A DNA stretch of 57,465 nucleotides, taken from assembly GCA_011042725.1 (NCBI GenBank), contig DQWD01000338.1, positions 1-57,465 of the forward strand, in the 5' to 3' direction. A program made the position numbers and the translations under genes. Origin of the DNA: Candidatus Aminicenantes bacterium. GTDB taxonomy: Bacteria > Acidobacteriota > Aminicenantia > Aminicenantales > Aminicenantaceae. The notes beneath the pieces are model-generated. The model searched no databases. It was given only the letters and a program-made list of their open reading frames with translations, and was not told where the DNA came from. Below, one piece after another: positions 1 through 57,465 of the stretch; positions within the stretch are counted from its first letter, which is position 1, and each line of letters opens with the position of its first letter.

Positions 1-106
1 GCTTTTCTCTCTTCGGCGCAGGAATTTCCTGTTGATCTATATTTCACCTTTAACCTGGACATAAGTTTCTAATATACCCTAATCAACCAGGAAAATTAAG
101 GCTCTT

Positions 107-1150
107 TTATTCTTCTGCTTGACGGTCTTGATAATAACTTTGATAAAAACGGCGATAATCTAAGCTTTTTTCCTTGATTTTCCGCCACCATTCTTCATGG
201 TGGGTATACCAGTTGACTGTCCTTTGCAAGCCTTCATCAAAAGACACCTGGGGCTGCCACCCTAAACTTTTAATTTTCCCCCAATCCAGAGCATAGCGAA
301 GATCATGCCCGGGGCGGTCTTTGACCAGCCTGATCAAGCTTTCGGGTTTTCCCAGCAGCTGGGTAATCTTGCGGGCTACTTCAATATTAGGGACTTCATT
401 ACCAGATCCGATGTTATAAACTTCCCCCGGAATTCCTTTTATCATCACCATCTCCAGAGCCCGGCAATGATCCTCGACAAAAAGCCAATCCCGAACATTG
501 GTCCCCCTTCCATAGAGAGGAAGAGGTTTCTCCTCCAAAGCATTGGTGATAAAAAGAGGGATAAACTTTTCTGGATATTGATAGGGACCATAATTGTTAC
601 TCGGCCGGACAATCATCACTGGTTGATGATAAGTGACCCAGTAGGCATAAGCCAACCGGTCGGCCCCGGCTTTACTGGCCGAATAGGGAGAAGAAGGATG
701 CAGAGGGTCATCTTCGGAAAAACATCCTGTCTCTCGACTTCCATAGACCTCATCCGTTGAAACATGAAGGAAAAATTCCAACTGATTATGGCGAGCTACA
801 TCAAGAAGAACAAAAGTGCCAAAAACATCGGTTAAAACAAACTCCCCGGCATCAAGGATAGAACGATCAACATGAGTTTCCGCCGCTAAATGAACTACGG
901 CATCAACACGAGGCATTATCTTTTCCACTAACTCACGGTCTCGAATATCGCCTTGAATAAATTCGTAACGAGGATCATTTTCCACGTCGCGCAAATTATC
1001 CAAATTGCCAGCATAAGTCAGTTTATCAAGATTAATTATTCTAAGGTCAGAATATTCCTGGAGAAGAAAATGAATAAGATTACTCCCGATAAACCCCGCT
1101 CCGCCAGTAATTAGTAACTTCTTGCCCGCCAGAGATCTTCCCTCAGCCAT
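107..1150 (-). CDS. rfbB: dTDP-glucose 4,6-dehydratase
   Basis: Motifs ITGGAGFIGSN, HLAAETHVDRS, STDEVYG, YSASK and RPSNNYGP. Start moved from the track's 1219 to ATG 1150 (MAEG), which has a GGAGAAGG-type RBS and overlaps the rfbC stop. Confidence 0.95.
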   Translation of the reverse strand: MAEGRSLAGKKLLITGGAGFIGSNLIHFLLQEYSDLRIINLDKLTYAGNLDNLRDVENDPRYEFIQGDIRDRELVEKIMPRVDAVVHLAAETHVDRSILDAGEFVLTDVFGTFVLLDVARHNQLEFFLHVSTDEVYGSRETGCFSEDDPLHPSSPYSASKAGADRLAYAYWVTYHQPVMIVRPSNNYGPYQYPEKFIPLFITNALEEKPLPLYGRGTNVRDWLFVEDHCRALEMVMIKGIPGEVYNIGSGNEVPNIEVARKITQLLGKPESLIRLVKDRPGHDLRYALDWGKIKSLGWQPQVSFDEGLQRTVNWYTHHEEWWRKIKEKSLDYRRFYQSYYQDRQAEE

Positions 1151-1604
1151 CTTTCCTTCTCCAATCGTAAGGAATATCATTCTGGTGGGGATCCAACCGA
1201 TATTCATCAGGTTTCTCATAATTATAGACCTCGGTCGGTATGTTGATAACCATGGCCTCCTCCTGGCTCACGCACATCCATCCATGATAAACTCCCGGCG
1301 GAACCTGAATTAAAAGGGGATTATGGACTCCTAAATAAAATTGATTCACTTCTCCCTTGGTCGCTGACTCCGGGCGAGAGTCATAGAGAGCCAGCTTGAT
1401 CATCCCTTGAACACAGGCAATATTGTCAGTTTGTTGTCGATGGAGATGCCAAGCTTTAACCACTCCCGGGTAAGTCGTCGTCATATAGACTTGCCCAAAC
1501 TTCTGAAACAGCTTATCGTCTGAGCGAAGAATTTCCATCAAGCGCCCTCGCTCGTCGGGAATGACCCTCAATTTTTTGACATATACTCCCTCAATCATCT
1601 TCAC
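1143..1604 (-). CDS. rfbC: dTDP-4-dehydrorhamnose 3,5-epimerase family (RmlC-like cupin)
   Basis: Motifs IPDERG, GVVKAWHLH and PPGVYHGW; lies between the thymidylyltransferase and dehydratase genes. Confidence 0.88.
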   Translation of the reverse strand: MKMIEGVYVKKLRVIPDERGRLMEILRSDDKLFQKFGQVYMTTTYPGVVKAWHLHRQQTDNIACVQGMIKLALYDSRPESATKGEVNQFYLGVHNPLLIQVPPGVYHGWMCVSQEEAMVINIPTEVYNYEKPDEYRLDPHQNDIPYDWRRKDG

Positions 1605-1622
1605 TCCTTTGCTTCGAAATTA

Positions 1623-2687
1623 TTATTTAAGTCCCACCTCACTCTTTTCTCCCAGCACAAAACGATAAACCTGAGGTTTCGCCTCGCCTCGGTAAACCTT
1701 AACGCCGCGGCCAATTAAACTATCGTCAATTCGACCTCCGATATCGGCAATCTCACTTCCTTCCAAGATGATACTATGCTCAATTTCCGTCCGCACCAAG
1801 CGACAATTGGCCTGAATCGAAGTGAAGGGACCAATATAAGAATCAATTATCCTGGTGTTCTGACCAATAACCGCCGGACCTCGCACCACGCTGCGGACCA
1901 CCTTGGCTCCTTTCTCCAAAATCACCTGGCCATTGAGGCGAGACTCGCCATCCACAACGCCTTCAATTTTTCCTTCGATAGATTCTAAGATGAGGCGATT
2001 GGCTTCTAAAAGATCTTCGATCTTGCCCGTATCCTTCCACCAACCAGAGACAATATGGGGCTGAACACGATAACCATGATCGACTAGATACTGGATGGCA
2101 TCCGTAATTTCCAGTTCACCTCGCCAAGAAGGCTTAATTGTTTTAGCGGCCTCAAAAATATAGTGATCGAACATATAAACTCCCACTAAAGCCAGGTTAC
2201 TGCGGGGTTGTTTGGGTTTCTCCACAAGGCGAATAACTTGCCCATCTTTTAATTCCGCCACCCCAAACATCTGGGGATTAGGCACTTCGGTAAGGAGGAT
2301 AAGAGCATTGGGTTTTTGATCTTGAAACTCTTGCACTAAAGACTTAATCCCGCTTTTGAGGATATTATCGCCGAGGTACATGACAAAGGGGGTTTGACCC
2401 AAATAGTCCTCGGCCACCAAAACCGCATGAGCTAAGCCCAAAGGGGCTTCTTGCTCGATATAAGTTAATTTAACTCCCCACTGCCGACCATCTCCGGCTG
2501 CTTCGATGATTTCATCCTTGGTATCCCCGACGACAATACCAATATCCTCAATTCCCGCTTCTTGCAAAGCTTCAATCCCATAGAAAAGAACTGGTTTATT
2601 GGCTACTGGCACTAATTGCTTGGCTTGCGTAAAAGTAATCGGTCGTAGCCGGGTGCCTTGGCCACCACTCAAGATTAAACCTTTCAT
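1623..2687 (-). CDS. rfbA: Glucose-1-phosphate thymidylyltransferase, long form with C-terminal hexapeptide-repeat region
   Basis: Motifs GLILSGGQGTRLRP, KQLVPVANKP, YLGDN and RGELEITDAI. Start is either ATG 2687 or ATG 2717, which overlaps the lptD stop. Confidence 0.93.
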   Translation of the reverse strand: MKGLILSGGQGTRLRPITFTQAKQLVPVANKPVLFYGIEALQEAGIEDIGIVVGDTKDEIIEAAGDGRQWGVKLTYIEQEAPLGLAHAVLVAEDYLGQTPFVMYLGDNILKSGIKSLVQEFQDQKPNALILLTEVPNPQMFGVAELKDGQVIRLVEKPKQPRSNLALVGVYMFDHYIFEAAKTIKPSWRGELEITDAIQYLVDHGYRVQPHIVSGWWKDTGKIEDLLEANRLILESIEGKIEGVVDGESRLNGQVILEKGAKVVRSVVRGPAVIGQNTRIIDSYIGPFTSIQANCRLVRTEIEHSIILEGSEIADIGGRIDDSLIGRGVKVYRGEAKPQVYRFVLGEKSEVGLK

Positions 2688-2713
2688 CGGGATAGGGTCT
2701 CTGGTTGTTGATT

Positions 2714-4849
2714 TCATTGATTAATGCCCCCCAAAAAATCTGTTGATTTGCCGATATTACCCAGTCCAAAAGAAATCCGAAACTGAACCTCGGGTTTCTC
2801 CCGAAAATAAAATACTCGAAGATCGGCGATAAAATCAAGACATTGATAATGATAGGTAATCAAAGCTCCCAAGTAAAGAAGCTCTTTTTCCTGAAGGTTG
2901 AAATCAATCTGGCTTTGGGCCTCAAGAGAAAGAGATGGAATTTTCGCTCCTCCAGAAAATCCAATCTGGTGTCGATTAAATAAAGATTCTGGTCGAAAAG
3001 GATTAGAGCTTTTATACCAATTGAGGCGACAAAACCAATCATCCGTGGGAAGTCCCAAGCTAGCACTTACCCTGAGGCTGGAGAAAACATGATAATAAGG
3101 ATTAAATCCCGCCGAGAAGTCAAGACTCGTATTGCGGCCGGGATAAAAGCGCAGAAAGGCATTAATATCCGAAAAACGAGGGATTTCTCCCTCGACTCGA
3201 TAAAGCTGCAGAGGGCTTTCCTCTGGGGCTAGATAATAATTTTGAAAAATCCCCAAGGTAAATACTTCCCGAGGCATCCCACTCTGTTTAACCAGAAAGC
3301 GGTTAGTCAATCCGTAACGAAGATAATGATTGCGGAGAAAATAGTAAGTGGTAACAATTCTTTCTGAATCACTAATTGGACTTTCATAAACATAAGAGAA
3401 AGAGGGTTCAAAAATGTGTTTAAGATAGGGTTCCCCTCCTCGAAAATAAAGCCGGTAAAAAACCGGACCGATAATTTCCACGTTGCCCAGATAATTTTGG
3501 GTAAAGAGAGGTTCCGAGGTAACTTTTTTGGAATTGGGAGCATAGGTGTTGAAATAATAGTTGAACTTGGCTGACCCCGAGAGATTAACCGTCAACCAAG
3601 GGATTGACGAGAAAGGCACGCTCAAAGTAGGCTGAAAATTCAAGCTTTGAGATTTCTTTTGCTTTCCTTTTTCAAAGGCCGTCTGGTAACCATACTCCCA
3701 GCGAATAAAAGAAGAGCCGAAGGAAAAATACAAGGGACCCCAAATATTCATCCTGGTGGAACTAAAGTTTATCTGCGGCAAATAGTAACGAATCACCGAG
3801 TTGTCGAGCTGGCGAAAATAAGTCTCAAAACGAGAAGCTCTGACGCTTAAATTGTAATACGACCACGCTCGCGACAGATACACTTGAGAAGTCCGGTTGG
3901 AAATCAGAGCCCTCTTAAAATTGTTATCAAATTCCCGCAAGAAATCAAAAGAACTTTGATAATCGACATCAGCTACAAGGTTAAACTGGAAAGGTAAAGG
4001 TTGGTTGTGTTTAACTCGGATGATGTAAGCATTATCGGGATACCCCAGTTCTTCAGGAGCAGTAAAATGAAAACCAAACAATCGAACCTCGCCTCCGATC
4101 TCAGGAGAAAATAAATAGCGGTATTCTAATCCTCCCCCGAAACCTCGGGCTGAATAATAGTCAAAATTGAAAGTAGCATCCATGTTACGTCGGAGGGACC
4201 AGTAAAAACTCTGGGAAAAAGTGAGTCCCTTAACTCCCGAGTATCCTAATTGAGGAGTCAAAAAACCTGTTTTTCTTTCCTCTCCTAAAGGATAACGAAA
4301 GTAAGGCCAGTAAAATACTGGAATTTTTTTGAGACGAAATAAAGCCCCCCACATTTCAATATACTCATTTTTTTTAAAATTGGCCCTCGCACAGGAGAAG
4401 AGCCAGCGAGGAACAGGTTGGCTACAGGATGTGATCTGAGCCTGGGTGAGATGATAAACTTCGTTGAGATCTCTTTTAATTAACTCGGCTTGATAAAAAA
4501 TGGTAGGCTGAACCAAACCACGAACTTGGTGGAGCTCGCCAACTTTAGAGTCAAGGTTAAACTCTAGCCTTTCCGCGGAAATAACTTCCTGGGGGAAGTG
4601 AAGGACCACATGGCCCTCAGCTACCACATCTTTGGACTCGGTGTCCAGCTCAACCACATCGGCCATGAGTTTTAGGTTTTTATAATGGATTTCCACATTA
4701 CCCCGGGCGAAAATTCTAGTTTTAACTCGCTCGGTTTGATGGGCTATTATTTTTATCTCTTGGGATGAAAAACAAAAGACAACTTGGTTACTTAGCCAGA
4801 GCATGAACACTACCCCAACTAACAAACAAGAAAAAGAAGCCTTCCTCAT
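2714..4849 (-). CDS. lptD: LPS-assembly outer-membrane protein LptD (OstA)
   Basis: Signal peptide, N-terminal beta-jellyroll (ARGNVEI, AEGHVVL), RKTGFLTPQLGYS motif, aromatic-rich beta-barrel, YHYQC near the C-terminus. Confidence 0.88.
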   Translation of the reverse strand: MRKASFSCLLVGVVFMLWLSNQVVFCFSSQEIKIIAHQTERVKTRIFARGNVEIHYKNLKLMADVVELDTESKDVVAEGHVVLHFPQEVISAERLEFNLDSKVGELHQVRGLVQPTIFYQAELIKRDLNEVYHLTQAQITSCSQPVPRWLFSCARANFKKNEYIEMWGALFRLKKIPVFYWPYFRYPLGEERKTGFLTPQLGYSGVKGLTFSQSFYWSLRRNMDATFNFDYYSARGFGGGLEYRYLFSPEIGGEVRLFGFHFTAPEELGYPDNAYIIRVKHNQPLPFQFNLVADVDYQSSFDFLREFDNNFKRALISNRTSQVYLSRAWSYYNLSVRASRFETYFRQLDNSVIRYYLPQINFSSTRMNIWGPLYFSFGSSFIRWEYGYQTAFEKGKQKKSQSLNFQPTLSVPFSSIPWLTVNLSGSAKFNYYFNTYAPNSKKVTSEPLFTQNYLGNVEIIGPVFYRLYFRGGEPYLKHIFEPSFSYVYESPISDSERIVTTYYFLRNHYLRYGLTNRFLVKQSGMPREVFTLGIFQNYYLAPEESPLQLYRVEGEIPRFSDINAFLRFYPGRNTSLDFSAGFNPYYHVFSSLRVSASLGLPTDDWFCRLNWYKSSNPFRPESLFNRHQIGFSGGAKIPSLSLEAQSQIDFNLQEKELLYLGALITYHYQCLDFIADLRVFYFREKPEVQFRISFGLGNIGKSTDFLGGINQ

Positions 4850-4928
4850 TGTTTTTCCATACCCTTACTTCTTGGTCATCATCCCGACAAAGACCACTTT
4901 ACTCCTTGGGTCAAGGCTAAGCCCCGCC

Positions 4929-5690
4929 TCATTTTTTTATCTGACGCAAAAAATCTTCTACCCTAGCTTTTAATTCTGGACGCTTTATCTTCGGCAAAAG
5001 TTCCTCAAATAATTTACGCGCCCGGTCTTTTTCTCCGCAATTAACTAAGGCCACGCCTAAATTAACCGCCGCCACTTCATCTTCGGGGGCGAGTTTTAAA
5101 GCTTGCTCAAAACTTCTCACTGCTTCTCGATAGCGACCTAAGTGATTAAGAATGACTCCTTGGAGATTGTAGCCCTGGACTGACGGAGTTTCCGACAGGG
5201 TTTGATTGATAACCGTCAAAGCCTCCTCTAATCTTTGGCTCCCGTAAAGAGATTTGGCCCAAGAAAAACTCGCTTCTGGAGTTGGTTTGAGCTGATAAGA
5301 TTGGCGGTAAGCTTCTTGCGCCTTTTCTTTATCCCCCAACTCTTCGTAGGCCCGGCCTAACCCATAATAAGCCTCGGCCAATTGCGGATTTAAGGCGACA
5401 GCTTGCTGGTAATAACCGATGGCTTGGCTTAAATTCCCCTGGTCAAAATAGATTAAACCCAAGAGGTTATAAGCAGCCGAGTGTTCAGGGGCAAGCTCTA
5501 AAGTTCTTTGTAGATATTTTAAAGCTTCCTCAGGTAATCCATATCGATAAGCAACCACTGCTTTCTCATATTGATACTCCGGATCTAAGTCTCTGTTGTC
5601 ACTCTGTTTTTCTCCCGTCGTTGTGCAGCTGCTTAAGCTTAAAACCAAGACAAAAATCAATAACCCAACTTTCCAATAATTCATTATCAT
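4929..5690 (-). CDS. TPR-repeat lipoprotein (PilF/PilW-like)
   Basis: Lipobox LSLSS-C after a hydrophobic signal; repeated TPR motifs (AYNLLGLIY, AYYGLGRAY, YNLQGVIL, VNLGVAL). Confidence 0.85.
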   Translation of the reverse strand: MIMNYWKVGLLIFVLVLSLSSCTTTGEKQSDNRDLDPEYQYEKAVVAYRYGLPEEALKYLQRTLELAPEHSAAYNLLGLIYFDQGNLSQAIGYYQQAVALNPQLAEAYYGLGRAYEELGDKEKAQEAYRQSYQLKPTPEASFSWAKSLYGSQRLEEALTVINQTLSETPSVQGYNLQGVILNHLGRYREAVRSFEQALKLAPEDEVAAVNLGVALVNCGEKDRARKLFEELLPKIKRPELKARVEDFLRQIKK

Positions 5691-5746
5691 TCACCTTGTT
5701 TAATATTTATATCATATTCTTAGGCAATCATCACCTTTCGCATTAC

Positions 5747-5775
5747 TTGACAGAATATAATATTAAAGGAATAAT
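5747..5775 (+). promoter_or_regulatory. Candidate sigma70 promoter of the F0 operon
   Basis: TTGACA-N17-AATAAT about 35 nt upstream of atpZ; the -10 box is imperfect. Confidence 0.35.
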
Positions 5776-5810
5776 AACCGCATCTTTGGCGAAAACATCA
5801 GGCAATAATA

Positions 5811-6044
5811 ATGGGCTCACTCAAACCCAAGTGGCGTCGACTTGCCGAACTAAGTTCTCTAGGTTTAATCCTTCCCTCTTCGATTATCGTGGGACTCTTC
5901 TTCGGCTATTGGCTGGATAAATTATTCGGCACTCATCCATGGTTACTTTTGGTTTTTACTGTGTTAGGTATTGCCTCAGGTTTAATAAATTTATTGAGAG
6001 CAGTGCAAAAAATTAATAAAAACATGCCCCCTCATGAAGAATAA
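5811..6044 (+). CDS. atpZ: AtpZ/AtpI family small membrane protein (ATPase gene 1)
   Basis: IVGLFFGYWLDKLFGTHPWLLLVF pattern with two transmembrane helices; first gene before atpB. Confidence 0.85.
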   Translation: MGSLKPKWRRLAELSSLGLILPSSIIVGLFFGYWLDKLFGTHPWLLLVFTVLGIASGLINLLRAVQKINKNMPPHEE

Positions 6045-6140
6045 TGCTGGCCCCTATTTATTCCTTGATGGATTACGCTGAAAAAAAAGACTAATATACC
6101 TTTTAATAGATTTTAAAAGATATTTTAAAGGGTTAAATCA

Positions 6141-6551
6141 ATGGATAAAACAAAAATCTCCCCCAACGGAATTGAACAAACCATCCTCAGGAGGATTCCT
6201 TTAGAGATCACCGCAGTTTCTTCTCTTCTATCTCTTCCCGCTTATCTTCTCTTTGACTTCACCACGGCCTATCTTTTCTGGCTTGGAGGCTTACTCGGAG
6301 CTCTCAGTTTTTGGAGCCTGAAAGCCTCTCTGACCAAAACCCTAGCTAATCTAAACCAACAGAAAACTATTCGCCTTTCTCTTTTTTGGTATATCATGCG
6401 CCTGTTATTGATTGTCCTCGTCTTTTTTATTATAATTTTGGTTTATCAAAAAAGGGTCCTAGCTTTTGCCCTTGGTTTCTCGCTATTATTGCTGGTCATC
6501 ATGATCGAAGCTATTTATGGACTTATTAGCCAGAGAAAATGGAAGAATTAG
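6141..6551 (+). CDS. atpI: ATP synthase protein I
   Basis: Four hydrophobic segments; lies between atpZ and atpB and overlaps the atpB start. Confidence 0.75.
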   Translation: MDKTKISPNGIEQTILRRIPLEITAVSSLLSLPAYLLFDFTTAYLFWLGGLLGALSFWSLKASLTKTLANLNQQKTIRLSLFWYIMRLLLIVLVFFIIILVYQKRVLAFALGFSLLLLVIMIEAIYGLISQRKWKN

Positions 6552-7285
6552 AACATACTCTGTTTATTGTTGAGATAATTAATCGCTATCTCGGCCAACC
6601 TTTAGCTTCGTTGTTATCGGCACTGGGATTGCACGTTGCTCACCCGGAGCATCTTTTTCCTGATTACCTGGTGATGGTTATCATCGTTGCCCTGTTTCTA
6701 GTTCTCTTTTTCAGCCTTGCTTCCCGCCACTTAACCATCATTCCCAATAAAAAACAGAGCTTTCTGGAAATGGGCATCGAACTTTTTGAGGGACTTCTAG
6801 AGGACACCGTGGGAGAAGGAGGTCGTAAATACTTGCCCGTTATTGCCACGGTAGGCCTTTTTATTTTCTTCTCCAATTTATTAGGGCTAGTACCAGGATT
6901 GATGTCGCCAACCAGCAAACTTAATGTCACGGTTGGATGCGCTCTGGTTGTCTTCGTTTATTACCATTGGGAGGGAATAAAAAGTCAAGGCCTCCTGCGC
7001 TACCTTAAACATTTTACCGGACCTATCCCTCTTTTGGCTCCTTTGTTGCTACCCATCGAAATAATCAGCCATTTTTCCCGTCCTGTTTCTCTTTCTATTC
7101 GACTTTTCGGGAACATTTTTGCCGAAGAATTACTCATCGTGATTATCGCTTCAATCATGCCCTTCTTTCTCCCGCTTCCGTTTATGGCTATTGCTATTTT
7201 TACCTCGGTTATTCAGGCCTTTGTTTTTGTTCTGTTGGCCTGTATATATATTGCTGGCGCTGTTGCTCACGAAGAAGAACATTAA
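6539..7285 (+). CDS. atpB: F0F1 ATP synthase subunit a
   Basis: FSNLLGLVPG, SRPVSLSIRLFGN (essential Arg) and IQAFVF motifs. Confidence 0.96.
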   Translation: MEELEHTLFIVEIINRYLGQPLASLLSALGLHVAHPEHLFPDYLVMVIIVALFLVLFFSLASRHLTIIPNKKQSFLEMGIELFEGLLEDTVGEGGRKYLPVIATVGLFIFFSNLLGLVPGLMSPTSKLNVTVGCALVVFVYYHWEGIKSQGLLRYLKHFTGPIPLLAPLLLPIEIISHFSRPVSLSIRLFGNIFAEELLIVIIASIMPFFLPLPFMAIAIFTSVIQAFVFVLLACIYIAGAVAHEEEH

Positions 7286-7300
7286 ATTTAGGAGGAAAAT

Positions 7301-7639
7301 ATGACTAAAAATGGGAAATTATTTCTCTTAACCATTTTTCTCTGTCTTCTGTTTGCCTCTCCTTCTCTAGCTCAATCCCCGGAGGGAGGCAAAACTCCTC
7401 TTTTTCAATGGTCCATTATTATTGGTGGAGCCATCATAACCCTTGCCTCAGCGGCGGGAGCTCTCTCCCAAGCCAAGGCCATTAGTAGTGCGGTCGAAGG
7501 TATTTCCCGCAATCCCGGGGCCGCTCCCCACATCCGTTTCCTGCTCATCTTCGGCCTGGTTCTTATTGAAACTTTGGTTATCTACGCCTTGCTAATCTCC
7601 ATTATTATCCTCATGGTCCAATGGGGTAAGTACGTTTAA
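7301..7639 (+). CDS. atpE: F0F1 ATP synthase subunit c with N-terminal signal-like extension
   Basis: RNP loop (ISRNPGA), essential Glu in LIETLVIY, strong AGGAGG RBS. Confidence 0.93.
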   Translation: MTKNGKLFLLTIFLCLLFASPSLAQSPEGGKTPLFQWSIIIGGAIITLASAAGALSQAKAISSAVEGISRNPGAAPHIRFLLIFGLVLIETLVIYALLISIIILMVQWGKYV

Positions 7640-7675
7640 ATTAGCTGAGGAAATGTCCCTTTGCCTTGATTATCC

Positions 7676-8584
7676 GTGCGAAACATAAACGATTCGTTTT
7701 CCTGGCTGCTCAATCAAGCCAAACAGCTAGTTAATCTCATCAAGATTACCATCAGGAGATTCAATGAGGATCGATGTGGGAATTTTGCCATTACTATTTC
7801 TTACTTTACCCTGTTATGTTCGGTTCCTTTAGTTGCTCTTTTTGCCTACATGTCCACCAAGTTACTGGGAAATTCCGAGCTAGCTTTTCGGAGCCTCAAT
7901 ATCTTTTCCGACGAATTCTTTGCTAAACTTGACCCGTATTTCTTCCAGCGGATTCAGGCTGTCTCTAAAAATATAACTAATCTTGGGTGGTTTGGTTTAA
8001 TCGGTTCATTGGTCGCCGCTAGTTTCTTGTTTTCCAATTTGATTTTCGCCATCAACTTCATCTTCAAGGCCACTTACCAAAAATCATTCGTCTACAATCG
8101 TTTGATGGAATACATGATTATGTTTATCATCGGGATAATTCTCTTAATTTCTCTCTCGATTACCGCCATCTGGACCGCCATCCATCGCACTATCCGGGAA
8201 AGCCCATTTGTCGCTACCCACATCAATCCCAAAATTGTTTCCTTGATCGACAACTTTTTTCTCCAATACTTAATCCCTTTCACCTTGACTTTCTTGGTCT
8301 TCTTTTCCCTGTACAAATTCATTCCCGAAATTAAAGTTCACACCCGAGCCGCTGTCATTGCCGCCGGAGTAGCCGCTTTACTTTGGGAAGTCTTCAAAAG
8401 ACTCTTTGCTTTTTACGTGGCTCATATATCGGCCATCGGTATCGTTCTTTCCAAACTATTACAAGGAACTCTAACATCAATTATTTTCTTCTTACTTTGG
8501 ATATCATTTTCTCTGGTCATCCTTTTGTGGGGAGCTGAATTGGCCGCGGTGCTCAACGAAAGGATTCACCAACAACATGCCTAA
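7676..8584 (+). CDS. YihY/virulence factor BrkB family membrane protein
   Basis: [17 protein letters not shown] and LWGAELAA motifs; multiple transmembrane helices; GTG start. Confidence 0.85.
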
Positions 8585-9656
8585 ATCATCACGTTTTAAA
8601 GCCATTACCCTCAGGGAATTGGCGAAGCAGCTAGGCCTTCCCTACGAAGGCCCAGGAGATGTGCTGATTAAAGGAGCTGCTAGTTTGACTACGGCCAAGC
8701 CTGGCGATCTCGTCTTCCTGAGCGAGAAAAAATTGAGGCCTTTTCTCCATCAGACACAAGCTGCCGCCGCTATCATTCCTGAAGACGAGGCCTCTCCTTC
8801 TCTCCCTATTATTCGTTCCCCTCACCCTTATCGTAGCTTCGTCCGGGCTCTCCAGATCGTCTTTCAACCTTATCAACCCCAACCAGGAGTGCATCCGAGC
8901 GCCATTATTCATCCTCAGGCCAAATTAGGACCAGAGGTGTCCATTGGGGCGGGTTGTGTCATTGGAGCTAATGTGACCATCGGGCCAAAAACTATCCTCT
9001 TCCCCTTGGTGGTCATTTATCCCGATGTCTCTATCGGCCAGGAATGTCTAATTCACTCTTTGGTGACCATCAGAGAAGACACTCAAATTGGTAATCGTGT
9101 CGTAATTCAGCCTGGCGCTGTAATCGGAGCTGATGGATTTGGTCTCCTCCAAGACGAAAAAGGCCAATCCATCCCTATCCCCCAGGTTGGAAAAGTTATC
9201 ATTGAAGACAATGTCGAGATCGGGGCTAACACCACCATCGACCGGGCTGCTTTAGAGACAACTCGTATCGGCCCCGGAGTTAAGATTGACAACTTAGTTC
9301 AAATTGCCCATAACGTACTTATCGGTGCCGACTCGATCATTGCCGCCCAAACGGGAATTGCTGGCAGTACGGAGGTTGGCCAACGGGTTATCATGGGCGG
9401 CCAAGTGGGACTAAGTGATCATCTCAAAATTGGTGACGATGTGTTAATCGCGGCTAAATCGGGGGTCACCAAAAGTGTGCCTGATAAAGCTAAAATTGCC
9501 GGTTCTCCCCACTTAAATATCATGGACTGGCGAAAAGTCTGGGTGACTGTTCCTCAACTCTACGATCTCCTAAAAAAATTTAAACGTCTTCAACGCCAGG
9601 TGGAGGCACTAGAAAAAATAATATCTCAATCAAAAAAGTCTACTCCAGACGACTAA
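8577..9656 (+). CDS. lpxD: UDP-3-O-(3-hydroxymyristoyl)glucosamine N-acyltransferase
   Basis: [17 protein letters not shown] and [12 protein letters not shown] motifs plus hexapeptide repeats. Confidence 0.96.
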
Positions 9657-10563
9657 GATATTCTTCCACTGCTAAAGCTGCCGCCACCCCGGAACCAGAG
9701 GCAGTGGCTACTTGCTTGGGGCAAGCATCAGTAACATCACCGGCCGCAAATAGGCCCGGCTGGGAAGTTTGCATCTGGAAAGAAACTTTTATTTCCCCAT
9801 ATTCATTCAACTCCAAAATTCCCCTTAAAAATTCTGTATTAGGATCCATTCCAATCGAAATGAACAATCCATCCAGCCTCAATTCTGATTCTAATTGGTT
9901 TTGGCGATTATAAAGAATGATCTTTTCCAACCGTTTTTGGCCAACTATTTCTTTAACCACCGAATTCCACAAAACTTCTATTTTAGAATTGGCCAAAACT
10001 CTTTCCTGAAGAATTTTAATGCCTCGAAATTTATTCCGGCGATGAATCAAATAAACTTTCTGCGCAAACTTAGTCAGAAAAAGAGCTTCTTCCAAAGCAT
10101 TATCTCCCCCCCCAACTACTCCCACGACTTTATCTTTAAAGAAAGCTCCGTCACACGTGGCACAGTAGGAAACACCCTTACCGGTCAATTCCACTTCTCC
10201 CTTGACTCCCAAATGGCGATAAATGGAACCAGCAGCAATGATCACGGCCTTAGTGTCGTATTCATCTTCATGTCCCTTAACCTTCCAACCTCTCCCTGCC
10301 CGAGAAATACTTTTGACTTCATCCCTTTTAAATTCCGCTCCAAATTTCTCGGCCTGCTGCCTGAATTTTTCCATCAATTCAAAGGGAGCTATCCCGTCGG
10401 GAAAACCGGGATAATTTTCTATCCAGTCGGTGAGTAAAATCTGCCCTCCGGGAATTCCTTTTTCCAACACCACCGTTTTGCGGCGAGCCCGGCCAGCATA
10501 AATAGCTGCCGCCAGGCCGGCTGGCCCTGCTCCGATAATGACAATTTCATATTTGGGTTCCAT
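9640..10563 (-). CDS. trxB: Thioredoxin-disulfide reductase
   Basis: [22 protein letters not shown] (CxxC), GGGDNA and FAAGDV motifs. Confidence 0.96.
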
Positions 10564-10699
10564 TTTTTCCTCTTCCTACTTACCTAAGATCATTCAAAGT
10601 TTTTTATTTTACCATAATTAGCCCTTAACCAAAAAATGCTTTCCTTAATGATATTCAGGGCTGGGGTAAGAAATGGTTAATTAGCAGCCCGGCCGACTT

Positions 10700-12178
10700 C
10701 TACCTTCTCTTTTGGATTCCGGCTCGCTGTAAAGCCCGGTAGTAAAGACGCAGGTATTTCTTAGCGGGAATCTCCCATGAAAAGTTGAGTTGTGCACTTT
10801 GCCTAACAATCTTCTGCCATAAGGAAGGACGCCGGTAACACCTAATGGCCTCTCGCACTGTTCGAATTAGGGCCAAAGAGGTATGCTCTTGGAACACAAA
10901 GCCTGTGCCTTGTCCAGTTTGCGGATCAACATGGCGGACTGTTTCTTGTAACCCTCCTACGGTGCGGACGATCGGCACTGCTCCGTAACGAAAACCATAC
11001 AACTGATTTAAGCCACACGGCTCGGACCAGGAGGGAATCAAAAACATGTCTACTCCCGCCACTAATTTGTGGATAAGAGCTGGGCTCCAGTCAAATCGCA
11101 CTCCAAGTCGATGGGGATATTTCTTAACCATCGACAACAGCGCTTGCTCAAAAATTTCCTCCCCCTTACCAAGAATGGCCATCCCTAAGTCCAGCTTCAT
11201 CAACTCGTCCATTGCCTCTAAAAGTAAATCAATCCCTTTTCTCTCTGATAAATAAAAAGAAGTTCCTAATAAAGGAAGATTAGGCGGTAGATCAAGCTGA
11301 AATTCCTCTATCAAATCAAGTTTATTGCGCCTTTTTCCCTCTAAATCTCCTGGCTGATAATTCCAAGCAATGTACTTATCGTGGGCAGGATCCCAAAGCT
11401 CATAATCAATGCCATTGCGAATGCTGATCAACTCTTGGCGGCGGGTCTTTAAAATAGAGGCTAACCCATGACTATGCTTTTGGGTCCATAATTCTCTTCG
11501 ATAAGAACTGCTCACGGTGTTGAGCATATCGGCATAGACAATTCCCGCCTTTAAAAAATTAAAATGGCCATTAAGCGAAACCAGCCCACTCTGTAAATAT
11601 TTCCAGTTTAATCCGGTCAACGCTAAAGACTCGGGAGGAAACATCCCTTGGTAAGCAACATTATGTAAAGTCAACACTGTGGCTGTACGCTTAAATATTT
11701 TATAGCGATGGTATAACGTCTTGAGGAAAACCGGAACTAAGGCTGTTGACCAATTATTACAGTGAATAATGTCCACTGATTTATCCATCAATTTGATTGT
11801 TTCCAGCACTGCCTTAGAGAAAAAGATGAAGCGCTCATCATTATCTAAATAATCGCCCTTGCCCGATCCATAAATTTTTTCTCGCCAAAAATAACGAGGA
11901 TTATCAATTAAAAAAAGTGTAAACCGGCCCTCAGTGCTTCGCCATACTCGCCCCTTAACTACTCTTTCCCCTAAATAAACCGGGAGATGACTCACAATCA
12001 CTTCTTTTTCCAGGGACTCCAATTCGGGTTGGCGATAATAAGGCAGAAAAACCACAACTTCCACCCCAAGGGAGGCCAAATATTTGGGAAGAGCCGCAGC
12101 TACATCAGCTAGCTCTCCTGACTTGGCGTAGGGGGACAACTCAGGGGTTACGTAAGCAACTCGCAGTACTGCTGACAT
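10700..12178 (-). CDS. glgA: Glycogen/starch synthase homologue (GT5) with degenerate active-site motifs
   Basis: Overall GlgA architecture (LHNVAYQG, NFLKAG, IRNGIDY, EPCGLNQLY, VGGL). Canonical KTGG reads KSGE, HDW reads NNW and the SRL Arg reads Tyr. Confidence 0.85.
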   Translation of the reverse strand: MSAVLRVAYVTPELSPYAKSGELADVAAALPKYLASLGVEVVVFLPYYRQPELESLEKEVIVSHLPVYLGERVVKGRVWRSTEGRFTLFLIDNPRYFWREKIYGSGKGDYLDNDERFIFFSKAVLETIKLMDKSVDIIHCNNWSTALVPVFLKTLYHRYKIFKRTATVLTLHNVAYQGMFPPESLALTGLNWKYLQSGLVSLNGHFNFLKAGIVYADMLNTVSSSYRRELWTQKHSHGLASILKTRRQELISIRNGIDYELWDPAHDKYIAWNYQPGDLEGKRRNKLDLIEEFQLDLPPNLPLLGTSFYLSERKGIDLLLEAMDELMKLDLGMAILGKGEEIFEQALLSMVKKYPHRLGVRFDWSPALIHKLVAGVDMFLIPSWSEPCGLNQLYGFRYGAVPIVRTVGGLQETVRHVDPQTGQGTGFVFQEHTSLALIRTVREAIRCYRRPSLWQKIVRQSAQLNFSWEIPAKKYLRLYYRALQRAGIQKRR

Positions 12179-12570
12179 CGGTAAAAATATCTTAATCTAG
12201 AGGATGAAAAAAAGTCAAATTTAAGGGAAAGCATCTTCGAAACTATGATTGCTAGTCCTTCAACTGAATCAATACCACACCTAAATTAGGAGTTGCCAGT
12301 CGTTTGATTTTATTCTTTTAAAAAAGATTAGCTTCACCTTTTGACCTGAGGTGCTCCCAGTTAACCTAGTACTACCCTCATCAATTATTAATGGCGGGCC
12401 AGATAGGGGCTAATGCTTCTAATCAGAAACAATCCCAAGTAAGCTCAGGCCTAGGAAAAGTAACTAAAACACCTCGGCAATCATTTTCTTTGTCAACGGT
12501 TAATTTCCTCTAGGCCAAGAGCCGAGGAAAAAAAGAGGGTTCTTTTGGTCTGGAATACAAATAAAACTAA

Positions 12571-13413
12571 TTATCCCCAGCCTAATTTTTCTTGAAGTAG
12601 ATCAAAAAAGTTTCGTTTCGGGGAAGAAATAAGAGTCAATTCGTGTTCACTACATTTGACTTGAACACGGTCACAACTCTTCATTTCCTGACCCCGCTGT
12701 CCGTCAATCGTCAAGTAAACCTCTTCACTGGCGAGAAGTTGCACTTCCACTAAGGAATTGGCTGAAATTACCATCGGACGAAAGGAGAGAGTGTGAGGAC
12801 AAATGGGAGAAATAACAATGGCGGGTAAGTTGGGATAAATAATCGGGCCTCCCGCCGCTAAAGAATAAGCCGTCGATCCCGTCGGCGTGGAGATGATTAA
12901 CCCATCAGCTCGCAAACAAGCAATCTGTTTGCCATCAATGAAGATAGAAAAACGAATCATTCGGGCCAAGGCTCCCTTGTTGATAACCACATCATTTAAA
13001 CAAGAATAATGATTGCCGCCAATAGTGGCCTCCAGCAATTTGCGCCGACTAAACACTTTATTATCGCCGCGCAGAATTGCCTCTAAAGTTATCGACATCT
13101 CTTCTTTCGGCACTTCGGTTAAAAAACCCAGCCGCCCCAAGTTGATCCCCATGACGGGCACGGCGTGCTTGGCCGCTAAATGAGCAATGCTTAACAAAGT
13201 CCCATCACCCCCGAAGACAATAAGCATATCCACCAGCCCCGGAATGCTTTCCCGAGGCAAACCGTGAGGATAATTAACTTTGTGGGCCGCCACATCTTCC
13301 AAGACACTCTCTATGCCTCGAGATTCTAACATGACGATGGCCTCTTTCAAGACTTGTTCGATATTCTTAGCATGAGGCTTAATGACAATGCCTGCCCGTT
13401 TAATGTCTTTCAT
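12571..13413 (-). CDS. nadK: NAD(+) kinase
   Basis: GGDGT, GINLGRLGFL, LNDVVI and DGLIISTPTGSTAYSLAAGGP motifs. Confidence 0.96.
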   Translation of the reverse strand: MKDIKRAGIVIKPHAKNIEQVLKEAIVMLESRGIESVLEDVAAHKVNYPHGLPRESIPGLVDMLIVFGGDGTLLSIAHLAAKHAVPVMGINLGRLGFLTEVPKEEMSITLEAILRGDNKVFSRRKLLEATIGGNHYSCLNDVVINKGALARMIRFSIFIDGKQIACLRADGLIISTPTGSTAYSLAAGGPIIYPNLPAIVISPICPHTLSFRPMVISANSLVEVQLLASEEVYLTIDGQRGQEMKSCDRVQVKCSEHELTLISSPKRNFFDLLQEKLGWG

Positions 13414-14188
13414 CCCAAACTGTCTCCTTAATTAGTTCTAAAACTTTGGCCCATGGAAATAAAATTTCATCCACGACCCAATGAACAAAAAATTCTTGGT
13501 TTCCCTTTTGCCCTTTTACTTGGCATTTATGGAGTCCGTGGACATAAAAACCTGCCTCGCTGGCACCCGAAAGCACCTTTTCCAGGACAGCCTGATGAAC
13601 AGCTTGGTCTCGAATCACTCCCTTTTTCCCTACTTGATGCTTTTCAGCTTCAAATTGAGGTTTAATTAGAGCCAGAACTTCTCCCTTCTCCAAAAGGCGG
13701 CGAAGAGCCGGCAAGATTTTTAAAAGAGAAATAAAAGAAAGATCACAAGTCACTAATTCCAGGGGCTCGGAAAAATCATTTTTCTCAAGATAGCGAGCAT
13801 TTTTTTTCAAGGTAATCACCCGCTTGTCCTGACGAAGATGCCAGTCGAGTTGCCGGGGATCAACATCAACAGCATAGATCTTTTTGGCTCCCCGTTGCCG
13901 AAGGCAGTCGGTAAAACCACCCGTAGAAGCTCCTAGATCGGCCACTACTTTTCCCGCTATTTCCACCTGAAAAACCTCAAGGGCTTCGGCTAATTTCAGC
14001 CCTCCCCGACTAACGTAAGGTAAAGGGGATTTAACTTCCAACCGAGCACCCAAGTCCATTGGCTGGCCTGGTTTCTCTACTTTTGTCCCTTCGTAAAACA
14101 CTAAGCCAGCCATTATCAAGGCCTGCGCTTTTTGCCGGGTTTCGGCTAAGCCTTGTTGCACTAGGAGCCTATCGGCTCTTTCTTTCAC
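13400..14188 (-). CDS. tlyA: TlyA family rRNA methyltransferase
   Basis: N-terminal S4-like segment, YVSRGGLKL, DLGASTGGFTDCL, DLSFISL and LIKPQFE motifs. Confidence 0.95.
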   Translation of the reverse strand: MKERADRLLVQQGLAETRQKAQALIMAGLVFYEGTKVEKPGQPMDLGARLEVKSPLPYVSRGGLKLAEALEVFQVEIAGKVVADLGASTGGFTDCLRQRGAKKIYAVDVDPRQLDWHLRQDKRVITLKKNARYLEKNDFSEPLELVTCDLSFISLLKILPALRRLLEKGEVLALIKPQFEAEKHQVGKKGVIRDQAVHQAVLEKVLSGASEAGFYVHGLHKCQVKGQKGNQEFFVHWVVDEILFPWAKVLELIKETVWDERH

Positions 14189-16070
14189 CAGAATCTATCT
14201 CCTCGATGAAATTGATAATCTGGCGACAAATTCCCTCCTCATCTAAGCCAAGTAAGGCTTTAATTTCCTGAGCTTTCCCGACGGGATAAACATTTAAGGG
14301 GATACCAATCGCTTTAAACAAAACCTCAAATCTCTTCTCTCGATCTAAAACTTCCCGGACAGCTGAACCAAATCCACCGGTGACAACTCCTTCCTCTAAG
14401 GTAATAATCATCCTCCCCGGGAGAGCATATTTCAACAACAACTCCTCATCGATTGGCTTGGCAAAACGGGCGTTAACGACCGCAAATTCAAAACCTCGCT
14501 GGGCTAATTGATCAGCCGCCTGTAAAGCCGGTCTGACCATGTTCCCTAAAGCAAATAACAAGTGATTCCCTTCCCGTAAAACCTCTCCCTTGCCTAAGGG
14601 AATTTTTTGCCACGCTTCGTCTAGTTTGACGCCGTATCCTTTGCTTTTAGGGAAGCGAATAGCCGTGGGATGGCCATAGAATAAAGCCGAATAAAGCATG
14701 TGTTGGAGCTCATTTTCATCCTTGGGGGCCAAAATAATTATCTGGGGAAGATGACGGAGATAGATCAAATCATTTATGCCTTGATGAGTCGGCCCATCAT
14801 CGGAGACGATGCCGGCCCGGTCCAAAGCAAACAGGAGAGGGATATCCATTAAACAAACATCGTGATACAACTGATCATAGGCTCTCTGGAGAAAGGTGGA
14901 GTAAATAGCCACAACCGGTTGAAATCCTTCCAGCGCCAGTCCAGTGGCAAAATTGACCGCATGCTGCTCGGCAATACCCACATCAAAAAATCTTTCCGGA
15001 AAACGACGGCTGAAATCAGCCAGCCCAGTGCCTTCTTTCATGGCGGCCGTAATGGCTATTAATTTGGGATTTTCTTCCGCTAGACGCACCATGGTTTGAC
15101 CAAAAACGGTAGAATAACTTACTGTGTTATCATTATTTTTTGCTTTTCCGGTACCAATATGAAAAGGTGAAGTTCCATGAAAATGTTCAGGATTGTTCTC
15201 CGCCGGAGCATAGCCTTTGCCCTTCTTGGTAATGCAATGGATCAACACCGGCCCATCTATCTTCTTGGCCTCTTCAAAAACTTCGATAAGAGAACTGATA
15301 TTATGTCCTTGCACCGGCCCGATATACCGAATACCCAATTCAGTAAAAAATAATCCCGGGAAGAAAACTTTCTTGACTGCCTCTTCCACAGCTCGAGCAA
15401 TTTTGATGACGGGCCAGCCTACTTTCGGAAATGACTTGAGGATAGTTTTGACGGTATCTTTTACTCGAAGGTAATGTTGACCGGAGACAAGATAAGAAAG
15501 ATATTTAGATAAAGCCCCAACATTAGGGGAAATGGACATTTCATTATAATTGAGAATAATGATTAATCGCTCTCTTAAATGACCAATCTGATTCAAGGCT
15601 TCCCAGGCCACCCCCCCAGTTAGGCTGCCGTCGCCGACAACAGCAATAACATGAAAATCCTGACCCTTCTTATCTCGAGCCACCGCCATACCCAAAGCAG
15701 CTGAAAGAGCTGTGGAGGCATGCCCCGTGTTATAAACATCATACTCACTTTCTTCCCGGGAAGGATACCCAGAAATACCTCGATATTTCCTTATTTTAGG
15801 GAAAAGGTTCTTCCGCCCGGTGACAATCTTATGAGTATAACACTGATGACCAACATCCCAAATTATCTTATCCTGGGGAGCATTAAAAACTCGATGCAGC
15901 GCTAAAGTTAATTCCACCGTTCCCAAGTTAGGGGCCAAGTGGCCACCATTTTCGGAAACTATGTTGATAATATAACTTCTGATCTCTTGCGCTAGTTGAT
16001 TTAACTCACTTAGCTTTAAGCTTTTCAGATCTAATGGAGATTCGATGGAATCAAGGAGCTTAACGGACAT
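14169..16070 (-). CDS. dxs: 1-deoxy-D-xylulose-5-phosphate synthase
   Basis: GGHLAPNLG, WDVGHQ, GDGSLTGG, DVGIAEQHA and DGPTHQG motifs. Start set at ATG 16070, which overlaps the end of ispA. Confidence 0.97.
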   Translation of the reverse strand: MSVKLLDSIESPLDLKSLKLSELNQLAQEIRSYIINIVSENGGHLAPNLGTVELTLALHRVFNAPQDKIIWDVGHQCYTHKIVTGRKNLFPKIRKYRGISGYPSREESEYDVYNTGHASTALSAALGMAVARDKKGQDFHVIAVVGDGSLTGGVAWEALNQIGHLRERLIIILNYNEMSISPNVGALSKYLSYLVSGQHYLRVKDTVKTILKSFPKVGWPVIKIARAVEEAVKKVFFPGLFFTELGIRYIGPVQGHNISSLIEVFEEAKKIDGPVLIHCITKKGKGYAPAENNPEHFHGTSPFHIGTGKAKNNDNTVSYSTVFGQTMVRLAEENPKLIAITAAMKEGTGLADFSRRFPERFFDVGIAEQHAVNFATGLALEGFQPVVAIYSTFLQRAYDQLYHDVCLMDIPLLFALDRAGIVSDDGPTHQGINDLIYLRHLPQIIILAPKDENELQHMLYSALFYGHPTAIRFPKSKGYGVKLDEAWQKIPLGKGEVLREGNHLLFALGNMVRPALQAADQLAQRGFEFAVVNARFAKPIDEELLLKYALPGRMIITLEEGVVTGGFGSAVREVLDREKRFEVLFKAIGIPLNVYPVGKAQEIKALLGLDEEGICRQIINFIEEIDSGERKSR

Positions 16071-16932
16071 CTTCCTTCTCCACTCGGAGTTTTTCACTTA
16101 AATAAATTAACTCTGGAGAATTTATCCCTCCTTCTTTTAAAGCCCCCACTGCCTTATCCACATAGGAATTAACTTCTTGTCTAGTCTTTGCCTGGCCAAA
16201 AACAAGGGCATAATTGGGAGAATTCTTGGCTTGCTGCCTTGCTTGTTCATCTTGATTAAGGTCAGCCAAATCATCCCGCAGCTGAAAGGCAAGGCCTAAA
16301 TTCTGGCCAAAATTGAACAAGGCTCTTCTCTCCCTTTCTGAAGCCTCCCCTAAAAGCCCCCCGGTCATTACCGAAAAAGTAATTAACTGTCCAGTCTTTT
16401 TCCCGACCATCGCTAAAAATCTCGCTTCGTCCCTCACCTCATCAGTTAACTGAAGATCTTGAATTTGCCCCCCAATCATCCCTGATACTCCCGCCGCTTG
16501 GCTCAGCCGGCGGACGATCTCCACTTTTATGGCGAGTCGAGAGGGAGAAAACGATGCTTCAGCTACCACTTGAAAAGCTAGAGTCAATAAGGCATCGCCG
16601 GCCAGCAAAGCAATTGCTTCACCAAAAGCGCGGTGTAAAGACGGTTTTCCCCGCCGAAAATCATCATTGTCCAGAGCAGGAAGATCATCATGAATGAGGG
16701 AATAACTATGAATAAACTCGACCGCACAAGCTACAGGCACCATTTCCTCTTCCAGAGCCCGGAAATAATGCCCCACACTGAAAAGTAAGAGGGGGCGGAA
16801 TCTTTTCCCCCCCGAAAAAAGAGCATAGTGCATCGCCTCGAAGAGAGTAGGCTCCTCCCGCGGCAAATATTCCTCCAGGGCTTGGTCAATTTTCTCCTTC
16901 CAGCCCTGAAATTTCTTAGTTAGATCATCCAT
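16060..16932 (-). CDS. ispA: Polyprenyl (farnesyl/geranyl) diphosphate synthase
   Basis: GGKRFRP, first aspartate-rich motif LIHDDLPALDNDDFRRGKP, GMIGGQ, KTG and FQLRDD. Confidence 0.94.
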   Translation of the reverse strand: MDDLTKKFQGWKEKIDQALEEYLPREEPTLFEAMHYALFSGGKRFRPLLLFSVGHYFRALEEEMVPVACAVEFIHSYSLIHDDLPALDNDDFRRGKPSLHRAFGEAIALLAGDALLTLAFQVVAEASFSPSRLAIKVEIVRRLSQAAGVSGMIGGQIQDLQLTDEVRDEARFLAMVGKKTGQLITFSVMTGGLLGEASERERRALFNFGQNLGLAFQLRDDLADLNQDEQARQQAKNSPNYALVFGQAKTRQEVNSYVDKAVGALKEGGINSPELIYLSEKLRVEKEDVR

Positions 16933-17002
16933 TTTCTCTCCAGCTCAATAGCCCCCTTGGCGGCCAACCAAATTATTACTCGCTCTCTTCTCTTTTCCTT
17001 TC

Positions 17003-17317
17003 TTAAAAGGGAATATCATCTTCTCCTTGTTCTTCCTTCTTTTTTTCTAGGGAGGAGTCACCACGACCTTTATTTTCAATCAATTCTTGTCTCTTTTCCA
17101 CCTCAAAAGGGTGAGGCTTTAACTCTCCCTGGGTGTCTTTCAATAAAATCTCTACCTTTTTCTCGGCCTTTTCTAGCTCTTCCCTCAAGAATCTTGCTAG
17201 TTTAACTCCCTCCTCAAACAATCGCAAGCTTTCCTCAAGAGTTAACTCTTCGTTTTCTAACCGATCAACTATTTTTTCCAATTCCTCCAAGGCCTGTTCA
17301 AAGCTTAAATTCTTCAT
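17003..17317 (-). CDS. xseB: Exodeoxyribonuclease VII small subunit with acidic C-terminal extension ending DDIPF
   Basis: SFEQALEELEKIV..LE..L.LEESL..FEEG core; lies directly downstream of xseA. Confidence 0.95.
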   Translation of the reverse strand: MKNLSFEQALEELEKIVDRLENEELTLEESLRLFEEGVKLARFLREELEKAEKKVEILLKDTQGELKPHPFEVEKRQELIENKGRGDSSLEKKKEEQGEDDIPF

Positions 17318-18651
17318 TTTGACTCCTTAGAAAGCATAGATTCGATGGTTTTTAAGGCATCCACCTTTTGCACTAAACAAGATAGCTCCCCTCGATAAAA
17401 GCTAACTATAACTTCGTCCTTAACCAAAACATCACTGGCTTGACGAATTATTTGCCGCCCATCTTGTCGCCAACATAGGGCATATCCTTTGCGCAAAACA
17501 GAGAGAGGACTTACCCCATCAAGATGGGTGGCTATTTTTTCCCAAGTCGAGCTTAATTTGGACAATTTCTTCTGCATGGCATTGGCTATTTTTTCCCGGG
17601 CCAATCTAACTTGGGCTTGGCTCGCTTGAACATCTTGGAAAAGACTCACTATTCTTTCTTTGGCCTTCCCTTCTAAATCGTCGATCCTTTGTCCCCAGGT
17701 GAGGAGGCGCCATTTAAAATTCTGAAAAGCCCGATGTTGAATGCGCACCACAACCGCATGTCTTTGCTTCTCGAGTAAGTTCTCTATCCTTTGCCCCAGC
17801 CGCCGGAATAGGTTGTTTATCCTCTCTTCGAAAGCCTGCTCTTTCTCAATCAATACTTCCGCTGCTGCCGAAGGGGTAGAGGCTCTTAAGTCAGCCACAA
17901 AATCAGCAATGGTAAAGTCAATTTCATGACCAACCGCTGAGATTATAGGCACTGGACAGGCAAAAATGGCTCGGGCCACTATTTCCTCGTTAAACGCCCA
18001 AAGATCCTCAATAGAACCTCCTCCTCGACCGACAATGATGGCATCAATATTAGGAACCGCACTTAAGAACTGAATCCCTTCGACTATTTCCTCGGCCGCT
18101 CCTTCTCCCTGGACTCGCACCGGATAAATGATAATGTGAAGGCGGGCAAATCTCCTCTCTAAGGTCCGCAGAATGTCAACAATAGCCGCTCCATGAGGTG
18201 AAGTCACTACACCAACCTTCTTCGGCAACAGAGGAAGTTTTTTCTTCAACTCCGCAGCAAATAAACCTTCCTTTTTTAATTTCTCTTTTAATTGTTCAAA
18301 CGCTAGCTGGAGAGCTCCTTTGCCGCGGGGAATAACTTCTTCAACAATAATTTGGTATTCACCACGAGGCTCATACACCGAAATGGCTCCACGGCAAACA
18401 ACTTTCAACCCATCTTGGAGGGCAAAGGGAACCCGCTGGGCCGCTGAGCGAAACAAGACTGCCCGTAATTGGGCCTGGCTATCCTTGAGGGTAAAATAAA
18501 CATGACCAGAGTGGTAAGGTCGAAAATTCGAGATTTCCCCCTCTACCCATACCTCAGGAAAACGGTCCTCTAGTTCGCTCTTGATTAACTGGGTTAATTG
18601 CGAAACAGTCAGGACTCTTTGGCCTGACCTCTTATTTTGCAGTTGATCCAT
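17314..18651 (-). CDS. xseA: Exodeoxyribonuclease VII large subunit
   Basis: VWVEGEISN, SGHVYFTLKD, GRGGGSIEDLWAFNEE, SAVGHEIDFT and RASTPSAAAE motifs. Start moved to ATG 18651. Confidence 0.96.
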   Translation of the reverse strand: MDQLQNKRSGQRVLTVSQLTQLIKSELEDRFPEVWVEGEISNFRPYHSGHVYFTLKDSQAQLRAVLFRSAAQRVPFALQDGLKVVCRGAISVYEPRGEYQIIVEEVIPRGKGALQLAFEQLKEKLKKEGLFAAELKKKLPLLPKKVGVVTSPHGAAIVDILRTLERRFARLHIIIYPVRVQGEGAAEEIVEGIQFLSAVPNIDAIIVGRGGGSIEDLWAFNEEIVARAIFACPVPIISAVGHEIDFTIADFVADLRASTPSAAAEVLIEKEQAFEERINNLFRRLGQRIENLLEKQRHAVVVRIQHRAFQNFKWRLLTWGQRIDDLEGKAKERIVSLFQDVQASQAQVRLAREKIANAMQKKLSKLSSTWEKIATHLDGVSPLSVLRKGYALCWRQDGRQIIRQASDVLVKDEVIVSFYRGELSCLVQKVDALKTIESMLSKESK

Positions 18652-19447
18652 TTTCTTCCCCGATAATCTCTTGGCTAATCGCCAAAGCCCGTCCGGTGGC
18701 TGGATCAATCTCCACAAAAGCGGCCATTAACACTAGTTGGCCTTTGGCTGGCTCAAATCTCTGTGGTCGCCCGGAAATAAATCTTTGGAGGGCCTGTTCC
18801 CGCCGAACACCGATAATGGAATCATAAGCACCCACCATGCCCACATCCGTGATAAAGGCTGTCCCTTGAGGAAGAATTCGGGCATCCGCGGTGGGTACAT
18901 GGGTATGGGTTCCCAATACGGCCGAGACGCGGCCATCTAAATACCAACCAAGAGCTTGCTTCTCCGAAGTGGCTTCGGCATGAAAATCAACAATAATTAC
19001 TTTTGTTTTTTCCTTTAAAAGACTGATTTCTTCATCAGCTTTACGGAAGGGGCAATCTATGGGCTCCATAAACACTCGCCCTTGCAGATTAAGGACGCCT
19101 ATCCTCTGGCCGGCTCGATCCTCAATGATCCCTCCCCCTTGGCCAGGATTACCCGGTGGATAATTAGCCGGCCTTAGAAGCCGTTGATTCTTATCGAGGC
19201 GGGGGAAAATTTCTTTCTTATCCCAGATGTGATTACCCGAAGTGATAACATCTACGTGAGCAAATAACTCTTCGGCTATTTTTACCGTCAAGCCAACACC
19301 ACCAGCGGCATTTTCTCCGTTAGCTATAACCACGGTTGGCTTATATTTTTGCCAAAGAGAGGGTAAGAAGCGCCGCAAGGCTTGTCGACCAGGGCGCCCA
19401 ATTATATCCCCAACAAAAAGTAGTCTCACGTTATCTGGCATACTCAA
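18632..19447 (-). CDS. ymdB: TIGR00282/YmdB-family metallophosphoesterase (2',3'-cyclic nucleotide phosphodiesterase)
   Basis: [37 protein letters not shown] and TDVGM motifs; follows rny. Confidence 0.9.
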
Positions 19448-20993
19448 CGGCCCTCATCTCTCGAATGACAGTCACTTTAATCTGACCAGGATAATCCAAC
19501 TCTTTTTTAATGCGCTGAGCAACATCCTTGGCCGTTAAAGCCGCTCGTTCATCCGAAATTTTTTGACTCTCAACAATAATTCTTATTTCGCGGCCAGCCT
19601 GCAAGGCAAAAGCTTTGGCTACGCCCTCAAAAGATTTGGCAATCTCTTCGAGCTTTTCCAACCTTTTGATATAGGTTTCCAACAACTCCCGGCGGGCCCC
19701 CGGTCGAGCCGCGGATAATGTATCGGCCGCTTGAACCAGCACTGCTTCCACCGAAGGAAAATCGACATCCCGGTGATGAGAGGCAATGGCTTGGACGACC
19801 GCTTCGGATTCACCATATTTGCGGGCCAATTGCACACTCAACTCAGTGTGAGTCCCCTCAACTTCGCGATCCACTGCTTTTCCGATATCATGGAGAAGCC
19901 CGGCCCGAAGGGCAACTTTCTCATCTACTCCAATTTCTTTGGCCATAATAGCCGCCAGATAGGCAACTTCTTTAGAGTGTTGAAGGACATTTTGGCCATA
20001 ACTCGTCCGATATTTCAATTTGCCTAACAACTTTACCAGCTCGGGATGAAGATCTTGAATTTGGAGCTCCAGAATGACCGATTCTCCTTCTTGTTTTATT
20101 TTTTGCTCTAACTCCTCCTTGACTGCTTCTACTACCTCTTCAATTCGGGCCGGGTGAATACGCCCATCCACAACTAATTTCTCAATCGCCATCCGGGCCA
20201 TTTCGCGGCGGATAGGATCAAAACTGGAAAGAATTACCGCTTCTGGAGTATCATCAACAATAATATCTACTCCGGTAGCTAATTCCAAGGCCCTGATATT
20301 CCTACCTTCGCGGCCGATGATTCGCCCCTTCATGTCATCAGAAGGAAGGTCAACTATGGACACCGTAGTCTCCACCACATGTTCAGCCGCGGTCCTTTGG
20401 ATGGCTTGGCTGATTATCTCCCGCGCTAAAGCTTGGCTCTTCTCTTTTGTTTCTTCTTCAATCTGCCGAAGGGTTTGGACCGCTTCCAGTCGAGCTTCAT
20501 CTTCGATTCTTTTTTGGAGCTCTCTTTTGGCTTCTTCCTGAGTAAAATGAGCAACTCTTTCCAATTCTTCAATAACTTGATTCAGTTTTTGTTGGTACTC
20601 GTTTTCCTTTTCTTGGAGTCTTTTTTCCTTCTGATAAAGTGCTCTTTCCTTGTGGGAAAAATCTCTTTCTTTACGCTCAAGAAGCTGGTATTTTCTCTCC
20701 AGGTTTTCTTCCTTGCGCAATAACCGTCTTTCCATCTCATTGAGCTTGCGTTGCTGGTGACGAGTTTGGCGCTCAAAATCAGTTTTAAGGCTAATGAACT
20801 TTTCTTTGGCTTCCAAGGAAGCTTCCTTCTTTAACTTTTCGGCTTCTTCCTTGGCTTGTTTTAATATTTCCTGGGCTTCTTGCTTAGCCTTCAAAAAAAA
20901 CTTAGCCCCCGCTGATTTCTGGATAAGCAAGAAAACAATCACCCCCACCAAAATGACAATTGTCATGACTAGAACGATGATTAACGTGTTCAC
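19431..20993 (-). CDS. rny: Ribonuclease Y
   Basis: N-terminal membrane anchor, coiled coil, KH domain ([13 protein letters not shown]) and HD domain (LLHDIGKA); GTG start with AGGAGG RBS. Confidence 0.97.
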
Positions 20994-21039
20994 TGTAACT
21001 ACCTCCTTTACGGGGCGTCAAAGGAGAGGAAAAAAGGAG

Positions 21040-21195
21040 GGCAAAAGGGAACCGGTCAAAACAGGCGATTTACCCGCTGGCCAATCCTGACCTTGTCTGT
21101 TTAATAACCAAGGCACTCTTCCTCGAGTCAAAACTCTTCACGTTCTTAGATGTAAAACAAAAAGGGTTTCTTCTTGGCCTAGTCCCCTTTATCTC
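21040..21195 (-). ncRNA. ssrS: Probable 6S RNA
   Basis: Occupies the zapA-rny gap, a known 6S position. 5' AAAGGGGACU (21190-21181) pairs with 3' GGUUCCCUUU (21053-21044), and an apical CCUUG/CAAGG stem is present. Ends are approximate; no covariance model was run. Confidence 0.6.
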
Positions 21196-21196
21196 T

Positions 21197-21499
21197 TTAT
21201 GTATTCGCATCTTTGAAGAGATTGTCCTCCACATATTCTATTTCCGATTCAATTTGGCCAATGACTTCGCTTAGTTGATCAAGTTTCCTTTGCGTCATAA
21301 AATATTCGTCAGCAACGTTCAAGGCGGTTAAAACCGCTATTTTAACCATGTCTGCTGACTTTGATTTGACGGCTACTTCCCTCATTTTTTGATCAACATA
21401 AGCAGTCAATTGGCTAATATATTCTTCATCCTCTTCTCCTTTGACCCGTATTCTATATTTCTGGCCAAAAATCTCGATTTCTAAGATTTTTTCTTTCAT
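21197..21499 (-). CDS. zapA: Cell division protein ZapA
   Basis: IEIFGQKYRI..YVDQKM..AVLTALNVADE pattern. Confidence 0.92.
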   Translation of the reverse strand: MKEKILEIEIFGQKYRIRVKGEEDEEYISQLTAYVDQKMREVAVKSKSADMVKIAVLTALNVADEYFMTQRKLDQLSEVIGQIESEIEYVEDNLFKDANT

Positions 21500-21756
21500 A
21501 TACCCAGTTCATCGATCTGAGCAATAAGGGCATCAACTTTGGCTCTAATTTCTTCCCTTTCCTGTTCGAGCTCTTTGAGCTGTGCATCCAACTGGGAAAA
21601 CTTAGTGCTTTGGGCTTCGTAATCCTTTTTTACTGCTTGGAGATCCCTAATCTTCTGTTTCAAAACAGAATTTTCGGCAATAACTTTATTTAAGTATTCA
21701 ACTAATTTAACTACCTTTCCTTCCAGAATTTTAATTCTTTCCAGTTCACTTGTCAA
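21496..21756 (-). CDS. zapB: ZapB-like coiled-coil cell division protein
   Basis: Short all-coiled-coil protein between pheT and zapA, with ATGA-type overlap. Confidence 0.65.
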   Translation of the reverse strand: MTSELERIKILEGKVVKLVEYLNKVIAENSVLKQKIRDLQAVKKDYEAQSTKFSQLDAQLKELEQEREEIRAKVDALIAQIDELGI

Positions 21757-23806
21757 TTTTCCCTCCTTCCCTTAGTTGGAAATTAAACTCCATAATTAAG
21801 GCCTTAATAACCCGCTCCATCAAGCTATCCACTTCCTCAGCCTCGAGAGTTCTCTCGGCGTGGCGGAAGACAAAACGGAAGGATAGGCTAACTTTACCCG
21901 GAGGGATGGTCGACCCGGTAAAACGATCATACAATTCAAATCTTTCCAGCCAAGGAATTTCTCTTTTCTGGAGGTACTCTTGAACGGAAGAATACCGAAG
22001 ATCCTTGTCAGCCAAGAAAGAAACATCTCGAATAACGACCGGATACTTGATTAAATGTCTCAGAGTGAAAGGTTGAGGTTGCTTAGACAGAAGATGGCCC
22101 AGATTAAATTCTGCTATCCACACTTCCTGTTGGAGGCCATATTTAGTGGCCATGTCGGCTCTCAATTGCCCCAAAAATCCAACTGATTCTCCTTTATACT
22201 TCACGTTCAAGGCTAAACCTGGCTCACACCAAGGATGGTCTTGCGCAGCAAAACTTAGGGGTTCATAGCGAAGCATAGAAAAAAGAGTCTCCACCGCCCC
22301 CTTTAGGCGAAAAAAATCCCCGGATTCTTGAGGTGTAGACCATTGCTTTTCTGAAATTAATCCGGTCGAGACCAGGCCTAAAGTTAACTGTTCGCACGGG
22401 AGCTCATTTTTCCAAAAATAAATCTTTCCTACTTCAAAAAGATGGACCCCTTCTACTCCATGGTTAAGGTTATAAATGATATTGGTTATCAACCCGGAAA
22501 GGAGAGTCGTTCTCATTAAAGCCGCACGACTGGAAACAGGGTTTCTTAAGCTTACTGGGCGTAGATGGTGGCTAAAAAGAGAGATTTCTTCCTCACTAGC
22601 AAAACTGAAATTTAAAACTTCATTATAACCATAATGGAACAAAGTTTGCCTTATTTTCTGGATTAGCTTTTTTAAAGGCGAAGGAGGAGGTTCCAGCTGC
22701 CTTAAAGGAGGAAAAAGGGCTGGTATTCGGTCATATCCATAAAAACGAGCCACCTCCTCAATTAAATCTGCTTCTCGTTCGATATCAACGCGATGATAGG
22801 GTGCCAATATTTTCCAACTCCCTGGCTGAGCTTGGGATACTTGAAATTCGAGAGCGGTAAATGTTTTCTCTATTGTCTCCGAGGAAATATCAACCCCCAG
22901 CAACTCTTGAATCCGATGGTGGCGAAGAATTAAGGTGCGTCGCTTAACGGGAGACGGGTAAACATCAATCAAGCCTTTGGTGACTTTTCCCTTGAACTCA
23001 CTTAAAAAGGAAGCCACCATCCAGGCTGCTTGAGGGGGAAAAGAAATATCTGCTCCCCTTTCAAAACGGTAAGAAGCATCGGTTTGAATGCCTAATTTTT
23101 TAGCTGTTTGTCGCACTGATAAGGGGTCGAAATAGGCACATTCGATAAACACATCTTTGGTCTCGGACGTGACCGCGGAATTTTCTCCCCCGACAATACC
23201 GGCTAAGGCCACTGGCTTCTGTTCATCAGCAATAACCATATTTTCTGGAGACAAGATCAAATCTGTCCCATCTAACGTCCGCAAAAGCTCGCCTTTTTTG
23301 GCCTGCCGGACGATTATTTTGGAACCAGCTAATTTAGCCAAGTCAAAAGCATGAACAGGCTGAGCCGTGGCGTATAGTACATAATTGGTAACATCAACAA
23401 CATTGTTAATGGACTTGACTCCCACCGCCCTTAATCTTTTCTGGAGCCATTCAGGAGATGGCCCCACAGCGACATCGCGGACAATTAACCCACAATAACG
23501 GGGGCAGAGATCCTCCACAAACACTTGGACATCAATTAAATCGCTGGTTTTCTCAGTTATTTCCACTAAGGGCCAATGTTGTTCTTTTAAAGGTTTCTGT
23601 AAAGCAGCTGAGAGTTCCCGGGCAATGCCGAGATGACCTAAAGTATCGGGTCGATTGGCGTAGGTTTCGATCTCTAAAATCGTATCCCCCTCTACTTCTT
23701 GTCTATCCTCAACCACTAAGCCGATATTATTCAGCATCTGGATAAGCTCTTCAACGGAAAGATCCAGATCAATAAAATCGCTAAGCCAATCAATACTTAT
23801 TCTCAT
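21746..23806 (-). CDS. pheT: Phenylalanine--tRNA ligase beta subunit (short form lacking the B2 OB-fold)
   Basis: ANRPDTLGH, NNVVDVTNYV, RFERG, DIEREADLIEEVARFYGY motifs and the C-terminal FDX-ACB domain. Confidence 0.96.
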   Translation of the reverse strand: MRISIDWLSDFIDLDLSVEELIQMLNNIGLVVEDRQEVEGDTILEIETYANRPDTLGHLGIARELSAALQKPLKEQHWPLVEITEKTSDLIDVQVFVEDLCPRYCGLIVRDVAVGPSPEWLQKRLRAVGVKSINNVVDVTNYVLYATAQPVHAFDLAKLAGSKIIVRQAKKGELLRTLDGTDLILSPENMVIADEQKPVALAGIVGGENSAVTSETKDVFIECAYFDPLSVRQTAKKLGIQTDASYRFERGADISFPPQAAWMVASFLSEFKGKVTKGLIDVYPSPVKRRTLILRHHRIQELLGVDISSETIEKTFTALEFQVSQAQPGSWKILAPYHRVDIEREADLIEEVARFYGYDRIPALFPPLRQLEPPPSPLKKLIQKIRQTLFHYGYNEVLNFSFASEEEISLFSHHLRPVSLRNPVSSRAALMRTTLLSGLITNIIYNLNHGVEGVHLFEVGKIYFWKNELPCEQLTLGLVSTGLISEKQWSTPQESGDFFRLKGAVETLFSMLRYEPLSFAAQDHPWCEPGLALNVKYKGESVGFLGQLRADMATKYGLQQEVWIAEFNLGHLLSKQPQPFTLRHLIKYPVVIRDVSFLADKDLRYSSVQEYLQKREIPWLERFELYDRFTGSTIPPGKVSLSFRFVFRHAERTLEAEEVDSLMERVIKALIMEFNFQLREGGKIDK

Positions 23807-24843
23807 TGCCTGTTAAACTGCCTTAATAATCTCAAGTCATTCTCGTAGAATAACCGCATATCATTGATTTGATAAACGAACATGGCTGTCCGGTCAATGC
23901 CCATGCCGAATGCAAAGCCGGAGAATTTTTCAGGATCAATATTCACATTTTTCAGCACTTGGGGGTCAACCATTCCAGCTCCTAAAATTTCAATCCAGCC
24001 ACTGCCCCGACAAACGCGGCATCTACTGTCTTTCCCCTGACAAACCAAGCAGCTAATATCAACTTCCGCAGAAGGTTCAGTAAAAGGAAAAAAACTGGGA
24101 CGAAAACGGATTTTAATGCGCTCACTGAAAAGTCGCCGTAAAAAACTCTCTAAAGTTCCTTTAAGATGGGCAAAAGTTATGCCCACATCCACAACCAACC
24201 CTTCAACTTGAAAGAACATGGGCAGATGAGTCGGATCAGGCGTCTCCTTGCGATAAACACGGCCAGGGATGATAATCCGGATAGGGGGCTTTCTCTTCTC
24301 CATAGCCCTTATCTGAACTGGAGAGGTGTGGGTCCGTAGCAAGAGATCTTCTCGTCCTTCAACATAAATAGTATCCCAATCATCCCGCGCCGGATGATGA
24401 GGAGGAAAGTTGAGGGCTTCGAAATTATAATAATCAGTTTCTATCTCTGGTCCATCTTCCACCGAAAAACCCATTTGGTAAAAAATACTCTCAATTTCTT
24501 CTTGTAATTTAACCAAGGGATGGGGAGCCCCCAGGGGAATCTGGCGACCGGGCAAAGTTAGATCGAGGTGAGAAACTTTTTTTTGCGTCTTCACCACATT
24601 GTGCTTGATCTCCTCTAACTTAGCCAGAATGTAAGTTTTTAACTCATTTATCTCCTTGCCCATAAGAGGCCTTTCTTCCGGAGAAAGATGCTTTAGATTC
24701 TCAATTAATTTAGTTATATAGCCTCTTTTTCGTCCTAAAAATTGCACTCGAAGGGCTTCTAACCCCTGCCGATCACGAACTCTGACCGCTTCTTCTTCGA
24801 ATTTCAATCGATATTGATTGATTTTCTCTTGAATCTCTTGCAT
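23803..24843 (-). CDS. pheS: Phenylalanine--tRNA ligase alpha subunit
   Basis: NFEALNFPPHHPARD, LLRTHTSPVQ, FPFTEPSAE and GFAFGMG motifs. Confidence 0.97.
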   Translation of the reverse strand: MQEIQEKINQYRLKFEEEAVRVRDRQGLEALRVQFLGRKRGYITKLIENLKHLSPEERPLMGKEINELKTYILAKLEEIKHNVVKTQKKVSHLDLTLPGRQIPLGAPHPLVKLQEEIESIFYQMGFSVEDGPEIETDYYNFEALNFPPHHPARDDWDTIYVEGREDLLLRTHTSPVQIRAMEKRKPPIRIIIPGRVYRKETPDPTHLPMFFQVEGLVVDVGITFAHLKGTLESFLRRLFSERIKIRFRPSFFPFTEPSAEVDISCLVCQGKDSRCRVCRGSGWIEILGAGMVDPQVLKNVNIDPEKFSGFAFGMGIDRTAMFVYQINDMRLFYENDLRLLRQFNRQ

Positions 24844-24851
24844 TTGACAAA

Positions 24852-25205
24852 TCAGGAAGAACTCTTTATTTGTTCGGCTATCCGGGCAAACGTCTGGGGA
24901 GAATTAACGGCCAAATCGGCCAAAATTTTCCGGTCAAGTTCGATGTTTTGCTGTTTCAAACCATGGATGAAACGATTATAACTCAATCCATGGCTGGCCG
25001 CGCCGGCTTTAATGCGAATAATCCATAAACGGCGAAATTCTCGTTTGCGAGCACGACGGTCACGATAAGCATATTGCAGAGCCTTGTCTACTGCCTCTTT
25101 AGCCGTGCGATAATTATGGCTACGAGCTCCCCAATAGCCTTTGGCTAATTCTAAGATTTTTGACCTTCTTCTTCGTCTCTTAGGACCTCTTTTTACTCGC
25201 GGCAT
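24852..25205 (-). CDS. rplT: 50S ribosomal protein L20
   Basis: MPRVKRG..AKGY, YAYRDRR, FRRLWI and [10 protein letters not shown] motifs. Confidence 0.97.
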
Positions 25206-25285
25206 TTCACTCCTCCTTTGTCAGTCAATCTAGGTAATGCCTGAACTTTCAGGTTCCCGACAGATATTTTCCCAATAAATTATTG

Positions 25286-25486
25286 CTAAAATTCGTAAGG
25301 TAGCATACGCTTAATTTTATCTCTATCAACCCGGCTGATTAAAGTCGGCTTTCCTAAATTCCTTTTTCTTTTAGCTGCCTTTTTGGTCAGGATATGGCTT
25401 TTATTTGACTTTTGATGAAGAATTTTCTTGTTGGTCGTTACCTTGAACCGTTTCTTCGCTCCGCGGTGCGTTTTTAGTTTTGGCAT
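25286..25486 (-). CDS. rpmI: 50S ribosomal protein L35
   Basis: [18 protein letters not shown] pattern; AGGAGG RBS. Confidence 0.96.
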
Positions 25487-26039
25487 CTTTTCCTCCTGTT
25501 TTCCGGGGGCTAACCAGGACCGAGACGGCCCACGGTTGCACTTTGTAATTTCCGTCTTTCTGGCCTAAATCTTGAATGTCATTAAAAACCCGGTCTATTA
25601 CCTGATAAGCCATTTCTGGCTTGTATTTTTCTCGCCCTCTTAACATGATCGTAATTTTAACCTTATGACCATCTCCCAGAAACCGCCGGATATGTTTGAC
25701 CTTAAAAGTATAATCATGAATGCTTATCTTGGGTCGAAACTTGATCTCTTTTACTTGAACTTGCTTCTGATGTCTCTTGGCTTCTTGGGCTTTCTTGTGC
25801 AGCTCATAGAGGAATTTCCCATAATCCATCAATCGACAGACGGGAGGATTAGCTTGGGGAGCAACCTCAACCAAATCAAGGTCTTTCTCTCTCGCTAACT
25901 CTAGAGCTTGGGCTAGGGATAGAATACCCAACTGTTTCTTGTCTTCATCGACTAGTCTAACTTCACGGGCTCTGATCATTTCATTTATCCGATGTGGTTT
26001 TTCCTTCTTTTTGACGGGTCCAAATCTACGCCTTCTGAT
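25401..26039 (-). CDS. infC: Translation initiation factor IF-3 (non-canonical ATC start)
   Basis: [25 protein letters not shown] and KEIKFRP motifs. The frame extends upstream of the track's ATG to ATC 26039, 6 nt after a perfect AGGAGG. Confidence 0.95.
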
Positions 26040-26050
26040 GATTAACCTCC

Positions 26051-27835
26051 TTAAAAATCATAAGTGATGGCTTTATTCTTAATCAAAATTTTTATTTTTT
26101 CAAGCAGTTTACTGACTGGCCATTCACCTTTATCCCCCACGGTATGGACACGGAGGGAAACGGTTTCCTTTTGTAACTCCCGGTCACCAATAATCAGAAT
26201 TACCGGAACCTTAGCCATTTCTGCTTCTCTAATCTTATGGCCAATCTTTTCGCGGCGAGAATTAACGACGCTGCGAATGCCTTCTCGACGGAAAAGTTGA
26301 TTGAGTTGGTCGGCATATTCATTATGACGATCAGCAATGGGAAGAATACTCATTTGAACCGGGGCCAACCACAAGGGAAAATTTCCTTTGTAATGCTCGA
26401 TAAGAATCCCAAAAAATCTCTCTAGAGAACCTAAGATAGCCCGATGAATGAGGAAAGGTCGGTGAGGTTGGCCATCTTCTCCTGTATAACTTAAATCAAA
26501 TCTCTCTGCTAGATTAAAATCAAGTTGAATGGTCGTACATTGCCAGGATCGACCCAAAGCATCCTTGATCTTCATATCAATCTTAGGACCATAAAAAACT
26601 CCTTCTCCCTCGTCAATTTGAAAGGATAAGCCCTGCTTTTCCAAGGCTTTTTTCAAAGCTTGGGTAGCTTGATCCCAATCTTCCTCACTGCCCACATATT
26701 TTTCTGGTCGAGTGGACAAAAACAGATCATACCCGACAAAACCAAAAGTCCGCAACATCCGCAAAGCCAATGAGATGACTCTGGTTATTTCTTCTTCCAA
26801 CTGGTCATCACGACAAAAAATGTGGGCGTCATCCTGAGTAAATCCTCGCACCCGGAGCAAACCATGGAGGACCCCACTTCTCTCATAACGATACACGGTT
26901 CCCAACTCAGCCCACCGCAAAGGAAGGTCGCGATAGCTCCGCAGCCGACTTTTATAAATCATGATATGGAAAGGACAATTCATCGGTTTTAGTTCATACT
27001 CAATTCCCTCGCTCTGAAAGGGAGGAAACATCGCCTCATAAAATTCAGTGTGGCCACTGGTCCGCCAAACATCCAGCTTCGCAATATGAGGAGTGTATAG
27101 GAATTCATATCCATCTTGAAAGTGCTCCTCGTGCCAATAATCCTCAATCTCTTTTCTGATCGCCCCTGCTTTAGGGTGCCACAACACGAGGCCTGGCCCT
27201 ACTAGTTCATCAAAACTAAATAAATCCAGATCTGCCCCTAACCGGCGATGATCCCGTTGGCGCGCTTCTTCGAGAAAATGTAAATAATTTTCCAAGTCCT
27301 GCTTAGTAAAAAAAGCTGTCCCGTAGATTCGCTGTAATTGAGGGCCCCGCTCATCTCCTCGCCAGTATGCTCCGGAGACGGAAAGGAGTTTAAAATACTT
27401 GATCGCTCCTGTTGAGGGCAGATGAGGCCCCAAGCAGAAATCAATAAAACTTCTCTGGCGGTAGCAGGAAACTTGGTCGCCTCCTTTTTCCTTAATCAAC
27501 TCGACCTTTAACTCTTGGCCCATATCCTGAAACAGCTTGATGGCTTCTGCTTTGGGTATAACAATCCTCTCGATGGGGATATCCTCCTTGACTAATTCTC
27601 TCATTCTTTGCTCAATGGCCTCCAGGTCTTCGGGGGTAAAAGGTTTATCGCGGAGAAAATCATAATAAAAGCCATTTTCTACCGCCGGGCCAATCCCAAC
27701 CTGCGTTCCCGGGAATAAGTCCAAAACAGCCTGAGCCAGAAGATGAGCAGCGCTATGACGTAAGACCTCCAGACTAGGAGCTGGACTATCTACTAGTTTT
27801 TGTTCCTGGGGTCTCCCTTTTTTTTCTTGGGCCAT
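26051..27835 (-). CDS. thrS: Threonine--tRNA ligase (lacks the N-terminal TGS domain)
   Basis: LRHSAAHLLA, DFCLGPH, RDHRRLG, LKPMNCPFH, RGFTQDDAH and HRAILGSLERF motifs; ATG 27835 preferred over TTG 27856. Confidence 0.97.
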   Translation of the reverse strand: MAQEKKGRPQEQKLVDSPAPSLEVLRHSAAHLLAQAVLDLFPGTQVGIGPAVENGFYYDFLRDKPFTPEDLEAIEQRMRELVKEDIPIERIVIPKAEAIKLFQDMGQELKVELIKEKGGDQVSCYRQRSFIDFCLGPHLPSTGAIKYFKLLSVSGAYWRGDERGPQLQRIYGTAFFTKQDLENYLHFLEEARQRDHRRLGADLDLFSFDELVGPGLVLWHPKAGAIRKEIEDYWHEEHFQDGYEFLYTPHIAKLDVWRTSGHTEFYEAMFPPFQSEGIEYELKPMNCPFHIMIYKSRLRSYRDLPLRWAELGTVYRYERSGVLHGLLRVRGFTQDDAHIFCRDDQLEEEITRVISLALRMLRTFGFVGYDLFLSTRPEKYVGSEEDWDQATQALKKALEKQGLSFQIDEGEGVFYGPKIDMKIKDALGRSWQCTTIQLDFNLAERFDLSYTGEDGQPHRPFLIHRAILGSLERFFGILIEHYKGNFPLWLAPVQMSILPIADRHNEYADQLNQLFRREGIRSVVNSRREKIGHKIREAEMAKVPVILIIGDRELQKETVSLRVHTVGDKGEWPVSKLLEKIKILIKNKAITYDF

Positions 27836-28016
27836 CGATCCAATCCTTGTTTCCAATCCCGGGGATGAATCAGAGGAAAAAAATCTTCTTGCCGCCTGAT
27901 AAATTCCCCTCTACTGGATGATTATTTTTAATTTAGTACCATTTCTCTTTCATTAAAAAAATAGCTTTTCTTTCTCCTTACTTAGAGGAAATTAAATCAT
28001 TCCCTTGGAGAAAAAA

Positions 28017-28091
28017 TGGTAGGCGCGGAGGGGATCGAACCCTCGACCTCTTCCGCGTCAAGGAAGCACTCTTCCACTGAGCTACGCGCCT
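28017..28091 (-). tRNA. tRNA-Val(GAC)
   Basis: Acceptor stem AGGCGCG/CGCGCCU, D-arm AGCUCAGUGGAAGAGU, anticodon arm CUUCC-UUGACGC-GGAAG, T-loop GUUCGAUC, encoded CCA; 75 nt. Confidence 0.97.
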
Positions 28092-28107
28092 TCCTTAAAT
28101 CCATAAT

Positions 28108-28136
28108 ATATTAATCATTAAAGTCAACCCTGTCAA
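28108..28136 (-). promoter_or_regulatory. sigma70 promoter for tRNA-Val/thrS operon
   Basis: TTGACA-N17-TAATAT ending 17 nt upstream of the tRNA 5' end. Confidence 0.6.
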
Positions 28137-28355
28137 TACTAGAGAGCAGCTCCGGTTAGCGCCGGCTTCGGCGGACTCTGATTAGCTGCCCGTATATATT
28201 ACCAAGGTTCTCTTGAACAGCTTTGTTTCCTCTCCCTTCACCTTGGCGTTCCTTGCTTTCGTTCTGGACGCCAGAAGAATTAACAAATAGTCTTTTTCGC
28301 TCGGATGGTCAACGACTTTACCTTATCGGGTCGCCCGCGCTAATCCCCTAATATT
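28135..28355 (-). ncRNA. Candidate structured RNA of unknown family
   Basis: The ends pair with G-U wobbles on the minus strand (AAUAUUAGGGG / UCUCUAGUAUU) and enclose several hairpins; no family was recognised. Confidence 0.3.
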
Positions 28356-28382
28356 AAGAAAATTTTTCCCACCCTGGATGTC

Positions 28383-28410
28383 TTGACTTCCGGCGCCAAA
28401 CCAGGATAAT
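28383..28410 (+). promoter_or_regulatory. sigma70 promoter for the phosphoesterase gene
   Basis: TTGACT-N16-GATAAT followed by an AAGGAGG RBS. Confidence 0.5.
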
Positions 28411-28435
28411 TTTAACCACCAAGGAGGCCTGGTCA

Positions 28436-28921
28436 ATGATCGCTATTATCTCTGACAGCCACGACAATCTGCCTGCTCTCCGTCAAATGGTGGCCATTTT
28501 TAATGAGCTTAGCTGCTCAGTGGTCATTCATGCTGGTGATTTTGTGGCGCCCTTTGCCGCTCGAGAATTAAGACGCCTGCGGTGCCCCCTCCGAGCTGTC
28601 TTTGGTAACTGTGATGGGGAAAAACAGGGTCTAATAACGGCTATCGAGGGCGGAGGCCTAATCCAAGATGCCCCTTATGAGTTTAGCGTGGAAGGCCTTA
28701 AAATTCATCTCCGACATATTCCCTTAGCTCCAGAAACTGACTTAATCGCCCGGTCGGATATAGATGTTTACATATTTGGCCACACTCATAAACCGAGCAT
28801 CGCTTCGAAAGGCCGTCTCCTGATACTGAATCCCGGTGAAGCTGGGGGGTGGTTGACCGGGAAATCTTCTTACCTTCTCCTCGACCCCAAAACAAAAAAA
28901 GCCACTCTGCATTATCTATAA
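28436..28921 (+). CDS. YfcE/MJ0936-family metallophosphoesterase
   Basis: ISDSHDN, HAGDF, GNCD, GHTH and NPGE motifs. Confidence 0.9.
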   Translation: MIAIISDSHDNLPALRQMVAIFNELSCSVVIHAGDFVAPFAARELRRLRCPLRAVFGNCDGEKQGLITAIEGGGLIQDAPYEFSVEGLKIHLRHIPLAPETDLIARSDIDVYIFGHTHKPSIASKGRLLILNPGEAGGWLTGKSSYLLLDPKTKKATLHYL

Positions 28922-29007
28922 TTCTTGACTATTTCTTGGTCAAGGAAAAGATATACTACTTCCATGTCTACTTTTCAGTTAGATTTCAGATGATTCGATT
29001 CGCAAGA

Positions 29008-29036
29008 TTGCATAATTTGAACTCGTATATTATACT
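29008..29036 (+). promoter_or_regulatory. sigma70 promoter of the arcE-arcC-arcB operon
   Basis: TTGCAT-N17-TATACT in AT-rich DNA about 70 nt before the start codon. Confidence 0.6.
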
Positions 29037-29104
29037 AATTAATTCATTTTTGAGATAGTTAAGTTAAAACTTAAATTAATCCCGAAACAAGAGGAGGCAT
29101 TTTG

Positions 29105-30409
29105 ATGAAAAAAGCAGTTATCATGGGTGCTGCCGGCCGTGATTTTCACAACTTTAATGTTTTCTTCCGAGACAACGATAACTATCAAGTCGTTGCCTTT
29201 ACTGCTACCCAAATTCCTGATATTGAGGGGCGTAAATATCCTCCAAGCTTGGCTGGTAAATTATATCCCGAAGGCATCCCTATCTACCCTGAGGAAAAAC
29301 TAACCAGCTTAATTAAAGAGCAGCAAGTCGATGAAGTATTCTTCTCCTACAGTGATGTCCCCCATGAATACCTGATGCATAAAGCTTCCGAAGTCATGGC
29401 CTCCGGAGCCAGTTTTGTGCTCCTAGGGCCTAAGGAAACCATGCTCTCCAGTCAGAAGCCCGTCATTTCTGTCTGTGCTGTCCGTACCGGATGCGGCAAA
29501 AGTCAAACGACCAGAAAAATCGCTCTTCTCCTCCAAGAAAAAGGACGCCAAGTGGTTGTTATTCGCCATCCTATGCCCTATGGGAACTTGGAACAGCAAC
29601 GCGTTCAGCGTTTTGCTACTTATCAAGACATGATCGACCAGAAATGCACCATCGAAGAAATGGAAGAATATGAGCCTCATATCCAAAATGGAATAATCGT
29701 CTACGCTGGGGTCGACTATGCCGATATTCTCCATCAAGCCGAGCAAGAAGCAGACATCATTCTTTGGGATGGGGGCAACAATGATATCCCCTTTTACAAA
29801 TCAAACTTAGAAATTGTCGTTGTCGATCCCCATCGCCCCGGGCATGAGCTTAAATATCATCCGGGCGAAACCAATTTCCGCCGGGCCGATGTGCTGATCA
29901 TTAATAAAATTGAAACCGCTAAACCCGAAAATGTCGAGATCGTGCTCGAGAACGCTCGGCAAGTCAATCCCACCGCGACTATAATTAAAGCCCGGTCGCC
30001 CATTTTCATCCAGGACGGAGCAGCTATTAAAGGGAAAAAAGTTTTGGTCATCGAGGACGGCCCAACTCTGACCCATGGAGAAATGCCCTATGGAGCAGGG
30101 GTCATCGCCGCCGAAAAATATGGAGCAGCCGAATTAATTGACCCTCGTCCCTATGCCGTGGGAAGTATCAAGGACACCTTTAATAAGTACAAACATTTAG
30201 ATCGCGTCCTCCCCGCCATGGGCTACGGAGAAAAACAAATCCAAGAACTAGCCGCCACTATCGACAAAGTTCCTTGTGACTTGGTGATCGGAGCTACCCC
30301 CATCGACTTGGGACGCTTAGTAAAAACCTCTAAACCCATCCTCAGAGTAACTTACGAACTGGAAGAAATTGGTTCTCCAAATCTGGAGGAAATCTTAGCG
30401 AGGTTCTAA
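29105..30409 (+). CDS. P-loop protein of the cyclic-2,3-DPG-synthetase-like family; probable arginine synthetase (ArcE)
   Basis: MGAAGRDFHNFN N-terminus, AVRTGCGKS Walker A, RHPMPYG, TIEEMEEYE, WDGGNND and EDGPTLTHG motifs; overlaps the carbamate kinase start. Confidence 0.8.
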   Translation: MKKAVIMGAAGRDFHNFNVFFRDNDNYQVVAFTATQIPDIEGRKYPPSLAGKLYPEGIPIYPEEKLTSLIKEQQVDEVFFSYSDVPHEYLMHKASEVMASGASFVLLGPKETMLSSQKPVISVCAVRTGCGKSQTTRKIALLLQEKGRQVVVIRHPMPYGNLEQQRVQRFATYQDMIDQKCTIEEMEEYEPHIQNGIIVYAGVDYADILHQAEQEADIILWDGGNNDIPFYKSNLEIVVVDPHRPGHELKYHPGETNFRRADVLIINKIETAKPENVEIVLENARQVNPTATIIKARSPIFIQDGAAIKGKKVLVIEDGPTLTHGEMPYGAGVIAAEKYGAAELIDPRPYAVGSIKDTFNKYKHLDRVLPAMGYGEKQIQELAATIDKVPCDLVIGATPIDLGRLVKTSKPILRVTYELEEIGSPNLEEILARF

Positions 30410-31374
30410 TGCACCACCGTAAAGCCCTCATTGCCTTTGGAGGCAATGCTATTCTTCCTAACCATCAAAAGGGCCTTCAGTCCGAGCAAATGAAAAACGC
30501 CCAAAAGGCCGCCAAGTTGATGGCTCATATTGTTCAGAAAGGATACGAATTAATCATCGTCCATGGTAATGGTCCTCAGGTGGGAAATCTACTTATTCAA
30601 ATGGAAGAAGCTGTGACTAAAGTACCACCCTTTACGCTGGAGCTTTGTGACGCTATGACTGAAGGAAGTATGGGCTTTATGCTCGAGAAGACTCTCATCA
30701 ATGAATTGCGCAAAAGATCCATAGATAAAGAGGTGGCTACTCTCATCACTCAAGTGGTCGTCGACCGCCACGATCCAGCTTTCCAAAGCCCCACTAAACC
30801 TATCGGTCCCTTTTATACCAAATATCGGGCTCAAATGCTTATTAGAGAAAAGAAATGGACCATGATCGAAGATGCGGGCCGCGGCTACCGCAAAGTCGTC
30901 CCTTCTCCCAAACCGATCGATATTGTCCCCAAACGCATAATTAAATCGTTGATTGAGGAGGGCATCATCGTTATCGCTGCCGGAGGAGGAGGCATCCCCG
31001 TGATCATCAATGGCAACGGTCTTTTCCAAGGGGTGGAAGCAGTTATTGACAAAGATTATGCCGCCAGCTTAATCGCCCGAGAGGTGGGAGTAGATTTATT
31101 CATTATTTTGACTAATGTTCCCCAAGTTTGCTTAAATTACGGAACTCCCGAAGAAAAACCATTGCGGGTCATAGCTGCTGAGGAAGCCCAAAAATATCTA
31201 GACCAAGGGCACTTTCCTCCCGGCTCGATGGGGCCCAAAATTAAAGCTGCCCTAGAATATATCGCCCATGGGGGACAAGAAGTGCTTATCACTTCCGCCA
31301 ATTATCTCAAGGCTGCTTTGGTAAATCGCTCCGGAACCAAAATCGTTGCATCTCGGAAAAAAAGGAGGCAATAG
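30409..31374 (+). CDS. arcC: Carbamate kinase
   Basis: AFGGNA, HGNGPQVG, KPIGPFY, GGGGIPV, EAVIDKD and GSMGPK motifs. Confidence 0.96.
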   Translation: MHHRKALIAFGGNAILPNHQKGLQSEQMKNAQKAAKLMAHIVQKGYELIIVHGNGPQVGNLLIQMEEAVTKVPPFTLELCDAMTEGSMGFMLEKTLINELRKRSIDKEVATLITQVVVDRHDPAFQSPTKPIGPFYTKYRAQMLIREKKWTMIEDAGRGYRKVVPSPKPIDIVPKRIIKSLIEEGIIVIAAGGGGIPVIINGNGLFQGVEAVIDKDYAASLIAREVGVDLFIILTNVPQVCLNYGTPEEKPLRVIAAEEAQKYLDQGHFPPGSMGPKIKAALEYIAHGGQEVLITSANYLKAALVNRSGTKIVASRKKRRQ

Positions 31375-31376
31375 AC

Positions 31377-32306
31377 ATGTTGAAAGATTTCTTGTCTATT
31401 CATCATCTTTCAGTCTATGAATTTAATGAAATCCTTGACTTGGCCCAAAAAATGAAGGCCAAACCCGATAAATTTAAATCTTCATTACGAGGAAAGATCC
31501 TCGCCATGATCTTCCAAAAACCCTCCCTCAGGACGAGAGTCACTTTTGAAGTGGGGATGCTCCAACTGGGAGGAGAAGCCATTTATCTAGCTCCTGCGGA
31601 CATCCAATTGGGTTCCCGAGAAACGCCCTTTGACGTGGCCAAAAATCTTGAAAGATGGGTCGATGGTATCATGGCCCGGACTTTTGCTCACTCAATTGTT
31701 GTCGACTTGGCTGAAGCAGCTAGGATACCCGTTGTCAATGCCTTAACCGATCTTCTCCATCCATGTCAGGCAATGGCAGATTTCTTAACCTTAAGAGAAA
31801 AGAAAGGGGACCTTAGTCAGCTTAAGTTAGCCTATGTTGGGGACGGTAACAATGTTTGTCATAGCCTGATGTTGGCCGGTGCTAAAGCCGGCACTAAGCT
31901 AGCCGTGGCCACTCCCCAAGGTTATGAGCCCCAGCCTGAAATTGTCAATCAAGCCAGGGAAGATGGACAGTCCACTGGATTTGCCCTTTCCTTAACTAAT
32001 GATCCAATTGAAGCTGTCCGCGAAGCTGATGCTATCTACACTGATGTCTGGGCTTCAATGGGTCAAGAACAGGAAAAAGAAAAAAGAGCTCAAATATTTG
32101 CCTCTTTTCAGGTCAACACAACTCTTATGGCTCAAGCTAAACCCGAGGCAATTTTTATGCATTGTTTACCCGCTCACCGTGGAGAAGAAGTTACCTCAGA
32201 AGTTATTGACTCCCCCCAATCGGTTGTTTTTGATCAAGCCGAAAACAGACTCCATGTCCAAAAAGCCATTCTCTGGCTTCTCATGGGACAAGAAAAAAGT
32301 GTATAA
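31377..32306 (+). CDS. arcB: Ornithine carbamoyltransferase (probably catabolic here)
   Basis: KPSLRTR, HPCQ, YTDVWASMG, HCLP and QAENRLH motifs; clustered with arcC. Confidence 0.95.
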   Translation: MLKDFLSIHHLSVYEFNEILDLAQKMKAKPDKFKSSLRGKILAMIFQKPSLRTRVTFEVGMLQLGGEAIYLAPADIQLGSRETPFDVAKNLERWVDGIMARTFAHSIVVDLAEAARIPVVNALTDLLHPCQAMADFLTLREKKGDLSQLKLAYVGDGNNVCHSLMLAGAKAGTKLAVATPQGYEPQPEIVNQAREDGQSTGFALSLTNDPIEAVREADAIYTDVWASMGQEQEKEKRAQIFASFQVNTTLMAQAKPEAIFMHCLPAHRGEEVTSEVIDSPQSVVFDQAENRLHVQKAILWLLMGQEKSV

Positions 32307-32336
32307 TTAAGCAGAAAAGGACAAAACGGTAATAAT

Positions 32337-34463
32337 ATGGCTCAACAACCTGAAATTGCTCAAATCTCAAGAGGGGATTTAGATTTTGTCTACTCTATCC
32401 TCCAAACCACGACCGAACCCCTCTCCCTTAAAGAACTAACCACCAAGTTAGGTTTTGAAAAAACGGCAACTGAACTCAATCAACCGCTGAAAAAATATGA
32501 TCCCAACTGCCGTTATGAAGTGGGAGATCTAATTTACAAAGAATATAATGAGCCCATCTTGGTTTCCAGCAAAAATACCGAAATGTTTACGGGGGCCGTC
32601 GTCCTGCGCGTGGTTAATAAGATCCCCTATGAAAGTTTCCGCTGTGAAATGCTGGAAGTCGACTACAACGGAGGAGGCCTTTTCCGTCGCCACATCGACT
32701 ACATGAAAAAGACCAAAACTCAAGTACTGCTTCCCAGCAACATGGATCATCAGGAGCGCGAGCCCGAACTAATTCCTCCTGAACAAGATCCTCGCCGGCA
32801 CGAAATCCCCATTACCGAGAAAGATCTAAAAAAGCTAGCCAAAAACCTTGAGAAAGCCCTTCATCATGACCAGCGTTTCTTTGGGTGGGGCGACAAGTGG
32901 GCTTTAACTGAAAAACAAATAAATATAGCCGAAGAAAAAATCCAAGAAATCGAACAATATATCCTTGATAAAAACCATTCCGTGCCCACCGAAGAGCTTA
33001 TTCACAACGTCTTGGACATCCCTTTCAACTCGCAAGAATATGGATTAGCTTGTATGAGTCTAAACGCCTTACTCAGTAAGAAATACCGGAAAAAGTTTGT
33101 TTATACTTTTCCTGAAAAATGGGGAAAATGGATCCACAAAGAGATTCTGGAAAGGATGACCAAAAATATTCCCCTTTTAGCTCCCCCGATTCCTTCTCCC
33201 CCTGAAATTGAAAAACAAAAATTATCGAGTTCGATACTTGAATTCCCTCTCAAAATATATCTTGGTTGGCGCGACATTCTCTCCGGAGGGGTACGCCTCC
33301 CCTTAGCCTTGAAGAAAGAGCTTTCATCGCTTGAATACATCCTTGAAGATCCTGAAGAAGAGAAGGAATATTCAGTTTTCTATTTCTCTTCTTGCCATGC
33401 CTTTCTTGGTCTCCAAGACATTTTCGAGCAATTTCACGTGCCCCAGGGAGCCAGCTTAACTCTGGAACAACGCTCCAAAACAAGATTCCGTTTTTGGTTA
33501 AAAACATCTAAGAAAAAAATCTCTTATCCTCGCCTGACTTACGACTCAGAAACCGATAAGTTTCAAAAAACAGACGAAGAGTTTTTCTCCTATGCCCTCC
33601 CCAATAAAATAATTCACATCGACGAAGAAACATTGGAGCACTTACTAAAACTATATCCCCAACGAGAAGTCAATGATTTACGAGAGTTACTCATTCTTAT
33701 TTATAAAGAATTTAGCCCCGAAGAAGAAAGGGTTCTCCACTACTTAAAAGCTTTCCACCTCGCGGATTTCCTCCGGCGAACTACCCAAGAAGCCGTCGAA
33801 GCCACCCTTCAATCTGCTCCCGAATTTGCCGAGTCAGAAAAAAGAAAGGGAGTCTTCATTTACCATGAAAAGGTCAAAACGGAAGAAGAGCTTACTGAGG
33901 AAGCGGCGCGCGTCGAAAAACCTGCAGCCGAAGGCCTGTCCTTATCCGAAACCCTGATCGCTCAAATTCTAGAAGAAGAGAGAGCAGCCCAAGAGCAACA
34001 GCCAGAAATCCCTTCTCCTCCCTTAGAAGCCCAAGAGCCTTCGCCGACCCCAGAAATAGTCTCTCCTCCAGAGGAAAAACCCGCGACCGAAGAACAACCC
34101 TTAACCCCTCCCGAGATCAAACAACCCCCCAGTCCAGAAAAAGAAAAACCAGCCAAAAAATCTCTCAAGAAAAAGAAACACAAAGGCCGCCTAGAACCCG
34201 AAAGCGGACCACGAAGAAGAAGGGGAGAGAAAAAATTTATCGAAGAAAAAATCGAATTAGAAGAATTTGAACAAGAAGCCCTGATTGCCACCAAGGCTAA
34301 GGAAGACCAGGAAGAAGTTCTCCCCGCCCCCAAAGCAGAAAAAGAAAAGAAAAAAGAAGAAGTTAAAGCTTTTGTTGGCCAAGCGGCTGGTTTTGGGGGA
34401 ATCTTTGCTGAAAAATTAAAATCTGCCCTTGAAGAAAAGAAAAAAACGAAAGATAAAAAGTAA
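32337..34463 (+). CDS. Hypothetical 708-aa protein with a globular N-terminal part and a Glu/Pro/Lys-rich low-complexity tail
   Basis: Long open frame with normal codon style; no enzyme motif recognised. Confidence 0.85.
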   Translation: MAQQPEIAQISRGDLDFVYSILQTTTEPLSLKELTTKLGFEKTATELNQPLKKYDPNCRYEVGDLIYKEYNEPILVSSKNTEMFTGAVVLRVVNKIPYESFRCEMLEVDYNGGGLFRRHIDYMKKTKTQVLLPSNMDHQEREPELIPPEQDPRRHEIPITEKDLKKLAKNLEKALHHDQRFFGWGDKWALTEKQINIAEEKIQEIEQYILDKNHSVPTEELIHNVLDIPFNSQEYGLACMSLNALLSKKYRKKFVYTFPEKWGKWIHKEILERMTKNIPLLAPPIPSPPEIEKQKLSSSILEFPLKIYLGWRDILSGGVRLPLALKKELSSLEYILEDPEEEKEYSVFYFSSCHAFLGLQDIFEQFHVPQGASLTLEQRSKTRFRFWLKTSKKKISYPRLTYDSETDKFQKTDEEFFSYALPNKIIHIDEETLEHLLKLYPQREVNDLRELLILIYKEFSPEEERVLHYLKAFHLADFLRRTTQEAVEATLQSAPEFAESEKRKGVFIYHEKVKTEEELTEEAARVEKPAAEGLSLSETLIAQILEEERAAQEQQPEIPSPPLEAQEPSPTPEIVSPPEEKPATEEQPLTPPEIKQPPSPEKEKPAKKSLKKKKHKGRLEPESGPRRRRGEKKFIEEKIELEEFEQEALIATKAKEDQEEVLPAPKAEKEKKKEEVKAFVGQAAGFGGIFAEKLKSALEEKKKTKDKK

Positions 34464-34522
34464 CACCAAGCGGCCTAATTCGGAAGGGGAAGCTATAAGA
34501 GTCTAGAGGACAGCATTCCTTC

Positions 34523-35689
34523 ATGATCAGGAAGCAAGACGAGGGATTTGATATCATCATCATTGGAGGGGGAATAGTCGGGCTAAGTCTGGCCTACTAT
34601 TTAGCCGCTAAAAGTGACTTAAGACTGGCCCTTTTAGAGAAAGATCTCCTCGCCCAAGCTTCAACTGGCCTCAGTGTAGGGGGGATTCGACAGCAATTTT
34701 CCCATCCCGCTAACATTCGCCTTTCCCAACATTCATTACATCTTCTAAATATTTTACGCTACCAACTCGGTAATCAAGAATCATTCCTGATTCATCAGGT
34801 CGGGTATTTATTTCTGGTTCAAAGCGATAATGTTTGGTCTACCTTTTTAGAAAACGTGGCTCTCCAACAGAACCTTCAAGTTCCAGTGGAAGTTCTCTCT
34901 CCCGCCCAGATAAAAAAGCAATGGCCCTTTTTAAGGACTGACGATCTGGCGGGAGGCACTTTTTGTTCGGCCGATGGTTATACAGATCCTTATCAAGTGG
35001 CCATGGTTTACGCCCGGGGTTGCCGCCAACAAAAAGTGGTTATCTTGGAACAGACCCCAGTTGAAAAGATAGAAGTCGAAGCCCAAAGAGTGCAAGCCGT
35101 AATTACGCCCCAAGGCCGTTTGTCAGCCTCTCTAGTCATCAATGCGGCCGGAGCCTGGGCAGGAGAGGTGGCCGCTTTGGCTGGAATCAAACTGCCTATT
35201 ACTCCTCTTCGACGGCAGGTTTTTGTCACTCATCCTTTTCGCTTGGGACAACAGCCCCTTCCCTTAATTATTGATTTTGAAAACCATTTCTACTTTCGAG
35301 AAGAGGGACTAGGTTATTTATTGGGATTGAGCGACCCGGCTGAATCCCCTGGGTTTAAATCCGGCATTGAACTGAGTCTGCTCGAAAGATTAACGGAGAT
35401 CGCTACTCATCGTGTCCCGACCTTGGCGCAAGCCTCAATTGCTCGCGGCTGGTCAGGTCTCTACGCGATGACTCCCGATGAAAATCCTATCCTTGGACCT
35501 CTACCCGAGGTGGAAGGTTTCTGGGTTGCCAGCGGCTTCTCGGGACATGGTTTTCAGCATGCCCCCGCGGTTGGGGATATCTTAAGTGATCTTATCCTTT
35601 ACGGTGAAACTAATTTCGACCTTGGTCCTTATCGATACCAAAGATTCCAAAACTCAACCTCCTCCAAGGGAGAAGAAAGGACGGTCTGA
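34523..35689 (+). CDS. FAD-dependent oxidoreductase, DAO/sarcosine-oxidase-beta family
   Basis: GGGIVG Rossmann motif, ASTGLSVGGIR, GLYAMTPDENPILG and GFSGHGF motifs. Confidence 0.9.
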   Translation: MIRKQDEGFDIIIIGGGIVGLSLAYYLAAKSDLRLALLEKDLLAQASTGLSVGGIRQQFSHPANIRLSQHSLHLLNILRYQLGNQESFLIHQVGYLFLVQSDNVWSTFLENVALQQNLQVPVEVLSPAQIKKQWPFLRTDDLAGGTFCSADGYTDPYQVAMVYARGCRQQKVVILEQTPVEKIEVEAQRVQAVITPQGRLSASLVINAAGAWAGEVAALAGIKLPITPLRRQVFVTHPFRLGQQPLPLIIDFENHFYFREEGLGYLLGLSDPAESPGFKSGIELSLLERLTEIATHRVPTLAQASIARGWSGLYAMTPDENPILGPLPEVEGFWVASGFSGHGFQHAPAVGDILSDLILYGETNFDLGPYRYQRFQNSTSSKGEERTV

Positions 35690-36681
35690 TGAAAGTAAGA
35701 GTTATCACCAAAGCCGATATTCAAGCTAATCTGGCAATGAGCGAAGTCATCCCGATGGTGAAAAAAGCCTATCGGGCCCTGGCTACCCAACAGGTGATCA
35801 TGCCCCCCCGCCTTCAAATTCCTGTCGAGGAAAAAGAAGGGGTGACGCTTTTTATGCCTGCCTACCTGAAACAAGAAAACGCCTTAGGGTCCAAGATTGT
35901 TTCGGTCTTCCCTCATAATGCGCAATTTAAGCGGCCAACCATAAATGCCGTGTTTTTTCTCATCAGCTCGGAGACCGGCGTTCCCTTAGCTCTCATGGAG
36001 GCTTCCTGGCTCACTGCCTTACGGACAGGAGCTGCTTCAGGAGTGGCCACCGAGTATTTGGCTCGAACAGAGGCTAAAATTGCCGCTATTTTTGGCGCGG
36101 GGGTTCAAGGACGAACTCAGTTACTGGCCGTCAGTCACGTTCAGCCATTAACCAAGGTGTGGGTCTATGATCCCAATCGCGAAGCGGCCCGCAATTTTGT
36201 GGAAGAGATGAAGACTTGGGGCTCCTCTGTGCCTTCAGAGATACTGGTGGCCTCCTCGCCGCAAGAAGCTATAAAAGAAGCCGATATTATCTGCACTGCG
36301 ACCACGGCCACCCGCCCTGTTTTTAACGGTGCTGATGTTAAGCCCGGCACCCATATCAACGCTATTGGCTCCTTTACTCCCGAGATGCAGGAGCTTCCTG
36401 AAGATATCATCACCAAGGCCAAAATTGTGGTTGATTCTCGTCCAGCCTGTCTAGAAGAAGCCGGCGATATCATTATTCCGTGGCGCCAAGGATTAATTAC
36501 TCCTCAAGATATTTATGGCGAAATTGGCGAAATCGTCCTCGGATCTCTGCCAGGGCGGGTAGACGATGAAGAAATAACTGTATTTAAATCCGTCGGGCTG
36601 GCTATTCAGGATGTCATCGTGGCCCAACTTATCCTGGAGAAGGCCCAACAGCACAACTTTGGTCAGGAAGTGGAACTATGA
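35689..36681 (+). CDS. Ornithine cyclodeaminase/mu-crystallin family (probable Delta1-pyrroline-2-carboxylate reductase)
   Basis: LTALRTGAASG, GAGVQG, GTHINAIGS and FKSVGLAIQD motifs. Confidence 0.88.
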   Translation: MKVRVITKADIQANLAMSEVIPMVKKAYRALATQQVIMPPRLQIPVEEKEGVTLFMPAYLKQENALGSKIVSVFPHNAQFKRPTINAVFFLISSETGVPLALMEASWLTALRTGAASGVATEYLARTEAKIAAIFGAGVQGRTQLLAVSHVQPLTKVWVYDPNREAARNFVEEMKTWGSSVPSEILVASSPQEAIKEADIICTATTATRPVFNGADVKPGTHINAIGSFTPEMQELPEDIITKAKIVVDSRPACLEEAGDIIIPWRQGLITPQDIYGEIGEIVLGSLPGRVDDEEITVFKSVGLAIQDVIVAQLILEKAQQHNFGQEVEL

Positions 36682-37733
36682 GGAACAAAGACCTAAAGAT
36701 AGCCGCAATTCCCTCCTATTTTCCTCCCTCAGAATGGAAGCGTTTTAAAGCCATCGAAGCCCATACCGCCGGTGAACCATTTCGAGTCATCACCTCTGGG
36801 TTCCCCCCTCTTAAAGGATCCACTATCATGGCCAAACGCCGGTATGTGCAGCAAAATTTTGATCATTGGCGCCGAGCCTTAATGTGGGAACCTCGAGGCC
36901 ACGCGGATATGTATGGTTGTCTCCTGACTGAACCGGAACGATCAGATAGTGATTTGGGCGTTATTTTCCTTCACAATGAAGGTTATAGCACTATGTGTGG
37001 CCATGGTATTATCGCTTTAACCAAAGTCGTCCTGGAAGGAGGGATAATCGTTAAAGAAGGCTCTCAGCCTTGTCTTAAAATCGATACCCCGGCGGGACAA
37101 GTCATTGCTCGCGCCCGACGCGAAGGAGAGAGAGTGGTTAAAGTATCTTTTCAGAATGTTCCTTCTTTTGTTGTTGCTCTCGACGAAAAAGTTAACTTAC
37201 CCTCCGTAGGTCTTATCCATTATGACCTGGCTTTCGGAGGTGCCTTCTATGCTTTCATTCGAGCCGAAGATCTGGGATTAAAATTAATTCCGTCTGAATT
37301 CAAAACAATCATCGAGTGGGGACAACGCCTTAAAAAACTAATCGCCTCTCATCCGTCCCTTCGCCACCCCATAAGTAACGATTTAAGTTTCCTTTACGGG
37401 GTGATTTTTATCGGCCCGCCACAAGATCCCACCCACCACAGCCGCAATGTGTGTGTCTTTGCCGAAGGAGAAGTCGACCGCAGTCCCACTGGGACTGGCG
37501 TCTCGGCTCGAGCAGCCATCCACTATACCCGCGGGGAAATTGCCCTTCATCAAGACTTTACCATTGAAAGCCTTATCAACACCTGTTTTACCGGTCGGGT
37601 GATCAAAAACCTCCAGTATGGTCCTTACCAAGCAGTTATCCCTGAAGTGGAAGGAGAAGCTTTTATTACCGGCCAAAGTGAATTTTACCTCGATCCCCAG
37701 GATCCTCTGTCAACCGGCTTTTTCCTTCGTTAA
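36678..37733 (+). CDS. Proline racemase family with Cys/Thr catalytic pair; probable trans-3-hydroxy-L-proline dehydratase
   Basis: EAHTAGEPFR, EPRGHADMYG, YSTMCGHG (Cys) and DRSPTGTG (Thr where racemases have Cys). Confidence 0.85.
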   Translation: MRNKDLKIAAIPSYFPPSEWKRFKAIEAHTAGEPFRVITSGFPPLKGSTIMAKRRYVQQNFDHWRRALMWEPRGHADMYGCLLTEPERSDSDLGVIFLHNEGYSTMCGHGIIALTKVVLEGGIIVKEGSQPCLKIDTPAGQVIARARREGERVVKVSFQNVPSFVVALDEKVNLPSVGLIHYDLAFGGAFYAFIRAEDLGLKLIPSEFKTIIEWGQRLKKLIASHPSLRHPISNDLSFLYGVIFIGPPQDPTHHSRNVCVFAEGEVDRSPTGTGVSARAAIHYTRGEIALHQDFTIESLINTCFTGRVIKNLQYGPYQAVIPEVEGEAFITGQSEFYLDPQDPLSTGFFLR

Positions 37734-37736
37734 CTC

Positions 37737-38852
37737 TTAATCCGGAAGAATCTCGCGGACCGAAGGAGTTTTGCGGCGAGTTACACCGATTTGATCCAGC
37801 AATTCAAGCAGCGGGATAGCGTATTTGCGCGACAATCCCGTTAGCTGTTTAAACTCAGTAATGGTCATTTCTTTTTGGCCCGAGGCCCTGATCTTCTTAA
37901 TCAGCTCTTCTAACCATTGGTAATGAAGATAATAACCATCTTTGCTCTTGATAATTTTTTGCTGATCAATCAGCATCGTCAAAAGCATGTTTAACTTTCT
38001 CCGAGGCAACCCTGTTCTTTGCTGGAGTTTATCGACTGATAGGGATAATAAATCTCCCTTGAGAATGCTAGTTTCCATCTGCTTCAATATCTCAATTTCT
38101 TGCGCTGTTAATTGAGGTTGAAACTCTGGCAAATAAAAATAATCTTCTCTCCGACGAAGAAGGCCTTTGGCGGTTAAGCGGTTGGCTAAGTAGGAGGTGG
38201 TCCGGGCGGAAATACCCAAATTTTTTCGCATCTTGGAGATAGTCATCCCCAGATCGTCTGGCTGCTGCTGGTGATATTTGGTTAACCGGCGCAGGATTTT
38301 CTGTTCTAAAAAATTTAGAATCTGTGGATGATAAATTAGATAAGGATGATGGTTCAAGATTTTCCATCGTCCTTCTCCTTCTCCTTCCTCAAGAATTAGC
38401 TTGAGCTTTTTTAAGGGAAGGGCAAAAAAGAATTTTATTTCTGACTCTCCTAATCCTTGGCTTCCTTTTTTAAGAGCTAATCCCTCGAGGGCCTCCTTTA
38501 AAGAGCCACTCATAACTTGGAGCCAGGCCAAGTGCTTGGTCATTCTTGGGAGTGAATAAGAAAATAGGGCTGGCCCTAAGATCCGCAGGTTGATTGTCTT
38601 TTTAAATCGATTCGCCAGGTAAAATTCCACCTCCACTTCATCATTCCACTTAAGTGAAATTGCCGGGTTGACAATTAAGCGTAAATATATGTTTTTGTCA
38701 ATTAAATCCTGCTGATTTTGGGAATAGACAATTACCTCCACTGAATAAGTATTTCTCCGGTGCCGGAGAACTCCCTTAATTATCTTCGACGCCGACCCCA
38801 AGGGCTGGGAGGCAACGGCTTCGAAACGATGAAAGAGATTAGACTTAGCCAT
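37737..38852 (-). CDS. SelB C-terminal-half protein (domain III-like barrel plus winged helices, no GTPase domain)
   Basis: The C-terminus FKQLTGLSRKYAIPLLELLDQIGVTRR matches the SelB WH4 SECIS-binding signature. There is no P-loop, and the protein is only 371 aa. Confidence 0.8.
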   Translation of the reverse strand: MAKSNLFHRFEAVASQPLGSASKIIKGVLRHRRNTYSVEVIVYSQNQQDLIDKNIYLRLIVNPAISLKWNDEVEVEFYLANRFKKTINLRILGPALFSYSLPRMTKHLAWLQVMSGSLKEALEGLALKKGSQGLGESEIKFFFALPLKKLKLILEEGEGEGRWKILNHHPYLIYHPQILNFLEQKILRRLTKYHQQQPDDLGMTISKMRKNLGISARTTSYLANRLTAKGLLRRREDYFYLPEFQPQLTAQEIEILKQMETSILKGDLLSLSVDKLQQRTGLPRRKLNMLLTMLIDQQKIIKSKDGYYLHYQWLEELIKKIRASGQKEMTITEFKQLTGLSRKYAIPLLELLDQIGVTRRKTPSVREILPD

Positions 38853-40959
38853 TCTTGTGCTTTCGCTTTTTCTCTTTTAAGGGTAAAGCCAAGACCATTT
38901 TTTGTCGAAAAGGATCGACTAAGGCAATAACCACTTTTATTATATCACCTAATTCATAAACGGGACTGCCTTGGCGCCGCAACACAGCTTTTTCTTTCCA
39001 TCTGACCCGGACTGGGTGAGGGATTTCTTCATAAGGCAAAAACCCGTCGACGAAATATTCATTAAGTTCCACAATTAGACCATCTGGGATAATATCAACA
39101 ATCATGCCCTCTATTTCCTCACCTAACTTGTCTTTAAGTAAGCGGAATATCCGCCAGCGCAGAAGATCTCGCTCCGCCTCTTCTGCTCGCCTTTCTTTCT
39201 CTGAGCAATGATCGGCTATTTCCGAAAGGGGAAGGGGGAGAGGAGGTTGGTGGGCCAACGCTCTTTTCAAAAGGCGATGGACGACCAGGTCCGGGTAGCG
39301 GCGGATAGGAGAGGTAAAATGAGTATAAAGATCTTTAGCCAGGCCAAAATGACCTCTATTCTGCTCGGAATAAACCGCCAGTTTCAGACTGCGGAGGATT
39401 TGAACTTGGACAAACTTCTCTTCGGGTCGACTTTTCACCTCCTCCAACACCCGTTGTAAATCTTGCGAGCGAATCCTTTTGGCGGGAGGCAGGGAAATGT
39501 TGAGATGAGCCAAAATTTTTTTTAACTTATCCATACTTTCTACCGAGGGACTAGGATGGATCCGATAGAGGAGGGGGTATTTTTTCTGGGTCAAAAAAGT
39601 GGCTACTGCCTCATTGGCCGCCAACATAAAATCTTCAATCAAATGATGAGCTTCATTGGTCTCGAAACCGATCACGGCCACTGGCCCCCCCTGTCCGTAA
39701 ATCAACTCCGGTTCGATAAGATCAAAATCCAAACTCCCTTCAGCTAGCCGGGCTTTCCGGAGCAACCGGGCACATTGGCGCATGTCCATCAACATGGGCC
39801 TCAAGGTCTTGTATTTTTGGGTTTCTTCCGGGTCTCCTTGAAAGATTTTATAGACTGAATTATAAGTTAAGCGGGCGGCGGTACGAATGATAGAAGGGAA
39901 AAAATCCGCCTCTTTTATCCTGCCCTGGGAATCAATCCGGAGAATGACCGACATGGTTAATTTATCTTCTTGCGGACGCAAACTGCAGAGCCAATTGGAG
40001 AGCCGTTCGGGCAACATAGGCAGGACTTCTTCGCTGAAATAAACACTAGTCCCCCGTTGATAAGCTTCCTTATCTAATTCGCTGCCTAAGGGAACATAAT
40101 AAGAAACATCTGCGATATGCACTCCCAACAGGTAATCATGTTTATCCCGTTTTAAACTCACGGCATCATCAAAATCTCGGGCTGTTTCCCCATCAATGGT
40201 CACCGTCATCCAGTGACGCAAATCACGCCTTTTCTTCAACTCGGCTGAAGACACCACCGCCGGAATCTTAGCCACTTCGGCCCGGACGGAACGAGGAAAA
40301 GATGTTCTTAAACTATAACGCTCAATAATCACCCGGCGATCAACTCCCGGGTCATCAGGAAAACCGAAAATTTCTTGAAGCTCGCGGGTTTCCCGGTCAA
40401 CAGTAATCAGCATTCCTTCTTGGGGTTTTTCGCCTCGGCTCAACTTAATCGGCCAAGGTTCTTTAACCACCATGTCCACCGGCTGGATAAAGGGTTGGCC
40501 TCCCCGAAGTTGAAATTCTCCGATGAGACGGGATCGTTTCCTCTCGACAATGCCCAGAATCTTGCCTTCCGGCCGGCCACGAGAACCTCTCCTCCAAACC
40601 ATGGCCTCGACTACATCCCCCTCCACTATTCCTTGGGCAAAGCGAGCGGGAATAAAAACATCGCTCCTTTTCTTGTTCTTAGGGATGACAAACCCATATC
40701 CTTTGCTTGAGGTGGTAAAGCGACCTTGCACTACCCTTACTCGAGGATTGAGGAAATATCTCCGTTTCAAACGCATTATCACCTTTTCTCGTTCGAGTTG
40801 GAGCAGAACTTGCCTCAGGTAAGGCCGGTCCTTCGAACCCAAACCCAGTTCACGACTGAGTCGAGTCAAACTAACCCCTTGACCTCGGTTCTGGTTAAAG
40901 ACGCTCAGAAGGCGACGATAAAAGTGAAGATCCGGTTTTTTTTTAGGAATTGAAGTCAT
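38845..40959 (-). CDS. rnr: Ribonuclease R
   Basis: N-terminal HTH, cold-shock domains (KGYGFV), catalytic TIDGETARDFDDA, IEDFMLAANE, HFTSPIRRYPDL and an S1 domain. Confidence 0.95.
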   Translation of the reverse strand: MTSIPKKKPDLHFYRRLLSVFNQNRGQGVSLTRLSRELGLGSKDRPYLRQVLLQLEREKVIMRLKRRYFLNPRVRVVQGRFTTSSKGYGFVIPKNKKRSDVFIPARFAQGIVEGDVVEAMVWRRGSRGRPEGKILGIVERKRSRLIGEFQLRGGQPFIQPVDMVVKEPWPIKLSRGEKPQEGMLITVDRETRELQEIFGFPDDPGVDRRVIIERYSLRTSFPRSVRAEVAKIPAVVSSAELKKRRDLRHWMTVTIDGETARDFDDAVSLKRDKHDYLLGVHIADVSYYVPLGSELDKEAYQRGTSVYFSEEVLPMLPERLSNWLCSLRPQEDKLTMSVILRIDSQGRIKEADFFPSIIRTAARLTYNSVYKIFQGDPEETQKYKTLRPMLMDMRQCARLLRKARLAEGSLDFDLIEPELIYGQGGPVAVIGFETNEAHHLIEDFMLAANEAVATFLTQKKYPLLYRIHPSPSVESMDKLKKILAHLNISLPPAKRIRSQDLQRVLEEVKSRPEEKFVQVQILRSLKLAVYSEQNRGHFGLAKDLYTHFTSPIRRYPDLVVHRLLKRALAHQPPLPLPLSEIADHCSEKERRAEEAERDLLRWRIFRLLKDKLGEEIEGMIVDIIPDGLIVELNEYFVDGFLPYEEIPHPVRVRWKEKAVLRRQGSPVYELGDIIKVVIALVDPFRQKMVLALPLKEKKRKHKNG

Positions 40960-41478
40960 TTTTATTTGATTTGTTCTCCTCGAAACATAGGTAATGGGAT
41001 GCTGAAAAAATTTTAATTTTTAATCTCGACTTCATTTATAACAGATTCAATACCAAGAGAAAAGTCAATGGTCAAAATTTATTATCCCCCACCCTAAAAG
41101 AGGCATGGTATCCGAGCCTAATTAAAAACATTGCCAGCCCCATAATTGGCTAAAAATAGCTTTAGTTTCAACCCGCTACCCGGAGGCAAGAAAACCATCT
41201 TGACCTTCGAGACGAAGAAAAAAAATGACTTTCGCTCCCAGGCAAAGTAAGCAGTATTTACTTCCAGGAAATATTTATTAATCGCCATAGGGATTATCTT
41301 CTGGCAGATGGAGGCCAAAATACAACTTGAAAAAATCAGTCTAATGAGTAATCATCTACAGGATGACAAAATCCGGGAAGGCTCCGGTTTCCAAGGATTA
41401 ACTACCAAGAGGCTAGTCATTATCGAGAAAAATGGAGAAAAATATTCACCCTCACCAGCCCAGAAAAGAGGTCTGAAG

Positions 41479-42114
41479 ATGGCCCCACCCCCATGCTCCC
41501 TGGCCTTATTAGCCTCTCTTCTCAAATTCTTGAAGAACTCCTTTGATGACCATTACCTCTTGCGTGAAGTCCCTCAAGTGCGCAGTCAGATCCAAGCTTC
41601 TAAATTCATCATCCGTCATGATGTCCAACGGAATTTACCTTGGGCCCTAACCCTGGCCCAAAAAGAAGCAGAGGCAGGCCTTCGCAGCAGCTTTTTAGTC
41701 GATCTGAATTCGCCTGATTTAGGGGTTCACGAGAGGGAGGCCAAAACCATTTTGCATCAAATTAACGACTTAGAGCATGAGGTCGGTTTGCTGCTTCCTT
41801 TGCCTGAATATTGCCCCCCGGCCAAAACCAGACCAACTAATTTTATCCCCCACCTCTCTATTCTGATTCACCAAATGGAAGAATTATTAGAACAGCCTAT
41901 TTTTTCCCTGGCTTTTCCCGACGAGTCCCTAATGTATCCCGAACAATCCTATTTCCTGGCAACCAAAATATGTGCTTCCTCAGCTTTTTTAAGCCAGTGG
42001 CTGCTTTCTGACCGCCTCCATAACTTGCATCCCCAAGTTTGGGAGAGAGAATTCTCTTCTCCTCCCGACAAAATCCTCCAACTAGTCTTGCACCCTGAAC
42101 TTTGGAGAGATTAA
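41479..42114 (+). CDS. Degenerate polysaccharide-deacetylase-like protein
   Basis: IIRHDVQ..ALTLAQKEAEAGLRSSFLV..LEHEVGLL resembles the LRHDVD..G.RSTYF..GHEIGLH family. ATG 41479 (AAGAGG RBS) is preferred over 41308. Confidence 0.55.
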   Translation: MAPPPCSLALLASLLKFLKNSFDDHYLLREVPQVRSQIQASKFIIRHDVQRNLPWALTLAQKEAEAGLRSSFLVDLNSPDLGVHEREAKTILHQINDLEHEVGLLLPLPEYCPPAKTRPTNFIPHLSILIHQMEELLEQPIFSLAFPDESLMYPEQSYFLATKICASSAFLSQWLLSDRLHNLHPQVWEREFSSPPDKILQLVLHPELWRD

Positions 42115-42157
42115 GCTGGCTCAAGGAGCCGTCCGTACTCGCTTCTCTTTAATATAA

Positions 42158-42501
42158 GAGTTTGTCCCCAAGGGAAGGGAAACAAAATCGAACGAAAGGC
42201 GAAGGAGAAGGTCGGAGCCACATTGAAGATTTAGCCTTCCGGAACCGTCCCTCAAAGGAACCCGACCGCCTCGGGTGCCGAGCGCCTATTGAGCCCGGCT
42301 CGTTTAAAGTTTTGAAACTCATATTAACTTTGAAACTCATCTTATCAGAGAATAAAGTCCAAAGATTCGAATTGATCGGGCGCAGCTTCGCCGGCGCCGA
42401 GAAGGGCCGTGAAGGAATGGCCTTAAAAATCTCGACCGAAGCGGAGACATTTTCCTTCGCCTTAACGTAGTAACTCATTCCCCTCACTTGGGGACAAAAG
42501 C
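42158..42501. mobile_element. MITE (non-autonomous IS derivative), 344 bp
   Basis: Terminal inverted repeats GAGTTTGTCCCCAAGGGAAGGGAA vs GCTTTTGTCCCCAAGTGAGGGGAA (20/24 identical), flanked by a perfect 8-bp direct repeat TAATATAA at 42150-42157 and 42502-42509; no transposase. Confidence 0.8.
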
Positions 42502-43148
42502 TAATATAAATAAGGTGAACAATAAGGAATCTTAAATTTATGCCGGAGATACTTAGCCAAAGCCCGGTCAACCAGTTCCTTCATTTTCTGTTTGGATTTA
42601 ATGGATAAAGTAGCTTGCAGTTCGGCCATCACCTGCTCCCGCTCCTCGGCTGTGGCTAACATCACCAGTTGACGATCAATCTTCTCGTCGATCTCTTCCA
42701 ATCCGGCTTCATCCACTTCGTCTTGGTTTAAAACAGCCAGGGCTTCTCGAAAATAGGGGCCTAAGGTGGTTAATCGTTTTTGATGGGGATGCACAAAAGG
42801 GGCAATAATCTGGCGTAGTTTTACTGGCGATCCCCCAGTTTTCTCGGACGACAATCCCCGGCGGCTCTTTCCCAATTGTCTCTCTCGATAGGCTTGGTAA
42901 GCCGCCAACACAAAACGCTCCACCTTGACCAGGCTAAAAGAGCGCCGCGGCTTCTTTTTAACTTGCCAGTAATCCACGGCCCGTTGCAATCCATCTAAGA
43001 CAACCCGCAGCGGAATTTCTTGGCTCAACCAACGGTCGATAAGGTAGATTTCGTGAGGGGTCAAGAGAAGGCTGCTCCGGCGCTGAGTAAGAACAAAGCG
43101 AGCAATTGTCTGGAAGTACTTCTCCCGGTTCGTCCTCTCCGCCGCCAT
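42501..43148 (-). CDS. Conserved hypothetical protein (helical; possible DnaD-like N-terminal module)
   Basis: YFQTI..F...R...LLLTP.E..LI..W...IPL..VL.GL pattern; last gene of the birA-coaX run. Confidence 0.7.
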   Translation of the reverse strand: MAAERTNREKYFQTIARFVLTQRRSSLLLTPHEIYLIDRWLSQEIPLRVVLDGLQRAVDYWQVKKKPRRSFSLVKVERFVLAAYQAYRERQLGKSRRGLSSEKTGGSPVKLRQIIAPFVHPHQKRLTTLGPYFREALAVLNQDEVDEAGLEEIDEKIDRQLVMLATAEEREQVMAELQATLSIKSKQKMKELVDRALAKYLRHKFKIPYCSPYLY

Positions 43149-43169
43149 GGCTCTCGTCCCTGATTCCCC

Positions 43170-43937
43170 TCACCGCCGATTTTTTTCATATAACAACCGC
43201 AATCCATCCAAGACAAGATCTGGTTCGTGGTAAACATTTGCTTTTTCTTGCTTAGAGAAAAACTCCGCCCATCCTCCGGTCATGACGACTTTGGTGGTGG
43301 GGCCCAAGACCTGTTTCATCTCTCTTAATATGCCTTCAACTAGCCCTTGATACCCATAGAAGAGACCGGCTTGCATACTCCCTTCAGTTGTTTTGCCAAT
43401 GACAGAGGCTGGCTGGCGAATTTCAATGCGAGGTAATTTAGCCGTTTTCTCATATAGAGCCTGCGCCGCCATTTCAATACCCGGAGCAATAGCCCCTCCC
43501 AAATAATCTCCTTGAGGTGAGATGGCATCAAAGGTCGTGGCTGTCCCAAAATCCACCACCACGAGGGGTCCCCCATACTTATGGAAGGCAGCCACAGCGG
43601 CCACCACTCGATCAGCCCCCACCTCTTGAGGATTCTCATAAAGAATAGCCATGCCTGTTTTTAGACCGGGGCCCACTACCAGAGCTCTCTTTGAAAATAG
43701 CTGGCGAGTGACCTGCTGAAAAATGGGGGTAAGAGGGGGGACAACACTGGAAATAATAGCCCCTTCAATATCTTCTTCTTTTATCTTGGCCCATGTTATT
43801 AAATCCAGAAGAATTAGCGCATATTCATCAGCTGTTTGCTCGGAATCACTATGAATGCGCCATTTCTTTAGCAATTTATCTTGTTGAAAAACCCCTAAAC
43901 TAATACTGGTATTCCCAATGTCAATAGCTAAAATCAT
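43170..43937 (-). CDS. coaX: Type III pantothenate kinase
   Basis: LAIDIGNT, ISSVVP, EVGADR, VDFGTATT and GGAIAPG motifs. Confidence 0.96.
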   Translation of the reverse strand: MILAIDIGNTSISLGVFQQDKLLKKWRIHSDSEQTADEYALILLDLITWAKIKEEDIEGAIISSVVPPLTPIFQQVTRQLFSKRALVVGPGLKTGMAILYENPQEVGADRVVAAVAAFHKYGGPLVVVDFGTATTFDAISPQGDYLGGAIAPGIEMAAQALYEKTAKLPRIEIRQPASVIGKTTEGSMQAGLFYGYQGLVEGILREMKQVLGPTTKVVMTGGWAEFFSKQEKANVYHEPDLVLDGLRLLYEKNRR

Positions 43938-44707
43938 GCGAACCCTCCTTTTCCTTTCCCCGAACGATAGCGAAGCGGATCCATTATTTCCCCCGAAGAA
44001 AAAGCTTTCGTGGCCCCCTTTGTTTTGACCACCAAGCGACCGTATCGATCAAGCCCTAAAAACTTGCCGGTAATTTTTTCCTTGGCTGTCTCAATGATTA
44101 TAGTTTCCCCGGGCTGAAACAGGCTTAATCTTTCCACGGTTTTCAAAATAGGTTCTTCACCTTGAACCTTCACCAGATTATACCATCGATTTAGGGCGGG
44201 AAATATTTTGCTTGCCAGATACTCAGGAGAAAATTCTCGATGGAGAATCATTTTCAGAGAAACGGCCGTATTCTGCAAAAAGGAAGGAAAATCCTCTCGC
44301 GCTTGATTCAAGTTCAAACCAATCCCCAAGATGACATAACTTAACCGTTGCCCGGCAAAAGAACTTTCGCTAAGGATGCCCCCTAATTTTTTCTCTTTCC
44401 AGATCAAGTCATTGGGCCACCGAATAAGAAGAGGCAAAGAATACTCTTCGGAAATGGCCTCCACCACCGCTACTCCAGCCAACAAAGGAAAAAGAGAGCT
44501 TTCTTGGGCAGGGCGAAGCAACACCGAAAGATAAAGCCCCATTCCCGGTGGTGAAAACCAGGTCCGGCCTTTGGTTCCCCGGCCGGCAACCTGTTCCTCT
44601 GCTAACACCGCAACCCCTTCTTCCTCTCCCCGTTCGGCTAGTTCCCGAAGGACATCATTGGTGGAAGAGCAAGAAGGAAGTCGAATTACTTTTTTCCCTA
44701 ATTCCAT
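43934..44707 (-). CDS. birA: Biotin--[acetyl-CoA-carboxylase] ligase (no DNA-binding HTH)
   Basis: SSTND, QVAGRGTKGRTW, RWPNDL, KLGGILSE and GIGLN motifs. Confidence 0.94.
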   Translation of the reverse strand: MELGKKVIRLPSCSSTNDVLRELAERGEEEGVAVLAEEQVAGRGTKGRTWFSPPGMGLYLSVLLRPAQESSLFPLLAGVAVVEAISEEYSLPLLIRWPNDLIWKEKKLGGILSESSFAGQRLSYVILGIGLNLNQAREDFPSFLQNTAVSLKMILHREFSPEYLASKIFPALNRWYNLVKVQGEEPILKTVERLSLFQPGETIIIETAKEKITGKFLGLDRYGRLVVKTKGATKAFSSGEIMDPLRYRSGKGKGGFA

Positions 44708-44872
44708 CCCAATTCCCTTGATTCCTTTTGCTTCCTCTGAATAACAAGCAAGATAGTTATCTTTTGCCCTTTAAGAAAAATAACAACGCCAACCTACATC
44801 CCCTCGAAGATCCTTAACGACTCTTGTCTCGGCAACAATTGGGGCCTGCCCCCCTATTTAAGGAAGCACCGC

Positions 44873-47536
44873 CTACTTAGCGTGATCCTGGAGGTGACGG
44901 AGAGCTTGCAGGTGTTCCTGCATTTTCATCTCTTTTTGCTGGAGCCCAGCTAATCTTGACTTCGTTTCGGCCACAACTTCTTGAGGGGCTCGTTCGACAA
45001 ACTTTTTCGCTTGGAGGCGCACCTGGAGCTTCTCTTTGTCTTCCCTAATCTTTTTCAACTCTCGCTCCAGACGAGCAACTTCTTTGGCTAGATCAATTAA
45101 GCCTTCCTCAACTAGAATGCCCACTTCCCATTTCCCGGCCAAACCTTTTAAAAATTTATGGGCCTTGGGAAACTCAGTTACCAACTGCATTTCCTTTAAT
45201 TGAGCCAGATGATAAATTTCTTCTCTATTGTTCTCCAATAATATTTTATCTTGGGGATGAGCAATTTTCACCCAAATACTTACTTTTTTCCTGAGGGGAA
45301 TCGTATTTTCCGCTTTAATTGTCCTCACGGTGGTAATTAATTCCTGGACTTGAGTCATTTCTTGTTCGGCTTGCTCATCAATCCAATCATCTCGCTGCTC
45401 TGGAAACGAGGCGCCCAATAAGGACTTCCCACTCCCGGGGAGGTATTGCCAGATTTCTTCCGTCACAAAGGGCATAAAAGGATGCAGAAGCCTCAAGGTC
45501 AAATCGAGCATCGTCACCATCGTTTCTCTCGTTTTCTCATTTCCTTTAGCCAGGGCTGGTTTCACCATTTCCACATACCAATCACAAAATTCATGCCAGA
45601 TGAAATGATATATGCGGTTGGCCGCTTCATAAAATTTATAGGCGGCCAAGGCATCATTGATTTCCCCGGCGATGCGAGACAACCGACTTTTAATCCATCG
45701 ATCAGCTAAAGTCTCTTCCCTTATATCCCCAGTGCCTTCTCCTAAGTTTAGAAGAACGAAGCGAGCGGCATTCCAGATTTTATTGACAAAAGCCCGATAG
45801 CCGGCCATTCGTTCCTCGGAAAGAGAGATGTCCATGCCCGGAATAGCTAGGGCGGCCAGAGTAAAACGCAGGGCATCCGTGCCATATTTTTGGGTCATTT
45901 GCAAGGGATCAATAATGTTACCTTCTGATTTACTCATCTTGCGTTTTTTGAAGTCACGGACCAACCCGTTGATAAACACATCCCGAAAGGGGATGTCACC
46001 CATAAATTTAAGTCCCATCATGATCATTCGGGCCACCCAGAAGAAAATGATATCAAAGCCAGTGGCCATTAAATCCGTGGGATAAAAAACCCGCAAATCT
46101 TCGGTCTCCTCCGGCCATCCCAATGTCCCGAAAGGCCACAAAGCCGAACTGAACCAGGTATCCAAGATATCCTCGTCTTGGACTAGGCGACGACTATGGC
46201 AACGAGAACATTCTTGGGGCTCTTCTATTTCGACTATTACTGCCTGGCAATCCTGGCAATACCAAGCTGGAATTCGATGCCCCCACCATAATTGGCGAGA
46301 AATACACCAATCGTGAATGTTATACATCCACTCAAAATAAGTCTTAGCCCAATTAGGCGGCACAAATCTAATTTTGCCTTCTTCCACTACCTTGATAGCC
46401 TCTTGGGCCAAGGGCCCAATTTTTACAAACCACTGCCAAGAAAGATGGGGCTCAATGATGGTTTTACAACGATAACAATGACCAACAGCATGCTGATAGT
46501 CTTCCTCTTTGACCAGGAACCCTTCTTCACGTAGTCGCCGGAGCACTTTCTGGCGGCATTCGAAGCGGTCCAATCCCTGAAACTCTGGACCGGCCTCGGC
46601 TGTCATCTTGCCCTGACTGTCAATGACAATGATTTGGTCTAATTTGTGTTTCTTACCAAGCTGAAAATCGGTGGGATCATGGGCTGGAGTTACCTTAACT
46701 GCTCCGGTTCCAAAATCCATCTCCACCGTTTCATCGGTGATCACGGGCAGGATTCGATTTTGGAGAGGTAAAAGAACTTTCTTGCCCTTAAAATTTTTAT
46801 ACCTTTGGTCCTCAGGATGAACAGCCACGGCTGTATCCCCCAGCATGGTTTCTGGCCGGGTGGTGGCGACAATAATACTTCCTTCTTCCTCGGTCAATGG
46901 ATAGCGAATGTAATACAATTTTCCCGACAGCTCCTTATGCTCTACTTCGATATCCGAAAGCACCGTCCCACACCGGGGGCAATGGTTGACCAAATAATAA
47001 TCGCGATAAATTAAACCTTCCTTATAAAGCCGAACAAACACCGTCCGCACTGCCCGGGAAAATCCTTCATCCATCGTGAACCGCTCTCTTGACCAGTCCA
47101 AGGAAAAGCCCATTTTCTTTAATTGTTTAGTGATCACACCGCCGTATTTCTCCTTCCACTCCCAAGCGATTTTCAAGAATTCCTCTCGCGAGAGATCGGT
47201 CCGAGAAATCCCTTTCTTTTTTAACTCCTGCTCGATGACATTGTGGACGGCAATACTGGCGTGATCAGTTCCTGGCAACCAGAGAACATTAAACCCTTTC
47301 ATTCTTTTCCAGCGGGCGATAATGTCGGGAAGGGTGAAACATAAGGCATGCCCCATGTGCAGGGAACCAGTGACATTGGGGGGAGGAAGAACCATCGAAA
47401 ACTTAGGTTTGGAGGAATGAGAATCACCCTGAAATAATCCTTCCGCCACCCAAAAACCGGCCCATTTTTCCTCAACTGGCTGGGGATCATAGGTTTTGGA
47501 TAAAATTGCTTTCTTGTCTAACTTTCTTGTGTTCAT
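44873..47536 (-). CDS. valS: Valine--tRNA ligase
   Basis: PPNVTGSLHMGH (HIGH), WCISRQLWWGH, DTWFSSALWP, KMSKS and a C-terminal coiled coil. Confidence 0.97.
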   Translation of the reverse strand: MNTRKLDKKAILSKTYDPQPVEEKWAGFWVAEGLFQGDSHSSKPKFSMVLPPPNVTGSLHMGHALCFTLPDIIARWKRMKGFNVLWLPGTDHASIAVHNVIEQELKKKGISRTDLSREEFLKIAWEWKEKYGGVITKQLKKMGFSLDWSRERFTMDEGFSRAVRTVFVRLYKEGLIYRDYYLVNHCPRCGTVLSDIEVEHKELSGKLYYIRYPLTEEEGSIIVATTRPETMLGDTAVAVHPEDQRYKNFKGKKVLLPLQNRILPVITDETVEMDFGTGAVKVTPAHDPTDFQLGKKHKLDQIIVIDSQGKMTAEAGPEFQGLDRFECRQKVLRRLREEGFLVKEEDYQHAVGHCYRCKTIIEPHLSWQWFVKIGPLAQEAIKVVEEGKIRFVPPNWAKTYFEWMYNIHDWCISRQLWWGHRIPAWYCQDCQAVIVEIEEPQECSRCHSRRLVQDEDILDTWFSSALWPFGTLGWPEETEDLRVFYPTDLMATGFDIIFFWVARMIMMGLKFMGDIPFRDVFINGLVRDFKKRKMSKSEGNIIDPLQMTQKYGTDALRFTLAALAIPGMDISLSEERMAGYRAFVNKIWNAARFVLLNLGEGTGDIREETLADRWIKSRLSRIAGEINDALAAYKFYEAANRIYHFIWHEFCDWYVEMVKPALAKGNEKTRETMVTMLDLTLRLLHPFMPFVTEEIWQYLPGSGKSLLGASFPEQRDDWIDEQAEQEMTQVQELITTVRTIKAENTIPLRKKVSIWVKIAHPQDKILLENNREEIYHLAQLKEMQLVTEFPKAHKFLKGLAGKWEVGILVEEGLIDLAKEVARLERELKKIREDKEKLQVRLQAKKFVERAPQEVVAETKSRLAGLQQKEMKMQEHLQALRHLQDHAK

Positions 47537-47593
47537 CACTGTTGTTTCCTTTAGATTTTATATTTTACCAGGAATCGGCAATTTTTGCTTGGC

Positions 47594-48169
47594 TTATGGT
47601 TCTCTTTTGGAGGTCAACCTCGTTTCCAACCATTTCATCAACTCTGCTTTCAATCGCCCCCCAATTCTCTTTTCTAGCTCTCTCTCCATCGCTGCAACCT
47701 CCTCTTCCAAAAGCTTTCTAATGTTCCGCCTGTTGGACATCATCTCGGGTTTATCTTCCGGGACTTCTTCTGGTTCTTCAGGCAAATCCTCGGGCAAATA
47801 TCGATCGCCAAGTAAACGGCGAACCTTGGCCACTAACTCCAGGGAAGAAATAGGCAGTTCAATCATTGTCTCTATGGCAACTTGGTTGGCTTTGGGCTGG
47901 TCCACCTCATCAAATGGTCCCTTGTAGACGATTAAGGCTGTCTTCGGGGCTAGATCTTCCTCTCGGAACCATTCAGCCAGCTGATAACCATCTTTGCCCG
48001 GCAAGGAAAGACGGCAGAGGGTTAAATCTGGGGGGCTTTTCTTTATTGCCTCCTGCAAATCGTGACCATCGGAAAAAAAATGAAGAATAAATTCCTCAGG
48101 AGGAAAAGTCATCTCTAACCAAGACCTGATCACTGGGCTTTTTTCTCCAATCATTAACCGGTAAGCCAT
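47594..48169 (-). CDS. Atypical (pseudo-)receiver domain protein with acidic linker and helical C-terminus
   Basis: Receiver pattern PDLTLCRLSLPGKDGY..KP-like loop, but the phospho-acceptor Asp and the acidic pocket are missing. Confidence 0.75.
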   Translation of the reverse strand: MAYRLMIGEKSPVIRSWLEMTFPPEEFILHFFSDGHDLQEAIKKSPPDLTLCRLSLPGKDGYQLAEWFREEDLAPKTALIVYKGPFDEVDQPKANQVAIETMIELPISSLELVAKVRRLLGDRYLPEDLPEEPEEVPEDKPEMMSNRRNIRKLLEEEVAAMERELEKRIGGRLKAELMKWLETRLTSKREP

Positions 48170-48198
48170 GCCTTGCCTCCACCAAAAACCGTGATTGT

Positions 48199-48226
48199 AT
48201 TATCACTTTTTTTCTTCTCGTGTCAA
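48199..48226 (-). promoter_or_regulatory. sigma70 promoter for the receiver-domain gene
   Basis: TTGACA-N16-GATAAT upstream of a GGAGG RBS. Confidence 0.55.
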
Positions 48227-48440
48227 ACGTTATCCCTTGGCTTGGTTTTCTTCAAGGGAGTTTATTTATTAACCATTTCCCCCAACCGAACTCTAAAAAG
48301 CTTCCCATCGGGCGAAAAGAGATCCCGTTATAATCATTGGTCTGTTCCGCTTGAGGAAGCCATTTGACGGCTTCGATATTTTGATCCTCCGCCAGCCAAC
48401 AAAAGAAAGTGGCTTGGGGAATAGCCAAAGATACTTAACC

Positions 48441-48487
48441 TTGACATTGACTTTTTCTCTGACTAAACTATACACTCCAATTGGAGT
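48441..48487 (+). promoter_or_regulatory. sigma70 promoter followed by a palindromic operator
   Basis: TTGACA-N17-TAAACT (48441-48469), then the perfect 14-bp palindrome ACTCCAATTGGAGT (48474-48487). Confidence 0.55.
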
Positions 48488-48606
48488 ATAATTAGAGTGC
48501 CTAGCCGGCCTCTCAACAGGAATTCCCATTTGGACAATTAGCTAAAAGCTCTTCTCCAAGGAGCCGTCTTGGGTAATCATCTCTGACGGGAATAAAGAGA
48601 AAAGCA

Positions 48607-48738
48607 ATGACTGAGGCTTTATTAGCCAGGGGGCGGGCTAATCTCCCCCTGGTCCCAACAGGAAAGAGTTTCTCTCTTTTTCCCGCCGAGTTGAAGAAGA
48701 GCCTTGAGACGTATTATCTATTAGCCGAGAATCACTAA
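48607..48738 (+). CDS. Possible 43-aa small ORF upstream of sat
   Basis: ATG..TAA open frame (MTEALLARGRANLPLVPTGKSFSLFPAELKKSLETYYLLAENH) after a purine-rich stretch; no homology recognised. Confidence 0.2.
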   Translation: MTEALLARGRANLPLVPTGKSFSLFPAELKKSLETYYLLAENH

Positions 48739-48801
48739 CTTATGGTATCTTGTTAAGTTGCCTTATGGGCACTCAAATTGAATCAAAGATGGAGGTTCAG
48801 C

Positions 48802-49974
48802 ATGAAACTTGTTCCCCCTCATGGTGGTCAACTAAAGCCTCTTCTTATTAATGAAGAAGGTCGGTTAGAAACAAAGAAAAGGGCCCAAACTTTACCTCCT
48901 GTGTACCTGTCCTCCCGGGAAACATCCGACTTAATCATGCTCGCTATGGGCGCTTTTAGTCCTCTGAGCGGCTTTATGGGCCATGACGACTACCAGCAAG
49001 TGATTAAAGACATGCATCTTGCCGACGGCACTCTTTGGCCAATTCCGATAACTTTGGCAGTTACTGAAGAAGAAGCCAAGAAGCTCTCTCTCAATTCGGA
49101 AATAGCTCTAATCGACCGCGATTCCCAAGAAATCATGGGCATTTTCCGTCTGCGCGACAAATTTACTTATGACCCACGCCTGGAAGCTCGCCTTGTCTTT
49201 GGCACCGAGGATGAAGCCCATCCAGGAGTGGCTAAAATATATGCCCAGCCGAAGGTTTATCTAGGGGGTGAAGTGGTGGCTTTAAGTGAAGGGCCTTTTC
49301 CGGCTCTCTACGGGAATTATTTTGCGCGGCCCGAAGAAACAAGAAGAATTTTTCAAAAGAAAGGCTGGCAAACCGTGGCTGCTTTTCAAACCCGCAATCC
49401 GATGCACCGTAGTCATGAGTACTGCACGAAAATTGCCTTAGAAGTATCTGATGGCCTTTTTATTCATCCTTTAGTAGGTAAACTCAAGGCTGACGATATT
49501 CCGGCTGAGGTTCGAATGCAGTGCTACGAAGTCCTCCTGGCCAAGTATTATCCCCAAGAACGGATAGTCATCAAGGTCTACCCCATGGAAATGCGCTACG
49601 CTGGTCCTCGTGAAGCTGTTTTACATGCTATCATTCGCCAAAATTTCGGTTGTAGCCACCTGATTATCGGCCGCGACCATGCCGGAGTAGGCAACTACTA
49701 CGGGCCCTTTGCTGCCCAAAAAATTTTCGACCAGATCGGTGAAGACGAGCTCTACATCAAACCTCTGAAAATTGACTGGACCTTTTGGTGTTACCAGTGC
49801 GACGGGATGGCCTCTTTAAAAACCTGCCCCCATAGCAACGAAGACCGGGTTCTCATCAGCGGGACGAAACTGCGGGAGATGCTTGCTCGGGGTGAAAGGC
49901 CTCCCAAGGAATTCAGTCGTCCCGAAGTGGTCCAGATATTACTCGACTACTACCAACAAAAAAAGAATAGGTGA
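48802..49974 (+). CDS. sat: Sulfate adenylyltransferase (ATP sulfurylase, Sat type)
   Basis: [32 protein letters not shown] and IGRDHAGVG motifs; ATG 48802 with GGAGGT RBS. Confidence 0.96.
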
Positions 49975-50597
49975 GCATCATGGTTCGGCAAAAAGCAACT
50001 AATATTACCTGGCACCAAGGGGCTATTACCAAAGAGGATCGAGAGCGACTTCTCAATCAAAAGGGAGTGGTTATCTGGTTTACTGGTCTTTCCGGTTCAG
50101 GAAAATCTACCATTGCTCATGCGGTGGAAGAGAAACTTTTTGAACGAGGCCATCTGTCATATGTGCTCGACGGGGACAACATTCGCCATGGCCTGAACCA
50201 AGATCTCGGGTTTTCACCCGAAGACCGAGAAGAAAACATCCGCCGGATTGGAGAAGTGGCCAAGCTTTTTGCTCAGGCCGGTCTCATTACGATGACCGCT
50301 TTCATTTCCCCTTATCAAGCTGACCGTCAGAAAGCCCGCCATCTTCTACCCCCGGGAGGGTTTATCGAAGTCTTTGTCAAGGTCCCTCTCCAAGTGGCCG
50401 AAAAACGAGATCCTAAAGGATTATACAAGAAGGCTCGGGCGGGTGAAATAAAAGAATTCACTGGCATTTCAGCCCCTTATGAAGAGCCTCTGGCACCAGA
50501 GATAACTCTGGATACCAGCCTCCTCTCTGTTGAGGAATGCTGCTCTCAAGTCATCCAGTACCTGGAAGAACACCAGATTATCCCTCGTCATCAGTAA
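49971..50597 (+). CDS. cysC: Adenylyl-sulfate kinase
   Basis: [39 protein letters not shown] and FTGISAPYE motifs. Confidence 0.96.
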
Positions 50598-53500
50598 TGA
50601 TTGTTATAATCCACATAGAAAGAGTTTTCCCCGAGTAAATTTTCCACCTGTTGGCGTAACTTGGTTGAAGGTTTCACCTTCTCTTCTTCGGCCGATTGAA
50701 CCAGTAAGCGAAAGGCCAGTGGTTTTTCCAATTCAAAATAAACAGGGCATTGGCCGCGATTGGCAGCTAATAAAGATTTGAGTTCTTCGAGCAACACTTT
50801 TTCTAACCCGGGCAAGTAGAGTCGAATAACAACTTTTCGAGCTAACTTCTCCAACGCTTCTTCCAAAAGCATAATTTCGGATAAAATAAGACGAGGAGAA
50901 TCCGAGTTAGGGGATAATTTCCCTTTCACCCAGACCAAAATATCTTCCCGAAGATATTCATAGTTTTGCCGATAGGCATCAGGGAAAACAACTACTTCCA
51001 ATTGCCCGGTCATATCTTCCAGCACAAAAGTGGCCATCCGCTCATCTTTTCGGGTTTTTATCTGCTTCATTCCATTGATAATTCCCGCCACCATAATCTC
51101 CCGGTCATGATTATTAACCGCCTCCAACTCATTAATTGCATGGCTTACCAAGCGCTTAAGATGATGGCCATATTGGGCTAAGGGATGGGAAGAAAAGTAA
51201 AAACCCAGGGCTTCTTTCTCATAAGCCAAAGCTTGCGCTTCATCCCACTCTTTCATCTCAGCAATTTCAGGAGGAAGAGTTAAGGGCTCAATTTCTTCCC
51301 CTCCAAACAATGTTGTTTGGGGGGACTGCTTCCTTTTACTGATCTTATGGCTGCGGGCAATCATCATGTCCACCATATGGAATAACTGCGAGCGTTTCCA
51401 GCCTAAAGAATCAAAGGCCCCGGCTTTGATTAAGCTCTCCAGTACTTTACGATTAACCGCCTTCGGGTCTACATTTTCGACGATGTCAAAAGGTGATTTA
51501 AAACCACCAATTTTTTGCCTAGCTTGGAGGATAGATCGCACTGCTTGCTCGCCAACATTTTTAATGGCCGCCAATCCAAAACGAATACTCCCTTTAGCCA
51601 CGGAAAAAGTTAAATCGCTTTCATTGATGTCAGGAGGAAGGACTTTAATGCCCATCTCCTTACATTCGTTGATATATTTCACCACTTGGTCAGTGGCTCC
51701 TTTCTCGGCTTCCGAGGTTAACAGGGCTGCGAGAAAGCAAACCGGATAATGAGCCTTGAGATAAGCGGTTTGAAAGGCAAGATAAGCATAGGCAGCACTA
51801 TGGGATTTATTAAAGCCATAACCGGCAAAATAATTGATAGTTTCAAAAAGTTGATTGGCCTTAGCTGGGTTGATTCCTTTTCTCTTCGCTCCCTGGATAA
51901 ACCTATCCCGTTGGGCCTTCATCACCGAGGTTTTCTTTTTACCGATGGCTTTCCTCAAGAGATCCGCCTCCGCCAAGGAAAAGCCCGCCAATTCCGTGGC
52001 AATCATCATGACTTGCTCTTGATAGACAATCAATCCTTTTGTCTCCTTAAGAATTGGCTCCAATTCGGGCAAATCATATTTGATTGAGTCGGGATGATGC
52101 TTGCGCTTGATGAATTCCTCGGTCATTCCGCTCTGGAGAGGCCCCGGCCGATAGAGAGCATTCAAGGCAATCAGATCCCGGAAATCTTCCGGTTTATAAT
52201 TAACTAAAAGAGCCTTCATACCCGCGCTTTCAAACTGAAATACCCCATCAGTATTGCCGGCTTGGAAAAGAGCAAAGGTTTGAGGGTCATCAAGGGGTAT
52301 ATGGTCAATATCAACCTCTTCTCCCGTGTCCTTTCTAATCAACTCCAGAGAATCCTTGATCACGGTCAAGTTGCGTAATCCTAATAGATCCATCTTTAGC
52401 AACCCTAGAGCCTCTACATCTTGCATGGGAAACTGAGTTGTTATTTCCCCTCGCGCGGACATATAGAGAGGTAAAAATTCGGTTAAAGGCTGGGGCGCGA
52501 TGACGATGCCTGCCGCATGGATGGAGGGATGCCTAACTTGTCCTTCGAGTTTCTGGGCTAAATTAAGAAGATGGGTTATTTTACTGTTCTTGGTGTAAAT
52601 TTCTCTTAATTGAGGGATTGTTTCTAAAGCATTCTTAATGGCCGAGCCTTGAGTTTGCGGGGGGATCATTTTGGCAATCTTATCCACTTCGGGCAGAGGA
52701 ACTTCCAGCGCCCGGCCGACATCACGGACTGCTTGACGACCAGCCATAGTCCCAAAAGTGATAATCTGACAGACATTCTCCTGCCCGTATTTAGCGGTGG
52801 CATACTGGATAATTTCATCCCGCCGACGACCACAGAAATCTATATCAATGTCCGGCAAACTGACCCTTTCGGGATTAAGAAAGCGTTCAAAAAAAAGGTT
52901 ATACTCGATAGGATCAACCGCCGTGATGCCCAGAACAAAGGCTAAGAGACTTCCTGCCGCCGAACCTCGGCCAGGACCGACGGGAATTCCTCGGGTTCGG
53001 GCTTCGCGAATCAAATCCCAGACGATGAGGAAATACCCGGCAAAACCCATGTCTTTAACCAGGCTGATCTCCTTTTTCAACCGGTCTCGGTAAAAATCCT
53101 CAGAGGGTAATTGTCCCTCGCGAATTCTTGGGCCGAGAATAGCTAATTTTTTCTCCAGTCCTTCCCAGGCAATTTCCTCAAAGTAATTCTCTAAGGTATA
53201 ACCAGGCGGGGGTTGAAATCGAGGTAAATTATAACCCTTGAAAGGAAAATCAAAGTTACAGCGAGCCGCAATTTTTGCCGGGTTGATCAGGGCCTCGGGA
53301 ACATCTTGAAAAAGAGCCGCCATTTCTTCGCTGGATTTAAAATAAAACTCCTGGGTCCCAAATCTAATCCGATCAGGATCAGAAACTTTCTTATTGGTCT
53401 GGATGCAGAGAAGAACATCATGACTTTCGGCATCTTCTTTTTGAAAATAATGCACATCGTTAGTGGCCACCAAGGGAAGACCCAATTGATGGGCAAGCTC

Positions 53501-54097
53501 CACCAAGCGGGGGTTAACCTTTTTTTGGGCCTCCAAGCCATGGTCTTGAAGTTCTATGTAGAAATCATCTGGACTAAAAATCTGCGCATATTCCCGGGCC
53601 GCTCTTTGCGCTTCTTCCTCGCGATCCATTTCGAGGAAATAGCTTATCTCTCCCTTTAAGCAAGCCGAGAGAGCGATTAATCCCTCGGCATGAGAGGCCA
53701 ACAGCTCCTTATCAATCCGGGGTTTATAGTAAAAGCCTTCGATATAGCTCTTAGAGATTAGCTGGCAAAGGTTTTTATAACCCCTTTCATCCTTGACTAA
53801 AAGTACAAGGTGAAAATGGCTGGGGCGATTCTGATCCGGGGTTTTATCCTGGCGACTTCCGGGAGCAACGTACATTTCGCAGCCAAGAATGGGCTTAATT
53901 TTCTGTTCCTTGGCCAAACGAAAGAAACTTACCGCCCCAAAAATATTACCATGATCAGTAATGGCGACCGCCGGCATATTCATCAACTTGGCGGCCTTGA
54001 CTAAATCAGCCAAGCGCAAGGCTCCGTCTAGAACACTATACTCGGTGTGAGTATGAAGATGAATGAAAGGGGGGATATTATTATTGGCCTCTGACAT
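50591..54097 (-). CDS. dnaE: DNA polymerase III alpha subunit
   Basis: PHP domain ([13 protein letters not shown]), [10 protein letters not shown], catalytic [18 protein letters not shown] and an OB fold; no intein. Confidence 0.97.
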
Positions 54098-54123
54098 TGC
54101 TCCTCAAAATAACTAAAACGCTA

Positions 54124-55656
54124 TTATTCCCACTCAATGGTTCCCGGGGGTTTGGAGGTTATGTCATACACAACCCGGTTTACTCCATCGACCTCATTGA
54201 TAATCCTAGTCGCCACTCGATTAAGAAAACGCGGGGAAGCTGGGTACCAATCAGCCGTCATCCCGTCGACACTGGTAACTAAACGAAGAGCAACGACTCT
54301 TTGATAAGTCCTTTTGTCTCCCATCACCCCGACGGATTTAACGGGCAACAAAACCGCAAAAGCTTGCCAAAGTTGGGCATAAAGCCGGGCTTTCTTGACT
54401 TCCTCAACAAGAATAGCATCCACTTCTCGTAGTAAATCTAGCCTCTCCTTGGTTATTTCCCCCACCACTCGCACGGCCAATCCCGGGCCTGGGAAAGGAT
54501 GTTGACGGATGATATCCTGGGGTACACCCAGTTGCCGGGCTACTTCTCGTACTTCATCCTTGAACAACTCCCGCAGAGGCTCGACCAACTGGAATCCATG
54601 TTGAGCGGGTAAACCACCGACATTATGATGGGATTTTATACTGGCGGAAGGCCCTTTAACTGGAACACTTTCGATAACATCAGGATAAATCGTTCCCTGG
54701 GCTAAAAAGCGCACCCCGCCTTCCCGAGTAGCTTCATCTTCAAAAACACGGATGAACTCTTCGCCAATTATTTTTCTCTTCATCTCCGGGGACAGAATTC
54801 CCTTTAACCGCTTTAAAAAACGATCCGATTCCTGACGTCCCTTCAAGTTGAAGGAAAACTGCTTTTTAAAACACTCCAGGAGTTCCTCATATTGTCCCTT
54901 CCGTAATAAACCATTATCCACTAGAACACAAATCAGACGATCTTGGATAGCCCGCTCGATGAGCAGGGCCGTCACCAAAGAATCAATCCCTCCACTGAGT
55001 CCACAGATGACTTTCTCTGGCCCGACTTGCCGCCTAATTTCATCAACTTTCTGCTCGACAAAAGATTGCATACTCCAATCTGCCTGGAGTCCGGCAATAG
55101 CGAATAAAAAATTCGCCAACAATTGGCGCCCTTCTTGGGTATGAACTACTTCCGGATGAAATTGGACCCCAAAATACTTCTTCTCTCGATTCTCAACGAC
55201 CGCCACTGGACAATTTTGCGTCCAGCCGGAGATGATAAACCCCGGAGGAACCTCCCCCACTGAATCCCCATGGCTCATCCACACTTGAGCCTTGGGAGAT
55301 AATCCTTTCAACAATCCTTGGCTATCTTTAACCCTTAACTGAGCAAAGCCATATTCTCTTTTTGAGGAAGGATGGACCTTTCCTCCCAAGGTATGAACCA
55401 TAACTTGTAAACCATAACAAATTCCTAATAGGGGGACCGGCAAAGAGAACAGGGCCTTTTCGGGCAAAGGAGCATCCTGGTCATAGACACTTTGAGGCCC
55501 TCCCGAAAGAATAATCGCTCGGGGAGCCATCTTCTTTATTTCTTCTAGCGGGGTATGATAAGGCACAATCTGCGAAAAAACCCCTAGCTCTCTAACTCGC
55601 CGGGCGATTAGTTGCGTATATTGGGAACCAAAATCAAGGACGAGAACCATTTCCAT
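54124..55656 (-). CDS. guaA: GMP synthase (glutamine-hydrolysing)
   Basis: LDFGSQY, GICYG, QFHPEV, SGGIDS, IKSHHNVGG, HPFPGPGLA and KPPGTIEWE motifs. True start is ATG 55656; the track's extra 51 aa run through the promoter. Confidence 0.97.
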   Translation of the reverse strand: MEMVLVLDFGSQYTQLIARRVRELGVFSQIVPYHTPLEEIKKMAPRAIILSGGPQSVYDQDAPLPEKALFSLPVPLLGICYGLQVMVHTLGGKVHPSSKREYGFAQLRVKDSQGLLKGLSPKAQVWMSHGDSVGEVPPGFIISGWTQNCPVAVVENREKKYFGVQFHPEVVHTQEGRQLLANFLFAIAGLQADWSMQSFVEQKVDEIRRQVGPEKVICGLSGGIDSLVTALLIERAIQDRLICVLVDNGLLRKGQYEELLECFKKQFSFNLKGRQESDRFLKRLKGILSPEMKRKIIGEEFIRVFEDEATREGGVRFLAQGTIYPDVIESVPVKGPSASIKSHHNVGGLPAQHGFQLVEPLRELFKDEVREVARQLGVPQDIIRQHPFPGPGLAVRVVGEITKERLDLLREVDAILVEEVKKARLYAQLWQAFAVLLPVKSVGVMGDKRTYQRVVALRLVTSVDGMTADWYPASPRFLNRVATRIINEVDGVNRVVYDITSKPPGTIEWE

Positions 55657-55662
55657 TATTCG

Positions 55663-55691
55663 ATTGTAGCAGAGGAAACAACCTGGAGCAA
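55663..55691 (-). promoter_or_regulatory. sigma70 promoter (extended -10) giving a probably leaderless guaA mRNA
   Basis: TTGCTC-N17-TACAAT with TG-n before the -10 box; exactly 6 nt separate the -10 box from ATG, and there is no SD. Confidence 0.65.
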
Positions 55692-56078
55692 GAACACTTT
55701 TTATAAGGAATTCCTCAAACTGACTTTGTCGCAGAGAGCCCACCCTCTCCTCATCTCTTCTCGCCAGAACTCTTGCTGGATTCCGAGGCTCCAGCCGATT
55801 ATTTCTCATGATTTTCTATTTGATCAGGCTAAGGCCCGGCTGATTTTCGGCATTTTCCGGACGTCTCTGCAGCTCATGAGGCGTTTTGGTCCGCCAAGAG
55901 CAATTTCCAATTGTCCTCGACATCCATTTTGCCGTGATTTTTGTTGCTTAGCGTAGGTTTGAAGAAGAAAATAAGCACTAAAAGGCCTTCCCCCCATCAC
56001 AACAGAAAATGAGGTTCTTAGTTTATTGCCTCATTATCTTCGTAGAGAAAAATTATAAAATATTTATTATATACCCAA

Positions 56079-57176
56079 TTACAAAGTAGTATTTTTGGCC
56101 GTTTCATAAAGAGTAAGGATGTTCTCTAAGGGGACATCTGGCTGAATAGTGTTTGAAGGAGAGAGAATAAGGCCTCCATTTTGGCTGCAAGAGGCTATGC
56201 GCTGCTTTACTTCCGCTGCCACCTCCTCTGGCGTCCCAAAAGGAAGAGTTTTTTGGCAGGAAATTGTCCCGTGCAGACAGACTTGATTGCCAAAGAGATT
56301 TTTTATCTTTACCACATCCATGCATTCAGGCTGAATGGGATTGATGATATCGAATCCAATCTCTATTAGATCACTAAAGACGGCCTCCATATTGCCATCG
56401 CTGTGGAACATAAAGTAGATGTCTTTTTGGCGGCGAACTTCCTCCAGCCAAATTCTCAATCTGGGTTTAAAATACTTCCGCCACATTCGGGGAGAAATCA
56501 TCATAGTTTCCTGGGCAGCGATATCCCCCATAATAACCATCATATCAACACCAAGCTTAACCAATTGCTTAGACTGCTCAAGGCGATGTTCTAAAACTCT
56601 ATCAGCCAAGGTTTCTACTAATTTTGGCTCCTGGGTTAGATCCATCATATAACGGTCAAAACCTCTTAACTCCCATGATGTTTTAAAAATATTCCAGAGT
56701 TCAACAGCAACAAAGTATTTATTACCCCAGCGAGAGACATCGGAACGGACGCCTCGGTAACGTTCTTCCAGATTAGGATGAGGAAATCGATATTTCTTGA
56801 TTCCTTCCAAACCTGCTTCAGCCAATGGATGGTAGGTGTAAACCCAATATAATCCATTGGAATTAGGAATGCGGCAGATACCATATTCATCTTCAAGCCA
56901 ACCATTATCACGCTTTATCACCAGATTCTTTCGCCCCATGCCAATTTCAGGAATTTGCCAGGGAGAAGGAATTGCTCTTTCGGTAAAGGCTGAACTCGGT
57001 TCCAACATTGTATAGCGAATATCCAGGCCCAGAGCCTCCATGATCTTCTCGGCATCTTTAGTCCCCAAGTGTTCTTCTAGTTTGGCCCAGACATCCTGCC
57101 GGAAATAACCATCAAGCGGTACTCTGTCGGGTCGTTTCAGATTGATAGCTGTAATTACTCTTTCTTTTGAGTTCAA
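56079..57176 (-). CDS. Uroporphyrinogen decarboxylase-like (MtaA/CmuA-related) TIM-barrel protein
   Basis: SKERV...PDRVP N-terminus, GDIA, FHSDGN, INPIQP and GGLILSPSN motifs; TTG start with GAGGTG RBS. Confidence 0.85.
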   Translation of the reverse strand: MNSKERVITAINLKRPDRVPLDGYFRQDVWAKLEEHLGTKDAEKIMEALGLDIRYTMLEPSSAFTERAIPSPWQIPEIGMGRKNLVIKRDNGWLEDEYGICRIPNSNGLYWVYTYHPLAEAGLEGIKKYRFPHPNLEERYRGVRSDVSRWGNKYFVAVELWNIFKTSWELRGFDRYMMDLTQEPKLVETLADRVLEHRLEQSKQLVKLGVDMMVIMGDIAAQETMMISPRMWRKYFKPRLRIWLEEVRRQKDIYFMFHSDGNMEAVFSDLIEIGFDIINPIQPECMDVVKIKNLFGNQVCLHGTISCQKTLPFGTPEEVAAEVKQRIASCSQNGGLILSPSNTIQPDVPLENILTLYETAKNTTL

Positions 57177-57377
57177 AGTTTTTCACCTCTTAAATTACTA
57201 AAAATTACCTTCTCCTCTGCTTCCACGCCTACCGGGTGGTATCTTGGCTCAAAAATACCAAGAACAATCTCAATCAATTATCTTACTAGTTTCATTGCTT
57301 ACTTTCTATTATAAATTTTTTCTGAAATTGGGGATACATTACATAGTTACCTAATTTATAGTCCTCATTATTCCAAG

Positions 57378-57446
57378 TGTTATAATATCTTTTTTCAAGG
57401 AGGTAACAGAATGCTTAATTTTGATCCGGTCCCATCAAAAGGTTAA
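57378..57446 (+). other. Extended -10 promoter, strong SD and an 11-codon ORF
   Basis: TGTTATAAT (57378-57386), AAGGAGGT (57397-57404), ATG 57411, MLNFDPVPSKG, TAA 57444-57446. Confidence 0.4.
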
Positions 57447-57465
57447 GGGCGAAATCTAGGAATCA

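Follow-up and report, generated by a model that had tools for sequence, protein, structure and literature searches.

Exonuclease VII (ExoVII) is encoded by two adjacent genes, xseA and xseB, within the window analysed here, a stretch of 57,465 nt of DNA from an uncultured sediment bacterium of the Aminicenantes. The assembly to which the window belongs amounts to 2.56 Mb in 365 contigs and is 89% complete. The xseB open reading frame comprises 104 codons and its translation reads MKNLSFEQ...KKKEEQGEDDIPF followed by a stop (full product, MKNLSFEQALEELEKIVDRLENEELTLEESLRLFEEGVKLARFLREELEKAEKKVEILLKDTQGELKPHPFEVEKRQELIENKGRGDSSLEKKKEEQGEDDIPF). Pfam profile PF02609 (Exonuc_VII_S) matched residues 6-57 of this protein along its entire length (profile positions 1-52 of 52), with an E value of 6.4e-20 and 71.4 bits for a cut-off of 24. 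This was the only Pfam match of XseB, and no OB-fold ssDNA-binding domain was found in it. XseB is a genuine exonuclease VII small subunit and not an SSB. A tblastn search of the genome returned a single xseB and no second, canonical copy of the gene. Read on the reverse complement, the 3′-end of xseB is GAA GAT GAT ATT CCC TTT TAA. The protein ends in ...EEQGEDDIPF and, as the DDIPF sequence directly precedes the TAA codon, the Phe carboxylate is free at the extreme C-terminus. The initial annotation had described an XseB core followed by a charged tail with DDIPF just before the stop, and both the PF02609 match and the codons GAT GAT ATT CCC TTT TAA bore this out.

Table 1. Features of the xseA-xseB locus (positions in the window).
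Feature	Position	Strand	Description and basis
xseA (exonuclease VII large subunit)	17314..18717	minus	OB fold, nuclease and helical stalk; Pfam
xseB (exonuclease VII small subunit)	17003..17317	minus	104 aa including the tail; ORF list, Pfam PF02609
XseB core, residues 1-59	17141..17317	minus	alpha-helical hairpin; AlphaFold2, Pfam, E. coli structure
XseB charged linker, residues 60-97	17027..17140	minus	probably disordered; low pLDDT, alignment of relatives
Internal H-P-F motif, XseB residues 69-71	17105-17113	minus	
XseB C-terminal tip, G-E-D-D-I-P-F	17006..17026	minus	SSB-Ct-type motif; sequence, comparison with SSB
xseB stop codon	17003-17005	minus	

The xseA gene lies directly upstream of xseB and overlaps it by 4 nt; its true start is likely the ATG at 18651. 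XseA matched the OB-fold profiles PF13742/PF01336 and nearly the whole of PF02601 (positions 1-314 of 315, 305.9 bits). The N-terminal OB fold of XseA (18340-18543, minus strand) also gave a weak, sub-threshold match to RecJ_OB (E value of 4.5e-4), which was found in about 25 other genomes as well and is a sign of general OB-fold likeness only. The gene order around xseB is rny-ymdB-xseA-xseB-ispA-dxs-tlyA-nadK. Between positions 10700 and 23806 the minus strand is densely packed with genes in a Bacillus-like order (pheT-zapB/zapA-like-rny-ymdB-xseA-xseB-ispA-dxs-tlyA-nadK-glgA), several of which overlap.

An AlphaFold2 model of XseB, built on an alignment of 33 relatives, placed two helices at residues 6-22 and 27-59, with pLDDT values mostly above 90 across the hairpin (residues 6-59). 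Beyond it, at residues 61-104, the mean pLDDT was 40-52 per 10-residue block, and the extension that follows the core is thus predicted to be probably disordered. The net charge from residue 61 to the C-terminus is -5. The structure of E. coli ExoVII offers a framework in which to place this extension. The E. coli enzyme is an XseA4.XseB24 spindle with six XseB per XseA stalk (PMC10835039; PDB 8TXR), and each XseB forms a helical hairpin packed on the stalk of XseA (PMC10835039). The last 12 residues of the E. coli XseB subunits are disordered and solvent-exposed (PMC10835039), which means that those tails are free. The Aminicenantes enzyme shares with this canonical ExoVII the same two genes, a full-length XseA with an OB fold, the XseB hairpin and a disordered XseB C-terminus. 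The difference resides in the end of the small subunit: E. coli XseB has 80 aa and finishes in ...TPFTPDNE, whereas Aminicenantes XseB adds about 30 residues and a predicted docking tip. The initial annotation had also assumed several XseB per OB-fold-containing XseA; the OB fold is supported by Pfam, while the copy number, which comes from E. coli ExoVII only, is plausible here.

The XseB tip resembles the C-terminus by which bacterial SSB is recognised (SSB-Ct), and we compared it with the SSB of the same genome. There is one SSB gene, located on contig C10, whose product of 155 residues ends in ...EETPSEDDDIPF (longer stretch, ...EELEEETPSEDDDIPF), that is, in ...PSEDDDIPF. The comparison with the SSB tail that had been suggested at annotation yielded a match, since the last five residues, DDIPF, are identical in XseB and SSB, and in the genus of the window the XseB tip is letter-identical to the SSB tip. 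The features of an SSB-Ct present in the XseB tip are the C-terminal position, the acidic run, the aliphatic residue, the Pro-Phe pair and a variable, disordered-like tether. A six-frame scan of the 2.56-Mb assembly, which took in every open frame with a minimum of 40-50 codons (about 25,000), located an acidic run plus IPF at the end of XseB and SSB alone; no other frame ended in an acidic run followed by [ILV]PF. We considered whether xseB had recently taken over the 3′-end of ssb and rejected this: the two tails lack extended nucleotide identity beyond the last codons, and therefore the xseB end is not a recent copy of that of ssb.

We then examined how far this ending is conserved. In a collection of 5.8 billion proteins, 115 of the 120 nearest homologues of XseB ended in P-F, mostly as D/E/N-L-P-F, and all the named sources among these 120 were Aminicenantes or Acidobacteriota. 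The alignment of 33 sequences showed a highly conserved hairpin, followed by a linker that is unalignable and variable in length, and then by a final P and F that are invariant; the internal EPF-type motif is also kept within the otherwise variable linker. An invariant P-F at the end of a freely varying linker is the pattern of a tethered short linear motif, which is the architecture of SSB itself.

A survey of species genomes drawn evenly and labelled by family and order kinship delimited the distribution of the PF ending. In the family of the window (f1) it was present in XseB of all 17 genomes, so that the conservation in close relatives on which the initial annotation had made its proposal depend holds in the family and also in most of the order, with 2/2 in f66, 7/7 in f67, 5/6 in f68, 2/4 in f65 and 3/24 in f64. 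The remaining families of the class, which belong to other orders, had XseB without the ending in f2 (0/4), f5 (0/3), f69 (0/6) and f70 (0/1), and in f4 the ending was partial and divergent (7/16, as ..DDPF), which ruled out a class-wide tip. The distribution is accordingly family-wide and mostly order-wide and, as judged from its recurrence, the XseB ending is far beyond chance. Two observations were made on the margins of this survey. A subgroup of f4, with genomes of 2.5-8 Mb (most of them of 5-8 Mb), carries a very divergent XseB ending in ..GQDDPF or ..GGDDPF; these ..DDPF ends combine an acidic run with PF and miss the aliphatic residue. In some other lineages of the same class, among them family f3 and genus g6, xseB was undetected in genomes that are 87-99% complete, three of them 98-99%.

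The history of the tip was traced on a maximum-likelihood tree of XseA, in which the Aminicenantes proteins form one clade whose basal branches carry the XseB tip. Family f64 is probably Saccharicenantaceae, given that the named loci with the same tip-less tails come from Candidatus Saccharicenans. The nine Saccharicenantaceae XseA in the tree, all of them from tip-less genomes, group in a nested clade whose support is 100%. The tip changes state 3 times on this tree compared to a mean of 13 when the labels are shuffled. Basal lineages that bear the tip, a nested family that does not, and only 3 changes point to an early gain of the tip that was later followed by its loss. In f64, the genomes without the tip still have an XseB with an acidic extension about as long, and an SSB with its own normal tip. 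That this family lost most XseB tips yet kept both the acidic extension and the SSB tip indicates that the XseB tip is dispensable.

If XseB merely copied the local SSB, the two tips would be expected to vary together. XseB and SSB tips were paired in 47 Aminicenantes species genomes, in 45 of which the SSB tip was readable. All 45 SSB tips read [D/E]-[D/E]-[V/I]-P-F, with V in 37 and I in 8. In the XseB of the tip-bearing clades (n = 37), the second-from-last residue was P in 37/37 and the last one F in 36/37, and the third-from-last position was occupied by L in 30, T in 3, I in 2, E in 1 and P in 1. The three residues before the aliphatic-P-F are mostly D, E or N, giving the consensus G-[DEK]-D-[ED]-[DE]-L-P-F. 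The fourth-from-last residue is D or E in every SSB, whereas D, E, S, N, P, A, V and K all occur there in XseB. No co-variation was found at the third-from-last position between XseB and SSB: among the 35 pairs in which both proteins end in PF, L in XseB faced V in SSB in 26 and I faced I in only 1. In the genome of the window, both proteins have I at this position. From these counts, XseB has a stable tip variant that does not follow SSB and is no copy of it, and the pairing lends no support to the SSB-Ct reading. The use of Leu in XseB where SSB has Val or Ile suggests a tuning to a subset of the pockets of SSB clients and not plain copying.

The small subunits of other bacteria put the Aminicenantes ending in context. 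E. coli-type XseB, and most other XseB, have 76-85 residues and stop a few residues after an internal [E/A/T]-P-F; an SSB-like end is absent from the E. coli type. This internal [E/A/T]-P-F near the end of XseB (sometimes D-F or P-L) is common across phyla, and the segment is disordered in the E. coli structure. The Aminicenantes XseB keeps the internal motif, as H-P-F in the protein studied here, and has in addition a tether that closes with another PF at the terminus. Of 63 XseB sampled from other classes of the phylum, 12 ended in PF; they belong to five families and have ends such as ..GPDDIPF, ..DEDDIPF, ..DDDVPF and ..DDSIPF. Searching 1.84 billion cluster representatives with a profile recovered 26,707 XseB-like proteins. 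Among the best 150 of these 26,707, 16 end in PF, including ..DFDDDDIPF and ..DDDDDDDIPF, and a Bryobacterales XseB within the same best 150 ends in ..TADQDIPF.

Other endings were also recurrent. About 30 of the best 150 of the 26,707 XseB-like representatives finish in ..LF, with or without 1-2 further residues. In Omnitrophota, 22 of 30 XseB have at least 95 aa, and most of these consist of a Lys-rich linker, an acidic patch and an L-[F/L/I] end (for instance ..DDDLLF, ..EEGLF and ..EDEDLI); this tail, as far as its sequence goes, may be clamp-binding-like. The one Omnitrophota SSB that was checked ends in ..ESDLPF. A third kind of XseB tail occurs in Leptospirales/Spirochaetes, where the end is a conserved ..DEDLQG[ST]LL, whereas the SSB of the same genomes ends in ..FGDDDIPF. 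Since the XseB ends of these other phyla are unlike the local SSB tips checked, the receptor of XseB tails may, more generally, have nothing to do with SSB.

Proteins known to read SSB tips were searched for in 48 Aminicenantes genomes. RecJ was present in 48/48 and PriA in 47/48, while the Zn-binding domain of RecQ (PF16124), the Pol III chi subunit (PF04364) and the C-terminal domain of ExoI (PF08411) were found in 0/48 each. From the partners that the initial annotation had named, PriA is consequently retained, and ExoI, RecQ and Pol III chi drop out. Among the 48, genomes with and without the tip were not told apart by the phylogenetic profile of the five clients; with RecQ, chi and ExoI absent everywhere and RecJ and PriA present essentially everywhere, it gives no lead to a partner. 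In Deinococcus radiodurans, the last four residues of the SSB-Ct (EDDLPF) occupy a hydrophobic pocket of RecJ, and an Asp-Lys salt bridge is formed (PMC4846377). The OB fold of RecJ was considered as the site of the SSB tip, which would have implicated the OB fold of XseA, and was rejected because the D. radiodurans tip sits on an extra C-terminal domain. In many Aminicenantes genomes, one contig carries both ssb and recJ at a distance of about 10 kb, a conserved neighbourhood.

Taking the tip as it stands, we propose that the XseB tail is an SSB-Ct-type docking peptide that would couple ExoVII to SSB-client proteins, a reading to which we give about an even chance. Under this proposal, the normally short and disordered C-terminus of XseB would have been lengthened into a charged, flexible tether with an SSB-Ct-type end. 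As several XseB pack on each XseA stalk, the enzyme would carry an array of tips, about 24 per holoenzyme if the E. coli architecture holds. The terminal Phe and its carboxylate would insert into the hydrophobic, basic-rimmed pockets that read SSB tails, and the clients in this lineage would be RecJ and PriA and probably others, for example RecO, RecG or DnaG. ExoVII could in this way be tethered to the machinery working on SSB-coated ssDNA at gaps, stalled forks and resection intermediates; another possibility is that the XseB tips compete with SSB for the SSB-processing machinery. Recruitment or titration of partners by the XseB tail, which the initial annotation had put forward, is purely inferred.

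The analogy with SSB itself is close in design. In SSB, too, a folded N-terminal domain is followed by a variable linker and by an acidic-aliphatic-Pro-Phe end (...DFDDDIPF in E. coli, ...EDDLPF in D. radiodurans), and the display is also multivalent, with 4 tips per tetramer compared to probably about 24 per ExoVII. The carriers differ, an OB-fold ssDNA binder in the case of SSB and a helical-hairpin nuclease subunit here, and so do the tips, the XseB one having Leu for the Val/Ile of local SSB tails, a less strictly acidic fourth-from-last residue and client binding that is putative. The closest known precedent for a non-SSB replication enzyme with a docking acidic tail is the phage T7 gene 4 helicase-primase (gp4). 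The gp4 tail ends in Phe, like that of gp2.5 (the T7 SSB), and the same patches of the polymerase are used. It is to basic patches of T7 DNA polymerase that the acidic C-termini of gp4 bind (PMC12593628). The T7 protein differs from XseB in its family, its motif and its phage replisome setting, and its polymerase partner is known. Among exonucleases, ExoI and RecJ act on ssDNA and are linked to DNA coated with SSB by way of its tip (PMC3159472; PMC4846377). Both carry the pocket and read the tip, whereas the Aminicenantes ExoVII carries the tip, so that the polarity of the interaction would be reversed.

The same tail could instead act in cis. The acidic tether and terminal Phe would then fold back within ExoVII, for instance onto the groove where the XseA OB fold takes up ssDNA or onto the sequestered nuclease chamber, and, as a DNA mimic, would stabilise an auto-inhibited holoenzyme until real ssDNA displaces the tail. 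That the C-peptide of E. coli SSB occupies the ssDNA site on the OB domain of SSB itself (PMC3936761), that ExoVII has been proposed to be auto-inhibited and opened by its substrate (PMC10835039), and that XseA does have an OB fold are all consistent with such a role. So is the similar-length acidic extension kept by the tip-less family, from which the charge alone appears to be of some value, and the internal [E/A/T]-P-F that XseB has everywhere, of which the terminal PF could be a second copy acting within the complex. We nevertheless regard regulation in cis as unlikely: a DNA mimic has no need of an invariant Pro-Phe at the carboxyl end, and the acidic tails of tip-less relatives end in many different residues; the motif matches, feature for feature, an SSB tip that acts in trans; and in the E. 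coli structure the XseB C-termini are disordered, with none docked on XseA (PMC10835039). At the other extreme, the tail might have no function at all and be either a neutral stretch of low complexity or an artefact of annotation or assembly. The linker is indeed of low complexity and highly variable, and one family lost the tip while keeping xseB. The same in-frame ending, however, occurs in more than 100 independent assemblies, its terminal Pro-Phe is invariant across an XseA divergence of more than 1 substitution per site, and it turns up independently in further families of the phylum. Neutrality is contradicted by these conservation data and we consider it highly improbable.

The mismatch between Leu in XseB and Val or Ile in SSB is the main reason why our estimate for the SSB-Ct reading stays at about one half, and it leads to the question of whether the tip could dock on a different partner or hub, such as the beta sliding clamp or a lineage-specific protein, with a likeness to SSB that is convergent. 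XseB tails would in that case be a general attachment place for the short hydrophobic C-terminal motifs of each lineage. Besides the L-P-F found in XseB of genomes whose SSB has V-P-F or I-P-F, the endings of other phyla fit this idea: the acidic-L-[F/L/I] ends of Omnitrophota, next to an SSB that ends in DLPF in the one case checked, the DLQGSLL of spirochaetes as opposed to the DDDIPF of their SSB, and the ..LF or LF plus 1-2 residues of some 30 of the best 150 XseB-like representatives. The ..LF ends recall C-terminal clamp-binding motifs, for example QLxLF. The consensus of beta-clamp motifs is QL[SD]LF or QLxLxL; no such motif was found in the XseB tip consensus, which has no Gln and no hydrophobic second position and in which Pro is invariant, so that it fits QL[SD]LF poorly. 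The tip is, moreover, identical letter by letter to that of SSB in the genus of the window, and XseB tips such as DFDDDDIPF and DDDDDDDIPF elsewhere are unmistakably SSB-like. A cell that reads SSB tips would also be expected to see 24 exposed xLPF carboxyl ends. We therefore judge a different partner to be quite unlikely for the Aminicenantes tip. The preference for Leu is compatible with the SSB-Ct reading, as x-L-P-F is native to the SSB of D. radiodurans and a proven ligand there.

A broader version of the docking proposal would accommodate all of these endings. The ExoVII stalk could be a general, evolvable display scaffold that presents lineage-specific hub-docking peptides on about 24 XseB ends. 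Aminicenantes, like several further families of the phylum, would present x[ILV]PF, Omnitrophota an acidic-L-[F/L/I] end and spirochaetes DLQGSLL. The Aminicenantes enzyme would then be a ‘pseudo-SSB filament’ by which SSB clients would be gathered or sequestered, deciding where and when ExoVII acts. We hold this generalisation to be possible but rather doubtful; if true, it would answer how ExoVII is targeted to its substrates.

How ExoVII finds these substrates, namely ssDNA ends, mismatch-repair tracts and trapped topoisomerase-DNA adducts, is not understood, and all that can be seen in the E. coli structure is an auto-inhibited spindle whose 24 XseB tails are free and have no known use. 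With a conserved peptide of SSB type on those tails, the recruitment of ExoVII would gain a concrete handle that is cheap to test. PF-ended XseB is found again in five families from other classes and in part of another order, and f64 has lost most of its tips; these cases supply natural comparisons for the search of a partner. A full-text search of the literature found nothing that links XseB or ExoVII to an SSB-type tail and, to our knowledge, the Aminicenantes ExoVII would be the first cellular non-SSB enzyme that displays an SSB tip instead of reading it. If so, the concept of the SSB interactome would widen, with a bearing on inhibitors aimed at the pockets that bind SSB tips.

A minor observation emerged from the XseA tree. 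Many metagenome-assembled genomes deposited as ‘uncultured Eubacteriales bacterium’ and one deposited as ‘Candidatus Desulfaltia’ carry an xseA-xseB pair of the Aminicenantes type, and their XseA fall inside the Aminicenantes clade; these taxonomic labels are probably wrong.

Follow-up and report, generated by a model that had tools for sequence, protein, structure and literature searches.

Bacterial SelB (TIGR00475) is represented by the structures 4ZU9 of A. aeolicus and 5LZB of E. coli on the ribosome, and by 1LVA, 2UWM and 1WSU, C-terminal fragments of Moorella SelB with SECIS. The isolated domain 4 of SelB binds SECIS: laboratory fragments (Moorella SelB 377-634, E. coli domain 4b; PDB 1LVA, 1WSU, 2PJP) bind SECIS RNA alone, and the selAB leader carries a SECIS-like element to which E. 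coli SelB also binds. In the eukaryotic and archaeal EFSec plus SBP2 system, SECIS-type RNA binding resides on a chain separate from the GTPase, and SBP2 uses an L7Ae-type domain instead of SelB winged helices. In Firmicutes, smpB lies next to rnr, and SmpB-tmRNA recruits RNase R or is protected from it.

Here we analyze a gene that resembles each of these systems in part. It lies on the minus strand of a 57,465-nt contig of Candidatus Aminicenantes bacterium (GCA_011042725.1, DQWD01000338.1; this whole stretch of DNA is hereafter the window), immediately downstream of rnr, and encodes a GTPase-less SelB paralogue, the short form SelB-C (Table 1). SelB-C is like bacterial SelB from domain III through the four winged helices (WH1-4), and its WH4 signature matches canonical SelB at all conserved positions; it differs in having neither G domain nor domain II, in forming a separate clade, in scoring below the family threshold (38.4 bits against a TIGR00475 cut-off of 242.25), in occurring without selA, selD and selC, and in being encoded with rnr and not with sel genes. 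With the laboratory fragments it shares a stand-alone winged-helix arm, stable and RNA-binding-competent in those fragments without the GTPase, but they are constructs, whereas the SelB-C gene occurs naturally and has been conserved by selection throughout a bacterial class. As in EFSec plus SBP2, the (here predicted) SECIS-type RNA binding is on a chain without the GTPase; Pfam, however, gave no match to an SBP2-type L7Ae/K-turn-binding domain in SelB-C, and the window's genome has neither a partner GTPase nor a Sec pathway. Like SmpB, SelB-C is a small protein, predicted to bind RNA and to be co-transcribed with RNase R as a possible adaptor or protector, although SmpB is of unrelated fold and origin; tmRNA is present elsewhere in the window's genome. 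Our literature search found no paper on GTPase-less SelB in Aminicenantes or on the 'SelB C-terminal domain-containing protein', the name that NCBI records give to the short paralogue of Aminicenantia.

Table 1. Features of the rnr/SelB-C locus (positions of the window)
Feature	Positions	Strand	Basis
SelB-C gene	37737..38852	-	371 aa; domain III, spacer and WH1-4
Domain III-type six-stranded beta-barrel, residues 7-94	38571..38834	-	AF2 strands, hhalign, Foldseek
N-C spacer helices and WH1, residues 95-175	38328..38570	-	AF2 model, hhalign
WH2, residues 176-245	38118..38327	-	Pfam SelB-wing_2 (residues 187-241, E 2.7e-07); AF2; hhalign
WH3, residues 246-310	37923..38117	-	1LVA alignment; AF2; WH3-4 against 1wsu_A (Foldseek, TM 0.88, rmsd 2.0 A)
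WH4, residues 311-368	37749..37922	-	Pfam SelB-wing_3 (residues 326-361, E 1.6e-16); SECIS-hairpin-binding signature intact, GLSRKYAIPLLELLDQIGVTRR at residues 339-360
Overlap of rnr stop (TAA) and SelB-C start (ATG), ATGGCTAA, 8 nt	38845..38852	-	
rnr, complete 704-aa RNase R	38845..40959	-	TIGR02063 over cut-off (638.7 bits vs 597.85; model positions 6-709 of 711); Pfam
rnr leader	40974..41047	-	-10-like block and RBS, both conserved with same-genus loci
RBS of rnr leader, GAGGAGAA	40981..40974	-	
-10-like block of rnr leader, AATCTGTTATAAATGAA	41047..41031	-	

The first-pass annotation had described the 371-aa reading frame, which is indeed present in the window, as domain III plus four winged helices ending in the SelB SECIS-hairpin-binding signature, and Pfam, the AF2 model and hhalign agree on this architecture. 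The Moorella fragment 1LVA aligns with residues 131-361 (E 1.4e-11). In the AF2 model (pLDDT 89.2, pTM 0.76) a six-stranded barrel is followed by four winged helices; Foldseek ranks full-length SelB structures highest, 5lzb_z (E 1e-16, aligned over 375 columns) and 4zu9 (over 370 columns), and pairs the barrel with domain 3 of EF-Tu. Aligned by hhalign with 30 full-length SelB (probability 100, E 1.6e-55), SelB-C is colinear with columns 279-658 of the 662-column SelB profile, a span that begins at domain III and runs to the C-terminus. Pfam found no EF-Tu-like GTP-binding domain I (GTP_EFTU), the hhalign alignment is confined to these columns, and neither method detected a domain II beta-barrel (GTP_EFTU_D2); one homologue has Pfam PF25461 (Beta-barrel_SelB). 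Without G domain and domain II there is no GTP- or aminoacyl-binding part, and a protein of this predicted composition cannot hydrolyze GTP or deliver tRNA.

The upstream DNA is occupied by rnr, as had also been claimed, and the completeness of that gene leaves no space for an upstream SelB part. The encoded RNase R comprises an N-terminal HTH, CSD1/CSD2, RNB at residues 244-569 (372 bits), S1 at residues 609-691 and a very short basic tail, with CSD2, OB_RNB and S1 all present. The notion that SelB-C makes up for this short tail was rejected because RNase R frames without SelB-C are hardly longer: whole open-frame lengths, which are not tail lengths, are 709-746 aa in other Acidobacteriota without SelB-C and 693-747 aa in Aminicenantia. 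Conservation of the -10-like block and RBS at same-genus loci suggests that the rnr/SelB-C pair is served by its own promoter, so far a predicted one.

Relatives throughout the class carry the same short form, and a private truncation of SelB is thereby ruled out. Short SelB paralogues of about 255-470 aa without a G domain constitute a class in Aminicenantia into which the window protein fits; its closest homologues measure 344-395 aa and score 185-800 bits, full-length SelB at most 86 bits. The short form occurs in 114 of 121 Aminicenantia genomes (50 of 51 genera) and full-length SelB in only 21 of the 121; about 100 keep the short gene with full-length SelB absent, and nine were noted to have both, one of them with a canonical selD-selB operon at a site separate from the short gene. 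In the phylogenetic tree, a single branch (support 100/99) separates all 20 short forms from full-length SelB, and the full-length proteins of Aminicenantia (a 100/100 clade) cluster with the latter. As the 20 short forms all lie beyond this one branch, the tree points to a single origin, and by its phylogeny and distribution SelB-C is an ancient GTPase-less SelB paralogue that typifies Aminicenantia, a class of the GTDB phylum Acidobacteriota. The relatives form a truncation series, from 470 aa in family f4 (domains II and III plus winged helices, the only short form in which domain II was found) through roughly 360 aa (domain III plus winged helices) to 255-270 aa (winged helices only); the barrel-less proteins keep a 4-nt overlap with rnr.

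Two roles connected with selenocysteine can be weighed against this distribution. If SelB were split, a separate N-terminal GTPase chain would act with SelB-C to insert selenocysteine, as EFSec does with SBP2. That analogy and the colinearity with the C-terminal part of SelB are all that favors such a factor, which the first-pass annotation had proposed. The window's genome (89% complete) has no selA, selB, selB N-terminal part (domains I and II only) or selD over cut-off and no tRNA-Sec, tblastn with the SelD and SelB of a relative found nothing in it, and two other genomes of the genus have no SelB either. Relatives that use selenocysteine possess, alongside the short gene, a complete SelB with its own WH1-4, and the short forms make a separate clade. 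The split factor is thus effectively refuted, and we assign it next to no probability. Since most carriers, the window's genome included, have no Sec machinery, SelB-C probably works independently of selenocysteine. Alternatively, the free arm could bind the SECIS hairpins of selenoprotein mRNAs, tuning or blocking selenocysteine insertion, or could autoregulate sel genes, a reading to which the intact WH4 signature and the presence of canonical SelB and selD in some carriers lend some appeal. As a general function, SECIS competition is excluded by the retention of the short gene in genomes without full-length SelB; in addition, Sec machinery is entirely absent from the window's genome, sel genes were never seen beside the short gene among the loci examined, and decay specific to Sec-less lineages is not the pattern found. 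We regard this competitor role, the part of the earlier hairpin-binding proposal that did not stand, as very improbable.

The other part of that proposal, a repurposed hairpin-binding protein, is favored by the pattern of conservation along SelB-C. Mean column conservation climbs from 0.44 in domain III through 0.48-0.61 in the spacer and WH1 to 0.78 in WH4, half of whose columns (29 of 58) reach 90% conservation or more. The WH4 signature (F334, K335, G339, R342, K343, Y344, A345, I346, P347, L348, L349, E350, L352, D353, T358, R359, R360 and R366) consists of residues conserved at 80% or more in 120 canonical SelB and at 90% or more in 118 short forms, and short forms conserve each of the WH4 positions that canonical SelB conserves. 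With all conserved residues of the canonical SECIS-hairpin-binding domain on its WH4 surface, SelB-C has most likely retained SelB-like binding of an RNA stem-loop, as judged from sequence and model. The N-terminal barrel, its least conserved part and missing from some relatives, looks like a decaying vestige, and WH1-4 would form the functional core. For the target hairpin, an Rfam scan of positions 36500-43500 scored at E up to 5 gave chance matches only, and alignment of the rnr leader with same-genus loci revealed no conserved hairpin, only the promoter-like block and RBS.

The same winged helices could have been re-used on DNA, making SelB-C a transcription factor for the rnr operon or other genes. 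The protein is basic (pI 9.9), other proteins bind DNA through tandem winged helices (Foldseek matched TFIIIC and Pol III), PADLOC returned weak Csa3/AbiEi matches, and WH2 has weak sub-threshold matches of MarR/IclR type. Every match to an HTH family is nevertheless below its cut-off (Pfam gathering scores: MarR_2 23.3 vs 27, MarR 19.4 vs 24.6), and WH4, the most strongly constrained domain, retains the RNA-binding SelB signature residue for residue, where a change of ligand should have remodeled it. We therefore consider a DNA-binding role improbable. A defence system was likewise discarded, as the PADLOC matches were weak and of generic winged-helix type only.

Linkage to rnr, which had been put forward for checking in relatives, holds in 79 of 80 species loci, with rnr upstream on the same strand, directly in 77 and with pgi between in two; the remaining locus begins at a contig end, so that 79 loci are informative. 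At these 79 junctions the genes overlap by 4 nt in 31 and by 1 nt in 3. The order birA-coaX-215aa-rnr-SelB-C is conserved as a block, in which rnr/SelB-C is the most conserved junction (79/79 informative loci): by comparison, the 215-aa gene lies before rnr in 55 of 63 loci, and SelB-C is followed by a gene of roughly 700 aa in 43 of 71, and the rnr/SelB-C junction outlasts rearrangement of both flanks. The conserved 215-aa protein could be assigned to no family and matched nothing in the PDB by sequence, nor any fold.

Predicted co-transcription and frequent translational coupling make a partnership with RNase R the most likely role of SelB-C, on the basis of gene linkage and phyletic pattern. 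Our best, if tentative, reading is that SelB-C is an exapted SECIS-type hairpin-binding protein that works with or against RNase R, as its RNA-hairpin-binding partner. As an adaptor, it would guide RNase R to RNAs that carry hairpins or to the mRNA entrance of the ribosome; as a protector, it would shield a particular hairpin RNA from the exonuclease.

This partnership has to be set against an account in which SelB-C is an independent RNA-binding protein, for example one that regulates post-transcriptionally or that associates with the ribosome through the 30S-shoulder and mRNA-entrance arm of SelB, and rnr is its neighbor by inherited synteny only. Because the whole block is syntenic in the same order, adjacency to RNase R may partly be inertia. 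The order rnr-pgi-SelB-C occurs in families f4, f5, f7 and f75, and in family f74 the short gene lies with pgi and rnr is elsewhere. The only pgi/SelB-C junction examined overlaps by 4 nt, and pgi has no known RNA role; its interposition in several families means that tight coupling is no proof of partnership. A pgi-selB arrangement with full-length selB in other Acidobacteriota further suggests a locus history older than the rnr link. Two large protein searches revealed no RNase R::SelB-C fusion: a word-index search with the concatenate, in which the SelB-C part of candidates of 591-1881 aa was scored, returned only canonical SelB at no more than 86 bits, and when 1.84 billion representatives were searched exhaustively with a profile, no protein scoring above 200 bits exceeded 371 aa. 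Separately, one genome contains a single PGI::SelB-C fused ORF, and a family mate has the two genes separate.

Family f6 bears on both accounts. RNase R over cut-off was found in 0 of 22 f6 genomes tested, with control genomes positive in the same search, and a recognizable short gene persists in f6 genomes without RNase R, so that the function of SelB-C is not strictly RNase-R-dependent. The f6 copies are far more diverged (41-92 bits vs 130-540; branch length 1.96), and the short gene was undetected in 6 of 50 f6 genomes vs 1 of 71 elsewhere (Fisher p = 0.019), although these apparent losses could be detection failures caused by divergence. Against an independent protein, the lineage in which RNase R was lost is precisely the one that shows divergence and sporadic loss, and the rnr/SelB-C junction is the best conserved of the block. 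An independent function is a possibility of appreciable weight, while the RNase R adaptor remains the best reading of the earlier proposal by linkage and phyletic pattern. The stronger version of the partnership is rather unlikely: here, the mRNA-hairpin-binding and 30S-docking arm of a translation factor would have been exapted into the RNase R machinery as a dedicated subunit, in a partnership old enough to mark the class, and would steer the exonuclease towards RNAs with hairpins or towards stalled ribosomes, or protect one hairpin RNA from it. Its evolutionary trail would run through loss of domain I, then II, then III, with the gene decaying where RNase R disappeared.

SelB has been regarded as a single-purpose factor that is lost together with the selenocysteine trait. 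The strong selection on its RNA-binding arm across Aminicenantia, mostly in genomes without selenocysteine, implies a second job for the SECIS-type hairpin-binding module, and since SelB-C is small, confidently predicted and easily expressed, the question is directly testable. If the job with RNase R is real, this exoribonuclease, which is near-universal and degrades structured RNA, would have in SelB-C a specificity or protection factor of a new kind, and SelB-C would also provide a clear natural case of the domain-by-domain exaptation of a translation GTPase.

The short protein encoded behind rnr, SelB-C, has no Pfam match to a GTPase or domain II in its 371 residues, and is recognized through SelB-wing_2 (residues 187-241) and SelB-wing_3 (residues 326-361, E 1.6e-16). 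It aligns to positions 400-573 only of TIGR00475 (selB), at 38.4 bits for a cut-off of 242.25, and the C-terminal fragment of Moorella SelB (1LVA) matches residues 131-361 (E 1.4e-11). Profile-profile comparison with 30 full-length SelB sequences (probability 100, E 1.6e-55) aligns SelB-C colinearly with columns 279-658 of the 662-column SelB profile; read on the domain map of A. aeolicus SelB (D3 266-342, spacer 343-361, WHD1-4 362-582; PMC4605307), these columns identify SelB-C as the segment running from domain III to the C-terminus. An AlphaFold2 model based on 47 homologues (pLDDT 89.2, pTM 0.76) predicts a six-stranded barrel at residues 7-94, followed by spacer helices and four winged helices. 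The top PDB matches of this model in Foldseek are full-length SelB (5lzb_z, E 1e-16, 375 columns; 4zu9, 370 columns); WH3-4 superimpose on 1wsu_A (TM 0.88, rmsd 2.0 A), and the barrel by itself resembles EF-Tu domain 3. These results bear out the first-pass annotation, which had described a SelB domain III plus four winged helices with no GTPase, and the structural comparison upholds the winged-helix fold.

Conservation is uneven along the protein (column means of 0.44 for D3, 0.61 for WH1, 0.55 for WH2, 0.64 for WH3 and 0.78 for WH4), with 29 of the 58 WH4 columns conserved at 90% or more. Among 120 canonical SelB and 118 short forms, each WH4 position conserved in 80% or more of the canonical proteins has the identical residue in 90% or more of the short forms (F334, K335, G339, R342-E350, L352, D353, T358-R360 and R366). 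The SECIS-hairpin-binding signature that had been read in the single protein holds across the short family, and these common residues suggest that the short proteins would still bind hairpins in the SECIS-type mode. A role as a DNA-binding regulator appears improbable, and one as a competitor for SECIS elements, which was raised initially, is more improbable still.

Most short forms comprise D3 and WH1-4. A 470-aa form in Aminicenantia family f4 spans SelB columns 189-647 (D2, D3 and WH1-4), and forms of 255-270 aa in several lineages, some overlapping rnr by 4 nt, consist of WH1-4 only. On sequence comparison the relatives form a graded series of N-terminal erosion of SelB, which together with the conservation gradient points to WH1-4 as the functional core; the window's domain III barrel appears vestigial and weakly constrained.

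Searched against 5.8 billion proteins, SelB-C yielded 1508 relatives. The best 120 of these are mostly 344-395 aa long and score 185-800 bits, those with a named source being all Candidatus Aminicenantes; full-length SelB scores at most 86 bits with the same query. Within Aminicenantia, the class of the source organism (phylum Acidobacteriota in GTDB), profile searches detect the short form in 114 of 121 genomes and 50 of 51 genera, so that it is no private truncation among full-length relatives. In Acidobacteriota outside this class nearly all profile matches lie in frames of at least 600 aa, consistent with full-length SelB, and few in short or broken frames. In a maximum-likelihood tree built from the region common to both forms, a single branch (support 100/99) separates all 20 short forms from full-length SelB, and full-length SelB from Aminicenantia form a 100/100 clade among other full-length SelB. 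A single origin is the simplest reading of this tree, which is not proof because it is unrooted. Full-text searches returned no paper on the Aminicenantia short SelB family, which databases name by domain alone (NCBI: 'SelB C-terminal domain-containing protein').

The short protein is independent of the selenocysteine trait. In the genome that contains the window, 2.56 Mb at 89% completeness, neither selB nor selD scores over cut-off, selA was not found, ARAGORN reports no tRNA-Sec, and tblastn with SelD and SelB of a relative returns only generic matches and the short gene itself. Full-length SelB occurs in only 21 of 121 Aminicenantia genomes, and in some, such as G177 and G167, it coexists with the short gene; the G167 protein carries a G domain, D2, D3 and WH4 of its own, and its gene adjoins selD. 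The initial proposal of a split selenocysteine factor accordingly fails: SelB-C complementing a missing SelB half is contradicted by a genome in which these searches detected no Sec genes and by the whole SelB of G167, leaving this reading with a negligible probability. Since Sec genes are undetected here and full SelB stands alongside elsewhere, the short protein is a paralogue in its own right.

At locus L154 (G167, contig C7, 687-4316) a canonical selD-selB operon overlaps by 4 nt with the next gene, which encodes a 165-aa YacP-like NYN-domain (Rae1-type) ribonuclease. In genomes G269, G259 and G285 (locus L155, contig C9, 3155-6226, minus strand) the open frames holding full-length selB reach about 1000 aa, either because the protein is extended at its N-terminus or as an artefact of frames that stay open far upstream; at L155 the GTPase begins near residue 387 of 1023. 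In the window's genome, the first 64 bases of contigs C31 and C238 each match about 20 codons of a translational-GTPase G-domain start. Both may represent EF-Tu genes truncated by the contig ends, as would be expected if a tuf duplication had collapsed in the MAG; the selB-model searches gave no match of EF-Tu strength in this genome.

Features of the window around the short selB gene
Feature	Coordinates	Strand	Remarks
708-aa protein	32337-34463	+	lysine/glutamate-rich tail; no Pfam or NCBIfam family
Proline-racemase-family cluster	34523-37733		three genes, between the 708-aa gene and SelB-C
SelB-C gene	37737..38852	-	371-aa ORF
rnr (RNase R)	38845..40959	-	complete; TIGR02063 638.7 bits, over cut-off, model positions 6-709 of 711
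Inserted segment	40960-42500		about 1.5 kb, between rnr and the 215-aa gene
Orphan 268-aa ORF	41308-42114	+	within the insert; no family, no homologue in related loci
215-aa all-helical protein	42501-43148	-	AF2 model pLDDT 90

As originally described, RNase R is encoded directly upstream of SelB-C, and the end of its gene shares 8 nt with the SelB-C start; the gene is complete, and its TAA falls within ATGGCTAA. A promoter-like block and an RBS seem to belong to the pair itself, and these are kept in same-genus loci despite differing upstream genes. The linkage extends to relatives: among 80 species-representative loci, all from Aminicenantes, 79 carry rnr upstream in the same orientation, and the other one starts at the first base of SelB-C. 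With naive start calls, 31 junctions overlap by 4 nt and three by 1 nt, and 67 lie within 100 nt.

We tentatively favour a role for SelB-C as an RNA stem-loop binder acting with RNase R in RNA metabolism. That it binds RNA independently of RNase R is a serious if doubtful alternative, and it draws on the synteny of the whole neighbourhood. In 55 of 63 related loci the 215-aa gene lies directly upstream of rnr, and in relatives it may share a transcription unit with it (15-nt gap at locus L012); its product has no Pfam or NCBIfam family, no PDB sequence match and no Foldseek match of its model. Homologues of the 708-aa protein (about 690-700 aa) converge on the short gene in 43 of 71 related loci. 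In the window the insert separates the 215-aa gene from rnr, genes that nearly abut in most relatives. The glucose-6-phosphate isomerase gene pgi can also enter the operon, sitting between rnr and SelB-C in two of the 80 loci; the order rnr-pgi-SelB-C occurs in families f4, f5, f7 and f75, and at the one junction examined (L127, genome G109) pgi shares 4 nt with SelB-C. In family f74 the order is pgi-SelB-C and rnr is located elsewhere; in its genome G202 (L123) PGI and short SelB read as a single 889-aa ORF. Because some Acidobacteriota outside Aminicenantia carry a short PGI gene immediately upstream of full-length selB (L133, L134 and L135, in G046, G030 and G060), part of this arrangement is historical. 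Two large protein searches revealed no RNase R::SelB-C fusion, and the window's rnr/SelB-C locus yielded neither a target hairpin nor an Rfam element, nor a conserved structure in the leader.

Family f6 bears on both readings. It retains the short gene, as a solitary one, without RNase R: none of 22 f6 genomes tested (e.g. G058, G121, G238, G270) has a match over cut-off, against 650-680 bits in control genomes, and three hold only an RNB-core protein of about 500 aa. The loss of a near-universal exoribonuclease from an entire family is unusual. The f6 short protein scores 41-92 bits against 130-540 elsewhere and sits on an internal branch 1.96 substitutions per site long, and the gene is undetected in 6 of 50 f6 genomes versus 1 of the 71 others (Fisher p = 0.019), a difference that may be inflated by lower sensitivity to diverged copies. 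That the gene diverges and erodes precisely in the family that has lost RNase R argues against independent action and is the strongest evidence in this analysis that the two are functionally linked.

The architecture, retained WH4 signature, operon structure and phyletic pattern of SelB-C are observed directly, and its partnership with RNase R is proposed from them. SelB-C would use WH4 and WH3 to bind an RNA stem-loop, in the manner of SelB, whose arm is normally located at the ribosomal mRNA entrance. As an adaptor, it would bring RNase R to hairpin-bearing RNAs or to that entrance; as a protector, it would shield a specific hairpin RNA.

Follow-up and report, generated by a model that had tools for sequence, protein, structure and literature searches.

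A stop-codon MITE with the ends of an ISH6-family insertion sequence in an Aminicenantes-type bacterium

Insertion sequences (ISs) of the ISH6 family are typically about 1.45 kb long, with GGC ends (ISfinder). Among the Mutator-like transposases of prokaryotes, ISH6 is the distantly related sister family of IS256, the two forming separate clusters that Guerillot et al. (2014) called p-MULT 2 (ISH6) and p-MULT 1 (IS256), and its members duplicate 8 bp of AT-rich target with the motif AANATNTT (PMC3942029). A single bacterial member, ISDesp5, has been reported, with an 8-bp duplication (PMC3942029), and a later survey found the family to be essentially haloarchaeal and proposed it as a marker of hypersaline life (PMC9208149). 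Bacterial MITEs that are structured and occur at gene ends include the Correia/NEMIS elements of Neisseria, RUP, ERIC and the Rickettsia palindromic elements (PMC2229807); these are often transcribed together with their neighbors, and an IS transposase moves them in trans. In the literature that we searched, we found no MITE derived from ISH6.

The element described here lies in a 57,465-nt stretch of DNA from a Candidatus Aminicenantes bacterium (hereafter the window, meaning the whole stretch analyzed). It is a MITE with an identified IS partner, and this partner belongs to ISH6 and not to IS256. The partner is like ISH6 members in its length of ~1.45 kb, its single DDE transposase, its 24-26 bp repeats starting with GG and its 8-bp AT-rich duplications, whereas the window element is non-coding and has only the terminal ~27 bp in common with it. 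The host is an Aminicenantes-type bacterium, in contrast to an almost wholly haloarchaeal family (PMC9208149), and the target logo found here, nAAwwTTn, is AT-rich and palindromic like the published motif but not identical to it. IS256 elements are alike in belonging to the Mutator-like superfamily, in their 8-9 bp duplications, in their single ORF and in their similar size, but the partner transposase falls below the IS256 cut-offs, in line with the separate clusters of the two families (PMC3942029).

Like the bacterial MITEs named above, the window element is short, multi-copy, bounded by terminal inverted repeats (TIRs) and hairpin-forming; it differs from them in an interior that is conserved order-wide with compensatory changes and that occurs with at least two kinds of termini. 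Correia elements make a TA duplication, whereas the rebuilding of a stop codon as TA+G stems here from a duplication of 8 bp. Eukaryotic MULE-derived MITEs and Pack-MULEs are similar in being non-autonomous, in their Mutator-superfamily transposases and in keeping only the TIRs around an unrelated interior, but they have 9-11 bp duplications and far longer repeats, whereas the present case is prokaryotic with 8 bp. We found no evidence of a captured gene fragment in the interior, in the manner of Pack-MULEs.

An insertion in the stop codon of a conserved gene

The features of the locus, in window coordinates, are the following.

41308..42114, plus strand: convergent ORF of 268 aa, without a family match
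42150..42157: left copy of the target-site duplication, TAATATAA, identical at 8/8 positions to 42502-42509
42158..42501, plus strand: the whole MITE, 344 bp
42158..42181, plus strand: left terminal inverted repeat, GAGTTTGTCCCCAAGGGAAGGGAA
42201..42461, plus strand: conserved structured core, a long imperfect stem that bears a hairpin on its side and, optionally, an AT-rich insert at its apex
42311..42344, plus strand: 18-bp tandem duplication, TTTGAAACTCATATTA / TTTGAAACTCATCTTA
42478..42501, minus strand: right terminal inverted repeat, reverse complement GCTTTTGTCCCCAAGTGAGGGGAA
42501..42503, minus strand: hybrid stop codon TAG, its TA from the duplicated target and its G the terminal base of the element
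42502..42509: right copy of the target-site duplication, TAATATAA, whose minus strand encodes the last codons of the gene (..TTA TAT TA)
42501..43148, minus strand: conserved hypothetical gene of 215 aa (orf215), the last in a birA-coaX-orf215 row
43170-43937, minus strand: coaX (type III pantothenate kinase), upstream of orf215
43934-44707, minus strand: birA, upstream of coaX on the same strand

The element thus sits between two convergent 3' ends that would be ~40 bp apart were it removed. Its TIRs of 24 bp are identical at 20/24 positions and directly abut the perfect 8-bp duplication; these features, reported in the first-pass annotation, were read directly from the sequence at the same coordinates, and a repeat search returned the same arms. 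The mismatches are at positions 2, 3, 16 and 19. When 42150-42157 and 42502-42509 are read as an inverted repeat instead, only 6/8 positions match. The TIR consensus of the family, GGYTTTGTCCCCAAGTGACGGGAA, is common to both ends. The window copy corresponds to the 326-bp family consensus, from which it deviates by 4.0%, plus the internal tandem duplication of 18 bp; this duplication is shared with one other copy only (C51) and is missing from a contig carrying the element at the same site (L149). Within its 344 bp the MITE has neither a transposase gene nor conserved coding capacity. One frame per strand is open in most close copies, with stops or frameshifts in copies from G007, G019, G014, G022 and L116, and a coding interior was rejected because the open frames of the close copies are not kept in the distant ones.

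The minus-strand ORF at 43148..42501 ends ...CCT TAT TTA TAT TAG, the final G being base 42501, which lies inside the element. Scripted deletion of the element and one repeat yields an empty site that reads ...TAT TTA TAT TAA AGA (junction ...TATTTATATTAAAGAGAAGCG) and encodes an identical protein of 215 aa, so that the claim of an insertion within a stop codon without change to the protein holds, and a new 3' UTR for orf215 is likewise supported. We consider orf215 a real gene, since it was matched in all 41 genomes searched (its own and 40 of the same order) and since its C-terminus and stop are kept in both congeners (...IPYCSPYLY, then the stop). It is single-copy in 40/41 genomes, the remaining one (G009) having two partial matches on separate contigs, and its protein has no match in Pfam or NCBIfam.

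The genome containing the window is a MAG (2.56 Mb, 365 contigs, 43% GC, 89% complete). It holds about 30 copies of the element, and BLAST of the element against it returned 42 matches; the 24-bp end was matched at 67 sites (<=5 mismatches) and the core at 22. Many of the matches are truncated at contig ends, showing that the repeat breaks the assembly. Among the 15 full-length copies, identity to the window copy is 83-92% and divergence from the 326-bp consensus 4-10%; this divergence makes the family in this genome look like the fossil of an old burst. Perfect 8-bp duplications, all different, surround copies on five contigs (C3, C28, C11:3389, C234 and C131). Across all sequences collected, 20/43 repeat pairs have duplications matching at 8/8 positions, with differing sequences; some of the 43 pairs are the same insertion under two locus identifiers (e.g., L090/L131, L110/L132 and L036/L104). 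The window element is therefore a MITE, one of multiple dispersed copies.

In both congeneric genomes (G001 and G002), the orthologue of orf215 ends ...CSPYLY TAG and is followed by a spacer of 50-110 nt and the convergent gene, and the element is absent; in G001 no copy of the MITE was found anywhere in the genome. The insertion is hence later than the split from both congeners. Exactly this protein is encoded on 10 independent metagenome contigs, all of which have the gene-side junction between the 3' end of the gene and the right end of the element, and in 8/10, from independent ENA and JGI assemblies, the distal flank is the same as in the window; in L145 and L147 the element continues into the flanks of other copies. 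Since all 10 contigs are filled, the insertion is real and appears to have reached fixation in the population sampled, with no within-species empty allele among them. A metagenome scan with the 3' end of the orf215 gene returned 0 matches. Among 19 orthologous loci examined, the core lies near the orthologous gene in one only, in a genome of another genus (G020), where a related element, from a different subfamily, begins 1 bp past the TAG of that gene; because of this different position and subfamily, we regard the G020 insertion as independent. The first-pass annotation had read the stretch as a MITE rather than as a conserved non-coding RNA present at this site in distant relatives, with no other copies and no empty allele. 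That reading is sustained by the multiple copies, by the empty sites in both congeners, and by an autonomous IS with the same ends, found intact in relatives and as remnants only in the genome of the window.

An autonomous partner of the ISH6 family

When one genome per species was scanned for TTGTCCCNAAGTGACGGGAA, 55 stretches were returned, many of them in MAGs named Candidatus Aminicenantes. The largest group among the 55 is labeled 'uncultured Eubacteriales', a label that looks like a placeholder. In five public contigs, two ends were found in inverted orientation, about 1437 bp apart. They delimit an IS of 1445 bp with a single ORF of 439 aa and 24-bp repeats, its transposase-side end being GAGTTTGTCCCAAAGTGACGGGAA and its far end GGCTTTGTCCCAAAGTGACGGGAA. 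This IS is present in L081, L088, L090, L103, L110, L112 and L118. Perfect 8-bp duplications flank full copies in L090 (CAATTCTG), L110 (GATAATTT) and L134 (TAATTCTT), and several other full copies have degenerate ones (4-6/8).

The transposase assigns this IS to ISH6. Against the NCBIfam equivalog of that family (NF041731, cut-off 240 bits), the 439-aa protein scored 448 bits (E 2e-134) over positions 1-413 of 414, as compared with 43 bits against the IS256 model NF033543 (cut-off 150). The scores against ISKra4 (53 bits) and ISLre2 (42 bits) were far below the cut-offs; in Pfam, Transposase_mut (PF00872) gave a sub-threshold match (18.8 bits, cut-off 21) and UPF0236 a weak one. The IS256 family proposed in the first-pass annotation is consequently replaced by ISH6: as ISH6 is the sister of IS256 (PMC3942029), the earlier assignment was right as to the superfamily and wrong as to the family.

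The MITE and the IS are alike in the terminal 27 bp only at each end, with 93% identity. The left end of the MITE (its TIR and 3 further bases) resembles the transposase-distal end of the IS (IRR), and the right end (its TIR and 6 further bases) resembles the transposase-proximal end (IRL). No similarity was found between the MITE interior and the IS, and the element is thus not a simple deletion derivative. Two remnants of the IS remain in the genome of the window, one comprising IRR and the last codons, with stops (C196:3457-3555, 87% identity), and the other IRL and the 5' leader (C177:1098-1165, 85% identity); no intact ISH6 transposase was found in this assembly of 365 contigs and 89% completeness, only decayed IS ends. 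In relatives, the IS gene is partial in G001, fragmentary in G002, and intact in G004, G005, G023, G030 and G032.

Other sources of the ends were considered and rejected. Solo repeat ends in the genome (on C196, C63, C32, C35, C6, C1 and others) have no adjoining transposase, and a search for paired ends 1-2 kb apart in G014, G007, G002 and G009 returned MITE-sized pairs only (82-470 bp). An ISL3 parent, considered for its GGCT-like ends and AT-rich 8-bp duplication, is represented only by a fragment (C132:3-113) with another end, GGGCTCTATAGCAG. An IS4-type parent with DUF4372 and DDE_Tnp_1 domains was suggested by a TIR-like site at C120:3232, 180 nt before a DUF4372 fragment. The sequence between that site and the fragment is not a native 5' end: the native N-terminus is missing and the fragment is fused to unrelated sequence. 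Full copies of DUF4372-type homologues have ends different from those of the MITE, and a search of the MITE-rich genomes G002, G007 and G014 for DUF4372-type fragments returned none but one weak match in G014, which fell outside the transposase part of the query.

A structured core within the elements

In BLAST comparisons with relatives, positions 48-125 and 223-299 of the element matched better than its ends, and in three genomes (G012, G022 and G030) the same core lies between different termini, GGTTCTCTTCCATTTTGTG... The core thus occurs with at least two kinds of termini. For the second kind, a search for a parent in the genome of the window yielded six solo sites with no transposase beside them.

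The whole element folds into a long hairpin (z = -5), which says little alone, because MITEs usually fold so; it is covariation that counts. We aligned 14 diverse copies and derived an RNAalifold consensus of 44 pairs, in which pairing holds in 95.1% of cells. Compensatory two-sided changes occur in 19/44 of the predicted pairs; one hairpin, for example, appears as CCCGAC/GTCGGG, TCCAAC/GTTGGA, TCCGGC/GCCGGA and TCTGAC/GTCAGA. None of 500 column shuffles reached the observed compensatory count (shuffle mean 6.4), and controls in which the partners were slid by 1-3 columns gave 3-6 compensatory pairs. When read on the window plus strand, G-U cells outnumber A-C cells ~27 to 11. The AT-rich center of the core is optional, leaving a minimal core of ~177 nt (177 positions). 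The covariance model of this minimal core matched 31/41 genomes of the order over its full length, at up to 56 sites in one genome, and had 0 matches in 150 other genomes of the phylum (11 of them of the same class). The window core itself scored 154 bits (E 9e-38) with covariance model R1, and an Rfam search of 41800-42900 gave no match up to E = 1.

These patterns raise the tentative possibility that selection acts on the interior as a structured nucleic acid, which would ride in TIR shells of at least two kinds and would have spread through one order. If it is selected, it is most likely an RNA read from the window plus strand. Such a core might act as a portable 3'-end module (a terminator, a stabilizer or an insulator of convergent genes) or as a trans-acting RNA, and either role would account for stop-codon insertions being tolerated or favored. 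Alternatively, the structure may be kept for reasons related to transposition or hairpin repair.

Mobilization, alternatives and target choice

Taken together, the element is very probably a non-autonomous MITE that was mobilized in trans by an ISH6-family DDE transposase, the family being Mutator-like and sister to IS256. Since the assembly holds decayed IS ends rather than an intact ISH6 transposase, we infer mobilization in this lineage from the shared ends; for the same reason the element is probably immobile now. The transposase would have made a staggered 8-bp cut at the AT-rich target TTATATTA (gene strand), which would have spanned the final codons of the 215-aa gene together with the TA of its TAA stop, and repair would then have duplicated the 8 bp. 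Because members of the family begin with G, the gene-side copy reads TA+G, that is TAG, and the protein is unchanged. Only ~27 bp per end derive from the IS, and the interior is a separate conserved structured module. Two factors would favor insertions of this kind: the enzyme may prefer AT-rich, roughly palindromic 8-mers (nAAwwTTn), which would be clustered at stops and gene ends in a genome of 43% GC, and selection would purge the insertions that damage genes.

That an IS256-type transposase recognized the GAG...TGTC ends and made the 8-bp duplication is very unlikely. Duplications of 8-9 bp are made by IS256, the partner transposase does have the sub-threshold scores given above (43 and 18.8 bits), and there is an IS256-type fragment in the genome of the window, but this fragment is of 69 residues only (C105:1346-1552) with no matching end nearby; moreover, the sole IS found with these ends passes the ISH6 model end to end and fails both IS256 cut-offs, the families being separate clusters (PMC3942029). 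A still smaller probability falls to the reading of the stretch as chiefly a conserved non-coding RNA gene, in which the repeats and the duplication are incidental and there was no mobile insertion. The strongly covarying interior and the related element by the stop of the same gene in G020 speak for such a gene, but against it are the about 30 copies at different sites with different 8-bp duplications, the empty sites of both congeners, the single, independent case among the 19 orthologous loci and the lack of an Rfam match. Copy number and empty sites refute it as an exclusive reading, and it survives only in the form of a MITE that carries a structured module. Least probable of all, to a degree we consider negligible, is a repeat misjoined into a contig of a fragmented MAG: the assembly does consist of 365 contigs, many of which break in this repeat, and L145 and L147 do run into the flanks of other copies, yet eight independent ENA/JGI assemblies have both junctions and both flanks identical to those of the window.

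The placement in a stop codon is a separate matter, and here chance together with purifying selection, with no leaning of the transposase beyond AT-richness, is unlikely but carries more weight than any of these three. As gene-breaking insertions are lost, the copies that survive would be located where they do no harm; a stop is restored whenever the element that follows TA has G or A as its first base; and the numbers are small, two of the 15 full-length copies. The second of these copies (C28:11624-11949, duplication AAGAAATA) lies at the end of a 724-aa ORF, whose AAA TAA it turned into AAA TAG, again with the protein unchanged. Against chance stands a null model of 8-mers from the same genome that contain >=7 A/T and whose disruption harms no ORF of >=150 codons: 0.35% of such sites would split a stop as TA|N and 3.5% contain a stop codon, as compared with 13% (2/15) of the full-length copies, an excess of ~40x (binomial p ~1e-3, with crude ORF calls and small numbers). 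In addition, among 37 elements in all sequences collected, five more, in relatives, have the stop codon of a long ORF within the duplication (5/37), one of the 37 has T+GA across the junction, and the G020 insertion is a third case, at the orthologous gene end. The best 26 duplications have an A+T content of 91% and give the palindromic logo nAAwwTTn; the duplications mostly match 3-4 of the six fixed positions of the published ISH6 motif. On small numbers and crude ORF calls, we conclude that insertions are channeled to AT-rich gene ends by the combined action of a target preference and purifying selection.

The findings extend a rare IS family, previously regarded as archaeal, to uncultured Aminicenantes-type bacteria, which are populated by an ISH6-type IS and by a large family of MITEs derived from it. 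The site itself shows a repeatable route by which a DDE element with an AT-rich target of 8 bp and a terminal G lands in a stop codon and spares the protein. For annotation, it matters that these repeats shape the 3' UTRs and gene ends of such MAGs and also interrupt their contigs. Finally, the core that covaries order-wide is a candidate for a new family of structured RNAs, of which hundreds of natural variants could be analyzed.

Insertions at stop codons and variants at the window site

A second copy of the MITE, lying outside the window in the same genome (G000, C28:11624-11949), occupies the stop codon of a 724-aa ORF in the same manner as the window MITE: AAA TAA is converted to AAA TAG at the end of the frame (...FFDRFLKNKK*), the protein is the same as before, and the duplication is AAGAAATA. 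In G020, a relative from another genus, a related but degenerate element (L062:1222-1497), a member of a different subfamily, was observed at the orthologue of the window's 215-aa gene. It starts one base past the orthologue's TAG (..TAT TAT TAC TAG A, followed by GGCTGTGCAAAGTG), and appears to stem from a separate, independent insertion at the AT-rich gene end that the window MITE also struck.

Variant arrangements were also seen in public contigs carrying the window's gene. In two of these (L145:2149-2700 and L147:2149-2700), the MITE is entered from the window's gene and exited into sequence that flanks other copies, AAGAAATAACTATGCAGAG from the C28 copy and AAATAATAAATAAATTAAAT from the C234 copy; these joins represent either recombination between MITE copies or assembly chimeras. 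A further contig (L149:2149-2520) has both flanks identical to those of the window, and its MITE lacks the 18-bp duplication and differs from the window MITE at ~15 interior positions, which could reflect gene conversion among MITE copies, polymorphism at this allele or the collapse of repeats in the assembly.

One frame per strand is open over nearly the whole window MITE (42149-42571, minus strand; 42162-42470, plus strand). No stops interrupt the minus-strand frame in 8 of 15 copies; in each of the other four frames there are 4-9. These open frames, which are not kept in distant copies, probably arise incidentally from composition and the palindrome.

Composite elements, mini-elements and alternative termini

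In G000, a module of ~85 nt, made up of ATTATTTATTGTATTGCCCATTTAGTTAGTTTAAAAAATAGGGTAAATATGTATTG and then 2-3 copies of TGTCCCCAGTTTTC, adjoins 12 MITE right ends. At three places the module is followed by a third TIR, generating composite elements of 440-447 bp with 7/8 duplications, and its 3' half stands alone at ~40 sites. In a relative's genome, G014, the same ends are common to mini-elements of 82-88, ~150, ~320 and ~470 bp; in the 150-bp class, the core is reduced to its basal stem, as in loci L128, L129 and L119, whose matches to the covariance model of the core, R1, reach both of its ends but lack a large internal part.

Examples of composite and mini-element sites
C11:14095-14541 (G000), ~85-nt module or composite
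C43:1179-1618 (G000), ~85-nt module or composite
C162:1-178 (G000), ~85-nt module or composite
C68:37264-37345 (G014), mini-element
C23:98861-98947 (G014), mini-element
C16:27822-27971 (G014), mini-element

The same structured core also occurs between different termini, GGTTCTCTTCCATTTTGTGTGGGTA..., in three relatives (L039 in G022, L041 in G012 and L042 in G030), with an 8-bp duplication, GATAAATC, around the element in L039. Termini of the GGTTCTCTTCCATTTTGTGTGGGTA type are present at six solo sites in the window's own genome, and no parent transposase for them was found, including beside these six sites.

Transposon remnants and ends in MAGs labelled as other taxa

Traces of the autonomous 1445-bp ISH6-family IS in this assembly are confined to two decayed ends.

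Decayed IS ends in G000
C196:3457-3555, IS far end with the last ~25 codons, stops present
C177:1098-1165, IS near end with the 68-nt leader

Separately, at C120:2586-3232, a TIR-like site (GGAGTTGTCCCTAAGTGGCGGGAA; 20/24 against the consensus) was observed 180 nt ahead of a DUF4372-type transposase fragment, itself truncated and fused to unrelated sequence. The site is probably a solo end or a small element inserted in a dead IS4-type copy.

Searching genome contigs yielded exact MITE/IS end matches in five (L079, L082, L112, L084 and L125), whose MAGs are labelled Aenigmatarchaeota, Heimdallarchaeota, Bathyarchaeia, Fusobacteriales and Desulfobacteraceae, the Bathyarchaeia-labelled MAG containing a full IS of 1446 bp. 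Genomes that GTDB assigns to this family account for many of the matches labelled 'uncultured Eubacteriales'. The occurrence of these ends in MAGs labelled as other taxa suggests either Aminicenantes contigs present as binning contamination or horizontal spread.
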